Shown: piece by piece, positions 1-64,000 of the stretch
Layout: the number at the start of each line of letters is the position of its first letter
Numbering within the stretch: position 1 is the stretch's first letter
Virus record (IMG/VR): IMGVR_UViG_3300032268_001605
Coordinates: 75,251 to 139,250 of that record
Origin: a virus
Strand: one strand, 5' to 3'
DNA: 64,000 bases
The notes under the pieces: model-generated
Told to the model about the DNA's origin: nothing
Database searches by the model: none
What the model saw: the letters and a program-made list of their open reading frames with translations, nothing else
Position numbers and translations under genes: made by a program

Positions 1-129
1 TGAGGATTTTTTTAAGTGTTCGATTGGTATCTTAATAACATCACCAACTGATACATCATAGTTAAGAGTTCTATAATAATTCAATGTAGGACATTGAACT
101 TTAATTTCTAATTCCTTTGTTATAATCAT
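1..129 (-). CDS. 5' part of a probable homing endonuclease (runs off the window)
   Basis: Manual translation MIITKELEIKVQCPTLNYYRTLNYDVSVGDVIKIPIEHLKKSS resembles N-termini of zinc-ribbon phage homing endonucleases; TATATA upstream. Confidence 0.5.
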   Translation of the reverse strand, partial: MIITKELEIKVQCPTLNYYRTLNYDVSVGDVIKIPIEHLKKSS

Positions 130-155
130 ATATACTTATATTTTATAAGTATATA

Positions 156-410
156 TTAGTTTTTATGTTTGTAGTAATATTTGTCAACTGTATAATTTTT
201 AAAATTTTTTATTATGTTGACATTATCGAAAAACATAGAGACTGGTCTTTGCAATAAATTCAAAAAACGAAACATTAAATCATTATAAAAAAGATATGGT
301 GAAACTGTTTTATTGAGTATGTTTTTCTCATAATCGACAAAGTCTTTTTCGTCATCGTGTCTATGCTTCATGAAGTGTAATTCAGGGAGGTCTTTTTCTT
401 CGAAATACAT
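156..410 (-). CDS. hypothetical protein downstream of baseplate wedge gene
   Basis: 84-aa ORF starting 3 nt after the gp6-like stop. Confidence 0.65.
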   Translation of the reverse strand: MYFEEKDLPELHFMKHRHDDEKDFVDYEKNILNKTVSPYLFYNDLMFRFLNLLQRPVSMFFDNVNIIKNFKNYTVDKYYYKHKN

Positions 411-413
411 ATA

Positions 414-2132
414 TTATATCTTTTGTTTTTTTGATACATCTACTGTACCTTTTTTGATTATATTTACAGATTTCAATCCTTTGTCTTCTATGCTATCAGA
501 GTAATAAACATTAGATCTATCGTACCAACCACCCCTAATAACAGGTATTTCTTGAGCTGTAAAGACAATATCACCTAAAATTGGATCCAAGCCTGGAGTA
601 ATTTTTGGATTATAGTTTGGATTTGGCTTGTCTAGTTTGAGAGCTTCCCTTGTAGCAAATTGATTTCTTTTATTCTCATCTAATGTGATTTGAGCTTTGT
701 GATAATCTTCGTTCTTTTTACTAAGGAAACTAATGTCGACGGAATAAATATCAGATATTGAAGAAATTTCTGAAATAATATCACTTTTCGGAACTCTATC
801 CATTCTGTTAAAATTAAGAAAATATTCTGAAATTTTATTGTAAATTTGCGAGTTTACAGAATTATCTTGAGCATCTGAATAGGTGATGATAAAAATATTT
901 ATTATGTAGAATGATAAATTCGGTGAAACAATTTCTACCTTGGATGTCAATAAGATATTCCCACCTGTTCTTAGATACTTTAAAATTTTTGATTTCTCAT
1001 AATTATCCAACTCGAATGCTCTTACATCAATTGAAAAGTAATCAGCATTTTCGCTTTTGAATAACTTAATATTTGGGGTGGCTGCAACGAATACTGTGCC
1101 GTTTTCTGAATAGGCATTTACATGAGAAAATACACCTAATTTCTTGATTTGGTAAGCAAACTGTTGAGGTAAACCAATAACAAAATTATTACTAGCAATA
1201 GGTAAAATATTTTTTGTGAAAGCGGTTGATTCGCTATCGGCACCAAAATTTATATCATTAAAAAAAGATATATCAAATAAATCAGCCATATCAATCGAGT
1301 TACCAAAACCATCGAGGGCATCTTCTACGAAATTCCAATCATTTATTGTTCTTCTGAAAATAGAACCTGATGAGCCATCACTCACTAGATAATTAACTTC
1401 TATTGAAGACCCAACAGTAGGTTTTGCGCCGAACCCACCATTACCAAAAATTAAATCTATACCTTTATTGAAACTTGATTTAATAACACAAGCTTTCTCA
1501 TCCGGTAGGAGTTCGTAAATATGTTTTTTCACAGACCAATACTCACCGTTGACGAGTACTTCATAGTTGAAGTTTTCTATTTCTCTATTATTTCCCCTGA
1601 CTGTAATTTGATAAGTTTGGTTTTCGTTTCCGGATCCAGTGAAATTTCTTCTTTGCCATTCACCTTGTATTATGTCAATTGTAAAACTTGTCATATTTGT
1701 TAAATTGTAGGTTATTCTTTCAGAACCTAAATTTATCGAATAGAAAAGCCCATTCGTTTTATTTTTAAGTAATTGTCTATTTGAAAGTGTGATTCTTCCA
1801 CCTGGGATATCAGTTCTTATATCAGTAGAGGTTTTTATATTGACTTTGAGAGTACCGGTGGCACTTATACTCCTTGTTGGGTTATGACCAGCGAAAATTG
1901 CCGCATTTCTAATAACTCTGGTGTTGTTTGAATTTGAAGATGATAAGTCGAATTGGTTTATTGAATTTTTCAAATACAACATAGAAAGTTGAAATAAATT
2001 TTCTAAAACCAGCAGTATTTGTCCATAGGGTGAGCTTGTGTCGAAATTGACACCAGTTTTAGAAAATTCTTGCCTTAAATATAATTCTATTTGAGCTTTT
2101 AAAGTACCAAAACTTATTTCCGTTAAGTTCAT
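414..2132 (-). CDS. baseplate wedge subunit, T4 gp6-like
   Basis: N-terminal 'F..LK..I..YL', 'AIFAGHNPTRSISA', 'IIQGE', 'LIFGNG.FG..P..GS.I.V.YL.SDG..G' pattern typical of gp6 family. Confidence 0.85.
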   Translation of the reverse strand: MNLTEISFGTLKAQIELYLRQEFSKTGVNFDTSSPYGQILLVLENLFQLSMLYLKNSINQFDLSSSNSNNTRVIRNAAIFAGHNPTRSISATGTLKVNIKTSTDIRTDIPGGRITLSNRQLLKNKTNGLFYSINLGSERITYNLTNMTSFTIDIIQGEWQRRNFTGSGNENQTYQITVRGNNREIENFNYEVLVNGEYWSVKKHIYELLPDEKACVIKSSFNKGIDLIFGNGGFGAKPTVGSSIEVNYLVSDGSSGSIFRRTINDWNFVEDALDGFGNSIDMADLFDISFFNDINFGADSESTAFTKNILPIASNNFVIGLPQQFAYQIKKLGVFSHVNAYSENGTVFVAATPNIKLFKSENADYFSIDVRAFELDNYEKSKILKYLRTGGNILLTSKVEIVSPNLSFYIINIFIITYSDAQDNSVNSQIYNKISEYFLNFNRMDRVPKSDIISEISSISDIYSVDISFLSKKNEDYHKAQITLDENKRNQFATREALKLDKPNPNYNPKITPGLDPILGDIVFTAQEIPVIRGGWYDRSNVYYSDSIEDKGLKSVNIIKKGTVDVSKKQKI

Positions 2133-2190
2133 ATTGAAATTTATTTTATTATATGATATATATAAAAAAACAAACTTCTTTAAATAAAAA

Positions 2191-2721
2191 TTAGAACATC
2201 AAATCATAAATTGACTCAGCGTCAAATTCAGGATCAGTTATTTTTAAATCATAATAATTATAATCTTTAAAATCTACTAAATCTGATTTTATTCTTCTTT
2301 CTATTGAGTCATTGATATCGTTTCTTCTTAGTAGTCGTTTTGTTCTTATATCAATCGGTATATCAAGATAAACAACAAAGCACTTTGATAAATCAGCATC
2401 TGAAAGTTGCGAAATTTCAAAAGGTGTCATAATAAATAATTGATTTTTTTCGAAATTATCAACTGTAACACCATAATTCCAAATTTTATCAAATATTTCA
2501 AAAGTCTGATAAAATTTTATTTTGTCTTCACATTTTAAACTCGAAAATTCTTCCACTTCAATAAAATCATAATCCACACCGTCTGTTTCATTTTGTCTTT
2601 TTGGTCTTGTTGTAAACTTTGGTGAATACCTTAAACCCTTTTTAATTAAACCTCTCCTCAAGAAATCTTTACCACTACCAGATTGACCGACAATAATTAA
2701 CTTTTCTGTTTTTTCTGTCAT
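2191..2721 (-). CDS. gmk: guanylate kinase
   Basis: P-loop GQSGSGKD, TTRPKRQNETDGVDYDFI, YG motif. Confidence 0.9.
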   Translation of the reverse strand: MTEKTEKLIIVGQSGSGKDFLRRGLIKKGLRYSPKFTTRPKRQNETDGVDYDFIEVEEFSSLKCEDKIKFYQTFEIFDKIWNYGVTVDNFEKNQLFIMTPFEISQLSDADLSKCFVVYLDIPIDIRTKRLLRRNDINDSIERRIKSDLVDFKDYNYYDLKITDPEFDAESIYDLMF

Positions 2722-2828
2722 ATAAAAAACTTTTTTTATTTATATAAGGAAACTTACAATTAAGTTTTAATTATCATATGATATATGTTCGAATATTTCA
2801 AACCAAGTAATGACATCAAACTTTAGAA

Positions 2829-3389
2829 TTATTCCTTGACTTTGGTTACTTTGTTCAGTTCATCTTTGGAAAATGAATCGAAGCTCATAAGTCTTTTTGG
2901 TTTATCAGAACCTTGACCAGCAGTAAAGTCTTGACGTGAAACAAGAGATTTTAAGTTACTCAACATTTTATTTTTTCGCCTTTTACTGTTACCTTTTCTA
3001 TTATCAACTGGAATTTTTTGGAAAGCTTTATTCGGACCAGCATTGTATGGAACACTTACATCACCACTCCCGATTTTACCACCACCAGATGTATAGGCTG
3101 GGTCTGATGTAACACCTGCATTATTTGATGGTTGGGCAGCAGTTACAGCACCCATTCCACCGAAGGCAGCATTACCATAAGCGACACCACCCCCACCGAT
3201 TCCTATAGAGGCAGCACCTGAAGAACCTGCTGGTCCACCAGTAGCACTTGTGTCTTCAAATAATGAAAGGTAATATTCAGATTCACCACAGTCGATTAGA
3301 AAGTTTAGTTCTGAGGAGTCTTCATTGTTCATAACCATCTGAGTTCTTAGATGATAAAGTTCGTCTAAATTTAAATTTGAGTATTTCAT
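2829..3389 (-). CDS. Gly/Ala-rich hypothetical protein, probably virion-associated
   Basis: Likely start ATG 3389 just after AATATATA (3402-3395); Gly-rich low-complexity centre. Confidence 0.7.
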   Translation of the reverse strand: MKYSNLNLDELYHLRTQMVMNNEDSSELNFLIDCGESEYYLSLFEDTSATGGPAGSSGAASIGIGGGGVAYGNAAFGGMGAVTAAQPSNNAGVTSDPAYTSGGGKIGSGDVSVPYNAGPNKAFQKIPVDNRKGNSKRRKNKMLSNLKSLVSRQDFTAGQGSDKPKRLMSFDSFSKDELNKVTKVKE

Positions 3390-3444
3390 AAATTTATATA
3401 TTAAAAATTCAATATCAAAAATGTCATTTAGGAATATATATTGC

Positions 3445-4020
3445 ATGATAAGAAATTTAGAAAACACCAAACTTATAAGGGAATTGAATTATTTGAAATC
3501 AGAATATGAATATAAATCAAATTTAATTCAATCCTACAATATTGATTTTTATAATTGGATCGAAAAGATTCTCACCCTGAATACAGAGCTGAGAGAAATA
3601 TACGATAATAAAAAAAGTATTAAATTATCACATAATATACCACCAAACAAAAGTGATAAATCAATGGAAGAAGAACAACTTACAAATCAGGACTCAAAGC
3701 TTAAAGACTTTTATAGAAAAATTGTAAAAGTAACACATCCGGATAAAATAAATAGTGATAACCTAAACACACTCTATAATGAAGCCAATATGGCTTTTAA
3801 AGAAGGTAATAAAATCGATATACTTTTACTCTGTGATAGATTGGGTTTGTCTTACGAAGTGTCGGATGAAGAAAGAGAGATACTTGGGACTGAAATTAGA
3901 GACATTAGAAATAAAATTCTTTACTTGGAATCTTCATATGTTTACCAGTGGAAACTAACTGAAGATGAGAGTCTAAAAAATAAGGTTGCGCTCAACTACA
4001 TAAAAAATTTAATTATTTAA
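3445..4020 (+). CDS. J-domain (DnaJ-like) protein
   Basis: 'LKDFYRKIVKVTHPDK' helix II + HPD motif; likely start 3445 after AATATATA. Confidence 0.75.
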   Translation: MIRNLENTKLIRELNYLKSEYEYKSNLIQSYNIDFYNWIEKILTLNTELREIYDNKKSIKLSHNIPPNKSDKSMEEEQLTNQDSKLKDFYRKIVKVTHPDKINSDNLNTLYNEANMAFKEGNKIDILLLCDRLGLSYEVSDEEREILGTEIRDIRNKILYLESSYVYQWKLTEDESLKNKVALNYIKNLII

Positions 4021-4660
4021 TGTCGAAGGTAAATTTATTATCATTAATAAATTTTTCAAATTCTTCTTTCCTAAAATATTTTTTGAAAGTGTCATTTGCC
4101 CTATCTAAGTTCTGTAATTCCCATTCATTTTTGTTTGATGATTGATAAATATAACTTTCATCATCGTGTATAATTTCAATTACCTTAGAGGATAATTTGT
4201 CATAAAAACTTTTTATATTCCCAGTAATTTTATAAAGTTTAGTATCTTCCCATTTACCTAGTGTATCATTCCAAGATTGAAATAAGATATAATCTGGATT
4301 TTCTAACTCATTAGCTTCAATTCTATAAATCATTAAGAAGCGACAAGGTTTATTAACAAAAGTTTCTAAATCATCAGTGGACTGTAAAAATGATTTTTTC
4401 AACCCTATGCTTGATAAAGAATTTATAAATTCAATATTGTCGGATAATATATCTAAATTTACTTTATTTTTGTATTCGTCTTTTGGTAAATTGAAAGATT
4501 GAAATAAATCTGATTCTTCTGCGCCAATTGATTTTAAAATATTTTCATAGAATAGATTCAAAGATTCATTTAAATCTAAATTTGAAATAGATGTTTCTGG
4601 ATATTCTACTGTTATTAAGTAAGATTCAAAAAAACTACTAAAATTTTTTAAGTGCTTCAT
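4013..4660 (-). CDS. hypothetical protein with N-terminal MKHLKNFSSFFES tag
   Basis: 215-aa ORF; recurring N-terminal motif. Confidence 0.75.
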   Translation of the reverse strand: MKHLKNFSSFFESYLITVEYPETSISNLDLNESLNLFYENILKSIGAEESDLFQSFNLPKDEYKNKVNLDILSDNIEFINSLSSIGLKKSFLQSTDDLETFVNKPCRFLMIYRIEANELENPDYILFQSWNDTLGKWEDTKLYKITGNIKSFYDKLSSKVIEIIHDDESYIYQSSNKNEWELQNLDRANDTFKKYFRKEEFEKFINDNKFTFDIK

Positions 4661-4719
4661 TTTATATTTTCAATTAAAATATTTTAATATATATATTAAA
4701 ATTAAACAACAGCAATATA

Positions 4720-6141
4720 ATGAAACTTTTCAAAAGCTTTCAACTATTCAGAGAGTCCTCATTTGTAAATAAAGTACAAGCACAAAATGAAATACAAAAA
4801 CCTAAAAGTATTTACAAACCTACAAATTTAGTATCAGAAATTTGTGTGTCTATGATTTTATTGAACAACGAATTCTTAGATAATATTTTAGACAGGGGAT
4901 TAAAAGCAAGATACTCCGAGAACTCACAAGTTTTTCTTACTGATTTGAAAAATTTATTGATGGCTAAAAATAGACTTTGTTTAGGTAAACTTGAAAATGA
5001 TAAATTTGTAGAGGACGTAGAAATCTCAAAAATAAATGGTATATTCGAAGAGGTTGAGTTTTCTATAGACGAAGATTGGAGTATTTTGAACAGTGCTAGA
5101 ATCACAGCCAGAAACATTGTAGACAAACTCCTAATGACCGAAAAATTAGAATCTGATTTAATTAGAAAGATATATTGGATTGGACCGAATAAAAGTAAAG
5201 AGGTTGGCGAAGATATAGTAATCGAAACTGAAGATGGTAAACAATTCGGATTCTATCTAAATAAAAATTTAAGCACCACTAAGACTTCTTCATTTCTTAC
5301 ACTAGCTGATGATTTAATCGGAAGCGAGGTAGAACGTTTGTACGGAGAAGAAATGTTAAAGAAATGGAATAAGCTAGTTCAGAACTGGGTAAGAATTATT
5401 TATGATAATTCAAACGAAATGATACAAGCTCAGTTTGAAAAATTTATTCAACCGAGTAGATTGGGTGATATCACTTGGTTTGATTACTTTGAAATAAAAC
5501 ATCAAGATCCTAAGTTCAAAAACTTGGGTGAGTATTTCAAAGATTTTGATAAAAATATTGTTTACTTCTCTGACTTTTTGGATGAAGTTTGGGATAATAA
5601 AGAAAGATATTTCGCATCAGTCGATAAGGCGGTGAAGGAATGGAACGAAAAGAAGAATTTTCTTTTAAATTCTAAAATTTTGGAACACATCTTGACACAA
5701 TCAATTCTAAAGACAAATAAATCTGATGTTAAAAAATTGAAAGATGGTATGAAATCTGTTTCTGGTAACATCAAGATGAAATTAATTAAAAACATCGTTG
5801 AAAAAATGGGTTGTGTTGAGAGGGATATTTATTATTTAGGCAACAAAGGAAATTCGTTTAATCTACTACCATCAAGGGAATTTTTTAGAGAATTTTACGA
5901 TTCTATTATTGTTAAATTTGATTATCATGTTAGATTAATAGATTCTGATGAATTAGAAGATAATAACTTTAAATTCAAAGTTCTTGTTGAGTTAGATGAG
6001 AATCCTCTTATTGATTGTATAATAACGGTAAAGTTTACTGGTTCTGAGCTGAGCAGCAAATTATCCGCTTCTTATAAATTTGAACCAGCTGACAATTTTA
6101 ATTATTTAGTAACTGAAAAAATGAAAGAATCTGAAAGATGA
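4720..6141 (+). CDS. hypothetical protein, possible degenerate PD-(D/E)xK fold
   Basis: 473-aa ORF; 'EDIVIETEDGKQFGFYLNK' resembles D..G.SLK motif; N-terminal tag. Confidence 0.6.
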   Translation: MKLFKSFQLFRESSFVNKVQAQNEIQKPKSIYKPTNLVSEICVSMILLNNEFLDNILDRGLKARYSENSQVFLTDLKNLLMAKNRLCLGKLENDKFVEDVEISKINGIFEEVEFSIDEDWSILNSARITARNIVDKLLMTEKLESDLIRKIYWIGPNKSKEVGEDIVIETEDGKQFGFYLNKNLSTTKTSSFLTLADDLIGSEVERLYGEEMLKKWNKLVQNWVRIIYDNSNEMIQAQFEKFIQPSRLGDITWFDYFEIKHQDPKFKNLGEYFKDFDKNIVYFSDFLDEVWDNKERYFASVDKAVKEWNEKKNFLLNSKILEHILTQSILKTNKSDVKKLKDGMKSVSGNIKMKLIKNIVEKMGCVERDIYYLGNKGNSFNLLPSREFFREFYDSIIVKFDYHVRLIDSDELEDNNFKFKVLVELDENPLIDCIITVKFTGSELSSKLSASYKFEPADNFNYLVTEKMKESER

Positions 6142-6431
6142 AACATTTAAGACTTTTTGAAAATTTTGGGGAAGAACTTACATTAGATTATCTAAAGGCT
6201 AAATTTCCAATCGAGCTTGATACCAAATATTTAGATTTATTTGGCAGAAAAAGGTATTATATAAATATCGACGGCGATGTCTATTATTATTCTTTCGATG
6301 AAAAAGGGAATCCTAGCTATGGTTATAACAGAATAAAGCAAGTGTTACTTAATATTTTACAATCAGATAATTTAATTACAGATATTGTTTCTGATACACA
6401 ATTGATAAAACAATATTTGAAATCTATATGA
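6138..6431 (+). CDS. hypothetical protein with MKHLRLFENF tag
   Basis: ATGA-coupled 97-aa ORF. Confidence 0.7.
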   Translation: MKHLRLFENFGEELTLDYLKAKFPIELDTKYLDLFGRKRYYINIDGDVYYYSFDEKGNPSYGYNRIKQVLLNILQSDNLITDIVSDTQLIKQYLKSI

Positions 6432-7156
6432 AAAAACAATTTATATGGATTCATGGATTGCCTGGATCGGGTAAAAGTTTTTTAGCCAATAAGATAAAAT
6501 CTGAAAATACGGATTTCGCACTTTTAGATGACATTGCTAATATTAGCCAAATTCAAAATCTAATGGAAGATGGTGAAAATATAATACTTACTTCACCATA
6601 CTTTGAAAGTTATTTATTTATAGGTAATAATTTTTTAAAATTAAATCAGATTTTAGAAGGTAACAATGATTATGAATTAACTGAGTATTGGTTCGAAAAT
6701 AATCCAAAAGCTTGTATTGACAATCTTAAAAATAGACAAGAACATCATATCAAATCAGATAGTATCATTGGTGAAATATATACATTTTCAAAAAACTATA
6801 ATATACCAAAAAATGTTGAGGTAATCCCTGTATATCAAAAAATGAAACATCTAAAATACTTTGAAAATTTTGGTACTAACTATGATTATGATATGATTTT
6901 GAGAATCTTGAAGAAGACAAACGGTTGGGGTAATGGATGTTCACAATACTTTGATGATTTCGAAAATGATTCAAATTATTTTAACAATCCTGAAGATAGT
7001 AGTCTATACGCAAATCAATTTCATGTTTACTTAACAGATTTACAAAATGGAAGATTGAGAGGTCAGTTTCATAAAGTACCATCGGGTCTGAGAACAGGTA
7101 TCTGGAAAATGTCTATACCAGTTTATAAACCAGCTACAATACAAAAATATTTATAA
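6428..7156 (+). CDS. P-loop kinase-like domain fused to a second tagged domain
   Basis: GLPGSGKS Walker A, LLDD; internal MKHLKYFENF at 6842. Confidence 0.7.
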   Translation: MKKQFIWIHGLPGSGKSFLANKIKSENTDFALLDDIANISQIQNLMEDGENIILTSPYFESYLFIGNNFLKLNQILEGNNDYELTEYWFENNPKACIDNLKNRQEHHIKSDSIIGEIYTFSKNYNIPKNVEVIPVYQKMKHLKYFENFGTNYDYDMILRILKKTNGWGNGCSQYFDDFENDSNYFNNPEDSSLYANQFHVYLTDLQNGRLRGQFHKVPSGLRTGIWKMSIPVYKPATIQKYL

Positions 7157-7158
7157 TT

Positions 7159-8061
7159 ATGAAATACTTATTCACCTTCGAAAATTTTGATTCTCTAAAT
7201 GAAGAAAGGGGAAGTGCTCAAGCAGTTAAAACAGTAGTGAGGGATATTATTTATTTTGTTAAGGATAATGCGTATGGTAGATTCTCACTTCCTTATCACG
7301 CATTGACCGATGCTGAAGCCAAAAAGGCGGCAGATCCTAATAGAAAACCAAAAATGAAAGGTGGTAAATTTCATTATATACCCCCTCGCCCTATTAAAAC
7401 AAGACTTCAAATGGTGGGTTCAAGCTTTGTTAGGGAAGTTCCGAAAGACGTAGAAGATGAGAGCGAGTACTATTACGGGATGCCGGATGCTGGATATGAA
7501 GACGAGGATGATGACAACACTGAATTACTTTCAACACATAAATATGTTTTTAATGATTTTCCAGTAAAATTCTCGGTTGAGTTAACAATTCAACATAATA
7601 AGAAAATAAAAGGATTTAGAATCAATGCTTCAGCAGGAAGTCATTACAGACTAGAAAAGGGGGATAGAGTCGCTTACTATGATATCCAAGTAGAAATACA
7701 AAGAAATTTCCAAGAGGACATAAAGCCACACTTATATGAAATGGTTGGTGAACTCAATATAGATATAGCTCATGAAATGGAACATCTTCTGCAAGAGTAT
7801 TATGGTGAAGAGTTCGACAGAGATGAAGATGCGACTGGATTTACTTACTACACATTGCCAGATGAATTACCAGCACAAGTTGTTGGATTCAAAAGATTAT
7901 TTGATTTAAAAAGAGTTAGGGACAAATCAGTTAAATTTGAAGATATTGTTAGACAGTGGTTCATCAAACAACGATATATTTCCAAACTCAGAAGGAATGA
8001 AGAGGAGGAAGTCATCAAAAATATTGTTGATGAATTTAAGTCTAAGTTTGATCGACTGTAA
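7159..8061 (+). CDS. HExxH zincin-like protein
   Basis: AHEMEHLLQ plus downstream 'Y...PDELPA'; N-terminal MKYLFTFENF tag. Confidence 0.6.
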   Translation: MKYLFTFENFDSLNEERGSAQAVKTVVRDIIYFVKDNAYGRFSLPYHALTDAEAKKAADPNRKPKMKGGKFHYIPPRPIKTRLQMVGSSFVREVPKDVEDESEYYYGMPDAGYEDEDDDNTELLSTHKYVFNDFPVKFSVELTIQHNKKIKGFRINASAGSHYRLEKGDRVAYYDIQVEIQRNFQEDIKPHLYEMVGELNIDIAHEMEHLLQEYYGEEFDRDEDATGFTYYTLPDELPAQVVGFKRLFDLKRVRDKSVKFEDIVRQWFIKQRYISKLRRNEEEEVIKNIVDEFKSKFDRL

Positions 8062-9268
8062 TATTATCAATTTTCTGGATAACCAAATTATAAGCACTCT
8101 GTAAATCTTCTAAGTCTTTTTCAGTCTGATTAATTAAGATTGTACCGTTTGGTAATTTTACCTCATATAGATTGATATAACTATCTTCCACCTCACTAGG
8201 TATTTCGATTTCTTGAGTCCTATTGATATCATTCGATAGCTGTGTTAATAACTGCTCTGGGTTTATTGAACTATCAGAGTTATTTTTGTAATCACTGACT
8301 TTCTTTTTACCATAGTCAACTTTATATGTTTCTAAAAAATCTTTGACTTCTATTGCATCATCTTCACTATTAGCCCTTACACTTACACCATCTATTACAA
8401 ATGTTTTATTCTCATCCTTGAAATTTCCCAGTTTTCTAAGTTTACTAGTCACTTTTTTAAAAATCTTCTGTTTGTTTGCACCACTTATCAGTTTAATTAT
8501 GAAATCTAATAATTTTTTTACTAAACTTTCTATTCCAGTTAATTTTGACCAGATACCTAAAATTATATTCATAAATGAGTTAAAAATTATTGATAGAATC
8601 GAAAGATTTTTTGAATCCACGATAAGATTTAGTTTTTCAAAAACTACAGTATATGATATAATATTTTTTAATTGAGATACTAAAGATAATAATATATCAA
8701 CTATTGACATCGTATATGAAATTGCTAAAGGTATATTCCAAGGTGGAGCAGCTATGATTACGGATATAGCTCCTAAAGATGAACCAGCTTGAATTAGAGA
8801 TGTAGTTGACTTCTTGACGATTGTTTTAGTCTCTCTTATAAAATTGTAGGAACCTATCTTTATTTCTTTGATAGTCTTTTTAGCTTCAGATTTCAACTCA
8901 ACAATTTTATCTTTATAAATATTTTTTATTTGTTTAACTTGTTCTGTCGCTGCTTGTTTACGCCTTTCTTTTTCGGTATTTAACTGTTCCTTTCTTGCCT
9001 TTTTTTCTTCAGGTGTTAAATTCAAATTACTAGATCTCTTTTTTTTAAACTCTTCATCAATTTTAGCTATTGATTTACTCAGAGATATATCTTCAGAATC
9101 GACTATTAAATCAATTTCTATCGCGGAAAATTTTGGATTTTTTTGCTTTAAAATTTTCTTTATAACATCATCAACTGGTAGTAAAAAGGGACTTATATCA
9201 AATTCACTATTAAATCCGAGTTCTTGTAGTTTTTCTACATTCTTTAGTAGTTTGGTAAATTCAATCAT
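8042..9268 (-). CDS. helical coiled-coil protein with hydrophobic segments
   Basis: 408-aa ORF; charged coil followed by hydrophobic helices. Confidence 0.7.
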   Translation of the reverse strand: MIEFTKLLKNVEKLQELGFNSEFDISPFLLPVDDVIKKILKQKNPKFSAIEIDLIVDSEDISLSKSIAKIDEEFKKKRSSNLNLTPEEKKARKEQLNTEKERRKQAATEQVKQIKNIYKDKIVELKSEAKKTIKEIKIGSYNFIRETKTIVKKSTTSLIQAGSSLGAISVIIAAPPWNIPLAISYTMSIVDILLSLVSQLKNIISYTVVFEKLNLIVDSKNLSILSIIFNSFMNIILGIWSKLTGIESLVKKLLDFIIKLISGANKQKIFKKVTSKLRKLGNFKDENKTFVIDGVSVRANSEDDAIEVKDFLETYKVDYGKKKVSDYKNNSDSSINPEQLLTQLSNDINRTQEIEIPSEVEDSYINLYEVKLPNGTILINQTEKDLEDLQSAYNLVIQKIDNITVDQT

Positions 9269-9364
9269 ACCTTATATATATTTTGATTATCTTTTCTTTC
9301 AACTATAAGTTAATTTTAGAACTTAATAATTAAAAATAATATAAATAAAAAAAATATTTATATT

Positions 9365-9580
9365 ATGGGAAAAAATGCAAAAGAACATAGAAAAAAAGTA
9401 GCTAAAAGAAATCAAAAAATTAGTGAATCCAAAAAAGTTCAAGAAAAATATGCTATGGATTTTCTTATGAGAATGATACAAAAAGAAAAAGAAAAAGGTT
9501 TATTCAATAACCCAGTACAACCATTACCTCAAGAACCGAGTGTTGATACCACAACAAATTATTCTGGACCACAAATTTAA
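9365..9580 (+). CDS. small basic hypothetical protein
   Basis: 71-aa Lys/Arg-rich ORF with A-rich leader. Confidence 0.65.
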   Translation: MGKNAKEHRKKVAKRNQKISESKKVQEKYAMDFLMRMIQKEKEKGLFNNPVQPLPQEPSVDTTTNYSGPQI

Positions 9581-9588
9581 ATATTGAA

Positions 9589-10680
9589 ATGAAGTCTAAT
9601 ATCAAAGTTAATCTTAATATAAATAAAGATGATGAGAATTTGAATGATTATCTTTATACCTGGTCAGAGTTAGGAACAAGACCTAGTAAAACTTCTATAC
9701 ACGGATTTTTTGATTCTGAGAAATTTTTAAAATATATCGAAGATAATTTTGATAAATTCGAAATATCTAATTTCACAGACATAATACCAAATGATGATAT
9801 ATCTATTATTAATCAAAGGACATTTTTGAACTTTCAGAATGGTATATTTTTAACATATACACATCTTGATAAAATACATGAACAAAGTTTAATAACCGAT
9901 TTGTCTATTTTTTATACACGACACTCAGAAGAAAAAGTAACTGAAATTGTAAATCAAATATCTAGTTTATCGCTTCAAAATGTGGATGAAGAAGAAGATT
10001 TACAAGATAATATCAAAAGTGATTTAAATATACTTGATTATGGTCAAAATGGTTTTGAATTAGAAAAGCTCAACGATACTGAGAATTACGAAAATATAGA
10101 ATACTTTTTCGAAGACTCTATACTCAAGGACACAAAAAGGGTTATTAAGAGTATAAATAAGAGTAAGAGTGGACTAACTATACTCTGTGGAGAAAGAGGG
10201 TGTGGTAAGACAACATTGCTTTCATATATTGCATCAAATTCCAAGAAGAATAAAATATTTATACCAAGTACCCTTATAGAAAATTCAATTAACAATTTTG
10301 AATTCAGAAAGTTTTTGAAGAAAAATAAAAATGTGATACTTTTATTAGATGACGTAGAGTTATATTTCAGTAAGATTTATTCAAAATCAAATTCTTACAC
10401 CAATAATCTACTTCAATTAGTAGATGGGATATCTGCAAAAGATTTGGATATAAATATTATTTTATCTCTGAATTGTAGTATAGAAGAAATTGATAAAAAT
10501 CTTTTGGAATCTAATTCTCTATTAGATATAATCGAAGTCGGTAAACTATCAGAAAACAAAGGTAAAGAGTTGTGTGAATTCCTGGATCATAAGAGTTACC
10601 TCAAGGGTAAGAATAAAATAATAGATTTTTTAAAAAATAGAGTTTCTAAGTCCACGAATGTGGAACTAGGTTTCAAATGA
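9589..10680 (+). CDS. AAA+ ATPase
   Basis: Walker A GERGCGKT, Walker B ILLLDDVE, 'NLLQLVDGI', C-terminal LGF. Confidence 0.85.
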   Translation: MKSNIKVNLNINKDDENLNDYLYTWSELGTRPSKTSIHGFFDSEKFLKYIEDNFDKFEISNFTDIIPNDDISIINQRTFLNFQNGIFLTYTHLDKIHEQSLITDLSIFYTRHSEEKVTEIVNQISSLSLQNVDEEEDLQDNIKSDLNILDYGQNGFELEKLNDTENYENIEYFFEDSILKDTKRVIKSINKSKSGLTILCGERGCGKTTLLSYIASNSKKNKIFIPSTLIENSINNFEFRKFLKKNKNVILLLDDVELYFSKIYSKSNSYTNNLLQLVDGISAKDLDINIILSLNCSIEEIDKNLLESNSLLDIIEVGKLSENKGKELCEFLDHKSYLKGKNKIIDFLKNRVSKSTNVELGFK

Positions 10681-10977
10681 ACTACTTATCGGTTAAAGAC
10701 TGATAAGTTTCAGGAGACTTCAGCTCCTTCTTTTTTGGACGTTTCGCCGATTTTGCCTGTTAAAACTGGTCTTATTTCATCTCCACGTCTGTAATCGTTG
10801 GTTCCCAACGATATATTTTTAATTCCTTCTTTAAGGATATTTTTACTTGCGTTTAAATCTCTATCTAATTTAGTACTTTTTAAACTTTTTTGAATTATTC
10901 AGTAAAATAATTAACAAATTCATCACACAATCTAAATATTTGTGTGTTTTACGATTAGTAATATAAAATATATATAC
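10678..10977 (-). mobile_element. miniature non-autonomous IS200/IS605 derivative (tnpB 3' remnant, omegaRNA region, right end)
   Basis: Minus strand encodes LDRDLNASKNILKEG (TnpB RuvC-III end); right-end hairpin ACTTATCAGTCTTTAACCGATAAGT followed by AGTTCA; second hairpin CACACAA..TTGTGTG near 10924-10946; left boundary inferred. Confidence 0.8.
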
Positions 10978-10982
10978 ATAAA

Positions 10983-11321
10983 GTGAAAAATCTTTCGGAT
11001 AAAGACATACTGGACTACTTGATGACATCCGAATTCAACGAGGGTTTAACCCCAGATGAGTTCAAATTTTTATTACTTAGATTTAGATATCACTATCGAG
11101 TAATTTATGGTATTAATCAGAATCTAAGGGTTGAATTAGATGGATCGAAAAGATCATTGGATGAAAAAGAAATCATTACAAGAAAAGAGATAGATAATCT
11201 CAACACCGAAATATGGAGAAGTGAAAAAAAATATAATCAATTGATAAATAGAAAACTTACTTGGAAAGAAAGAATAAAAGGAAAAATTATTATACAAGAA
11301 AATGAAATTAGACGAATTTAA
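10983..11321 (+). CDS. coiled-coil hypothetical protein
   Basis: 112-aa ORF, GTG start. Confidence 0.7.
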   Translation: MKNLSDKDILDYLMTSEFNEGLTPDEFKFLLLRFRYHYRVIYGINQNLRVELDGSKRSLDEKEIITRKEIDNLNTEIWRSEKKYNQLINRKLTWKERIKGKIIIQENEIRRI

Positions 11322-12426
11322 AAAATTAGAAAATACCATTCAAAATCAAGATTTTAATAGAAATTACAAGAACATCAATCAGGTGATGCTTTACCTGTCT
11401 ATTTTTGGACAGTTTGCCTCAATTTTTCTTGCTTATTTCTTAGTATCAAAAGTCCTATCTAGTGCCATCGAAAGTCCGGTTTTAGTTTCTATTGCCTCTG
11501 TAATTTTATTGGGTGGACTTGAATTACTTAAGAGAGAAGTCTTCGACAAGTTTAGTTTAAATCAACTTAAAACAAAAAGCTTTTTCACTAAAGATGTTTT
11601 GCCTCTACTTATAACAAGTACTTTCTTGATATCACTTTCATTTTACTCATCCTTAAAGGGAGCAGAGGAGTTCTCATCAAAGGCTGAGGAAATAGAAATA
11701 AAAGCAGACACAACATTGAAAAAATATGAAGATAGTCTGACACTGAAGTTGAATAATGACTTGGCAAAAGTTGACGATGAAATAACACTTCTGAAATCAA
11801 AAATAAATGAGAAGGATAAGGAACAAACTGATATTGAATCTTCCGAACCTATGAGTTATCAACAAAGAAACCGTGTAAAAGATTTAAAACAAGAAAAATC
11901 TGAAATTAAATTAGAAATTACCAAATTAGAAGACTCAAAAAAGGCAATCAAAGATGGATCAATAGTAGAGATTGAAGATTACAAGAACAACATAGACTCC
12001 AAAGTAAAGGATGAGAAAAGGGAAAATAGCACCAACTCATTTTTGTTTGTTATAATATCGACATTAATAGAAATTTTAATTCTTAGTGGTGTATATTTTA
12101 ACCAATACTATATTTACAGAAGTTATGATGATTATAGAAAGAAGATTGAGAAGGATCCAAATTTCCAAAAATGGATAAACTATAACATAGTATTAGATGT
12201 GATATTTAGTTCTGAGACTAAAATAAACGACAGATTACCATCAAATAAAACAATTCAAGAGTTATGTAAGGTGAATGGATTGATATTATTGAATAAAGAT
12301 ATGATAGAACTCACCAAGCTTTTTGTTTCCTTAGGTATAGTTAAGACTTCTGGTAGTAGTAAATATATATCAAAATCGAAAGAAAATTCACAAGAATCTT
12401 TAAGAATATATTTCAAAATTGATTAA
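11302..12426 (+). CDS. membrane protein with 4 TM segments and a long coiled coil
   Basis: Three hydrophobic helices, charged heptad region, fourth helix. Confidence 0.75.
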   Translation: MKLDEFKKLENTIQNQDFNRNYKNINQVMLYLSIFGQFASIFLAYFLVSKVLSSAIESPVLVSIASVILLGGLELLKREVFDKFSLNQLKTKSFFTKDVLPLLITSTFLISLSFYSSLKGAEEFSSKAEEIEIKADTTLKKYEDSLTLKLNNDLAKVDDEITLLKSKINEKDKEQTDIESSEPMSYQQRNRVKDLKQEKSEIKLEITKLEDSKKAIKDGSIVEIEDYKNNIDSKVKDEKRENSTNSFLFVIISTLIEILILSGVYFNQYYIYRSYDDYRKKIEKDPNFQKWINYNIVLDVIFSSETKINDRLPSNKTIQELCKVNGLILLNKDMIELTKLFVSLGIVKTSGSSKYISKSKENSQESLRIYFKID

Positions 12427-12476
12427 AAATGAGTGAGAGAAACATATTTTAATATATAAAAAAAAAATATTAAGCT

Positions 12477-12707
12477 ATGTTGAAAGAAAATGTCGACCAT
12501 TTAGATAACTATGACGAATTGTTAGCTATTTTGATAAACGAAGTTGAAGTTGATGGAAAAAAAGTTTACCTCAAAGAAGAATTCGAAAAGTTTTTTGTCA
12601 AAGGTAACAAAACTGCTGGAACAAGAGTCAGAAAAATTATGCAATTTTTAAGAAAGAAAGCCGAAAATATCAGAAAAGATATTCAGAATTACAAAAAAGA
12701 CATCTAA
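12477..12707 (+). CDS. histone H1-like (Hc1 family, Bacteroidota type) protein
   Basis: KGNKTAGTRVRK motif (family pattern GNKAAGTRARK). Confidence 0.75.
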   Translation: MLKENVDHLDNYDELLAILINEVEVDGKKVYLKEEFEKFFVKGNKTAGTRVRKIMQFLRKKAENIRKDIQNYKKDI

Positions 12708-12743
12708 AATAAAACTCCACAAATTTGTGGAGTTTTATTTTTT
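12707..12743. terminator. intrinsic terminator
   Basis: AAATAAAACTCCACAA-AT-TTGTGGAGTTTTATTT inverted repeat with T tract. Confidence 0.85.
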
Positions 12744-12777
12744 TATATATAGAAACAAAATCAAATTATAATTCAAG

Positions 12778-13356
12778 ATGAAAAAATTCAGCACTGTCAT
12801 AAATCAGAAAATATCTGAAGAACCAAGACCACAAATAAATGTTCAGGAACAAAAAATTAATTTATTAAGAGAGAAGCTAGTAAAATTGATGAATGATTTT
12901 CTCAAAATTCAAGGTTCGGGTGCAGCTCGTAGCGAGCTAGTAAATAGTGCTATTTCAATAACTGGTCAAGAAAACTTAGCTGATGCAATAATTGATTTGA
13001 TATCAAATGAATTCGGGGAAGAGAAAATTAACCTATTAGAGTCTCTTAAATTTGAAATCAATGACTGGTACACACTAGATAGTAAAATTCATCAGATTAA
13101 CGAGGGAATCATCAATGAAAAAAATCAAAAAGACTTGAATCTCGAAAAAAAATTAATCTCATTTTTAGAAATTTATAGTGATGATAGAGAATTTGAAGTA
13201 ATTGCTGAAAACTATTCAAAAAGAATTAAAAACAATAGAGAAATTCAGAATAGAATTATTGTAGCAGAATCTATCCTTAATGACACAAAATATAATAGGA
13301 TTCAAAAGGATAAAATCAAAAGTCTGATACAAATTTTCAAAAAAAGAATTTCCTAA
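12778..13356 (+). CDS. hypothetical protein
   Basis: 192-aa ORF, TATATA upstream. Confidence 0.7.
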   Translation: MKKFSTVINQKISEEPRPQINVQEQKINLLREKLVKLMNDFLKIQGSGAARSELVNSAISITGQENLADAIIDLISNEFGEEKINLLESLKFEINDWYTLDSKIHQINEGIINEKNQKDLNLEKKLISFLEIYSDDREFEVIAENYSKRIKNNREIQNRIIVAESILNDTKYNRIQKDKIKSLIQIFKKRIS

Positions 13357-13359
13357 AAG

Positions 13360-13947
13360 TTGCAACAGATAAATCTACTCAATCAGTTTTTTGATTTAAT
13401 TTTTGTTGAAAAATTAGAAGGTAAACTTAATTTTTCTAAGACAATAAAGAACAAAAACTCTTTCAAGATAGTAGACGAATATGTTGAATATAAATTAGAT
13501 ACAATAAAACTTGATACAATATTCCAAAATTTAATCAAGGACTTAAGTAATTTCAAAAAAATCAATAAGATTAAATCAAGATTCGATAAACGAAATTTTA
13601 TTGAAAAAATTCTTTTTAAGAATGATTACACAAATATTTTCAAAAAAATCAAGTTAATATCACAGAATTATTCATGGATAATCATTCCAACAAAACATCT
13701 GAATATAATTACCAAATCTGACTTTTACGTCGAAAATAGTGAAAACAGACTATCACACAACCCACTAATAAGTTGTGTTGGTAAGTTTGAAAATTTGAAT
13801 CTATATCTTAATCCAAATGTGGAATCTGATAAACTCATCTTTGGTAATTATGATTCGGCTACAATCCTGGTAAAAATAGAAAACGAACTTGAAGTTGGTT
13901 ATACACTGTTGGAAAACACCGAAATCACTGAATTACAAATCATTTAA
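13360..13947 (+). CDS. hypothetical protein
   Basis: 195-aa ORF, TTG start. Confidence 0.6.
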   Translation: MQQINLLNQFFDLIFVEKLEGKLNFSKTIKNKNSFKIVDEYVEYKLDTIKLDTIFQNLIKDLSNFKKINKIKSRFDKRNFIEKILFKNDYTNIFKKIKLISQNYSWIIIPTKHLNIITKSDFYVENSENRLSHNPLISCVGKFENLNLYLNPNVESDKLIFGNYDSATILVKIENELEVGYTLLENTEITELQII

Positions 13948-14883
13948 TATATCATCGATAAAAGAATCTCTTAATACGCTAATTGTCTCAAAGTCTCTAA
14001 AATAGTAGAATCTGTTTTTATCAAAATCATTCTTGATTTCAATCCTTAGAGATCCGCCATCTAAACTAGATGATAACACTTCATAGACATTATTCAATGT
14101 TAATTCTTCCAAATTCTCGGAATTTACACTTATACATTTTACTCTATCACCATTTTGAATTGAAAGAATTCTCTTTCTTAATTCATTCTTCAAAGTCAGA
14201 CTTAGATGCTCTAAATTCACTTTTCTAAAATCAGAGTCACCTTCGCTTAACTTCTCAACTACAAAATCAATAATTGATTTAGTTCTTTGGACTTCTTTAG
14301 AAATAGACAAGTCTGGATCTGATAAAAGTTTAGTATACCAATTCTTTACTCTACCAATATTTTGCTCCTCTATTTCAATTTCATTCTGAATGCAATAGTT
14401 TGCGATTATAGCAGAAGAACGGAATAGATTGTCACCATATCTTTTCTTACTCCTTCTATTAGGATTTTCGCCACTTAGTGTGAGCCATCTAGGTGAATTG
14501 ATGAATTTTTGGAAACTAGCTTTAGTTTTATTTCTGAAAACTTTTTTCGCATCTTCATCGATAGAAAATTTCAGTAGAATATTTTGTAAATCCAAATTTT
14601 TTATTTTTTTCTTATAAAAAACTTCTTGTTCGAATCTTTGTGTATTCAAAATAAAATCAATGAAATCTAAATAAATGTGCAATTTATAGGTTCTTGCTTC
14701 GTCTCTAACATTCCGGATTAAATCTTCATTTTGATTATAGGCTGCCGTATACAAAATACCATTTGCAATGAACTCATATTTTTTTTGATTCAGATTTTTG
14801 TATTCTTCAAGTATTGGGAATAGTTTGATTGACTTTTCCAATTTTATTAAATTCAATTGTATAATTTCTGATGTAAGTTTCAT
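13933..14883 (-). CDS. hypothetical protein with C-terminal small beta-barrel-like domain
   Basis: Likely start ATG 14883 downstream of a host-type promoter; C-terminal GDRVKCI...LRDSFIDDIL. Confidence 0.7.
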   Translation of the reverse strand: MKLTSEIIQLNLIKLEKSIKLFPILEEYKNLNQKKYEFIANGILYTAAYNQNEDLIRNVRDEARTYKLHIYLDFIDFILNTQRFEQEVFYKKKIKNLDLQNILLKFSIDEDAKKVFRNKTKASFQKFINSPRWLTLSGENPNRRSKKRYGDNLFRSSAIIANYCIQNEIEIEEQNIGRVKNWYTKLLSDPDLSISKEVQRTKSIIDFVVEKLSEGDSDFRKVNLEHLSLTLKNELRKRILSIQNGDRVKCISVNSENLEELTLNNVYEVLSSSLDGGSLRIEIKNDFDKNRFYYFRDFETISVLRDSFIDDILNDL

Positions 14884-14896
14884 GTGTAATTTTTTA

Positions 14897-14928
14897 CAAA
14901 TATATTTATTATTTACCAAACTACCAAA
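14897..14928 (-). promoter_or_regulatory. Bacteroidota sigma-A type promoter
   Basis: TTTG-N20-TATATTTG. Confidence 0.75.
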
Positions 14929-14978
14929 TTTTTTTCAAAGTTTAATTTACCATCTGTAAATCTTAATATATACTAAAT

Positions 14979-16370
14979 ATGAAAAAGTATTCTGAAACTT
15001 TTATTAATAACATTGATGTACTCAAACATGCTCGTATTGGTATGGAATTCGAGTTCTATATGACAGACCTGTCTTATTATAAAACACTCGAACTTCTAAA
15101 TCAATATTTAGCACCCGTAAAGGTTTGGGGATTTAGACAATATCACTCAGACTTTACGCCTGATGCTCAAAATTTCAAAATTGAACCAGATTTGTCTGGT
15201 GGATCAAATATGGTTGAGTTAGTAACAGGACCGATGGATTATTTTTCAGCTAAACATTACCTTGTCAAGATAATCAAATTTATACAAGACTATGGATACA
15301 CAAATGAGAAATCATCTATTCACTTTAATATTTCCTTCGACGAGAGTATTGATAAAAATCTAAATAGCTTAAACATACTTAAATTAATACTTTCGATTGA
15401 CGAAGATGAGATTTATAGGGTTTATCCATCAAGAAAAGGTAATGTTTATGCCAAGAGTGTAAAGAAAATTATCCCATTCAAGGAATTTGACTTCAACAGT
15501 ATAAGCACTGAGATTGTAAAAAACACACTCAGACTACCAAATGATAAATATTATGGTATAAACTTTTTACATATTAATAATTCCAGAGACAGTCAAAGAT
15601 TAGAGTTTCGCTATATTGGTGGAAAGGAATATGAAAAAAACACAGGGCAGTTAATTTATTTTATGGATAGATTTATAATAGATACTTATAAATCTATTGG
15701 AACAAGTTTTACAAATGATGAAATGTTGGAACTAGAAGAAATTTTAAGTATGAATATAAGTAATTTTAAGAATCTTTCTAAATATGACAACTTCATCATT
15801 GATTTTCCGGGTATTGTTTTACAAGTAGATCAAAATTATATTTATGACTTGATAAATGCTTATTACCCAAGAATGTATTCAAAATTATTTACACTGATAG
15901 ATTCTACTGATTCATTGAAAGATTGCATTATTAACTACACTACAGCAACTCAAAGATTTGAAATTGTTGATGCTCAAGTCAAAATTACACAAAATATCAA
16001 TGATTTTGATTTTATAAACTGTACAATACAGGATGGGATATTCGAAAATTGCCATTTTGTTAACTCAGAAATTAATAATTGTCAGATTGTAAAATCAAAA
16101 CTACATGGTACAGAAGTAAATAAAACAAAACTACTCAATTGTAATGTCGAAGCTTCAATAATCAAAGACTGTTTTTTCATGAATGGTTATTTGAATAGTG
16201 ATATGATTGGTGGTGTATTTAGAAGTGGCAAATTAGGCCCTTATGCAAACATCAGCTCTGAGACCAAGATTGTGACACAGGGTGGTAATTTCTTTGATAC
16301 GAGTTATGACGATGATGAAAAATATGACTACAAAAAAGATAAAGGTGTGATTAGTGCCTTTAAAAAATAG
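14979..16370 (+). CDS. putative amidoligase (COOH-NH2 ligase) with C-terminal beta-helix repeats
   Basis: GMEFEF, D.S, ELVT, SSIHFNIS, KYYGINF, LEFRYIGG motifs; pentapeptide-like C-terminal repeats. Confidence 0.75.
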   Translation: MKKYSETFINNIDVLKHARIGMEFEFYMTDLSYYKTLELLNQYLAPVKVWGFRQYHSDFTPDAQNFKIEPDLSGGSNMVELVTGPMDYFSAKHYLVKIIKFIQDYGYTNEKSSIHFNISFDESIDKNLNSLNILKLILSIDEDEIYRVYPSRKGNVYAKSVKKIIPFKEFDFNSISTEIVKNTLRLPNDKYYGINFLHINNSRDSQRLEFRYIGGKEYEKNTGQLIYFMDRFIIDTYKSIGTSFTNDEMLELEEILSMNISNFKNLSKYDNFIIDFPGIVLQVDQNYIYDLINAYYPRMYSKLFTLIDSTDSLKDCIINYTTATQRFEIVDAQVKITQNINDFDFINCTIQDGIFENCHFVNSEINNCQIVKSKLHGTEVNKTKLLNCNVEASIIKDCFFMNGYLNSDMIGGVFRSGKLGPYANISSETKIVTQGGNFFDTSYDDDEKYDYKKDKGVISAFKK

Positions 16371-16372
16371 AC

Positions 16373-17252
16373 TTATGAATTATATCTTTTTAATAATTCA
16401 TCTGATGTTATATCAGATTTCGAACCCTTTTTCAGATTTTCATCTTTGGTAATAACTCTAAGATTGTGATGAGATGCTATTATTCTATAGTCTATGTTAT
16501 TGATAAATCCATCCGATATGGAATATATGTGATCTATATGAAATTTTTTTGAGTCATTTAATTTCAATTTACTATTTTCAATTTTTTCTAAATTTTTATT
16601 GAAATTGAATCTAGTTAAATATCTCACTTTTTTATTGTATATTTTAAACCTTTTAATTTTTTCAATTGGTATTCTCTGTGATTCATAATAACAATATCTA
16701 CAAATTCTCCTGACTCTGAAGCTACACCATTTAATTTCAAAATTGTGTCCATTACAACAAGTCAAATTCAATTCGGCAAACTTATTGGAGCCTTTTATTG
16801 AATTTAATATGAAATCAAATTCTTTGACTGAATTACTGACGTTCTCAAAATATGATGAATTGATTCTTTTTATTTTTGACAGAATCTTTTTTTGAAGGAT
16901 TGTTCTCACCACGATTTCTTTCTCTAAGAGATTCTTTCATCTTATACATTTTACTACTATCAAATAATTCTGACCAAGTTCTTTTATCTCCGAATCTTGG
17001 ATTTTTCTCACCTGTCATTTGACAAGTTCGACAAATTTGTATTTTTTCATTTACAGTACTGGATCTCTTCTCACTCAAGTGCTCTCTGGTTATGTTGTAA
17101 ACTTTATTTGGTGTTCTACATTCAATTTTATCGCAAATATAGGATACTTTGTATCTTTGAGATCCTCTATCATATAATGAACTCAATGGTAAAATTTCGT
17201 ATCCTAAAATCTTCTTTTTTTCTTTTATTGGTTTGTAAATTGATATTATCAT
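16373..17252 (-). pseudogene. HNH homing endonuclease split by a +1 frameshift (pseudogene or recoded)
   Basis: Upstream ORF has CxxxxC/CxxC and NPRFG/NNPSK repeats; downstream frame has HIDHIYS...NLRVI..DENLKK; junction ATA TTT TGA G at 16853-16844. Confidence 0.7.
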
Positions 17253-17348
17253 AAACATATATATAAATTCGCACAATGTTCCTGATGGATTTTAAAATAA
17301 AAATAAAATAATTTTTTTATATATAGTCTTATAAAAAAAATTATTAAA

Positions 17349-18842
17349 ATGGAAATAAAAAAATTTGGTAAATTCTACTTAATTCAAGAAGAAGAGGCTG
17401 CTGCTAGAATGCCTGTATCGGAATCATACTGGAAAGCTAAAGGTAAGAGTGGTAAAAATGTAGCTTTATACACCCACGATGATCTAGATGGTATTTTCAG
17501 CGCGTTAGAAATGAAAAAGTGGCTCCTAAACAAAGGATTTACAATTGTAAAATATGGCATCTTAAATTATTCAGATGGTTGGAAATACACAACTCTAGAT
17601 CCAACACTAATTAATGTTGTTTTGGACTTTGCAAATATGCCTGGTGATGAAAGAGATGAATTAGTTGATTACTACTTAGATCACCACGGACTTTTCAGTG
17701 AAGAGGATAAATTGAAGTATAGAGATAAACCTGTACAGAAAATCAAATCTGATTCAGCTTATGAAGCAGTGTGTTTAGCTTTAGGTACACCACAAGATGA
17801 TTTAGTTGCATCGGTAATAAAAATGATTGACGCAGCAAAATATACTGAGTATGGTGTGTCTTGGCAGAGACTTTTGGATTTCAATTTATCTGAAATAAAG
17901 AAGTCTCCAAAAGTAAGATTAGAATTCGCTGCTGCCTTTAACCAGTTCCTAAAAAGAAGCGATACTAAAACAATTATTTCAGTAATTGACAATTGTAAAG
18001 ACGTTTCAATTTACTCAATCTATAATGTAATGTCTAAAGTATCACCCTATCACAACATTCCTAAAAGAGGACCGATGGCTGGGGAAATTGTTGATTTTAG
18101 AACAGATGCTCAAGGTAGGTTAGCTAAAATGCAAAAGATGACTAGAGGTGAATACTCAGACGTTGAAACAGAGACTGGGGAAATAATGAAGATGAAAAAG
18201 ATTTATAAGAGTCAAGCAGAATTTTTGGGAGACTTTCAACAAGGAACAAAAATAAAATTACCTGGCTATCAAATAGTTGGTAAATTAGCCTTTGTACCTA
18301 CTGGAACTTGGGCAAACGCTTTAAGAGCTAGGTCTATAATTGAAAAGGATTTTCAAGATGGATTAATTTCTCAAGAACCTGATTTTATACTACTACAATA
18401 TGGAGGTACATTACAAGTTTGTTCATACAAAAAAATGTCCGAAATACAACAATTACCTATATTGAAAAGTGGTGCGGTTGTTAACGATTTAGGTGTATAT
18501 ATGACTAGTTTATTGGATAATTTCAGACAACATTTGGGTTACTACGATCCTGATACATCAACCGGACAAGATGAAATCACCGTATCGGGTGGGCATGGGG
18601 GTATTGGATCGATTTCAAATATTTTTGGTGAATGTAAGGTATCTAGTTGTAATGGATCTAGATTCATTGATATGTTCAAGAATAAAATTATTACTGACTT
18701 ATCTGGAGTTGTCTTTAATATAAATCTCAAATGGGGTGATGCTACTGAGAGCAAAATGAAAGAACCTGAACAGGATTACAAGGTGATACCAACTAGTCAA
18801 GTCACTAAACTAGACAAATATGGAAATGTGACAACTTTTTAA
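17349..18842 (+). CDS. DHH-family phosphoesterase
   Basis: HDDLDG, VLDF, LDHHG and C-terminal GGHGG motifs. Confidence 0.85.
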   Translation: MEIKKFGKFYLIQEEEAAARMPVSESYWKAKGKSGKNVALYTHDDLDGIFSALEMKKWLLNKGFTIVKYGILNYSDGWKYTTLDPTLINVVLDFANMPGDERDELVDYYLDHHGLFSEEDKLKYRDKPVQKIKSDSAYEAVCLALGTPQDDLVASVIKMIDAAKYTEYGVSWQRLLDFNLSEIKKSPKVRLEFAAAFNQFLKRSDTKTIISVIDNCKDVSIYSIYNVMSKVSPYHNIPKRGPMAGEIVDFRTDAQGRLAKMQKMTRGEYSDVETETGEIMKMKKIYKSQAEFLGDFQQGTKIKLPGYQIVGKLAFVPTGTWANALRARSIIEKDFQDGLISQEPDFILLQYGGTLQVCSYKKMSEIQQLPILKSGAVVNDLGVYMTSLLDNFRQHLGYYDPDTSTGQDEITVSGGHGGIGSISNIFGECKVSSCNGSRFIDMFKNKIITDLSGVVFNINLKWGDATESKMKEPEQDYKVIPTSQVTKLDKYGNVTTF

Positions 18843-18845
18843 CAT

Positions 18846-18872
18846 AAAAACCACAGAATCTCTGTGGTTTTT
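18846..18872 (+). terminator. intrinsic terminator
   Basis: AAAAACCACAGA-ATC-TCTGTGGTTTTT. Confidence 0.85.
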
Positions 18873-18960
18873 CTTTTTTTTCTAAAGAGGAAGAGTAAAA
18901 ATAAATAAATAATATGTATTTACAAATTAAATTGTAAAATATCACTATTTAATTAAATTA

Positions 18961-19353
18961 ATGGAATTTTTTTGTGTTTATGTAAAAACGAGAAAGAAGC
19001 TTGATAAATATATCAAAGTGAATCGAATTAGAAACAAATATATCATAGATATAAAGAAGATAATAGAGGAAGAAGAAATTGCTTTCGATGTAGAGAAAAC
19101 CTATCTCAAGATAATTATTTTTCAAAAAATACAACAGGCTATTGAAAAAAAGAAGGATATTTATTATGTGCCTGATTTCGACAGCGATTTTTCAATTGAA
19201 AAGTTAATTAATATAAGAAAAATTCTCGGAGAAAAAAATGGTTTCAATGTTCTACTTTTTTACAATGAATTTAGAAGAAATCAGGAAACTCTGGATGAGT
19301 TATTTTCAAATCTTTCTAAATTCAACTCATCACAAATAATCAGAGATTATTAA
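18961..19353 (+). CDS. hypothetical protein
   Basis: 130-aa ORF. Confidence 0.7.
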   Translation: MEFFCVYVKTRKKLDKYIKVNRIRNKYIIDIKKIIEEEEIAFDVEKTYLKIIIFQKIQQAIEKKKDIYYVPDFDSDFSIEKLINIRKILGEKNGFNVLLFYNEFRRNQETLDELFSNLSKFNSSQIIRDY

Positions 19354-19404
19354 TCTTAGGAATTATTCAAGTTTTAATATATATTTTAAAACATAGTAAG
19401 AATA

Positions 19405-21786
19405 ATGGCATCACCCTTAGGTTTAAGTTTTAAGAATGAAAATAATGGTTTACCATCTATAAATGGAAGAAGCGTCAACTACCGAGTTGTACAGGGTAAA
19501 GCAGTACAATCAATTTTCGGTTCAGGGCAATTTTCACCCTATCCACTATCTTCAAATGCTGCCACAGGTAATGTAGAAAAAATGAGTGGCCCAACTGAAA
19601 TACATGCTGATGAAAGAAATGATATTTCAATTTCTTCGATAATCGAATATTGTTCAAAACACTCAGCTATGAAATTAGACTATTCACATTTTGCCTACCT
19701 GAAAAACGTAGGTGTTTTTCCAAATAATAGGCTTATAATAGCAAGAAGATTCAGCGCTGGTGTAGGAAATGATTTAACAGCTATTGCAGGTCCACCACTT
19801 TCAACGATTGTGACTTATTTTAGTGACCAAGAGGAATGTTTTACAATTACTTTTAATGAAGTCTATAAAGAATCGGAGGGTTCTTTTGAGGAAGTACTAA
19901 ATGATATTGGTGATGATGTTCTTATGGGTGATAATAAGGGCGGTAAACTTGGTACTGAAGCTGCAGGTGGATTCGGTGTAATACCTCTACCGGGTATAAT
20001 GGAAGGTGTGCAGCACATCGTCTTAAATAAACTTGGACTTTCTAATATAGGTGGCCCTGGTGATTCACCACTTGGCAACCCAAATTTAATAAGAGAAGCT
20101 AAACAAAGAGACATTCCTGGTAAGGGTAAAGCGGGTTCAGCCTTAGCGGCTAAATTTACAGTAACAATGACAGTAGAATATGAGCAGAAATTTATAAATG
20201 GTGTGGATCCAACATTGGTTTATTTAGACTTAATACAAAATGCATTAACATTTGGGACTTCAGATTCAGTTTTTCAATTTAGTAGTGCCTTTGGCACAGG
20301 TGTCACTGGATTTATAAAAGATCTGATATCTGGTAATGTAAATGCTATTGTTTCAGCTATAACACAGTTTATAACTAGTCTAATAACTGCTATGAAGGAT
20401 ATAGTTGTACAATTTGCAAATCAATTAATTACAGAGTTAGAACAAGCAAGTAAAGAACCAGAGCAATCAGATGATAAAAACAAAAAAGAAAAGGAGCAGA
20501 TCGCGAAGTCACAAAATTTATTTTTAGATAAATTAAATTCAATTACAAGTGCGACAATAGGTACAATTGTATCAAGATATAAAGTTCGACTACTGGGTAT
20601 AGCTAATGCACTGACTGGGGCACCATCAACACCTTGGCATGTAACAATCGGAAATCCTAAAAAACCGATATTCAGCTCTGGTGATATGGAATGTACCAAA
20701 GTTACTCTCACACTTGGACCAACATTAGCTTTTAACGACTTACCATCATCCATAAAATTGGATATAGATCTATCTAATGCTCGACCACTTGGTGCACAAG
20801 AAATATTTAATAGATTTAATACGGGAAGAGGTAGAAGTTATGTTAGAACAAATCTTTCATTTGTGGAAACTAACGATGCGCTTATTCAAAATGAAGTTGT
20901 TAAGAAAGTAGATCAATTGAATAAAGAAAATAATGCTGAAACTCAAAAACCTGCACCATCGAGTAGCGCAACCGCACAAACTTCACCTGCTGATGGTAGC
21001 TCGAATAAGAACCAAGCTACAGAGGGTGTAAATAACGGGATCGTAATAGTTACACCACCTGCGGTGACTAAAGATCCTTATTTAGTTGATTTCTCTAATA
21101 CTGGAGTTGAATGGGGTGTTAAACAAACAGAACCACCAGTTGGAAATAGAACAGTTACTGGTGATAGCACTACACCTATCACAACACAACCTGTAGGTGT
21201 AACATCCTCAAATCAATCAAGTAATAATCCAAGTACACCTACGTCAATTTTGGCACAAGCAACGGATTCTTCAATAGTTCCATTGGCACCATCAATACCG
21301 GGTCTTGCCTCAACGCCACTCACTTTTGGTACTAACCCACCTGAATTTTTACCACCATCAACAGGGTTACCTCTGACTGTACCTGGTGCGTCTTCATCAC
21401 CTGCTGTATTACCAACTAATGCGACAACAACACTGGCTATACAATCTCGGTTTTCAACGATTACACCTGATACTACTACTCAATCTTCAACACCTCCACC
21501 ACCTCAAAATATACCAGCTCAGCCAACTGTTACAGCAGCAACTACAAGTATAACTGAACCTCCATCTGTTCTTACAACACTTACTGATAATGTTTTTGAT
21601 GATGATGGTCAATTAACTGCAATAAGAGTGTTGATATTAAATAATGGTAAGGTTATAAAAAAACAGGATTTTAGTTCAGTCACATTTACTACAGAAAGTG
21701 CTCTAAATGCAGCGAGAGCTGAAATTTCATTTGGTGTTGTTGGTAATGATGGTAGGTTCTATGTACAAGGACAAGTTCCAAAATAA
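19405..21786 (+). CDS. probable baseplate/tail-tube junction structural protein with Pro/Thr/Ser-rich linker
   Basis: First gene of baseplate operon; 'PWHVTIGNP..PI...GDM.C..V.L.LG..LAFNDLP..I' beta-rich segment; AATATATA upstream. Confidence 0.55.
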   Translation: MASPLGLSFKNENNGLPSINGRSVNYRVVQGKAVQSIFGSGQFSPYPLSSNAATGNVEKMSGPTEIHADERNDISISSIIEYCSKHSAMKLDYSHFAYLKNVGVFPNNRLIIARRFSAGVGNDLTAIAGPPLSTIVTYFSDQEECFTITFNEVYKESEGSFEEVLNDIGDDVLMGDNKGGKLGTEAAGGFGVIPLPGIMEGVQHIVLNKLGLSNIGGPGDSPLGNPNLIREAKQRDIPGKGKAGSALAAKFTVTMTVEYEQKFINGVDPTLVYLDLIQNALTFGTSDSVFQFSSAFGTGVTGFIKDLISGNVNAIVSAITQFITSLITAMKDIVVQFANQLITELEQASKEPEQSDDKNKKEKEQIAKSQNLFLDKLNSITSATIGTIVSRYKVRLLGIANALTGAPSTPWHVTIGNPKKPIFSSGDMECTKVTLTLGPTLAFNDLPSSIKLDIDLSNARPLGAQEIFNRFNTGRGRSYVRTNLSFVETNDALIQNEVVKKVDQLNKENNAETQKPAPSSSATAQTSPADGSSNKNQATEGVNNGIVIVTPPAVTKDPYLVDFSNTGVEWGVKQTEPPVGNRTVTGDSTTPITTQPVGVTSSNQSSNNPSTPTSILAQATDSSIVPLAPSIPGLASTPLTFGTNPPEFLPPSTGLPLTVPGASSSPAVLPTNATTTLAIQSRFSTITPDTTTQSSTPPPPQNIPAQPTVTAATTSITEPPSVLTTLTDNVFDDDGQLTAIRVLILNNGKVIKKQDFSSVTFTTESALNAARAEISFGVVGNDGRFYVQGQVPK

Positions 21787-21801
21787 AAAAAATTATAATT
21801 T

Positions 21802-22263
21802 ATGAAATTATTTGATTTAGATTCACTGAGAAAAGACCCAGAACAAAATAATTTGTATAATTTATTTGAGCCTACTTTCAGAGTACTCCAGAATTATCAG
21901 CAGAACATTTTTGTAGCTGATAGGGACTGTGAAATGAGAATGGATATTGTTTGTGATAAAATATTCAATAGAGTCAATTCGCTCGATGGTATTCTACACT
22001 TGAATGATATAGATAATCCTCTCAATATAATGGAAAATGACACAATTTATTTTACATCAGAAGAAGCTTTGAATGACTTTAAATTAAATGAGGTAGATAA
22101 GAAAGAAATTAGAAATCAATTAACTAATCAAAACAAAACAACTAAAAAAGATAAAAATAGAGAGAAATACGTTGAAGATAATTTTTCACTACCACCTACC
22201 GTTCTACCACAACCAAAATCTTCTATTTCATTCGAGGGGGATAAAATTGTTTTAGGATTATAA
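21802..22263 (+). CDS. baseplate wedge protein, gp53/LysM-like
   Basis: 'MRMDIVCDKIF...ILHLNDIDNPLNIMENDTI' pattern and position before hub gene. Confidence 0.7.
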   Translation: MKLFDLDSLRKDPEQNNLYNLFEPTFRVLQNYQQNIFVADRDCEMRMDIVCDKIFNRVNSLDGILHLNDIDNPLNIMENDTIYFTSEEALNDFKLNEVDKKEIRNQLTNQNKTTKKDKNREKYVEDNFSLPPTVLPQPKSSISFEGDKIVLGL

Positions 22264-22277
22264 ATTACAAATAAATC

Positions 22278-25200
22278 ATGGGTAAAATAATTCCAACACT
22301 TGACCGCACAAGACTATCTAATTTGGAGTCTCTCTATACCGCAATTAAGAATAGTACCATTAAAAACAAATTTGTTCAAGCTGGTATTCTTGCAGTTTGT
22401 GCAAAAGAATCTGGGTTTACTCTCGTTGCGGAGTTAGATTGGAGAAGCACTAAAGATCCAAAGTATATTCGTTCTATATTCGGAAGTAAACTAGCCGAGT
22501 TGACAGATAAACAAATAATAGAATTGAAAAATGACCCAGAAGATTGGTTCGATTATTTATATGGAGGACAAGCTGGTAATTCTCAAGCACTAAAAAAATT
22601 CAATGCACTGAATAGAAAATTACCAAGAAGTGAAGGATACAAATATAGAGGTCGCGGATATAACCAATTAACCTTCAAAGGTAATTATGAATTTTATTCA
22701 AAATTAATCAAGGTAGATATTGTCACTAATCCCGACTCAATGCTGAAGCCAGATGTTGCCGCCAAAGTATTAGTTGCCTATATGGTTTCAAGCTTCCAAA
22801 GCAAGGCACTTTTGGCAAAATGGGGTGTTAAAGACACAATCAATAACGTTAATAATTTACTAGACGGGGTAGGTCTTCCTTACCATGCTACTGGTGGTGC
22901 CGGATACTCCAAACAAGCAGTCATTGATTTAGTTCCTACTGGATGGAAGAGAGCGAATGAATACGCTGCCGAATTCTACGAATGGATCCTTAAAAAGGAG
23001 GGTATAGTAGACCCAGGTATCACTTCTACTCCCTCAAGTAGTAGTGGACCTCAAACAACACAAGGTGGAACATCATCAGGAACATCATCAGTAGCATCCG
23101 ACTCAACAGCTATTGCTCAGGATAAAAGTAGGGGCGATATACAAGGACAAGAAGGGAACACATCTAATCCGTCTACACAAAAAACTGAGGGGGAACTAAA
23201 GAAAAACATTATACAAATAGCTGAGCCAAGATTGAAGCCAACTGTAATAAAAATGCAAATTCCACCTGGTGAGCAAACTAAAAAAGAATATCAACAAACA
23301 ATCGCACTAGTGCCTTTTGTTTGGTATGGATCTTATCAGATAGAATACAAAAATATAGAGTTTTTGCAGTTATATACTTCCTCGGGCATACCTGCATTAA
23401 AAATGGTATTTCTCGATACTTTCAATTTAATGAAAGACAGCGCTTTCCCATTAGATGATACTATAATCACTGTTTTTATTAATCCTCGTTCAGAACAATT
23501 AAAACCAATACACTTGGATTTTAAAATCATTAATTTTTCAGTAGATAAAAGGACATATACGATTACTGGAACACTCGATGCTAATGGACTCTACACAAAA
23601 AAGTTTAAATCGTTTTCAAATAGAACAAGCTATGACGCTTTAAAAGATATTAGTGGAGAAGTAGGTTTAGGTTTTGCTTCGAATATTGACACAACAAATG
23701 ATAAAATGAGTTGGATTTGCACAGGACAAAGATATGTTGAGTTTATCGAAAGTATAGTTAATAATTCTTATAAATCCGATGAGACATATCTAAGTGCCTA
23801 TATCGACTTTTACTATAACTTAATATATGTTGATGTTGAAAAAGAAAATTCAAGAAATATTAGAGAAGAGTTGGGAGTTGGTAATATCGGATTAAATGAA
23901 TTAGCCAAAGAAAAAAAAGAAATTTTAAGCAGATTACTATTAACAAATGATAAAGCATTTAGAGATACTAATAACTACTTTGCTGAACATAGGGTTATGA
24001 ATAACTCCACCTCTATTTCACTAAGAGAAGGATATTCAACAAAAATAAAGTACTATGACCAAATAAAAAAGGAATTCCTGGTTTTTGATATTGATTCTTT
24101 GACATCCTCAGAAGAAGATAAAATCATACTCAAGGGTAAACCCCAAGATGAAGGATTTTATAAAGAAAATACCGAAGTTGTCTATTTTGGAAAGTTAGAC
24201 GAAGATAATATGTTTGCTAATTACCATTATTCTTATGTACAAAATTATAGAAATTTAGTAGAACTCGGTAAGATATCGATTGAGATTTACATGAAAAGTC
24301 CAAATTTCAATCTCTATCGATATCAAAAAATCTTAGTAACTATATCTAATCAGTCCCCGAATATCACTTCAGGACAAATGAATGCGAGATTAACCGGTGA
24401 ATGGTTAATAGTAGATATCACGTATAGATATGAAAGTGGTAGATTCACACAAGTTATAAAAGTTGTTAAACGAGAATTAGAAACAGGTCCTAATGAAAAG
24501 CCACAAGAAGTTACACAAAAGAAAAAGAGAGATACAGGTAGAGGCACTTCAGAAAATCCGGACCCATCAGATACAACAACATCACAGACTCAGACTAGCA
24601 TTACACAAACAACTGCTGGTACTCAAAGTGGCGGAGATACTACTAAACCTGTGGAAAGTGTTCCTGAAACAACTAATGAAACAGCGGGGATGAATTTCAC
24701 TGTACCACCACCGCCACAAACTCCTACTAAATCTTCACCTTCTAATTTCCCTGTCAAGGCTACTTCATTCAAAAAAATAGAAAGAAACCCTACACAGATA
24801 GTTATACATTATACAGCTGGATGGCAAGTTTTAGATAAAGGTGCTGGTACCATTGATTTTTTAATGAATGGCCGAACCGATGCTCCAGGTGGACTATCTT
24901 ATCACTACATTATTTCAGTGGATGGACATATAGAGAATGTTGTTGATCCGAAATATCAAGCAGCACATAGTGGGTTTCCAATTAATGAAGTTTCTATAGG
25001 TATCTCTCTAAGTAGTCTAGGTACAACATTTGATAGTTATGGTGTTAAAGGGGCAAATGACCAAGTTGACACATTGAGAAAGTCTTCAAACAGTTATAAA
25101 AAGTCGCTTTATGGCAAAAATGAAGACTATGTTAAATTAGTTGATTTTGATGGAAATGAAAAAAAATATAGAGGATTTACATCTTGTCAGGAAGTCAGTG

Positions 25201-25460
25201 TGGCACAAATCGTAGCACTGGAAAAACTACTCAAACAATTGAAAAATAAATTTCCGACTCTGCCAAGTTATAAAGGTTTAACAAGGGAACATTATGATAT
25301 ACTATTTCCACAAGCTGGTGTAAGAAAGGGTTCATTCGGACTCGCATCTTGGAAGCAAGGCACAACAGAAATCTATTCACATTGCTCAATAGAGGTAGGT
25401 AAGGTAGATATTGCACCAACACCAAGACTTATAAACTTTTTCAAAAGACTGAGGTTATAA
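22278..25460 (+). CDS. baseplate hub protein with N-terminal GH19 lysozyme-like domain and C-terminal N-acetylmuramoyl-L-alanine amidase
   Basis: KESG and GYKYRGRGYNQLTFKGNY (GH19); central gp27-like region ending LTGEWLIVDITY; IVIHYTAG, SYHYII, AAHSG, SIGI, YSH (amidase_2). Confidence 0.8.
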   Translation: MGKIIPTLDRTRLSNLESLYTAIKNSTIKNKFVQAGILAVCAKESGFTLVAELDWRSTKDPKYIRSIFGSKLAELTDKQIIELKNDPEDWFDYLYGGQAGNSQALKKFNALNRKLPRSEGYKYRGRGYNQLTFKGNYEFYSKLIKVDIVTNPDSMLKPDVAAKVLVAYMVSSFQSKALLAKWGVKDTINNVNNLLDGVGLPYHATGGAGYSKQAVIDLVPTGWKRANEYAAEFYEWILKKEGIVDPGITSTPSSSSGPQTTQGGTSSGTSSVASDSTAIAQDKSRGDIQGQEGNTSNPSTQKTEGELKKNIIQIAEPRLKPTVIKMQIPPGEQTKKEYQQTIALVPFVWYGSYQIEYKNIEFLQLYTSSGIPALKMVFLDTFNLMKDSAFPLDDTIITVFINPRSEQLKPIHLDFKIINFSVDKRTYTITGTLDANGLYTKKFKSFSNRTSYDALKDISGEVGLGFASNIDTTNDKMSWICTGQRYVEFIESIVNNSYKSDETYLSAYIDFYYNLIYVDVEKENSRNIREELGVGNIGLNELAKEKKEILSRLLLTNDKAFRDTNNYFAEHRVMNNSTSISLREGYSTKIKYYDQIKKEFLVFDIDSLTSSEEDKIILKGKPQDEGFYKENTEVVYFGKLDEDNMFANYHYSYVQNYRNLVELGKISIEIYMKSPNFNLYRYQKILVTISNQSPNITSGQMNARLTGEWLIVDITYRYESGRFTQVIKVVKRELETGPNEKPQEVTQKKKRDTGRGTSENPDPSDTTTSQTQTSITQTTAGTQSGGDTTKPVESVPETTNETAGMNFTVPPPPQTPTKSSPSNFPVKATSFKKIERNPTQIVIHYTAGWQVLDKGAGTIDFLMNGRTDAPGGLSYHYIISVDGHIENVVDPKYQAAHSGFPINEVSIGISLSSLGTTFDSYGVKGANDQVDTLRKSSNSYKKSLYGKNEDYVKLVDFDGNEKKYRGFTSCQEVSVAQIVALEKLLKQLKNKFPTLPSYKGLTREHYDILFPQAGVRKGSFGLASWKQGTTEIYSHCSIEVGKVDIAPTPRLINFFKRLRL

Positions 25461-25490
25461 TTTATATATAAGGTAAATTATTTTTTTAAA

Positions 25491-28400
25491 ATGGCAGGTG
25501 AAGACCAAATCAGAGATAACATTGAACAATATAATCGCAGGAATAAAGCTCAATTTTCTCGACTCAATTTTTTACGAGGTGTTGGAGAAGTGGATAACGA
25601 ACTACCAATTGATGATCCCATTATTTGGAAAAAAACCTTTGAGAGAAATAGATTTCAAGACCCAACAGTATATCAAGATATAATTGATAGAGCCAAGTCA
25701 TCTAAAAAGATTGGTGAGGATCCCCTACCACCAGGTATTATGAAAGAGACACCTAATCAAATAGTTGAGGGTGCCTTAGATGGACTTGGTGATTGGAGAC
25801 AAAATTATAAAAATATTAACTATCCTGGTGTTGATTTTAAAACTGGATTCACGAAGCCACCGGTTTATCCAACTGAATACTCTAAATTCAATTATGATCC
25901 AACTAATTTAAAAACAGTAAGTCAGCCGGCACAAGAACAAATTAAGGTTAGAAAACAGTACTATAACAACTTTGAAGACTTTTCAGGTAAACAGTTTACA
26001 CATCTACTTGATTATTTTAGCGCACAAAAGGGGATTGGTGATTTTAGACCGATTCCAGATCCTGTGACAGCAGGTATTAAAGATATCTATCTCGGATCCT
26101 TCATAAAAACCTTCGACGAAAACGAAGATCCAACCATGCTAGGATATGATTTGACTATAAAAATAGACCAGTCACCACTTTTCAATGGTACAGTAGAATC
26201 ATTCATAAAACAATTTGCTGGATATGGTAATTCAGAAATCGCCACAAGACTGGAAATCTATGGTAAGTTCAAAGAACAGTTCTTTAAATTTTTTAAAAAT
26301 GACCAACCCAGCAGTCAAAATAGTCCAGTTTTCGATGGAACAAGTGGTACAAAAACATATTACCTTAAAAAAATTGGTGGACTAAATGGATTAAATGACC
26401 AAAGCGATGGAAATGAAAGTAAACAATTTGTTGATTATGGTAAAACATTCATCACTTTAGGTTTCTACGAAGATGTTACACAAAATTTAGGTTATTTGGC
26501 ATCATTATATAAATCACTTGCCTACTCACGTCTAAATGGTAAACAAATAATTCCAGGAAATGTTCTAAGATTTGATGTGGATATCACAATTACCGAAGTT
26601 AAAAAATACAATAGAGTATTTAAAAACTTATTGGATAATAAATTAGATATAGTTGTTGATAAAATATCAAAGTATGTTTACACATTATATGAATGTCAAT
26701 TTTTCTTCCCGACTCTACCGCATGGGGATTCTATAGATATGTGGGATTTGAAAACCACTGATGAGTTTGAATTCAAATTCAATTATAAATGGTCAACCCT
26801 GAGATTCGATAAAATACCGCCTATGTCACAATCTACACAGTCGAATACTCCAGAAAATGTATCAAAAGAGAAAATTGATAATAAACAACTATTACCATCA
26901 CAGGTAATGAGTGATTCAACAACGAATAATTCAATACAAGATGCAAAAATTGTAAGTGAGCCAGCAAAAGAGCCACTTAAAGAGGCAGGAGCTGTGAATT
27001 TAGAAACGAATCAAAAAGTTGAGGTATCAATTTCTAAAGGCGGAGATTTAGAATCAACAATAGAGGCTGCAAAAAATTTACCACAAGAAGCAGCCGCACC
27101 AACTGCCTTAATTAAGGATACAACAAATGCTGCACTTGAATCCAAACCGGATTTAGGAAATATCGGTGCTCAATTAGCAAAATCCTCAACTAACTTTTTA
27201 AGTGAAGCAACTAACCCATCTCAGAATCCGAATTTTGGTTTTGTGGCAGGTGCGCTTGAAAAAATTAAAAGTTCTGCCATATCCCCAACTATGGGAGCAT
27301 TCACTAAAAACCTAGTTGGTGGCGGACTGATAGGTGGGAATATTGGAGCACTTACAAGTAACCTGAATATATCTAATATTGGAAATGCACTTGGAAAAAT
27401 TAATGCCTCTGCTATAGCACCTCAATTAGGAGCATTTACTAAAAATTTAGTTGGTGGATCACTACAAGGCGGTAACCTACTAAATGCCATACCTAAGAAT
27501 TTAAATATTAGCTCGGTCACAAATGCACTAAAAAGTATCAACGCTTCTGCGATAGCCCCAACAATTGGTAACTTCACTAAAAATTTAGTTGGTGGTGCCC
27601 TAAAAGGAGGTAACCTTCTTAATGCTCTACCAGGAAATTTAAATCTTGGGTCAGTTACAAATGCCCTAAAAAGTATCAATGCGTCAGCTATAGCACCTCA
27701 ATTAGGAGCATTCACTAAAAATTTAATCGGTGGTTCCCTGAAAGGTGGTAATCTACTAAATTCCATACCTAAGAATTTAAATTTGGGTAGTGTTGGTGAT
27801 GCACTAAAACGCATTAACACATCTGCGATAGCACCTCAGATTGGAGCTTTCACTAAAAATCTAATAGGTGGTACCTTACAAGGCGGTAATCTACTAAATG
27901 CCATACCTAAGAATTTAAATTTAGGTTCTGTCACAAATGCTCTAAAAAGTATAAACGCTTCAGCAATAGCTCCAACACTGGGTAATTTCACTAAGAACTT
28001 AGTTGGTGGTGCCCTGAAAGGTGGTAATCTACTTAATGCTATACCCAAAAATTTAAATTTAGGTTCTGTTACAAATGCCTTAAAAAGTATAAACGCTTCA
28101 GCAATAGTCCCAACAATTGGTAATTTCACTAAAAATCTAGTTGGTGGTGCTCTGAAAGGTGGTGATCTACTAAATTCCATACCTAAGAATTTAAATTTAG
28201 GTTCTGTCACAAATGCCTTAAAAAGTATAAACGCTTCAGCAATAGCCCCAACACTAGGCAATTTCACAAAAAATTTAGTTGGTGGTGCACTAAAGGGCGG
28301 TAATCTACTTAATGCCATACCTAAGAATTTAAATTTAGGTTCTGTCACAAATGCCCTAAAAAGTATAAACGCCTCAGCAATAGCTCCGACAATAGGTAAT

Positions 28401-29093
28401 TTTACCAAGAACTTAGTTGGCGGTGCCCTGAAAGGTGGTGATCTACTAAATGCCATACCTAAGAATTTAAATTTAGGTAATATCGGTGAAGCGCTGAAAA
28501 GTATTAACACATCTGCAATAGTACCTCAATTGGGGGCTTTCACTAAAAATTTAATCGGTGGTACTTTACAGGGAGGCAATATCTTAAATTCATTACCGGG
28601 TAATTTGAATCTCGGAAAGGTAACAGATGCTCTAAAAAGTATCAACGCTTCTGCGATAGCCCCTCAAATAGGAGCCTTCACTAAAAATTTAGTTGGGGGT
28701 GCAATTCAAGGAGTTGATTTAGGTTCAACAGTCGGTAATGTAGTAAATTCAGTAATAAATAATAAACCAATTGATGAAACATTGAAAAGTCTATCTAAAC
28801 AAGTGAATCAACAATTCGTTATAGATCAGCTAGACAAATTAAAGTCCTCAGCTATATCACCTTCAGTTAAGGGATTCGCTCAAGATATAATTGGCGGTGC
28901 TCCATCCGGAAAACCAAACAAGACTACAGTAAATAATATAATGACTAGTCAAGCTTCTCTACTGAATAAGACTCTGGCAAACATATCTAATGTAGTTCCT
29001 ATTTCCACAAAACCACTAACAAACAGCGCAACAAACAAAGTTCAAAATTTTGTAGGACAATCCTTGAGAGGATTTTTTACAAAACCAAAATAA
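25491..29093 (+). CDS. large structural protein with 46-aa tandem repeats
   Basis: 1200 aa; lies between hub and gp5; tail-tube-like beta segment 'YVYTLYECQF'; 11 FTKNL repeats. Confidence 0.7.
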   Translation: MAGEDQIRDNIEQYNRRNKAQFSRLNFLRGVGEVDNELPIDDPIIWKKTFERNRFQDPTVYQDIIDRAKSSKKIGEDPLPPGIMKETPNQIVEGALDGLGDWRQNYKNINYPGVDFKTGFTKPPVYPTEYSKFNYDPTNLKTVSQPAQEQIKVRKQYYNNFEDFSGKQFTHLLDYFSAQKGIGDFRPIPDPVTAGIKDIYLGSFIKTFDENEDPTMLGYDLTIKIDQSPLFNGTVESFIKQFAGYGNSEIATRLEIYGKFKEQFFKFFKNDQPSSQNSPVFDGTSGTKTYYLKKIGGLNGLNDQSDGNESKQFVDYGKTFITLGFYEDVTQNLGYLASLYKSLAYSRLNGKQIIPGNVLRFDVDITITEVKKYNRVFKNLLDNKLDIVVDKISKYVYTLYECQFFFPTLPHGDSIDMWDLKTTDEFEFKFNYKWSTLRFDKIPPMSQSTQSNTPENVSKEKIDNKQLLPSQVMSDSTTNNSIQDAKIVSEPAKEPLKEAGAVNLETNQKVEVSISKGGDLESTIEAAKNLPQEAAAPTALIKDTTNAALESKPDLGNIGAQLAKSSTNFLSEATNPSQNPNFGFVAGALEKIKSSAISPTMGAFTKNLVGGGLIGGNIGALTSNLNISNIGNALGKINASAIAPQLGAFTKNLVGGSLQGGNLLNAIPKNLNISSVTNALKSINASAIAPTIGNFTKNLVGGALKGGNLLNALPGNLNLGSVTNALKSINASAIAPQLGAFTKNLIGGSLKGGNLLNSIPKNLNLGSVGDALKRINTSAIAPQIGAFTKNLIGGTLQGGNLLNAIPKNLNLGSVTNALKSINASAIAPTLGNFTKNLVGGALKGGNLLNAIPKNLNLGSVTNALKSINASAIVPTIGNFTKNLVGGALKGGDLLNSIPKNLNLGSVTNALKSINASAIAPTLGNFTKNLVGGALKGGNLLNAIPKNLNLGSVTNALKSINASAIAPTIGNFTKNLVGGALKGGDLLNAIPKNLNLGNIGEALKSINTSAIVPQLGAFTKNLIGGTLQGGNILNSLPGNLNLGKVTDALKSINASAIAPQIGAFTKNLVGGAIQGVDLGSTVGNVVNSVINNKPIDETLKSLSKQVNQQFVIDQLDKLKSSAISPSVKGFAQDIIGGAPSGKPNKTTVNNIMTSQASLLNKTLANISNVVPISTKPLTNSATNKVQNFVGQSLRGFFTKPK
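27255..28720 (+). repeat. 11 intragenic tandem repeats of 138 bp (46 aa)
   Basis: FTKNL codons at 27300, 27435 and then every 138 nt to 28677. Confidence 0.95.
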
Positions 29094-29108
29094 TGATTAG
29101 AAATAAAT

Positions 29109-38271: not shown

Positions 38272-38571
38272 ATGAAACCAAATATGTCAAAATTTAGTTG
38301 GCCTGAGCTTTTCGCAAATAGTGATGGTAAAACATCAGGTTCAGGTTTTGCTGGTGTAGTAATCTGCATGGTAGGTACACTTTGTTTTTTACTTGGATGT
38401 ATTGATAAAATGTTTATATCTAAAGGTATAGATATTATCACACAGTCGATAGTTTTTGTTGGTATTGGTGCTACACTTCTTGGTGCACGTAAACTATTAG
38501 CAAAAAAACCTGAAAATGTAGTAGAACCAACTCCAGAACCTGTAAGTAACACTCAACAAATTAATTCTTAA
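38272..38571 (+). CDS. small 2-TM membrane protein (holin-like)
   Basis: Two hydrophobic helices, charged tail, AATATATA upstream; function inferred. Confidence 0.55.
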   Translation: MKPNMSKFSWPELFANSDGKTSGSGFAGVVICMVGTLCFLLGCIDKMFISKGIDIITQSIVFVGIGATLLGARKLLAKKPENVVEPTPEPVSNTQQINS

Positions 38572-38608
38572 ATAAAAACCTCTCTTGATATCAAGAGAGG
38601 TTTTTATT
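38572..38608. terminator. bidirectional intrinsic terminator
   Basis: ATAAAAACCTCTCTTGATATCAAGAGAGGTTTTTAT palindrome. Confidence 0.85.
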
Positions 38609-39219
38609 TAATTATAATTTATTTTTATTAAGTCGTTATCGAATGAAACATAATTAACTCTTTCTAATTTAAGAAGTTTGGATTCCAATTTAAACATCTC
38701 GGATGTTTCAATCCCTTGATGTTGTATAATTATATTCTTAGATATATTTCTTGTAATTCGAATATCACTAATCAGTAAATCAAATTTTTCTACAACCTCA
38801 ATAATATCTTCTTCGAACGAACCTTCTACATCGACTATTTCTTCTTCTAATTCAACTTCTGGTAATCCCTGTAGATATTCTCTATCCATCTGTTTTTTCG
38901 CAATAGTATTATAAATATCCTCAGCGATGTTTTCAATATTTGATATTCTTTCAATAAAGTGTGATTTATTATCTGTTGGGTTAACACTATATTTCCAAGA
39001 TATTAAGTCTGACTCTAAATCTTTTTTCTCGATTATGACTAGTGACTTAGCCATTCTATGTGAATTTGACTCCAGTAGATTTTGGAATATACCTTCAGAT
39101 TTAATCTCAAAGAAATATTTATTGAAATGGGTTCTTTCGTTAATTGTTACATTTGAAAATAATTCTTTTAAATCATAGTCGATTTTATTTATATTGGATT
39201 TGATAGTTTGATTGAACAT
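38608..39219 (-). CDS. hypothetical protein
   Basis: 203-aa ORF. Confidence 0.7.
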   Translation of the reverse strand: MFNQTIKSNINKIDYDLKELFSNVTINERTHFNKYFFEIKSEGIFQNLLESNSHRMAKSLVIIEKKDLESDLISWKYSVNPTDNKSHFIERISNIENIAEDIYNTIAKKQMDREYLQGLPEVELEEEIVDVEGSFEEDIIEVVEKFDLLISDIRITRNISKNIIIQHQGIETSEMFKLESKLLKLERVNYVSFDNDLIKINYN

Positions 39220-39258
39220 ACTCTAAATATTATTTTTATTATCTATATATAAAATTTT

Positions 39259-40410
39259 TTAAAGTATACTTTCATCTAATTTTGCAGAATAGGAATTTGA
39301 ATTACAAAACTTGTCCCATTCAGAATCTTGAATAAATCCGAGTTTAATAAACTTGTTGACTAATACCGCCCAAATCATCTCACCAATATAGAAGAGTTTA
39401 CCTTCATCTATCTTTAGATTTAAATCACTCATACAATCTAAAAGTTCAGTAGGTAAATTTTCGAAATCGGTAACTTCAACGAATTCACCATCTATTTTTT
39501 GAGCTAATCTAATTTGAAACTGACCCTCTTCAAATAGTTTCATAAATGCTTCACCATTGATTCCTTTTACTTTATCTACTTTTGATTTAATCAATTCATA
39601 GATTTCTTTTTCTAAAACTATCTCTTCATTTAGTCTTTGGGAAACATTGAAGTAATATCCATTTTCTGGTGCGATTGGCTGTAGAGTGTCCAATCTAGAT
39701 TCTAAAAGTCTAATTTCAGAAGTAAATTCTTCGACTTTAGATTCTGCAAATTTTTTATCCCTTCCATATTTCAATAGGTTAGACTTCGAATTTTCTAAAT
39801 CACTTTTTAATTTTTTAATTTTCTCTTCTTTCAATTTACTGAACTGATCTTCTAAGAAGACATTGTGGTTGAGTGCATTTGAATTATCTTCTTCTTTAGA
39901 CTCTACAACTTCATCTGATTCATATTCGTCTATACCCTCATCGACTATATCATCAAAGAGTGACATAAGCTCATCGAGTTTATTCATTTGACTTTGGGAA
40001 ACTTCAACTTCTTCATCAAAAATTGAAGATAGTTTTTCTATTGGTGTTGTATATTCAACTGCTAGATATAGTGATATTTTTTTACCACTTACTTCCGATA
40101 TTGAAGTAAATTCTAATTCTTTTACAACCATTCTTTTTCTAAAGGGGGTGATTGTTTTTTCAAGAATAACATCAAGTAGTCTCTCTCTTTGTTCTTTTGA
40201 GTTGGTTTGATTTTCTGTGTCGGAAAAATCGACTGTACCATCCTCATAAATTTTTAGTTTAAATGTTTGATTCTCAAATCCAAGTCCTGATAGTAATTTA
40301 CCGGAAATAAGCGCTTCAGTAGAAATAAAATTGATATTACCTTTAGCACCAATAAATTCTATAAATTTTTCTTTTGGTTTGAATTCACCTGTTTTTTTGA
40401 TTTGTTCCAT
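39259..40410 (-). CDS. acidic coiled-coil hypothetical protein
   Basis: Likely start MEQIKK at 40410, below TTTG-N19-TATATTTA. Confidence 0.7.
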   Translation of the reverse strand: MEQIKKTGEFKPKEKFIEFIGAKGNINFISTEALISGKLLSGLGFENQTFKLKIYEDGTVDFSDTENQTNSKEQRERLLDVILEKTITPFRKRMVVKELEFTSISEVSGKKISLYLAVEYTTPIEKLSSIFDEEVEVSQSQMNKLDELMSLFDDIVDEGIDEYESDEVVESKEEDNSNALNHNVFLEDQFSKLKEEKIKKLKSDLENSKSNLLKYGRDKKFAESKVEEFTSEIRLLESRLDTLQPIAPENGYYFNVSQRLNEEIVLEKEIYELIKSKVDKVKGINGEAFMKLFEEGQFQIRLAQKIDGEFVEVTDFENLPTELLDCMSDLNLKIDEGKLFYIGEMIWAVLVNKFIKLGFIQDSEWDKFCNSNSYSAKLDESIL

Positions 40411-40509
40411 TTTTTTAATTGAATTATTATGTAAATATAAGTATTTTTTTGATAGAATCAAATGTTTTTAATATATAATTATGAAAAAACTTGAAATTTC
40501 CTGAAAATT

Positions 40510-41655
40510 ATGAATATAAAACACAAAGTAATACAAGACTATCAATTTATCACTGAAGATAAAAAAATTATAGTTTTAAAAACTAATACTATTTTAGAAA
40601 ACTATACTTATACACCAAAAGGTTCCAGTGATTCCATTAAAATTGAAAAAGAAATCATAGAAAACAATACTTCTTTTTTTAAATCAGTTGATTGGAAAGA
40701 AGAATTACATTCGTTTATCAAGACGAATAAAATACCGCAACCTGCTATTCTTGCTAAAAAAATTGCACCTTTCATCGAGGATATGTTTATTGCAAATCAG
40801 CCAAAAGTTGAGCAGAAGCAGGAAATAATTAATACCATTTCAGAAGAAGAAATTAAATTCAAAGAGAGTCAATTGGATGCAAAATCAAAAAGACTTGATC
40901 TTCTAGAAAAACAATTATTAGAGGAACAACAAAAAATGTCCGACAAAGAATTAGAATTTTTGAGAAAAGAAAAAAATTACTCAGAAAAACTAAAGGGTAT
41001 AGAATCCAATAACTTCACTGAAATGAAGTTGAATAAGGATTTAGAAGACTTACAGAAAAAACATTTAGAGTTATTGACGAAAGAAAAAGAACTATTTGAA
41101 AAGGAGACTAAATTAGAAATGCTCGAAATCAAAGAAAGAAAAATTCAGCAGGAACAAAACGATTTAAATATAAAGATTGATGAACTAAATAAAAGAGAAA
41201 AGGAATTTAAACTGAAAGAATCTCAGTTTAAAGATATAGACATTGATGATTTAGCATATAAGGAAATAAATCTTGAGACTCTTGCAAAAAAGTTAGAATT
41301 AAAAGAAAAACAATTAGCAAAAGACTTAGATGAAGTAAAAACAAAAGAATTCTTCTTACTGAGTCAAGAAAAGATGCTTACACAAAAAGACTCAGAGCTA
41401 AAGAAATTGCAGGTTGACTTAACAAAGAAGGAATCAGACTTGAACGATGAAGAAATAAATTTATTGGAACTATCAAATAGATTAGAAAAAACGGAATTAG
41501 ACATGAAGTCAAAATGGGACAGATACGTTAGTGTTGAAGCAATTGAACAGATATTAGAAACTGAGAAAAAAATAAATTTCAATGAACCTTCATATGAAAC
41601 TATTTTCATACCAAGGGTGAGAAAAATATTGATATCAGCCAAGCAGTTGTCTTGA
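40510..41655 (+). CDS. long coiled-coil protein
   Basis: K/E/L heptad repeats over about 250 aa. Confidence 0.75.
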   Translation: MNIKHKVIQDYQFITEDKKIIVLKTNTILENYTYTPKGSSDSIKIEKEIIENNTSFFKSVDWKEELHSFIKTNKIPQPAILAKKIAPFIEDMFIANQPKVEQKQEIINTISEEEIKFKESQLDAKSKRLDLLEKQLLEEQQKMSDKELEFLRKEKNYSEKLKGIESNNFTEMKLNKDLEDLQKKHLELLTKEKELFEKETKLEMLEIKERKIQQEQNDLNIKIDELNKREKEFKLKESQFKDIDIDDLAYKEINLETLAKKLELKEKQLAKDLDEVKTKEFFLLSQEKMLTQKDSELKKLQVDLTKKESDLNDEEINLLELSNRLEKTELDMKSKWDRYVSVEAIEQILETEKKINFNEPSYETIFIPRVRKILISAKQLS

Positions 41656-41973
41656 AAATTTATCTCTGAACTTTATCAAATTAAATAACTTTTCTAAGTT
41701 GTATTCTTGAAAATTATCTTTTTTACTAATTCTTAATATTAATTCGAAATCAGAGATTCTTTTTTTGCAAACCAAATTATGTGCCGTTAGAAATTTAAAT
41801 CTTGGCTCATTTTCAGATAAGTTTTGTAATAAATTTTGGAATTTAGAAATTTTATTACTAAGTTCTAAAATTACTTCGTCTATATCCCAATTATTCTTAA
41901 TGTAGGAGGATATTTGTGTATCGATATGAGAAAAACACACCTTAGATTTATCATCATTTTTTAGAAAATTCAT
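41635..41973 (-). CDS. hypothetical protein
   Basis: 112-aa ORF following rhomboid gene. Confidence 0.6.
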   Translation of the reverse strand: MNFLKNDDKSKVCFSHIDTQISSYIKNNWDIDEVILELSNKISKFQNLLQNLSENEPRFKFLTAHNLVCKKRISDFELILRISKKDNFQEYNLEKLFNLIKFRDKFSRQLLG

Positions 41974-41978
41974 AAATT

Positions 41979-42530
41979 TTATTTTTTCACTTGATTATTT
42001 AATAAGTAAGTAAGTAAAGCTGACAGAGACCCCCCTATATGCGCCCAATAGGCAATGTTATCAGCATTGGATAATATTATACAGAAAATATCAGACAACA
42101 CAAAGGCAAAAACAAAAAACTTTATAAACCATGATCTAGATAATAGTGCAGCTAATACTGAGATTCCCATTACTGAACCAGATGCCCCTATTAGCGGCAA
42201 TTGACTTGGTGATAATAATAAATGCGTAATTCCAGCGAAAACACCAAATATTAAAAAATTATATAGAAGAATTGGATATTTATAATTTTTCTCTATGCTG
42301 GTGGCAAAATAAATTAAAAAACACATATTGAAATAGAGGTGGTCAACATTTGCGTGTAGAAACTGATAAGTTAGCAGTTGATGTGGCGAAAAAAGACCCG
42401 AATCTAATTTCCAAGCTGAAAAATAGTAAAAATAATTCAAATCAACTTGATTTGAAAAGCAAAAAATAATTATATTTAACAAGACTAGTATTATAGTCTG
42501 TTTATAATTTCTAATTAATTTGAATATCAT
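41979..42530 (-). CDS. rhomboid intramembrane serine protease
   Basis: TYQFLHANVDHLYFNM, IGASG, WAHIGG. Confidence 0.92.
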   Translation of the reverse strand: MIFKLIRNYKQTIILVLLNIIIFCFSNQVDLNYFYYFSAWKLDSGLFSPHQLLTYQFLHANVDHLYFNMCFLIYFATSIEKNYKYPILLYNFLIFGVFAGITHLLLSPSQLPLIGASGSVMGISVLAALLSRSWFIKFFVFAFVLSDIFCIILSNADNIAYWAHIGGSLSALLTYLLNNQVKK

Positions 42531-42578
42531 GTGAGGAATTACTTTACAAATATACTAAAAAATTTTGAATAAAAAAAC

Positions 42579-43919
42579 TTATTTTAGTTTTTTCTTTAGT
42601 TCAACCAAATCTGATTTATACATATCTCGAGATTCAGTTTTCTGAACACTCTCAATTTCTAACTTTTTATTCTTATAATCTTCTTTGAGTTTATCATATA
42701 ACTCTTTTGTTAGTGAATAAATAGGCATTCTTAAAAGATAATCGTAACTATCATCAATTTTGTCTATTCCTAAAGATTCAATCTCTGAAACAATCTTAGT
42801 CTTTGTGACATTTTTAATTTCAATTTTACCTTCAAGTATTGCTCGAATAAATTTACCTTTATTAGATAATACTCCTAATTCACTATTGAGTTTATTTAGA
42901 ATATATTCTTTTCTCTTAACATAATATTCTAATCTGAAATTAACAAAATAAGAAATAATTTCTGATGAGCTTTCGAAAATCTTAAGGCTTCCACTTTCAT
43001 CTAATGTCGTAAAAATTTCAGTAGATGATTCTTCAAGTTTCAATAACTTAATTAATTTTTCCTCATCAAGAGTAGAAAGTGACTCTCTGGTGAATTTAAT
43101 TGTATAGTCAATATTATCTTTGCAATTATCATCATATGAAACAATAGTCTTACTATCAAGTAATGAATCTAAAATAGCTTCATACTTTTCAAATGTCATA
43201 GAAGGTGGCAATTCTGTTATCTTTACCGTAGTGGTATTAACTATTTGAACTCTACCTCTGATAATCCATTTTTTGGGATTATTTTCATCTTGAATATAGT
43301 CACCTTTGAAAAAATTATTGAATGGTTTAACATCAGATATTTTCCTACCAGATAGAGCAAGTAAACAAGCGTCAACTACTTCTCTTGGATTTCTATTTAA
43401 AATATTTGAAGAAAAACCAACTGCAATTCCAGAAGAACCATTTATCAAGACGGTTGGGATGATTGGTAAAAAGTAATTTGGCTCAATTATCTCTCCTTCC
43501 TCTTCTTTGAAATTAAGTAGTTCAAAGTCTTTATATAAATGTCTGAAATTACTATTTAGTTTTGTACCAATGTATCTGGCAGCGCCGGGCTCTGGTGAAC
43601 GAAGTGATCCGAATTGTCCGATTTCCTCTAAAAGAGGCATATTGTTTTTGAAACTCTGAGCCATTGTGATAATGGCATTTTCAAGACTAGCGTTTCCGTG
43701 ATGATAGAATGCTTTATCTGCTACTAATCCCGCTAATTGAAAAACTTTTTTTGTTTTTTCATCACTATTCTTCCAAAGTTGATTGGATATGTGTATTATT
43801 TTTCTTTGTACAGGTTTGAACCCATCAACTAATGAGGGAATCGCACGATTCTCAATCGTGTACATAGCAAAATCTTTGTATTCATTCGATAAAAAGTCTG
43901 TAATTGATTTCTGTGACAT
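42579..43919 (-). CDS. DNA topoisomerase II subunit, T4 gp52-like
   Basis: RAIPSLVDGFKPVQRK, YHHG, AARYI catalytic Tyr, LINGSSGIAVG. Confidence 0.95.
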   Translation of the reverse strand: MSQKSITDFLSNEYKDFAMYTIENRAIPSLVDGFKPVQRKIIHISNQLWKNSDEKTKKVFQLAGLVADKAFYHHGNASLENAIITMAQSFKNNMPLLEEIGQFGSLRSPEPGAARYIGTKLNSNFRHLYKDFELLNFKEEEGEIIEPNYFLPIIPTVLINGSSGIAVGFSSNILNRNPREVVDACLLALSGRKISDVKPFNNFFKGDYIQDENNPKKWIIRGRVQIVNTTTVKITELPPSMTFEKYEAILDSLLDSKTIVSYDDNCKDNIDYTIKFTRESLSTLDEEKLIKLLKLEESSTEIFTTLDESGSLKIFESSSEIISYFVNFRLEYYVKRKEYILNKLNSELGVLSNKGKFIRAILEGKIEIKNVTKTKIVSEIESLGIDKIDDSYDYLLRMPIYSLTKELYDKLKEDYKNKKLEIESVQKTESRDMYKSDLVELKKKLK

Positions 43920-44049
43920 TTTTTTTTCAATCCTTTGAAATTATATATGGATAAGACTTATTCTTGTTTTAGATTATTTTTCTAAACCTTTCTTATGAAA
44001 AGTCAAAAAAGATATATAGATAAAAAAATGAATATAATTTTAGACACAG

Positions 44050-45894
44050 ATGAAAGATAAAAGCATAGAAGAAAAATACAAAAAGTTAACAGACATTGAA
44101 CATATACTACTTCGTCCTGGTATGTATATTTCATCAACCAAGCCAACAATCGGATATAAATGGTTGGTAGAAGATAATAAAATGATTTTCAGAGAAGTTA
44201 CCCATGTAAATGGTTTTTTAAAGCTTTTTGACGAAATTCTGATGAATAGTGTAGATGAATCAAAAAGAGAAGGTTCTCAATTAAATACAATTAAGGTTTC
44301 AATAAACGAAAATGAAATATCTGTCTGGGATAACGGTGGTATAGTTGTCGCAGAACATAAAGAGCAGAATATGTGGGTTCCGGAAATGTTATTCTCGGAG
44401 ACAAAATCGGGATCGAATTTCGATGAAACTGAAGATAGAACTTGGAGTGGAACAAATGGTATAGGATCGGTTTGCGTAAATATTTTTTCAAAAAAATTTA
44501 CAGTCTCAACCTGTGATGGTAAAAAAAGTTTTCTTCAAACTTTTTCAAACAATATGATGGAGAGAACTAAACCTGTAGTTAAAAAATCTAAGACTAATCA
44601 TACACAGATTACTTATCTTCCAGACTATGAGAGATTCGGCATGACAGGATTAGATGAGTCTCATTTTCAATTGATTCAAAAAAGAGTTATTGATATTGCA
44701 GGGTGTAATCCAAGTCTACAAGTTTTCTTCAATGATGAAGAAATAAAAATAAAATCTTTTCAAGATTATATAAAATTCTATAAAACGGATTTCTATTTTG
44801 AAACTACCAGTGATAGGAGTTGGAGCGCTGCGATTGCCGCTTCAAGTGATGGATTTCAACAAATTAGTTTTGCTAATTCAACCGAAACTTGGGATGGCGG
44901 TACACACGTTGATTATGTGATGAGTCAAATTATAGTGCAAATAAGAGAATTTTTCCAAAAGAAACACAAAGTGGATATAAAACCATCTGAAATAAAGAAT
45001 CATATTTCAATCTATATCAATTCTACAATTATTAATCCGAGTTTTTCCTCACAAACTAAAGAAAAACTAATTACAGAGGTTAAAGATTTTGGACACACAT
45101 TTGAAGTATCGGAAAAATTAATTAAGTGGATTCTGAAATCAGAAATAGTTGATTCTATTCTAGATTGGATACAGAAGAAAAAGAGTGCTGATGAGTCTAA
45201 ATTAACAAGAGAATTGAATAAAAACTTGAGTAAAATTAAGGTTGAGAAACTCATTGATGCCAAAGCTAAAGAAAGATGGAAGTGTAGTCTTAGTATATTT
45301 GAGGGTGATTCAGCAGCCGCTAGCTTTAGAAAGTATAGAGATACTAATACACAAGGCGCTTTCTCACTTAGAGGTAAGTTTATAAATGCTGCAGAAATAA
45401 CAACTCAAAAGCTAACACAAAATAATGAAGTAATCAACTTGATGGCTGCTTTAGGTTTAAAATTAGGACAGAAGGCTAACTTAACAAATATGAGATTCGG
45501 TAGAATTTTATTTTTCTGTGATGCTGATTTTGATGGATCATCTATCGTTGGACTTCTTTTGAATTTTTTTTATAAGTTCTGGCCTGAATTATTTGATAAC
45601 CCAATCATATTCAAGGCTGAAACACCAATAGTCGTGGTTAAGAACACTAAAACTAAAAAGAAAACCTCTTTTTACTCACAAGAAGAATATGAAAAATGGT
45701 TACAAAAAATAGATCCAAAAGTATACGAAATAGAATATAAAAAGGGTTTAGCAGCTCTTGTTGATGATGAGTACTCAGAAATTATACAAAATCCTATCTT
45801 AACAAGAATTACATCTGATGATATTTCAAAAGATAGTTTGAACATATGGTTCGGAAAAGACTCCGAACTAAGAAAAAAAGAAATGTTAAAATAA
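44050..45894 (+). CDS. DNA topoisomerase II ATPase/TOPRIM subunit (gp39+60-like, uninterrupted)
   Basis: EHILLRPGMYI, DEILMNSVD, GTNGIG, EGDSA, LRGK, DADFDG, YKKGL. Confidence 0.95.
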   Translation: MKDKSIEEKYKKLTDIEHILLRPGMYISSTKPTIGYKWLVEDNKMIFREVTHVNGFLKLFDEILMNSVDESKREGSQLNTIKVSINENEISVWDNGGIVVAEHKEQNMWVPEMLFSETKSGSNFDETEDRTWSGTNGIGSVCVNIFSKKFTVSTCDGKKSFLQTFSNNMMERTKPVVKKSKTNHTQITYLPDYERFGMTGLDESHFQLIQKRVIDIAGCNPSLQVFFNDEEIKIKSFQDYIKFYKTDFYFETTSDRSWSAAIAASSDGFQQISFANSTETWDGGTHVDYVMSQIIVQIREFFQKKHKVDIKPSEIKNHISIYINSTIINPSFSSQTKEKLITEVKDFGHTFEVSEKLIKWILKSEIVDSILDWIQKKKSADESKLTRELNKNLSKIKVEKLIDAKAKERWKCSLSIFEGDSAAASFRKYRDTNTQGAFSLRGKFINAAEITTQKLTQNNEVINLMAALGLKLGQKANLTNMRFGRILFFCDADFDGSSIVGLLLNFFYKFWPELFDNPIIFKAETPIVVVKNTKTKKKTSFYSQEEYEKWLQKIDPKVYEIEYKKGLAALVDDEYSEIIQNPILTRITSDDISKDSLNIWFGKDSELRKKEMLK

Positions 45895-46298
45895 TGCCCA
45901 TACAACATCGCTTTTCGAAACTCTATAAAGACAGAGTAACACTGATTTATAATGATCTCGAATACAAAGAATTATTTGTAGACTCTTTTGAAATTAAAAT
46001 TGATGAGGAGAATTCCAAAAAAAGATTTTATATAAAAACAAATGCTGATTATTTAGAAGACTATAATTTTGGTGATATCGAATATATTGTAGTTGATACT
46101 GCCACAGATGAAGAAATAAAGGTAAGAAAAATCGCTAAAGTAAAACTCTTGCTATATAATGAGTTTTCCGAGATTCAAACAAATAGTCATATAAATTTAA
46201 AATTTAATATAATTGATTTTGAAATCCAAGAATTCGACTTGATTCTACCTATAGTTTCCTTAATAAGAGACCTAAAGATAAATAAAATTGATGAATAG
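45894..46298 (+). CDS. hypothetical protein ending IRDLKINKI
   Basis: TAATG-coupled start at 45894. Confidence 0.65.
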   Translation: MPIQHRFSKLYKDRVTLIYNDLEYKELFVDSFEIKIDEENSKKRFYIKTNADYLEDYNFGDIEYIVVDTATDEEIKVRKIAKVKLLLYNEFSEIQTNSHINLKFNIIDFEIQEFDLILPIVSLIRDLKINKIDE

Positions 46299-46318
46299 AA
46301 ATTTTAATATATAGATTT

Positions 46319-47842
46319 ATGAGAATATTAAAATTTCACGAAGCAAACCTAAACTTAGGTGAGTTAGAAAAATCAAGCGAAGAAGGTGGCTTGAGAGGTG
46401 ATGTGCTTGTTAGAAAGTTAAAGCAACAAGTAGAAGATTCAGAAAATGTCGATGGACATCTCAATTTTTTACCAAAAGATAGTAAACCAAAAAAATCAGC
46501 CATAAATAATCCAGAAGACATAATTAATGGTATTACTGATGGTAGTAAAAAGAGTTATGACATTGAGAAAGCTAAAGATTTTTTATTCAGAGGTAATAGA
46601 TACAAAGAAATCTTTAACACAGATGATAAAGTCTATAAACTCAATGATATAGAAAAAACGGCTGAGTTTGGCTCAAGTGGTGGTAGTTCGCTGGGAAGTA
46701 AAGAAACAAGAATTGTAGAATCAATACAATGTTTGTATTGTGCACTGAGACAAGATTTAAGAAGAAACATCACAGATAAAGATTATGATTTACTCTTTGA
46801 TATTCTTGGATATATAAGAGAAGAACTTTTAGATATAATCAAGACAGAAGTATATTTGAGTCCTGAAATTCTTGAAAATTATAGAAAAAATTGGAGCACT
46901 ACCTTTGTGACAACTGCAAATGCACTATACGAATATAGAGAAATTTATACTTCTAAGGGTGGGAAAAAATCTATTTTAGATGATAGAAAGAGGTATGTAT
47001 TTCACCAAGTAGGTTTCACTGGTGGGATTATGTCTACAATTAAAAAAAAATTTGTAGAATTGGCAAGGGGTATGCAACCAGCTAAATGGAATCCAAGTGA
47101 TATGTGGATTGTCAATTCTATAAAAATCCAAGAATTACTTAGTGATATAGAGGGTTGTCAAACAATTGAAGAATTGAATAAATTAGTTGACGAAAATTTT
47201 ATGCGTAGAGACATAGTGAGTGTATCACTTAAAAAAGTAAGAAACCTTGAGTCTGCGAATCTACTAATAAATAAGGTTACAGAAAGACCGAGATATTCTT
47301 TCTTGAAAGTTAGAACTTCATTCAAAGCAACTAATTCGTTGGGTGTTAATATACTAATGAATCAGAAATCAGACTTAGAATCTGAAAATAGAGATATTAT
47401 GATGGTAGTTAGAACTTTTGGTGGTAAAGAAAAGATACAGGACGTACAGGGTGAAGTTTTAGGTAAGACTTCCAGACATGGAAAAATTTCTCTTATAGAA
47501 ATTAATTCTATTTTCAGTAAAGTATCGCAAGAATATAAAATCGAAATACCCCCAATTCCAAACCATAAATACTTTGAAAGCTTATCAGAGGATGAATTAA
47601 ATACACAAGTCGAAATTTTGAATGATGCCATTGGGAAATTAGGTGATAAAAGTAAAGAAATCAAAACCGATAAACTTGGAACCAAGACAAGATTGATTTC
47701 AAAATTACAAGCTTTACTAATAGCAAAAAATCTTTATTATTTTGTACAAGCAAGTGATAGAATGTGCCAATTAATGATGTATTACGCACTGGCAATAGAA
47801 AACAGTCAGTTTGTTTGTCCTATGTATGTAAGAGTTCTTTAA
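46319..47842 (+). CDS. putative PD-(D/E)xK nuclease-fold protein
   Basis: E....C, KWNPSDMW...VSVSLKK motif; N-terminal tag; AATATATA upstream. Confidence 0.55.
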   Translation: MRILKFHEANLNLGELEKSSEEGGLRGDVLVRKLKQQVEDSENVDGHLNFLPKDSKPKKSAINNPEDIINGITDGSKKSYDIEKAKDFLFRGNRYKEIFNTDDKVYKLNDIEKTAEFGSSGGSSLGSKETRIVESIQCLYCALRQDLRRNITDKDYDLLFDILGYIREELLDIIKTEVYLSPEILENYRKNWSTTFVTTANALYEYREIYTSKGGKKSILDDRKRYVFHQVGFTGGIMSTIKKKFVELARGMQPAKWNPSDMWIVNSIKIQELLSDIEGCQTIEELNKLVDENFMRRDIVSVSLKKVRNLESANLLINKVTERPRYSFLKVRTSFKATNSLGVNILMNQKSDLESENRDIMMVVRTFGGKEKIQDVQGEVLGKTSRHGKISLIEINSIFSKVSQEYKIEIPPIPNHKYFESLSEDELNTQVEILNDAIGKLGDKSKEIKTDKLGTKTRLISKLQALLIAKNLYYFVQASDRMCQLMMYYALAIENSQFVCPMYVRVL

Positions 47843-47890
47843 AGAACATTCCAGACTTTTTTTTGTATAAATAAAAAATAATAAAAGTCT

Positions 47891-48883
47891 ATGTTATGCG
47901 ATTTAATAATAGATGGAAATTTTGTCTTGAATAGACTTGTTTTCACCTTACATAAGAATAATTTACTGTTTGGAGCTTTACATACTAGTTTAGAAAATGC
48001 AATTACCACATATAAGAGATGGTATCCATTTGCAAATGTTTATTTAGTTTCTGATTCAAAAGAAAAATCTTGGAGAAAAAAACTTAACCCGAACTATAAA
48101 GCCCATAGAAAAAAAGATACTGATATCGATTGGGATTTTGTTTTCACTTGTTACAATGAGTTTAAAGATTCTATCAGAGGAAAAGGTATAAAGATATTAG
48201 AGGCACCGCATGTAGAAGGTGATGATTGGATTTCTTTCCTTGTTGAAAGGGGAAACTCTGAGGATCGTTCCACCATCATAGTAAGTAATGACTATGATAT
48301 TAAACAACTCTTAAATTTTTCATTAGACCCTCTATTCATAAACATTATGTCTAATGAATTCTATAACAAACAAAAGTTGTTTCTACCAAAAAACTACCAA
48401 CTATTCTTAAACAGTTTTTCCAAAATTGATAATAACGATATATTCAATCTGAATGATAATCAAGACTTCTACAATTTAGTAACTTCATTCATAGAAAAAT
48501 ACGAAATTCAAGAAGTCAATCCAGTAGAATCACTTATAATTAAAATTGTAGCCGGCGATACATCTGATAATATTTCTTCTGCTTTTTCAATAATTAAAAA
48601 TGGTAAGAAGAGGGGAATCGCTGAAAAAGGAGCAAAGAATCTTTTTGATGAGTATATAATTAATTTTGGTGAGCCTGAACTAAATGATCCAGATTTGTTG
48701 GAGAATATTGCAGACTTAATTTGTGAAAAGAAAAAGGTTTCAAAGTCAAATATCCTAAACATACAAAAGAATTTAGACAAAAACTTGAAATTAATTTATC
48801 TGAAGATGGATAATCTACCAGAAGAAATATTTACTAAAATGGATACACTTTATCAAGAATCTAAAAATTTTATTAAAGTATGA
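47891..48883 (+). CDS. rnh: RNase H / 5'-3' flap exonuclease, T4 Rnh-like
   Basis: IIDGN, SWRKK...YKAHR, EGDDWI, SNDYDIKQL, GDTSDNI. Confidence 0.9.
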   Translation: MLCDLIIDGNFVLNRLVFTLHKNNLLFGALHTSLENAITTYKRWYPFANVYLVSDSKEKSWRKKLNPNYKAHRKKDTDIDWDFVFTCYNEFKDSIRGKGIKILEAPHVEGDDWISFLVERGNSEDRSTIIVSNDYDIKQLLNFSLDPLFINIMSNEFYNKQKLFLPKNYQLFLNSFSKIDNNDIFNLNDNQDFYNLVTSFIEKYEIQEVNPVESLIIKIVAGDTSDNISSAFSIIKNGKKRGIAEKGAKNLFDEYIINFGEPELNDPDLLENIADLICEKKKVSKSNILNIQKNLDKNLKLIYLKMDNLPEEIFTKMDTLYQESKNFIKV

Positions 48884-49281
48884 AAAACCTATTAGAAGTT
48901 TCTAATATAATGTTTAAAGATAAGCCAAATTGGGGAAAAGTGACCGATGAGGAAAAATCGGTTTACTTTTTTATATTCAATAGGTACTTCTCCAAAAAAT
49001 ATCCAAATTTCTCACAATTACTAAATTCAAAAGAAATTGATAAATCACTCGGAATGGATATATGGTTCAATTTCATGAAAGATAAACCTTATCCACAATG
49101 GTTCTGGTCTAAATCTGAAAAGAAAACTGATAAAGGTGAAATTTCTGAAAAACATATCAATAAAATTTTAGAAACATATGATTTGAAAAGAGATGAATTT
49201 GATTTTATACTTAAATATTATCCTGAAGAAATTAGGGAGGAAATTCAATATATTGAAGCCAATGAAAAATCCAAAAAATGA
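48880..49281 (+). CDS. clamp loader small subunit, T4 gp62-like
   Basis: 'FIFNRYFS...QLLN...WFNFM...WFWSK' pattern and size. Confidence 0.55.
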   Translation: MKNLLEVSNIMFKDKPNWGKVTDEEKSVYFFIFNRYFSKKYPNFSQLLNSKEIDKSLGMDIWFNFMKDKPYPQWFWSKSEKKTDKGEISEKHINKILETYDLKRDEFDFILKYYPEEIREEIQYIEANEKSKK

Positions 49282-49621
49282 ATTTGAGATTATACGAATG
49301 TCAGAATCTACCTTGGGTACTTCTAGGTGGTGGACTACACTCTTAGTTCAAGAGAAATCTACTGGCAATCTTTATATAATTGAAGCTTTAGACGAAGAAC
49401 ACAAATTATTATTTTTTGCATATAAAGAGAATGAAAATGGCGTAACATCAAGTGGCATTTCATTTCGTGGAAATAACTTTATCAGACTTAAAATTAAATA
49501 TCTAAAGCCTGCGACAGAGGAAGAAGTTAAAAATCTAATTAGATATTTTCTTGATAAGGAAAAGATAATGGCAAAAATTAAAGAAAACAATAGACAAGCA
49601 AAATTAAATATTTTATTATGA
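49262..49621 (+). CDS. hypothetical protein ending RQAKLNILL
   Basis: ORF coupled to neighbours; start uncertain. Confidence 0.6.
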   Translation: MKNPKNEFEIIRMSESTLGTSRWWTTLLVQEKSTGNLYIIEALDEEHKLLFFAYKENENGVTSSGISFRGNNFIRLKIKYLKPATEEEVKNLIRYFLDKEKIMAKIKENNRQAKLNILL

Positions 49622-50157
49622 TAGCAGAACTAAGTAAAACAAAATGGTACACAATCAAAGTACAAAACAACAGAGAAAAATCAGTATCTGAGAGAATCAA
49701 AACTGATATGATGAGATATTACAATATGGAACTCAACTTCCTTATACCAACAAAAGCGGTAGCCTCTGTTAAAAACGGCAAAAAAGTTGTCAAAGAACAA
49801 ATACTCTATCCCGGTTATGTTTTTGTACAAACAGATTCTATTGATAAAGTAGAACACTTAGTAAAAGGTACGAATGGGGCAACTAATGTCTTAAAAGATG
49901 CTAGAGGTTTAGCACAACCACTAAAACAATCAGAGATTGATAAAATGATTGTTGAGAAAGAAAAAACTAAAGAAGTAGTTGAATCAACTTTAATTAAAGG
50001 TGAAAGAGTTGAGGTAATCACAGGACCATTTCAAAATTTCAAAGGTACAATTGATAGAATAGAAGAAAATGGTAAGGTTCGTGTAGAAGTCCTAATTTTC
50101 GGAAGACCTACTACAGTTGACTTAACCCTAAATGAAATTATAAAAATAGTTGACTAA
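49618..50157 (+). CDS. nusG: transcription elongation factor NusG
   Basis: WYTIKV...E, LYPGYVFV, KOW motif GERVEVITGPFQNFKG, IFGRPT. Confidence 0.93.
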   Translation: MIAELSKTKWYTIKVQNNREKSVSERIKTDMMRYYNMELNFLIPTKAVASVKNGKKVVKEQILYPGYVFVQTDSIDKVEHLVKGTNGATNVLKDARGLAQPLKQSEIDKMIVEKEKTKEVVESTLIKGERVEVITGPFQNFKGTIDRIEENGKVRVEVLIFGRPTTVDLTLNEIIKIVD

Positions 50158-50158
50158 A

Positions 50159-50590
50159 ATGGATAAACAAAAGATTATAGAAAAGTGGGAGAGGGTTCTT
50201 GGTAAAATTGGATTAACTGGTTCTCAATTAGAGAATATATCTCAGTTAGCTGAAAATCAATCGAATCAAATATTAGAAGAAACCAAAACTGAAGAGTTTA
50301 CTACTTTATTACCAATGGCTATGAAACTCGCCGCTAAACCCATATCCAACGATTTATTTTTCGCATCGGATGAAGAAATTAAATCTGTGAAGGATAGAGT
50401 GGTACAAGAAAATCGTGATGGTAAATTAGGTTCTATTTTAGAGGATGAAGTTTTTGTTGAGAAAAGATTAGAAGAGGATGAAGAATATAAAAAATTGAAG
50501 TCTAAAGGTGTATCACCATTAGGGGCACCCACGGCTCAACTATTCTACATTGATTATAAATATGTAGATTCAGAAAAAAAAAGTGAATAG
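50159..50590 (+). CDS. miniature major-capsid-protein (gp23) N-terminal paralogue
   Basis: IIEKWERVL, LAENQ, LLPMAMKLAAKPISNDL, VSPLGAPTAQLFYIDYKY echo gp23 N-terminal motifs. Confidence 0.6.
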   Translation: MDKQKIIEKWERVLGKIGLTGSQLENISQLAENQSNQILEETKTEEFTTLLPMAMKLAAKPISNDLFFASDEEIKSVKDRVVQENRDGKLGSILEDEVFVEKRLEEDEEYKKLKSKGVSPLGAPTAQLFYIDYKYVDSEKKSE

Positions 50591-50611
50591 TTTAAAACTA
50601 TTCACTTTTTT
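50577..50611. terminator. bidirectional intrinsic terminator
   Basis: AAAAAAGTGAATAGTTT-A-AAACTATTCACTTTTTT. Confidence 0.8.
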
Positions 50612-50628
50612 ATATTAATTATTTTTTA

Positions 50629-50805
50629 TTAAAAATCCTTTCTATATTTCAAAACTGCCATTTCTTTGGCTTTTGCCTCCACTTCCGTATCAAATTCTAA
50701 ACCGAAAGTCTCAATCTTTTCATAGATATAATCAGCATGAGCAATAGCAACAGACTTTTCATCTTCTAACTTTTTAGAAGAACTCATATGTGTAAGTGGT
50801 TTTGT
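50629..50805 (-). pseudogene. uvsE: displaced duplicate 3' end of uvsE (58 codons)
   Basis: TKPLTHMSSSKKLEDEKSVAIAHADYIYEKIETFGLEFDTEVEAKAKEMAVLKYRKDF aligns with UvsE C-terminus. Confidence 0.85.
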
Positions 50806-51828
50806 TCATATCTCTTTAATATTTCCATCAGAATAAATTATAAAAAAATTGAATCTGATATTCCTATCAATTACAGATTGTTTCTTTTTTAAGTTATTAT
50901 CTAAGTCTAATTCATATGTGAAGTCACTTTTGACTTCAATGATTCTATTCTCAGATTCTATGTAAATATCAGGAAAATAACGATGATCTTTCAAATCATC
51001 ACCTTTGTAAATAAATTTACCAATTAATTTCTCTATGTCGGAATTTTTAGTGAAGATATCAGATTCTTTGTAATTGATTAATAAATAATCCAATGCCATT
51101 GGTTCATACCCCTGTAATGATATAATTTTTCCACTCGGAAGACTATACATTTTATGTGAGAATGATTTTTTCAAATTTTCTTCTAAAAAGTCTGCATCCT
51201 TACTTAAGTGTGTGACACCATATTTTTCTAAACATGTTTTCTTATATTTTTCTGAAATGGATTTCTTTTCATTTTCTGTTTTAGACAGAGATTTCATCAA
51301 TTTTTTTGATTTTACTGATTCCAACTTTGATATATTATGTACACCATATTTCTTTGTCACTGATTCTTGTATTTTTAATTTACCCTCTGTGGTTTTTAAG
51401 TGATGTTCAACTCCGTATTTCTGAATATTTGTATTTTTCGACTTTAGCTTCACTTTTTCTGATTTTTGAGGATTATCAACACCATACTTTTTCATACAAG
51501 TTTCTTTAGATCGAAGACTTCTCAATTTTAATTTATCCTCAGAAACATTATTCCAGAAATCTTTAGACTGACAGCTGTTTGAACAATATTTTACATAACC
51601 TTTATTGAAATTAATATAACGTACATTTTTATTACAACAATGACATTTGATTTCTGAATAAATTTTATTACTGAAATGGTACATTATTTGTGAAATTTTC
51701 TTTCCTTCAAGGAAGGGAAATTTATTAATAATTAAGCCAAGTATACCATTAGTTTTGATTTTCTTCCAAATTCTAATAAAATTTTCATTAGTAAATAACT
51801 CATTTTCAATCAACAATATATCTTCCAT
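50806..51828 (-). CDS. free-standing homing endonuclease, PD-(D/E)xK type with KYGV repeats
   Basis: CxxC/CxxxC zinc motif, four KYGV repeats, RYFPDIY...IIEVKS. Confidence 0.85.
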   Translation of the reverse strand: MEDILLIENELFTNENFIRIWKKIKTNGILGLIINKFPFLEGKKISQIMYHFSNKIYSEIKCHCCNKNVRYINFNKGYVKYCSNSCQSKDFWNNVSEDKLKLRSLRSKETCMKKYGVDNPQKSEKVKLKSKNTNIQKYGVEHHLKTTEGKLKIQESVTKKYGVHNISKLESVKSKKLMKSLSKTENEKKSISEKYKKTCLEKYGVTHLSKDADFLEENLKKSFSHKMYSLPSGKIISLQGYEPMALDYLLINYKESDIFTKNSDIEKLIGKFIYKGDDLKDHRYFPDIYIESENRIIEVKSDFTYELDLDNNLKKKQSVIDRNIRFNFFIIYSDGNIKEI

Positions 51829-51876
51829 TTATTTTTGAAATAATTTTATCCAATACGATTGGTATTCCTATATATA

Positions 51877-52794
51877 TTATTTCATGAAATCGGAAATATA
51901 TTTTTTTAGTGCTATATCCTTCATTTTACACTCCATTTCGATATCCAATGAATTGTCATAGTCATTAAATTTCTCGTAGAGAAAATCGGAGTGTGCTTCA
52001 GATTTAGCAGATATATCCTCAAATTCTTTTCTTGAACTTGAATGATGACACAGTGGTTTTGTTTTCCAGGTTGAAATTGCTAAATTAAGTGCATCTTTTT
52101 CAGAGTAACCACCTGAATTTAATTTATGGTGAAAGCTATCGAAAACAATAGGGATGTTTATTTTCGTGTGAACCCAATCATACAACATCTTCACAGAATA
52201 TTGATTTGGACTATCATCATTTTCAACAGTCAATCGTTTTTTACAAGAATCAGATAATAACTCAAAGTTCTGACAGAATTTTTGACAAGCTTCTTCTCTA
52301 CCGGGTTTGGTTGTACCAATGTGTATGTTTACAGGATAGAAAGTAGACTGCTCTAAACCCATCAAGTCTAAAATTTGAGAGTGCTTATCTAATTCATCAA
52401 TAGCATTCAAAACTACCCTTTCGTTCTCACTAGCTAATATACAAAAATGAGATGGGTGAAATGAAAGCCTAAATCCATTATCCATGGCAAATTTGCCAGA
52501 TTTTCTGAGTTTAGACTCTATTAGTTTTATGTTAGGTAAGTCTTCTATTTTATAAAAACCAAGACAAGGAAACATATCACTTGACATCCTGTAGACTGAA
52601 ATATCATTCTTCAGGTTCCATTCGAGAATTTTTTGAAGATCGTCAAGATTCTTCAGTGTTAGTTCAGAGACATAATCTAAACCTTTAGATTCAAATGTTT
52701 TTTTCGTCATACCTCGATTTACGGAGATATAGTCTTTCTTTTTTAGACCCTCATTCATCGAGAGGTTGATACAGCAGTAACCAATGTTGTTCAT
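51877..52794 (-). CDS. uvsE: UV damage endonuclease UvsE/UvdE
   Basis: IGYCCIN, YRMSSDMFP, RLSFHP, RLTVENDD, FDSFHH, AHSD, EMECKMKD. Confidence 0.93.
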   Translation of the reverse strand: MNNIGYCCINLSMNEGLKKKDYISVNRGMTKKTFESKGLDYVSELTLKNLDDLQKILEWNLKNDISVYRMSSDMFPCLGFYKIEDLPNIKLIESKLRKSGKFAMDNGFRLSFHPSHFCILASENERVVLNAIDELDKHSQILDLMGLEQSTFYPVNIHIGTTKPGREEACQKFCQNFELLSDSCKKRLTVENDDSPNQYSVKMLYDWVHTKINIPIVFDSFHHKLNSGGYSEKDALNLAISTWKTKPLCHHSSSRKEFEDISAKSEAHSDFLYEKFNDYDNSLDIEMECKMKDIALKKYISDFMK

Positions 52795-52897
52795 AGTTCG
52801 TTTAGATTAGATTGTAAAAATACTATAAAATTTTATAAATAAAAAATTTTAAGTGGTTTATTTTTTTAATATATAGATAATAAAAATATTTTTCCAA

Positions 52898-53458
52898 ATG
52901 ATTGAAAAAATTTATAAGTATTTAGAGTTTCTTAAAGAAAATAATCATGATACACCAGAAACTTATGTTCAATTAGCCTTGAAAAAACTTCAGAAGAGAA
53001 TTGAAAAGATGTTTACTAGTGCCCAAGTCGAAGATGGTGAAGTGAAAAGATATGGCGAAAAACAGGACTTAGATAGAAAAGAAAAAGGTGAATTGAGTTT
53101 TATGGACTTGGGTTTACAAATGCAAAGTCTTGAATTATCTAAATACTCGAAGATATATGATAACCTGAAATTAAAATTCACTGATGAAGAATTTCTATAT
53201 GATATACTTTTTACGATTGACTTGAAAGATGCCCTACCAAAGTCCAAAGATAAAGACTATTCAGACGAAGAAATTAAAAATTGTCAAATTAAATTCAAGA
53301 AATATTCATTAGATGATTTTGAATTAGTGGCTGGACCCCTTATGAAAACAGTTGAATTAGAAAAAATAGATGAAGAGTTTTTGATAGAACTTAAAATAGA
53401 ATTGGAAGAATCTGGTGGTGAAAGCGAAGAGGATTTCGAGATAGAAACAGAAGAATAA
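52898..53458 (+). CDS. acidic hypothetical protein with N-terminal tag
   Basis: 186-aa ORF, IYKYLEFLKE, AATATATA upstream. Confidence 0.7.
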   Translation: MIEKIYKYLEFLKENNHDTPETYVQLALKKLQKRIEKMFTSAQVEDGEVKRYGEKQDLDRKEKGELSFMDLGLQMQSLELSKYSKIYDNLKLKFTDEEFLYDILFTIDLKDALPKSKDKDYSDEEIKNCQIKFKKYSLDDFELVAGPLMKTVELEKIDEEFLIELKIELEESGGESEEDFEIETEE

Positions 53459-53460
53459 TT

Positions 53461-53976
53461 ATGAATACTTATAACATTGTTACAAATTATAAAATCATAC
53501 AAATTTTTAAATCTGGTAGTAAATATTACCGAGTAAATCTTGGTTATTCAGCTACGCTAGAAGCTAATAACTCCGAAAGAGTATTGAGTCAAAAAGATGA
53601 GTTTGCTTATTTTTACAATACTATGTATCGCACTACCATATCCGGACAGGGAAATATCGGAAATATAAAATTCTATTCGGATCACTACATCTTGGAAGAT
53701 AAATTGGCTTTCTATTTTGATAGAGAGGAATTTATATTTGATTTTGATTTTAAATTGGTAAAAGAAAAGGGAATTGACTTTTATTTAGGTCACTTGATTA
53801 AAACAATAGAAACCGAATATCAAGACAGACTAAGGAAAAAAGAAGAAGAAGTTGAAATAAAGAAGAGTGTCAAAGCTAATCCTGAAAATGTAATTAAAAA
53901 TCCAGGTGCGGCAACCTATGAAGATCTCCTGGCCTATATGGAGCAACAAAGATATGAAAGATTAAAAGTCAAATAA
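53461..53976 (+). CDS. hypothetical protein
   Basis: 171-aa ORF. Confidence 0.7.
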   Translation: MNTYNIVTNYKIIQIFKSGSKYYRVNLGYSATLEANNSERVLSQKDEFAYFYNTMYRTTISGQGNIGNIKFYSDHYILEDKLAFYFDREEFIFDFDFKLVKEKGIDFYLGHLIKTIETEYQDRLRKKEEEVEIKKSVKANPENVIKNPGAATYEDLLAYMEQQRYERLKVK

Positions 53977-53977
53977 C

Positions 53978-55252
53978 ATGAATAAATTAAGTAAATTTTT
54001 AGACTTCAAATTGGATTCACTATTAGAATCTCTAATATTAGAAAGTAAACTTGTTCTTTCTAATAAGTTACAGAATCTAATTGACTCTTTAACAGAATCA
54101 AGATTAAAAAAAGAATTATTGCAAGTTATTAGAACAGGTAGGGACTTGGCAATATCTCAAAACTTTTTCGATATACATCCTGAAAAAGATAAAATTTTCT
54201 TTGTTCAAGATAAAAAGGCTCAAGAAATATTAGGACAGGAATCTCTGAAATATCAAGTAAATCAAACCCATGTTTACAGAAGATTCACTCTGAATAAAGA
54301 TTCAGATGGTAATTATATAAATCAACTAATTTTTGATGAATTAGGTTTCGATCCTGAAACTATGGATTATGTTAAACCTAATCAAGGACAAGTAGGTGAA
54401 ATTCTTGCAGAGACACCCTCTAAAGACACACCAGGTAAAACCTATGTCTTATTTAAATTCAATGGTGATAACTATTCTATTTATGATAGGGAAGCATTGA
54501 GTGTTAGAGATGATAGAGCTGAAAAGGTTTGGCAACTTACTAAAAATCCTATAAACATTGGTAGAGCCATAAGAAGTATCTTGACTGCGGCTGGAATACA
54601 ATTTACAGATAAAGAATTAGAAGACTTTGTTAATGCTTATAAATCTTCATTTGATATAATGAATGATGCCTTTTTGAAGTTTGATATTGTTTCAGAAAGA
54701 GATATTCCTTATTGGTATAATTATCGAAGATATGAACATGGAGGTAGTTCGACTCTTGGCCTTTCTTGTATGGCAGATGTAAATAGCGAATATTTTGATA
54801 TTTATAGGTATAATGATGATGTTTGCCAATTGGTCATTCTCTATAGTAATTTTGGCAAACTGCAAAATGGAAAGTGGGCTAGTGATAAGATAAGGGGAAG
54901 AGCACTTCTATGGAAAACCGATGGAGGAGATATGTTTATGGATAGAATTTACACAAATTATGATTCGGATATAGATTTGTTCAAAAGATTTGCTGAAAGG
55001 AATGGTTGGTGGTATAAAGTATATCAAGACTCTAAAACATCTGGCTCATCCATGGGTTTTAAAGTTAGTAACGGTTCACAAACTAAAAGTGCTGCTTATT
55101 ACGTTACTTTAGATGAGGTAAATTTTGATTATTATCCATTTGTGGATAGTCTCCCCTATTTAAATAAATCAAATAATACTATTTCAAATGTAATGCGTGG
55201 AGCTGAATATGAAATGAGAGACACCGGTGGTGAGCTGGATGGACTATATTAG
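53978..55252 (+). CDS. conserved phage protein (SCM...GRALLW...MDRIY...PFVDS pattern)
   Basis: 424-aa ORF; motif series familiar from large-phage hypothetical proteins. Confidence 0.65.
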   Translation: MNKLSKFLDFKLDSLLESLILESKLVLSNKLQNLIDSLTESRLKKELLQVIRTGRDLAISQNFFDIHPEKDKIFFVQDKKAQEILGQESLKYQVNQTHVYRRFTLNKDSDGNYINQLIFDELGFDPETMDYVKPNQGQVGEILAETPSKDTPGKTYVLFKFNGDNYSIYDREALSVRDDRAEKVWQLTKNPINIGRAIRSILTAAGIQFTDKELEDFVNAYKSSFDIMNDAFLKFDIVSERDIPYWYNYRRYEHGGSSTLGLSCMADVNSEYFDIYRYNDDVCQLVILYSNFGKLQNGKWASDKIRGRALLWKTDGGDMFMDRIYTNYDSDIDLFKRFAERNGWWYKVYQDSKTSGSSMGFKVSNGSQTKSAAYYVTLDEVNFDYYPFVDSLPYLNKSNNTISNVMRGAEYEMRDTGGELDGLY

Positions 55253-55312
55253 AAAATTTTTTCAATTTTTTCTTAAACTTTATTCTCTACTAACATATAA
55301 CATTATGTAAAG

Positions 55313-55365
55313 TGACAACTTAAACTGACAATTTGTCAGTTTTAATTTTTGGCACACTTATTGAA
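55313..55365 (+). promoter_or_regulatory. operator palindrome plus sigma54-like promoter upstream of dnaK
   Basis: AAACTGACA-ATT-TGTCAGTTT (55322-55342) then TGGCAC-N5-TTGAA (55350-55365). Confidence 0.6.
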
Positions 55366-55392
55366 AAATTTAAAATAAAAAAAATTTAAATT

Positions 55393-57285
55393 ATGAGTAA
55401 AAAAGAGTATGTATTGGGTATTGATTTGGGGACTACAAATTCGGCCCTTTGTGTTGTTCAAAATGGTGAACCAGTGGTTATCACAAACAGTGAAGGTAGA
55501 AGAACAACACCATCTGTAGTTGGATTCACTGGAACTGACAGAAAAATTGGGGATTCAGCAAAAAGACAAGCTGTTACAAATCCAACCAAAACAGTTTATT
55601 CAATCAAGCGTTTCATCGGCAAAGATTTCTCTAATTGCAAAGATGAAATTACCAGAGTACCTTACAAAGTAGAGAAAATTGGGAACAATGTTCCAGGTGT
55701 ACTTATCGATGATAAACACTACACACCACAAGAAATTTCAGCTATGATTCTTCAGAAACTGAAACAAACAGCTGAGGACTTTTTAGGGCAACCCGTGACT
55801 AAAGCAGTTATTACAGTTCCGGCTTACTTTGGGGATGCAGAGAGACAGTCCACTATAGAGGCAGGAAAAATAGCAGGACTTCAAGTAGAAAGAATTATCA
55901 ATGAACCAACAGCTGCCGCCTTAGCTTATGGACTTGATAAGAAAAACCAAGAACAAAAAATCATAGTTTATGACCTCGGTGGTGGAACATTTGATATTTC
56001 AGTTCTTGAAATTGGAGATGGTGTATTTGAAGTTAAATCAACTGATGGTGATACACACTTAGGTGGAGATGACTTTGATAACGCTATTATCAGTTGGATG
56101 GTGGAAGAATTCAAAACCGAAAACGCAATGGATTTGAGTAAAGACCCTATGGCACTTCAAAGATTGAAAGATGCAGCTGAAAAGGCAAAAATCGAACTAT
56201 CTTCTTCATCACAAGCAGATATCAATCTACCTTACTTAACAGCTAAAGATGGAGTACCACTTCACTTTGTTAAAAGTTTGTCAAGAGCTAAATTTGAACA
56301 GATGATTACACCTCTAATCGAAAGAACTATTAATTGTTGCAAATCAGCTCTTAAAAACGCTAAGATTAAAGCATCTGATATTGATGAAGTAATCTTGGTT
56401 GGTGGTTCAACAAGAGTACCAGCGGTTCAAGAAGCGGTTGAAAAGTTTTTCGATAAGAAAGCAAATAAATCAGTTAATCCTGATGAAGTAGTTGCAATTG
56501 GAGCGGCGATTCAAGGGGCGGTTCTTTCCGGTGAAATTACAGATGTACTTCTTTTAGATGTAACTCCACTTTCACTTGGAATTGAAACTATGGGTAATGT
56601 TATGACAAGATTAATTGAAGCTAACACTACAATCCCTACAAGAAAAACTGAAACTTTCTCAACCGCTTCGGATAACCAACCCTCAGTGGAAATTCACGTA
56701 CTTCAAGGTGAAAGACCGATGGCTAAAGATAATCGTTCACTTGGTAGATTTCACTTAGATGGTATTATGCCGGCTCCAAGAGGGGTACCCCAGATAGAGG
56801 TGACATTAGATATAGATGCAAATGGCATTCTTTCGGTGTCAGCTAAAGACAAGGCTACTGGAAAAGAGAACAAAATCAGAATTGAAGGTGGTTCTCAATT
56901 ATCTAAGGAGGAAATTGAAAGAATGAAGCAGGAGGCTGCTGAAAATGCTGAATCCGACAAGCTTGAAAGAGAGAGAATTGATAAGTTGAATCAGGCTGAT
57001 AGTTTAATTTTCCAAACCGAAAAACAGGTTAAGGAATTTAGTGAAAAATTAACTGAGGAAAATAAAGCAGATTTAAATGCTTGTTTGGAAACTTTAAAAT
57101 CGGCTCACTCGGCTCAGAATTTGGAAGAGATTGATTCGGCTATGAATAAGTTGAATGAAACTTGGCAGAGAATTTCGACAGATCTTTACAATCGTTCTTC
57201 TCAGGAAGAAGCTTCACAAGCAACTGGAAATGAAGGTGGTGACACTGGTGAACCACAAGATATACAGTTTGAAGAAGTAAAATAG
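55393..57285 (+). CDS. dnaK: Hsp70 chaperone DnaK
   Basis: [42 protein letters not shown]-terminal FEEVK. Confidence 0.98.
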
Positions 57286-57442
57286 TTCTCTAAGAAAAAG
57301 CGTAAGCCACCCCCTTCAGAGTCAGCTTACTCGTTTCGGTTAGAATTTGATTTTCACAGTGATTCTAATCGTCACATTTTTCAGAGTTCTAAGAAGGAGT
57401 ACGACTATAAATGCTAAACTTACCGTACAAGTTCTTTAAAAT

Positions 57443-57471
57443 AAATTCCGACCTAAAAAGTCGGAATTTTT
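57443..57471 (+). terminator. intrinsic terminator
   Basis: AAATTCCGAC-CTAAAAA-GTCGGAATTTTT. Confidence 0.85.
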
Positions 57472-57498
57472 CTTAATATATAAAAGGAAAAAGTTAAG

Positions 57499-57933
57499 AT
57501 GAGAATTAAAAATTTTCAACAATATAATTTGCTTTTAGAGAAAAGTTTGACACAACTTATTTCAAAAATTGAAGTGGTATTTAACTTAGAATTGGTTAAG
57601 ACAAAACATTCAGATGATAGGGAAACTAGAACCAATGTTAAAAATAAATCTGAATGGGATGAGGGTTACAATAAAAAAGTAATAACAAATGAGGAACTAA
57701 TTGAATTTGGTAATTACTTCAAAAGGGAGATAGCCGAGCATATAGGGACAACCGAAATTGAAAATGGCGTAGAATTTGTTATAAAATCAGATAGTAGAGA
57801 ATTAGCTTGTGTAATTATTCCCCAGCAACAATCAACTGCATACTGGAAATTAATATTAAAAACTGTTTGGAGAGAGAGTCCATCACATAGATTAAAAGTT
57901 GGGAGAGACCAATTGGTTATAATAAAACCTTAA
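57499..57933 (+). CDS. hypothetical protein with N-terminal tag, possible BECR-like RNase fold
   Basis: TKHSDDRE...ITNEEL...LILKTVW pattern; fold assignment weak. Confidence 0.55.
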   Translation: MRIKNFQQYNLLLEKSLTQLISKIEVVFNLELVKTKHSDDRETRTNVKNKSEWDEGYNKKVITNEELIEFGNYFKREIAEHIGTTEIENGVEFVIKSDSRELACVIIPQQQSTAYWKLILKTVWRESPSHRLKVGRDQLVIIKP

Positions 57934-57935
57934 AT

Positions 57936-58097
57936 GAAAAAAAGAGGGTTGTATCTGAATCGTTGCCTCCCTCTTAGTTCTCAAAGATGATTGTATCTGA
58001 ATCGTTGCCTTCATCAATGAATTAAAAAAAAACAGGGTTGTATCTAAATCGTTGCCTCCCTATTGATGATTGTATCTAAATCGTTGCCTTCATCAAC
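57936..58097 (-). ncRNA. candidate small RNA(s): four hairpins sharing the 20-nt loop AGGCAACGAUUYAGAUACAA
   Basis: Cores at 57949, 57991, 58038, 58070 flanked by differing complementary stems; promoter directly upstream; U tracts after the 2nd and 4th hairpins. Confidence 0.75.
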
Positions 58098-58101
58098 AAT
58101 A

Positions 58102-58132
58102 CAAAGATAAGGATTATTTTTTAATTTCCAAA
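58102..58132 (-). promoter_or_regulatory. Bacteroidota sigma-A type promoter driving the hairpin array
   Basis: TTTG(58132-58129)-N19-TATCTTTG(58109-58102). Confidence 0.8.
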
Positions 58133-58566
58133 TCTCCTATCAATTTTTTTAAGCCTTCAATTGTTTCACAGACATAATATTCTTTGTAAAACTTATTAGA
58201 TGATACCTTAGATTTATCTCTATAAGAGTAACAAAACAGTATCCAATAATCTTTCAGAAGATGTAAGTCAATAATATAATCTTTCAATTGTGGTTCTTTA
58301 GAATTCGGAAACAATGTCCACCTATTAGTTCCCCAGCCAAAACATAAAATTGGTTTCGGGAAGTGAGTTTTAAGCTTTACGAATACCTCTTCACCAACTT
58401 TTTCTTCAATTATACTTTTGATATTATATTTTTGTAAATCATTCGGATCTACAAACAAGTTTCTATTATTATAATAAATTTCATCGAAATCGACTTCTGT
58501 AATTTTTTTGTAATCTAGCCAATCCCCATCAAATACAGATTCATTAAATTTTCTTAGATATTTCAT
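58114..58566 (-). CDS. hypothetical protein with MKYLRKFNES tag
   Basis: 150-aa ORF, TATATA upstream. Confidence 0.7.
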   Translation of the reverse strand: MKYLRKFNESVFDGDWLDYKKITEVDFDEIYYNNRNLFVDPNDLQKYNIKSIIEEKVGEEVFVKLKTHFPKPILCFGWGTNRWTLFPNSKEPQLKDYIIDLHLLKDYWILFCYSYRDKSKVSSNKFYKEYYVCETIEGLKKLIGDLEIKK

Positions 58567-58623
58567 ATGTCTATATATAAACTTTTTGAAAATATAAAAG
58601 GGGCTAATTAATATATACTTTTG

Positions 58624-64000: not shown

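What the first reader, a model, noticed from the sequence alone, without database searches (positions are those of the whole stretch)
57936..58132. ORF-free early small RNA displaying one 20-nt loop four times on covarying stems
Seen: four copies of TTGTATCT(G/A)AATCGTTGCCT (57949-68, 57991-58010, 58038-57, 58070-89), each closed by a stem of different sequence or length (AAGAGGG/CCCTCTT, GATGA/TCATC, AGGG/CCCT, TTGATGA/TCATCAA). The loop is conserved while the stems vary, the reverse of a CRISPR array. A consensus Bacteroidota promoter (TTTG-N19-TATCTTTG, 58132-58102) on the minus strand places +1 at about the base of the first stem. On that strand the 2nd and 4th hairpins are followed by U tracts, and one stem gains a U-G pair only in that orientation. 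The locus therefore reads as two tandem two-hairpin units. Inference: an immediate-early multivalent RNA presenting AGGCAACGAUUYAGAUACAA, acting as a protein sponge/decoy (by analogy to CsrB, type III antitoxin mimics or RNA anti-CRISPRs) or as an antisense seed against a host RNA. I do not recognise it as a known family.
Basis: partly seen in the sequence, partly recalled or inferred. Interest (0 to 1): 0.9.

Follow-up and report, generated by a model that had tools for sequence, protein, structure and literature searches.

The report
Phage small RNA with repeated loop
The four repeats are four copies of a small folded RNA module that recurs in many large lake phages of Bacteroidota, often at the head of their tRNA and GOLLD RNA genes; I found it in no RNA catalogue or paper I could search, and its job is still unknown.

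Summary
Four exact copies of a 20-nt sequence lie at 57949-58089, each closed by its own stem, between two convergent genes.

It is an RNA read from the minus strand (loop AGGNAACGAUUNAGAUACAA):
- A Bacteroidota-type promoter box lies just before the first stem here, and before 27 of 33 distinct related units.
- Stems covary strongly (150 distinct hairpins: 73.6% paired against 47.4% shuffled, 0 of 500 shuffles as high).
- G-U pairs outnumber A-C 19 to 2.
- All 161 tRNA genes within 2 kb of hairpins with a stem lie on the same strand.

The module occurs in 46 viral contigs and at least 104 metagenome contigs. It also occurs in a 635-kb phage, often upstream of tRNA arrays and GOLLD RNA. It has no Rfam match and no host CRISPR-repeat or other host look-alike. 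It shows no significant complementarity to rRNA, tRNAs, GOLLD or the phage's own record.

Where phages were fetched through the neighbouring gene alone, 30 of 49 distinct loci carry the RNA with a nearly invariant loop core.

Function is unknown. My best guess is a trans-acting RNA whose loops bind a conserved protein. "Immediate-early" and "sponge" remain untested. This scan had noted GOLLD RNA islands on other DNA, but not this hairpin.

The parts
58129..58132 (-). -33 element TTTG of the promoter
   Evidence: Sequence. It lies 19 nt before the -7 box. The Bacteroidota consensus is recalled, not tested.
58102..58109 (-). -7 element TATCTTTG (TAnnTTTG type). It overlaps the last codons and stop region of the upstream ORF 58114-58566.
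   Evidence: Sequence. The same box ends 12-17 nt before the loop in 27 of 33 distinct first-in-unit hairpins, against 87 of 5000 random positions. It is present in 82 of 104 metagenome loci.
58060..58099 (-). Hairpin 1 in transcription order: stem UUGUUGAUGA/UCAUCAAUAG, loop 58089-58070
   Evidence: The covariance model scores 51.8 bits.
58031..58064 (-). Hairpin 2: stem AAUAGGG/CCCUGUU with one U-G pair, loop 58057-58038. Its outer pairs compete with the outer pairs of hairpin 1.
   Evidence: 35.3 bits.
58024..58032 (-). Run of 9 U after hairpin 2; possible first 3' end, giving an RNA of about 72 nt
   Evidence: Sequence. The terminator role is inferred. The scan for canonical terminators (loop 3-8 nt) does not list it.
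57986..58015 (-). Hairpin 3: stem GAUGA/UCAUC, loop 58010-57991
   Evidence: 45 bits.
57942..57975 (-). Hairpin 4: stem AAGAGGG/CCCUCUU, loop 57968-57949
   Evidence: 52 bits.
57937..57943 (-). Run of 7 U after hairpin 4; possible second 3' end, giving an RNA of about 160 nt. It lies 4 nt from the stop codon of the convergent ORF.
   Evidence: Sequence. The role is inferred.
57499..57933 (+). Convergent 144-aa gene ('fam0'), the usual neighbour of this RNA in one phage lineage. It has a weak structural likeness to RelE/ParE/colicin-E5-type ribonuclease toxins. A functional link to the RNA is not shown.
   Evidence: neighbourhood. (no Pfam family). (fold).

Best explanation
The locus is a gene for a small non-coding RNA, read from the minus strand by the host RNA polymerase. 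Transcription starts at the base of the first stem (about 58096). It ends at the U runs after the second and/or fourth hairpin, giving RNAs of about 72 and about 160 nt. Each hairpin is one copy of a portable module. The module has a 5-11-bp stem of free sequence holding a roughly 20-nt loop with the near-invariant core AACGAUUNAGAUACA. The module defines an uncatalogued RNA family of large phages of Bacteroidota-type hosts. Elsewhere in the family it stands alone, or in pairs behind its own promoter. It also sits at the head of tRNA arrays, in front of tRNA-Met and GOLLD RNA, between tRNAs, or in a 3' UTR. Shown here: the hairpins, the covariation, the strand, the promoter association, the family and its contexts. 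Inferred: the RNA works in trans, and its loop is a sequence-specific binding site for a highly conserved partner. That partner is most likely a protein of the host or phage RNA or translation machinery. Under this reading the window's four loops on one transcript give a multivalent ligand that titrates or recruits the partner. The partner and the effect are unknown.
For: Repeats are beyond chance.

Strand:
- The promoter box precedes 27 of 33 distinct first hairpins, against 87 of 5000 random sites, and 82 of 104 metagenome loci.
- G-U outnumbers A-C 19 to 2 in the 25 in-register stems of 43.
- tRNAs within 2 kb: 161 on the same strand, 0 opposite, for hairpins with a stem.
- One copy lies between tRNAs without a promoter (L043).

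Structure:
- 43 hairpins: 65.3% paired against 48.3% shuffled; covariation 0.535 against 0.248; 0 of 500 shuffles as high.
- 150 of 158 distinct hairpins: 73.6% against 47.4%; covariation 0.663 against 0.242; 0 of 500; slid controls at most 0.326.
- 116 of 132 exact loop matches in metagenomes carry a stem of at least 5 bp, with 56 different stem pairs.

Loop conservation without selection on the loop:
- In loci fetched through the neighbouring protein (37-59% identical), 30 of 49 distinct downstream regions hold the exact 13-nt core.
- Among 35 distinct model matches, the only core change seen is G to A, in 3 rows.
- A close relative (L144) differs by 1 substitution and 2 indels in the RNA, none in a stem or loop, but by 7 substitutions in the next 55 nt of coding sequence.

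A stand-alone product:
- No co-oriented gene follows in the window.
- A U run follows 18 of 34 distinct last hairpins.
- Copies per cluster are 1 (79 clusters), 2 (47), 3 (4) and 4 (2).
Against: - No transcript data exist for this locus, so expression, ends and timing are inferred.
- Folding energy alone does not favour the minus strand. The 173-nt minus-strand RNA has z = -0.92 (35 of 200 shuffles fold as well), while the plus strand has z = -3.92. Single hairpins are more stable in the proposed sense in only 25 of 43 cases.
- No partner was identified.
- The position bias fits a cis-acting leader as well as a trans-acting RNA: 146 tRNAs lie downstream and 13 upstream, and the hairpin starts at the transcription start.
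- The loop was the search key for most loci, so its conservation there is by construction. Only the protein-anchored set is free of that.
- 19 of 49 distinct protein-anchored loci lack the module.
Confidence: 0.4

Rival explanations
1. It is a cis-acting 5' leader element. The hairpin at the start of the transcript recruits a factor to the transcribing polymerase, like lambda nut/boxB or HK022 put. Alternatively it forms a factor-dependent terminator. Either way it sets how much transcription runs on into the tRNA array or GOLLD RNA, or, in the window, antisense into the convergent genes.
For: - The stem begins a few nt after the promoter box in 27 of 33 distinct units.
- Where tRNAs are near, 146 lie downstream and 13 upstream. 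26 loci have only downstream tRNAs and 1 has only upstream ones.
- The GOLLD 3' domain lies 548-677 nt downstream on the same strand in 8 of 9 metagenome loci that hold one.
- In G005 the hairpin takes the place of the leader hairpin directly before a boxA-like GTTCTTTGA.
- A 20-nt loop makes a poor intrinsic terminator on its own, so a bound factor could switch it (inference).
Against: - In the window, and in the 30 of 49 distinct protein-anchored regions that hold the module, nothing co-oriented follows: the RNA ends against a convergent gene.
- GTTCTTTGA follows within 300 nt in only 12 of 131 distinct contexts, and not in the window.
- A second promoter usually stands between the hairpin and the tRNAs.
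- Copies also lie between tRNAs and in a 3' UTR.
Confidence: 0.22
2. It is a base-pairing regulatory RNA. The open 20-nt loop is an antisense seed against a host or phage RNA.
For: A long unpaired, conserved loop on a stable stem is the usual design of antisense RNAs. The two free positions (N4, N12) could be tolerated mismatches (inference).
Against: - The complement is not enriched in the phage's own 139-kb record.
- Against a Pedobacter rRNA operon, the best alignments in either sense score no better than shuffled loops: 284 and 224 of 300 shuffles score as high.
- Against 45 phage and host tRNAs, the best duplex is reached by 73 of 200 shuffles.
- Against four GOLLD RNAs, 55-242 of 300 shuffles do as well.
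- In 401 Bacteroidota genomes, matches with up to 2 mismatches on either strand (77 listed, in 61 genomes) equal the reversed-pattern control (about 77 by my hand count of the table, in about 62 genomes), and no site recurs.
- Seeds of 7-10 nt cannot be excluded.
Confidence: 0.1
3. It is the RNA partner of the neighbouring 144-aa protein, acting as pseudo-substrate, inhibitor or regulator. The protein looks weakly like RelE/ParE/colicin-E5/RegB-type ribonucleases. This would be a loose analogue of a type III toxin-antitoxin pair.
For: - The protein gene is the convergent neighbour in 21 of 46 viral loci found by the loop.
- 30 of 49 distinct loci found by the protein carry the RNA.
- The fold model has pLDDT 78. 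Its best structural matches are mostly such RNases: RelE Z 6.0-6.1, colicin E5 domain Z 5.5, HigB2 Z 5.4, T4 RegB Z 4.2. The top Foldseek rows are YoeB/HigB at E 0.2-0.5.
Against: - All the structural scores lie in the range that the tool itself calls non-specific (Z under 8; Foldseek E above 0.1).
- There is no Pfam or PDB sequence match.
- 19 of 49 distinct protein loci lack the module, and at least 8 of these carry a different small RNA in its place.
- The RNA occurs in records where no homologue of the protein was found: G001, G003 and G004, all incomplete.
- In the 635-kb phage the protein gene lies 72 kb from the nearest hairpin.
- The gene is convergent, not downstream as in ToxIN.
Confidence: 0.1
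4. It is a DNA-level repeat: replication-origin iterons, an operator array, or a site for the nearby homing-type nuclease.
For: There are four direct 20-bp repeats at spacings of 42, 47 and 32 bp beside A/T runs. A T5orf172/GIY-YIG gene lies 0.5 kb away.
Against: - The flanking inverted repeats covary, which double-stranded protein sites do not require.
- G-U against A-C counts are asymmetric, 19 to 2.
- Co-orientation with tRNA genes is strict.
- Single copies are the commonest form: 79 of 132 distinct clusters.
- Copies lie inside tRNA operons and a 3' UTR.
Confidence: 0.03

Closest known systems
Lambda nut site (boxA + boxB) and HK022 put RNAs; rRNA-operon leader hairpin + boxA (recalled knowledge)
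   Same: These are phage RNA hairpins placed directly after a promoter. What matters is the loop (boxB) or the fold (put), and they occur in more than one copy per genome. In one relative (G005) the module sits directly before a boxA-like GTTCTTTGA in the GOLLD leader.
   Different: The boxB loop is 5 nt; here it is about 20 nt. There is no boxA in the window. No operon follows in the window. No N-like protein was identified.
CsrB/RsmZ-type protein-sponge small RNAs (recalled knowledge)
   Same: One transcript shows the same short sequence several times in hairpin loops. Multivalency is the point of the design.
   Different: Those loops carry GGA and bind CsrA. The window's loops read AGGCAA, without GGA. 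No CsrA-like partner is known or was tested here.
Type III antitoxin RNAs (ToxI) and phage pseudo-ToxI; RNA anti-CRISPRs (Racr, PMC10651486, abstract seen in the listing)
   Same: They are small repeat-bearing phage RNAs with their own promoter, proposed or shown to neutralise a host protein by mimicry.
   Different: There the whole repeat copies a host repeat. Here only the loop is conserved, and no host copy was found. There were 15 exact-pattern stretches among 185,579 species genomes, none in an array and 4 of them true hairpins; I checked two of those loci and found integrase and resolvase genes beside them. In 401 Bacteroidota genomes matches stayed at control level.
Small stable RNAs of phage tRNA clusters and the 'RNA islands' around GOLLD RNA (Rfam RF02032; Kretsch et al., bioRxiv 10.1101/2024.12.08.627333, passages read)
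   Same: The genomic setting is the same: phage tRNA islands, tRNA-Met, GOLLD. Function is equally unknown.
   Different: GOLLD is an RNA of about 800 nt or more that forms a 14-mer cage. This is a 35-45-nt hairpin module with no sequence match to GOLLD or its Rfam model. The window's record holds neither GOLLD nor a tRNA.

Membership tests
Any Rfam 15 family | Match at or above the family's gathering score | tested here: not met
   There were 0 matches in the whole window. In 57700-58400 at E up to 10, six weak hits appeared, all far below their cut-offs (best 25.7 bits against 49).
RNA anti-CRISPR (solitary CRISPR-repeat mimic) | Sequence like a CRISPR repeat of the host group | tested here: not met
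   The exact 18-of-20 pattern gave 15 stretches among 185,579 species genomes, none repeated in an array. With up to 2 mismatches in 401 Bacteroidota genomes, 61 genomes matched, equal to the reversed-pattern control. The true host is unknown, so a private repeat cannot be excluded.
Type III toxin-antitoxin (ToxIN-like) | Tandem repeats of one whole unit, followed on the same strand by the endoribonuclease toxin gene | tested here: not met
   Only the loop is shared. The units are 67-92% alike overall, with spacings of 42, 47 and 32. Nothing co-oriented follows, and the neighbouring gene is convergent.
Type III toxin-antitoxin (ToxIN-like) | Toxin of the ToxN/AbiQ family | tested here: inconclusive
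   The neighbour has no Pfam family. Its fold matches are weak and go to RelE/ParE-type proteins.
Lambda-type nut site | Promoter-proximal hairpin with conserved loop | tested here: met
Lambda-type nut site | Adjacent boxA and a downstream operon whose terminators are read through | tested here: not met
   There is no GTTCTTTGA near the locus; the window's only two copies lie at about 49798 and 26277. The downstream gene is convergent. The boxA consensus used is recalled.
CsrB/RsmZ-type sponge | Repeated GGA motif in the loops | tested here: not met
   All four window loops read AGGCAACGAUU..., with no GGA.
Canonical intrinsic terminator | G+C-rich stem, loop of 3-8 nt, U run | tested here: not met
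   The U runs are present, but the loops are 20 nt. The scan lists no terminator at these hairpins.
GOLLD RNA (RF02032) | Part of, or next to, a GOLLD gene | tested here: not met
   Not met for the window: no GOLLD in the window or its 139-kb record. It is met in relatives: L013, L024, G005, G001, LR745206.1 and 9 of 104 metagenome loci.

The most novel reading that the evidence does not exclude
The hairpin is the address tag of the huge-phage 'RNA island'. Its loop is read by one dedicated factor: a phage ribonuclease-like protein such as the neighbouring 144-aa protein, the GOLLD cage, or a host RNA-processing or translation protein. The tag marks the 5' ends of tRNA-array and GOLLD transcripts. 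The free four-loop RNA of this window would be the soluble competitor that tunes how those transcripts are processed, read through or loaded. This would be the first functional handle on GOLLD-type RNA islands.
Probability: 0.12. Interest if true: 0.85.

Novelty: new variant of a known kind. Interest (0 to 1): 0.66.

Why it matters
Large phages carry islands of RNA genes (tRNA arrays, tRNA look-alikes, the cage-forming GOLLD RNA), and the purpose of the non-tRNA members is an open question. This hairpin is a small, very well-defined and abundant member of those islands: at least 158 distinct copies, found from lake metagenomes to a 635-kb phage genome. Its loop is held nearly constant while everything around it changes. 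That makes it an easy bait for finding the factor that reads it, by pull-down with the 20-nt loop against a scrambled loop. It also gives a simple marker for such islands. If the partner is a host protein, the RNA would be a phage take-over or counter-defence tool of a kind not yet described in Bacteroidota.

Tried and rejected
**Known RNA families.** No match in the window, in ten related loci other than tRNA and GOLLD, or in nine loci with the alternative small RNA.

**Mimicry of the 16S rRNA '790 loop'.** GAUU-AGAUAC was my recalled lead. The match exists in a Pedobacter 16S gene with one gap, but it scores below the mean of shuffled loops. Rejected.

**Antisense to conserved RNAs or the phage itself.** Tests against rRNA, tRNAs, GOLLD and the phage's own record were not significant.

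**Host copy or target in Bacteroidota genomes.** At control level.

**Cultured-phage relatives.** Blastn of 1.3 kb found nothing at E 1e-5. A 165-nt query at E up to 10 gave 7 records. Only LR745206.1 is a true hairpin; I did not inspect the others (Tenacibaculum, Vibrio and Salmonella phages, 15-19% coverage).

**Expression.** No RNA holder listed for the locus.

**The neighbouring protein.**
- No Pfam, PHROG or PDB sequence match.
- The Atlas gave only viral hypothetical clusters, with a 0.79 lead to DUF4258.
- Fold matches are weak.

**boxA-type leader as a general feature.** Only 12 of 131 contexts.

**Paper searches.**
- Phage/Bacteroidetes small RNA.
- RNA anti-CRISPR.
- GOLLD (passages of 10.1101/2024.12.08.627333 read).
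- The loop written as six 14-letter words, matched anywhere: 0 papers.
- Huge phages/tRNA/noncoding RNA.
- RbpB paper PMC11697453: passages read, no motif given in the text seen.

None describes this hairpin. Supplements were closed and could hold motif lists. The original GOLLD paper (Weinberg 2009) was not read.

**A double T-loop reading of the loop** (UNAGA + UACAA) is my own recalled idea and was not tested.

**Limits of the data.**
- Some metagenome loci are the same contigs as viral loci (for example L103 and L040, L140 and L014), so the two sets are not independent.
- Alignment A7 used the first 150 of 158 distinct 42-mers. It deliberately kept matches without a stem and out-of-register copies.
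Full report
**1. What is in the window**

The 20-mer TTGTATCT(G/A)AATCGTTGCCT occurs four times, at 57949, 57991, 58038 and 58070. It occurs nowhere else in the window with up to three mismatches. The chance expectation is 0.01, and 0 of 100 shuffles gave four matches. It also occurs nowhere else in the 139-kb virus record that holds the window.

Each copy is closed by an inverted repeat of different sequence. Copies 1 and 3 are alike, as are copies 2 and 4 (92% and similar). The locus therefore reads as two tandem two-hairpin units.

The stretch lies between two convergent ORFs, 57499-57933 (+, 144 aa) and 58114-58566 (-, 150 aa). It holds only two short TTG-start frames.

The surroundings are phage-like: Hsp70, UvdE, T4-type RNA ligase 1 and a T5orf172/GIY-YIG gene. 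The record is rated 20% complete, which hints at a very large genome (inference).

**2. Which strand, and is it RNA?**

On the minus strand, TTTG-N19-TATCTTTG runs from 58132 to 58102, and the first stem begins 3-6 nt later. That this is the Bacteroidota promoter consensus is recalled knowledge. The comparative evidence is as follows.

- **Promoter box.** Among 33 distinct first-in-unit hairpins of related viral loci, 27 have a TAnnTTTG box ending 12-17 nt before the loop. Random positions in the same loci show this in 87 of 5000 cases. In the metagenome set the figure is 82 of 104 loci.
- **Pair types.** In the 25 of 43 hairpins whose stems are in register, G-U pairs number 19 and A-C pairs 2. 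An A-C pair would be a G-U pair on the other strand.
- **tRNA orientation.** tRNA genes within 2 kb of a hairpin with a stem number 161 on the same strand and 0 on the other. The only 3 opposite-strand tRNAs belong to L097, a match without a stem.
- **Copies without a promoter.** In L043 the hairpin has no promoter and lies between two tRNA genes. In a Flavobacteriaceae MAG it lies in a 3' UTR before a terminator.

Against this, folding energy alone favours the plus strand. For the 173-nt stretch, z is -3.92 on the plus strand and -0.92 on the minus strand. Single hairpins are more stable in the proposed sense in only 25 of 43 cases. I weigh the comparative evidence higher.

No public RNA run holds the locus, so expression could not be checked (see Tried and rejected).

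**3. A family, with covarying stems**

The exact 20-mer is in 6 other viral contigs. With the two variable positions freed it is in 46. It gave 15 stretches in one genome each of 185,579 species.

Of those 15, only four are hairpins, all in MAG contigs. I checked two of these loci (L052, L059) and found integrase and resolvase genes beside them. The rest are coding or unstructured chance matches.

In metagenomes, 116 of 132 occurrences (104 of 120 loci) carry a stem of at least 5 bp right at the loop. They show 56 different stem pairs.

| Alignment | Cells paired | Shuffled | Covariation score | Shuffled | Shuffles as high | Best slid control |
|---|---|---|---|---|---|---|
| 43 distinct 42-mers | 65.3% | 48.3% | 0.535 | 0.248 | 0 of 500 | 0.290 |
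| 150 of 158 distinct 42-mers, chance hits and out-of-register copies kept | 73.6% | 47.4% | 0.663 | 0.242 | 0 of 500 | 0.326 |

A covariance model built from the 43 finds the four window copies at 35-52 bits. It finds one to four copies in each of five other large records. It finds three in the 635-kb uncultured phage LR745206.1.

**4. Does the loop drift?**

Most loci were found by the loop, so its constancy there proves nothing. I therefore fetched 80 loci through the neighbouring 144-aa protein alone; these proteins are 37-59% identical to the window's.

- Of 78 loci with enough downstream DNA, there are 49 distinct regions.
- 30 of these hold the exact 13-nt core ACGATTNAGATAC.
- Among 35 distinct model matches in them, the only core change is G to A, in 3 rows. 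The 5' four and 3' two loop letters vary, and the stems differ freely.
- Two further loci carry a one-letter variant.

A close relative of the window (L144) differs in the RNA by one substitution and two indels, none in a stem or loop. It differs by 7 substitutions in the next 55 nt of coding sequence.

The other 19 regions have either a convergent ORF or a different promoter-driven small RNA in the same slot.

**5. Contexts**

- **(i) Window type.** One promoter is followed by an A/U-rich-stem hairpin, then a G/C-stem hairpin with a U run, convergent with the 144-aa gene next to Hsp70. This accounts for 21 of 46 viral loci. The window has two such units in a row. Across distinct clusters, copies number 1 (79 clusters), 2 (47), 3 (4) and 4 (2).
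- **(ii) Three-hairpin form.** This is an RNA of about 110 nt with the motif in the first and last loops.
- **(iii) Head of tRNA arrays.** In 34 of 129 distinct loci a tRNA lies within 2 kb, with 146 tRNAs downstream and 13 upstream. 26 loci have only downstream tRNAs, 1 has only upstream ones, and 7 have both.
- **(iv) Before tRNA-Met and GOLLD RNA.** GOLLD (RF02032) follows the hairpin in several records:
  - L013, L024 and G005;
  - G001;
  - LR745206.1;
  - 9 of 104 metagenome loci, where its 3' domain starts 548-677 nt downstream in 8 of them.

  In G005 the motif hairpin is itself the first hairpin of the GOLLD transcript, just before a boxA-like GTTCTTTGA.

The window's own record has no GOLLD and no tRNA.

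GOLLD is a phage RNA of unknown function that forms a 14-mer cage and often lies near tRNA islands and downstream of tRNA-Met (passages of 10.1101/2024.12.08.627333).

**6. What it is not**

- **No Rfam family**.
- **No host look-alike or complement.** The exact-pattern scan and the search of 401 Bacteroidota genomes with up to 2 mismatches give only scattered, non-recurring matches. There were 77 listed matches in 61 genomes. The reversed-pattern control gave about 77 in about 62 genomes by my hand count of the table. This speaks against a CRISPR-repeat or antitoxin mimic, and against a long conserved antisense target.
- **No significant match to conserved RNAs.** The loop is no more similar or complementary than shuffled loops to a Pedobacter rRNA operon, to 45 tRNAs, to four GOLLD RNAs or to the phage's own record.
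- **Not a duplex-DNA site.** This does not fit the covariation, the G-U asymmetry or the tRNA co-orientation.

**7. The neighbouring protein**

It has no Pfam, PHROG or PDB sequence match. A model from 27 sequences has pLDDT 78.

Its best structural matches are mostly RelE/ParE/HigB/YoeB toxins, the colicin E5 ribonuclease domain and, lower down, T4 RegB (Z 4.2-6.2; Foldseek E 0.2-1). The tool itself warns that this range is not specific.

The protein is absent from three incomplete hairpin-bearing records. It lies 72 kb from the nearest hairpin in LR745206.1. A functional pairing is possible but weakly supported.

**8. Mechanism**

Shown: a promoter-driven, structured small RNA module under strong selection on its loop sequence and on stem pairing only.

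Inferred: in the window nothing co-oriented follows, and the module also works from inside tRNA operons and a 3' UTR. The product is therefore most simply a free RNA. Its loop would be a binding site for a very conserved partner, and four loops on one transcript would give avidity or titration capacity (confidence 0.4).

| Rival reading | Confidence |
|---|---|
| Cis-acting leader or factor-dependent terminator; fits the position bias | 0.22 |
| Short-seed antisense RNA | 0.10 |
| Partner of the neighbouring RNase-like protein | 0.10 |
| DNA site | 0.03 |

**9. Novelty**

Searches of Rfam and of the paper library found no description. The paper searches included the loop written as six 14-letter words.

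Earlier notes of this scan describe GOLLD-centred RNA islands and rrn-like leaders with a boxA-like motif on other DNA. None of them names this hairpin. They gave me the boxA lead, which I tested.

I class it as a new family of a known general kind: a phage small structured RNA that displays a conserved loop.

Noticed in passing
Related loci, not the window: L009, L011, L092, L099, L114, L118, L131, L154, L160, L173, L190, L196, L206, L214 (between the hairpin and the first tRNA): After the hairpin comes a second promoter, then a 32-39-codon ORF, then a G+C hairpin with a U run, then the tRNA array. There are two ORF families. M[KT]TMNLNMNMNTLTVVNNTLCIR... stands before arrays of Asn/Ile/Arg/Leu/Val/Thr/Met tRNAs. 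MRTINKHKHFSKSSKWFSNK... stands before arrays of Lys/His/Phe/Trp/Arg/Ser tRNAs. The leader's amino acids mirror the tRNAs encoded downstream. This looks like leader-peptide attenuation of a phage tRNA operon. No statistics were done.
   Followed up: partly
L253, L254, L257, L272, L275, L283, L284 (downstream of the 144-aa gene homologue): A different promoter-driven conserved small RNA occupies the slot that the hairpin RNA holds in the window. It begins GGGTTGAACCGAGATTACCC..ACAACTCGGCGGAATGAG and ends in a terminator. It has no Rfam match at E up to 0.01.
   Followed up: partly
window 57499-57933 (+); L296 (LR745206.1 315265-315654): The conserved 144-aa phage protein has no sequence family. 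Its predicted fold weakly resembles RelE/ParE/colicin E5/RegB-type RNases. In the 635-kb phage its convergent neighbour reads, by eye, like an S1-type RNA-binding domain; I ran no test on that.
   Followed up: partly
L013 5735-5790; L079 (G005 about 108400); L093 (LR745206.1 about 420340): GOLLD transcripts start with a hairpin followed by GTTCTTTGA(A), which resembles the boxA of rRNA leaders (recalled). This word follows the motif hairpin within 300 nt in 12 of 131 contexts.
   Followed up: partly
L007 12754-12840; L093 1345-1432; L104: ARAGORN calls a tRNA-shaped gene with a two-letter 'anticodon' 81-84 nt upstream of the hairpin in three records. It may be one of the non-decoding tRNA look-alikes noted elsewhere in this scan.
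   Followed up: no
L055, L064, L065 (gut-derived genome bins), L126: The exact loop sequence sits in a shared context (..AAAATTACAAAA-loop-TGATATTGTACAAGC..) without the usual stem. I did not determine whether this is a diverged form of the module or something else.
   Followed up: no
window 55393-57285, 59837-61006, 51877-52794, 58621-58950: Phage-encoded Hsp70/DnaK (E 3e-254), T4-type RNA ligase 1, UvdE endonuclease and a T5orf172/GIY-YIG protein flank the locus.
   Followed up: no
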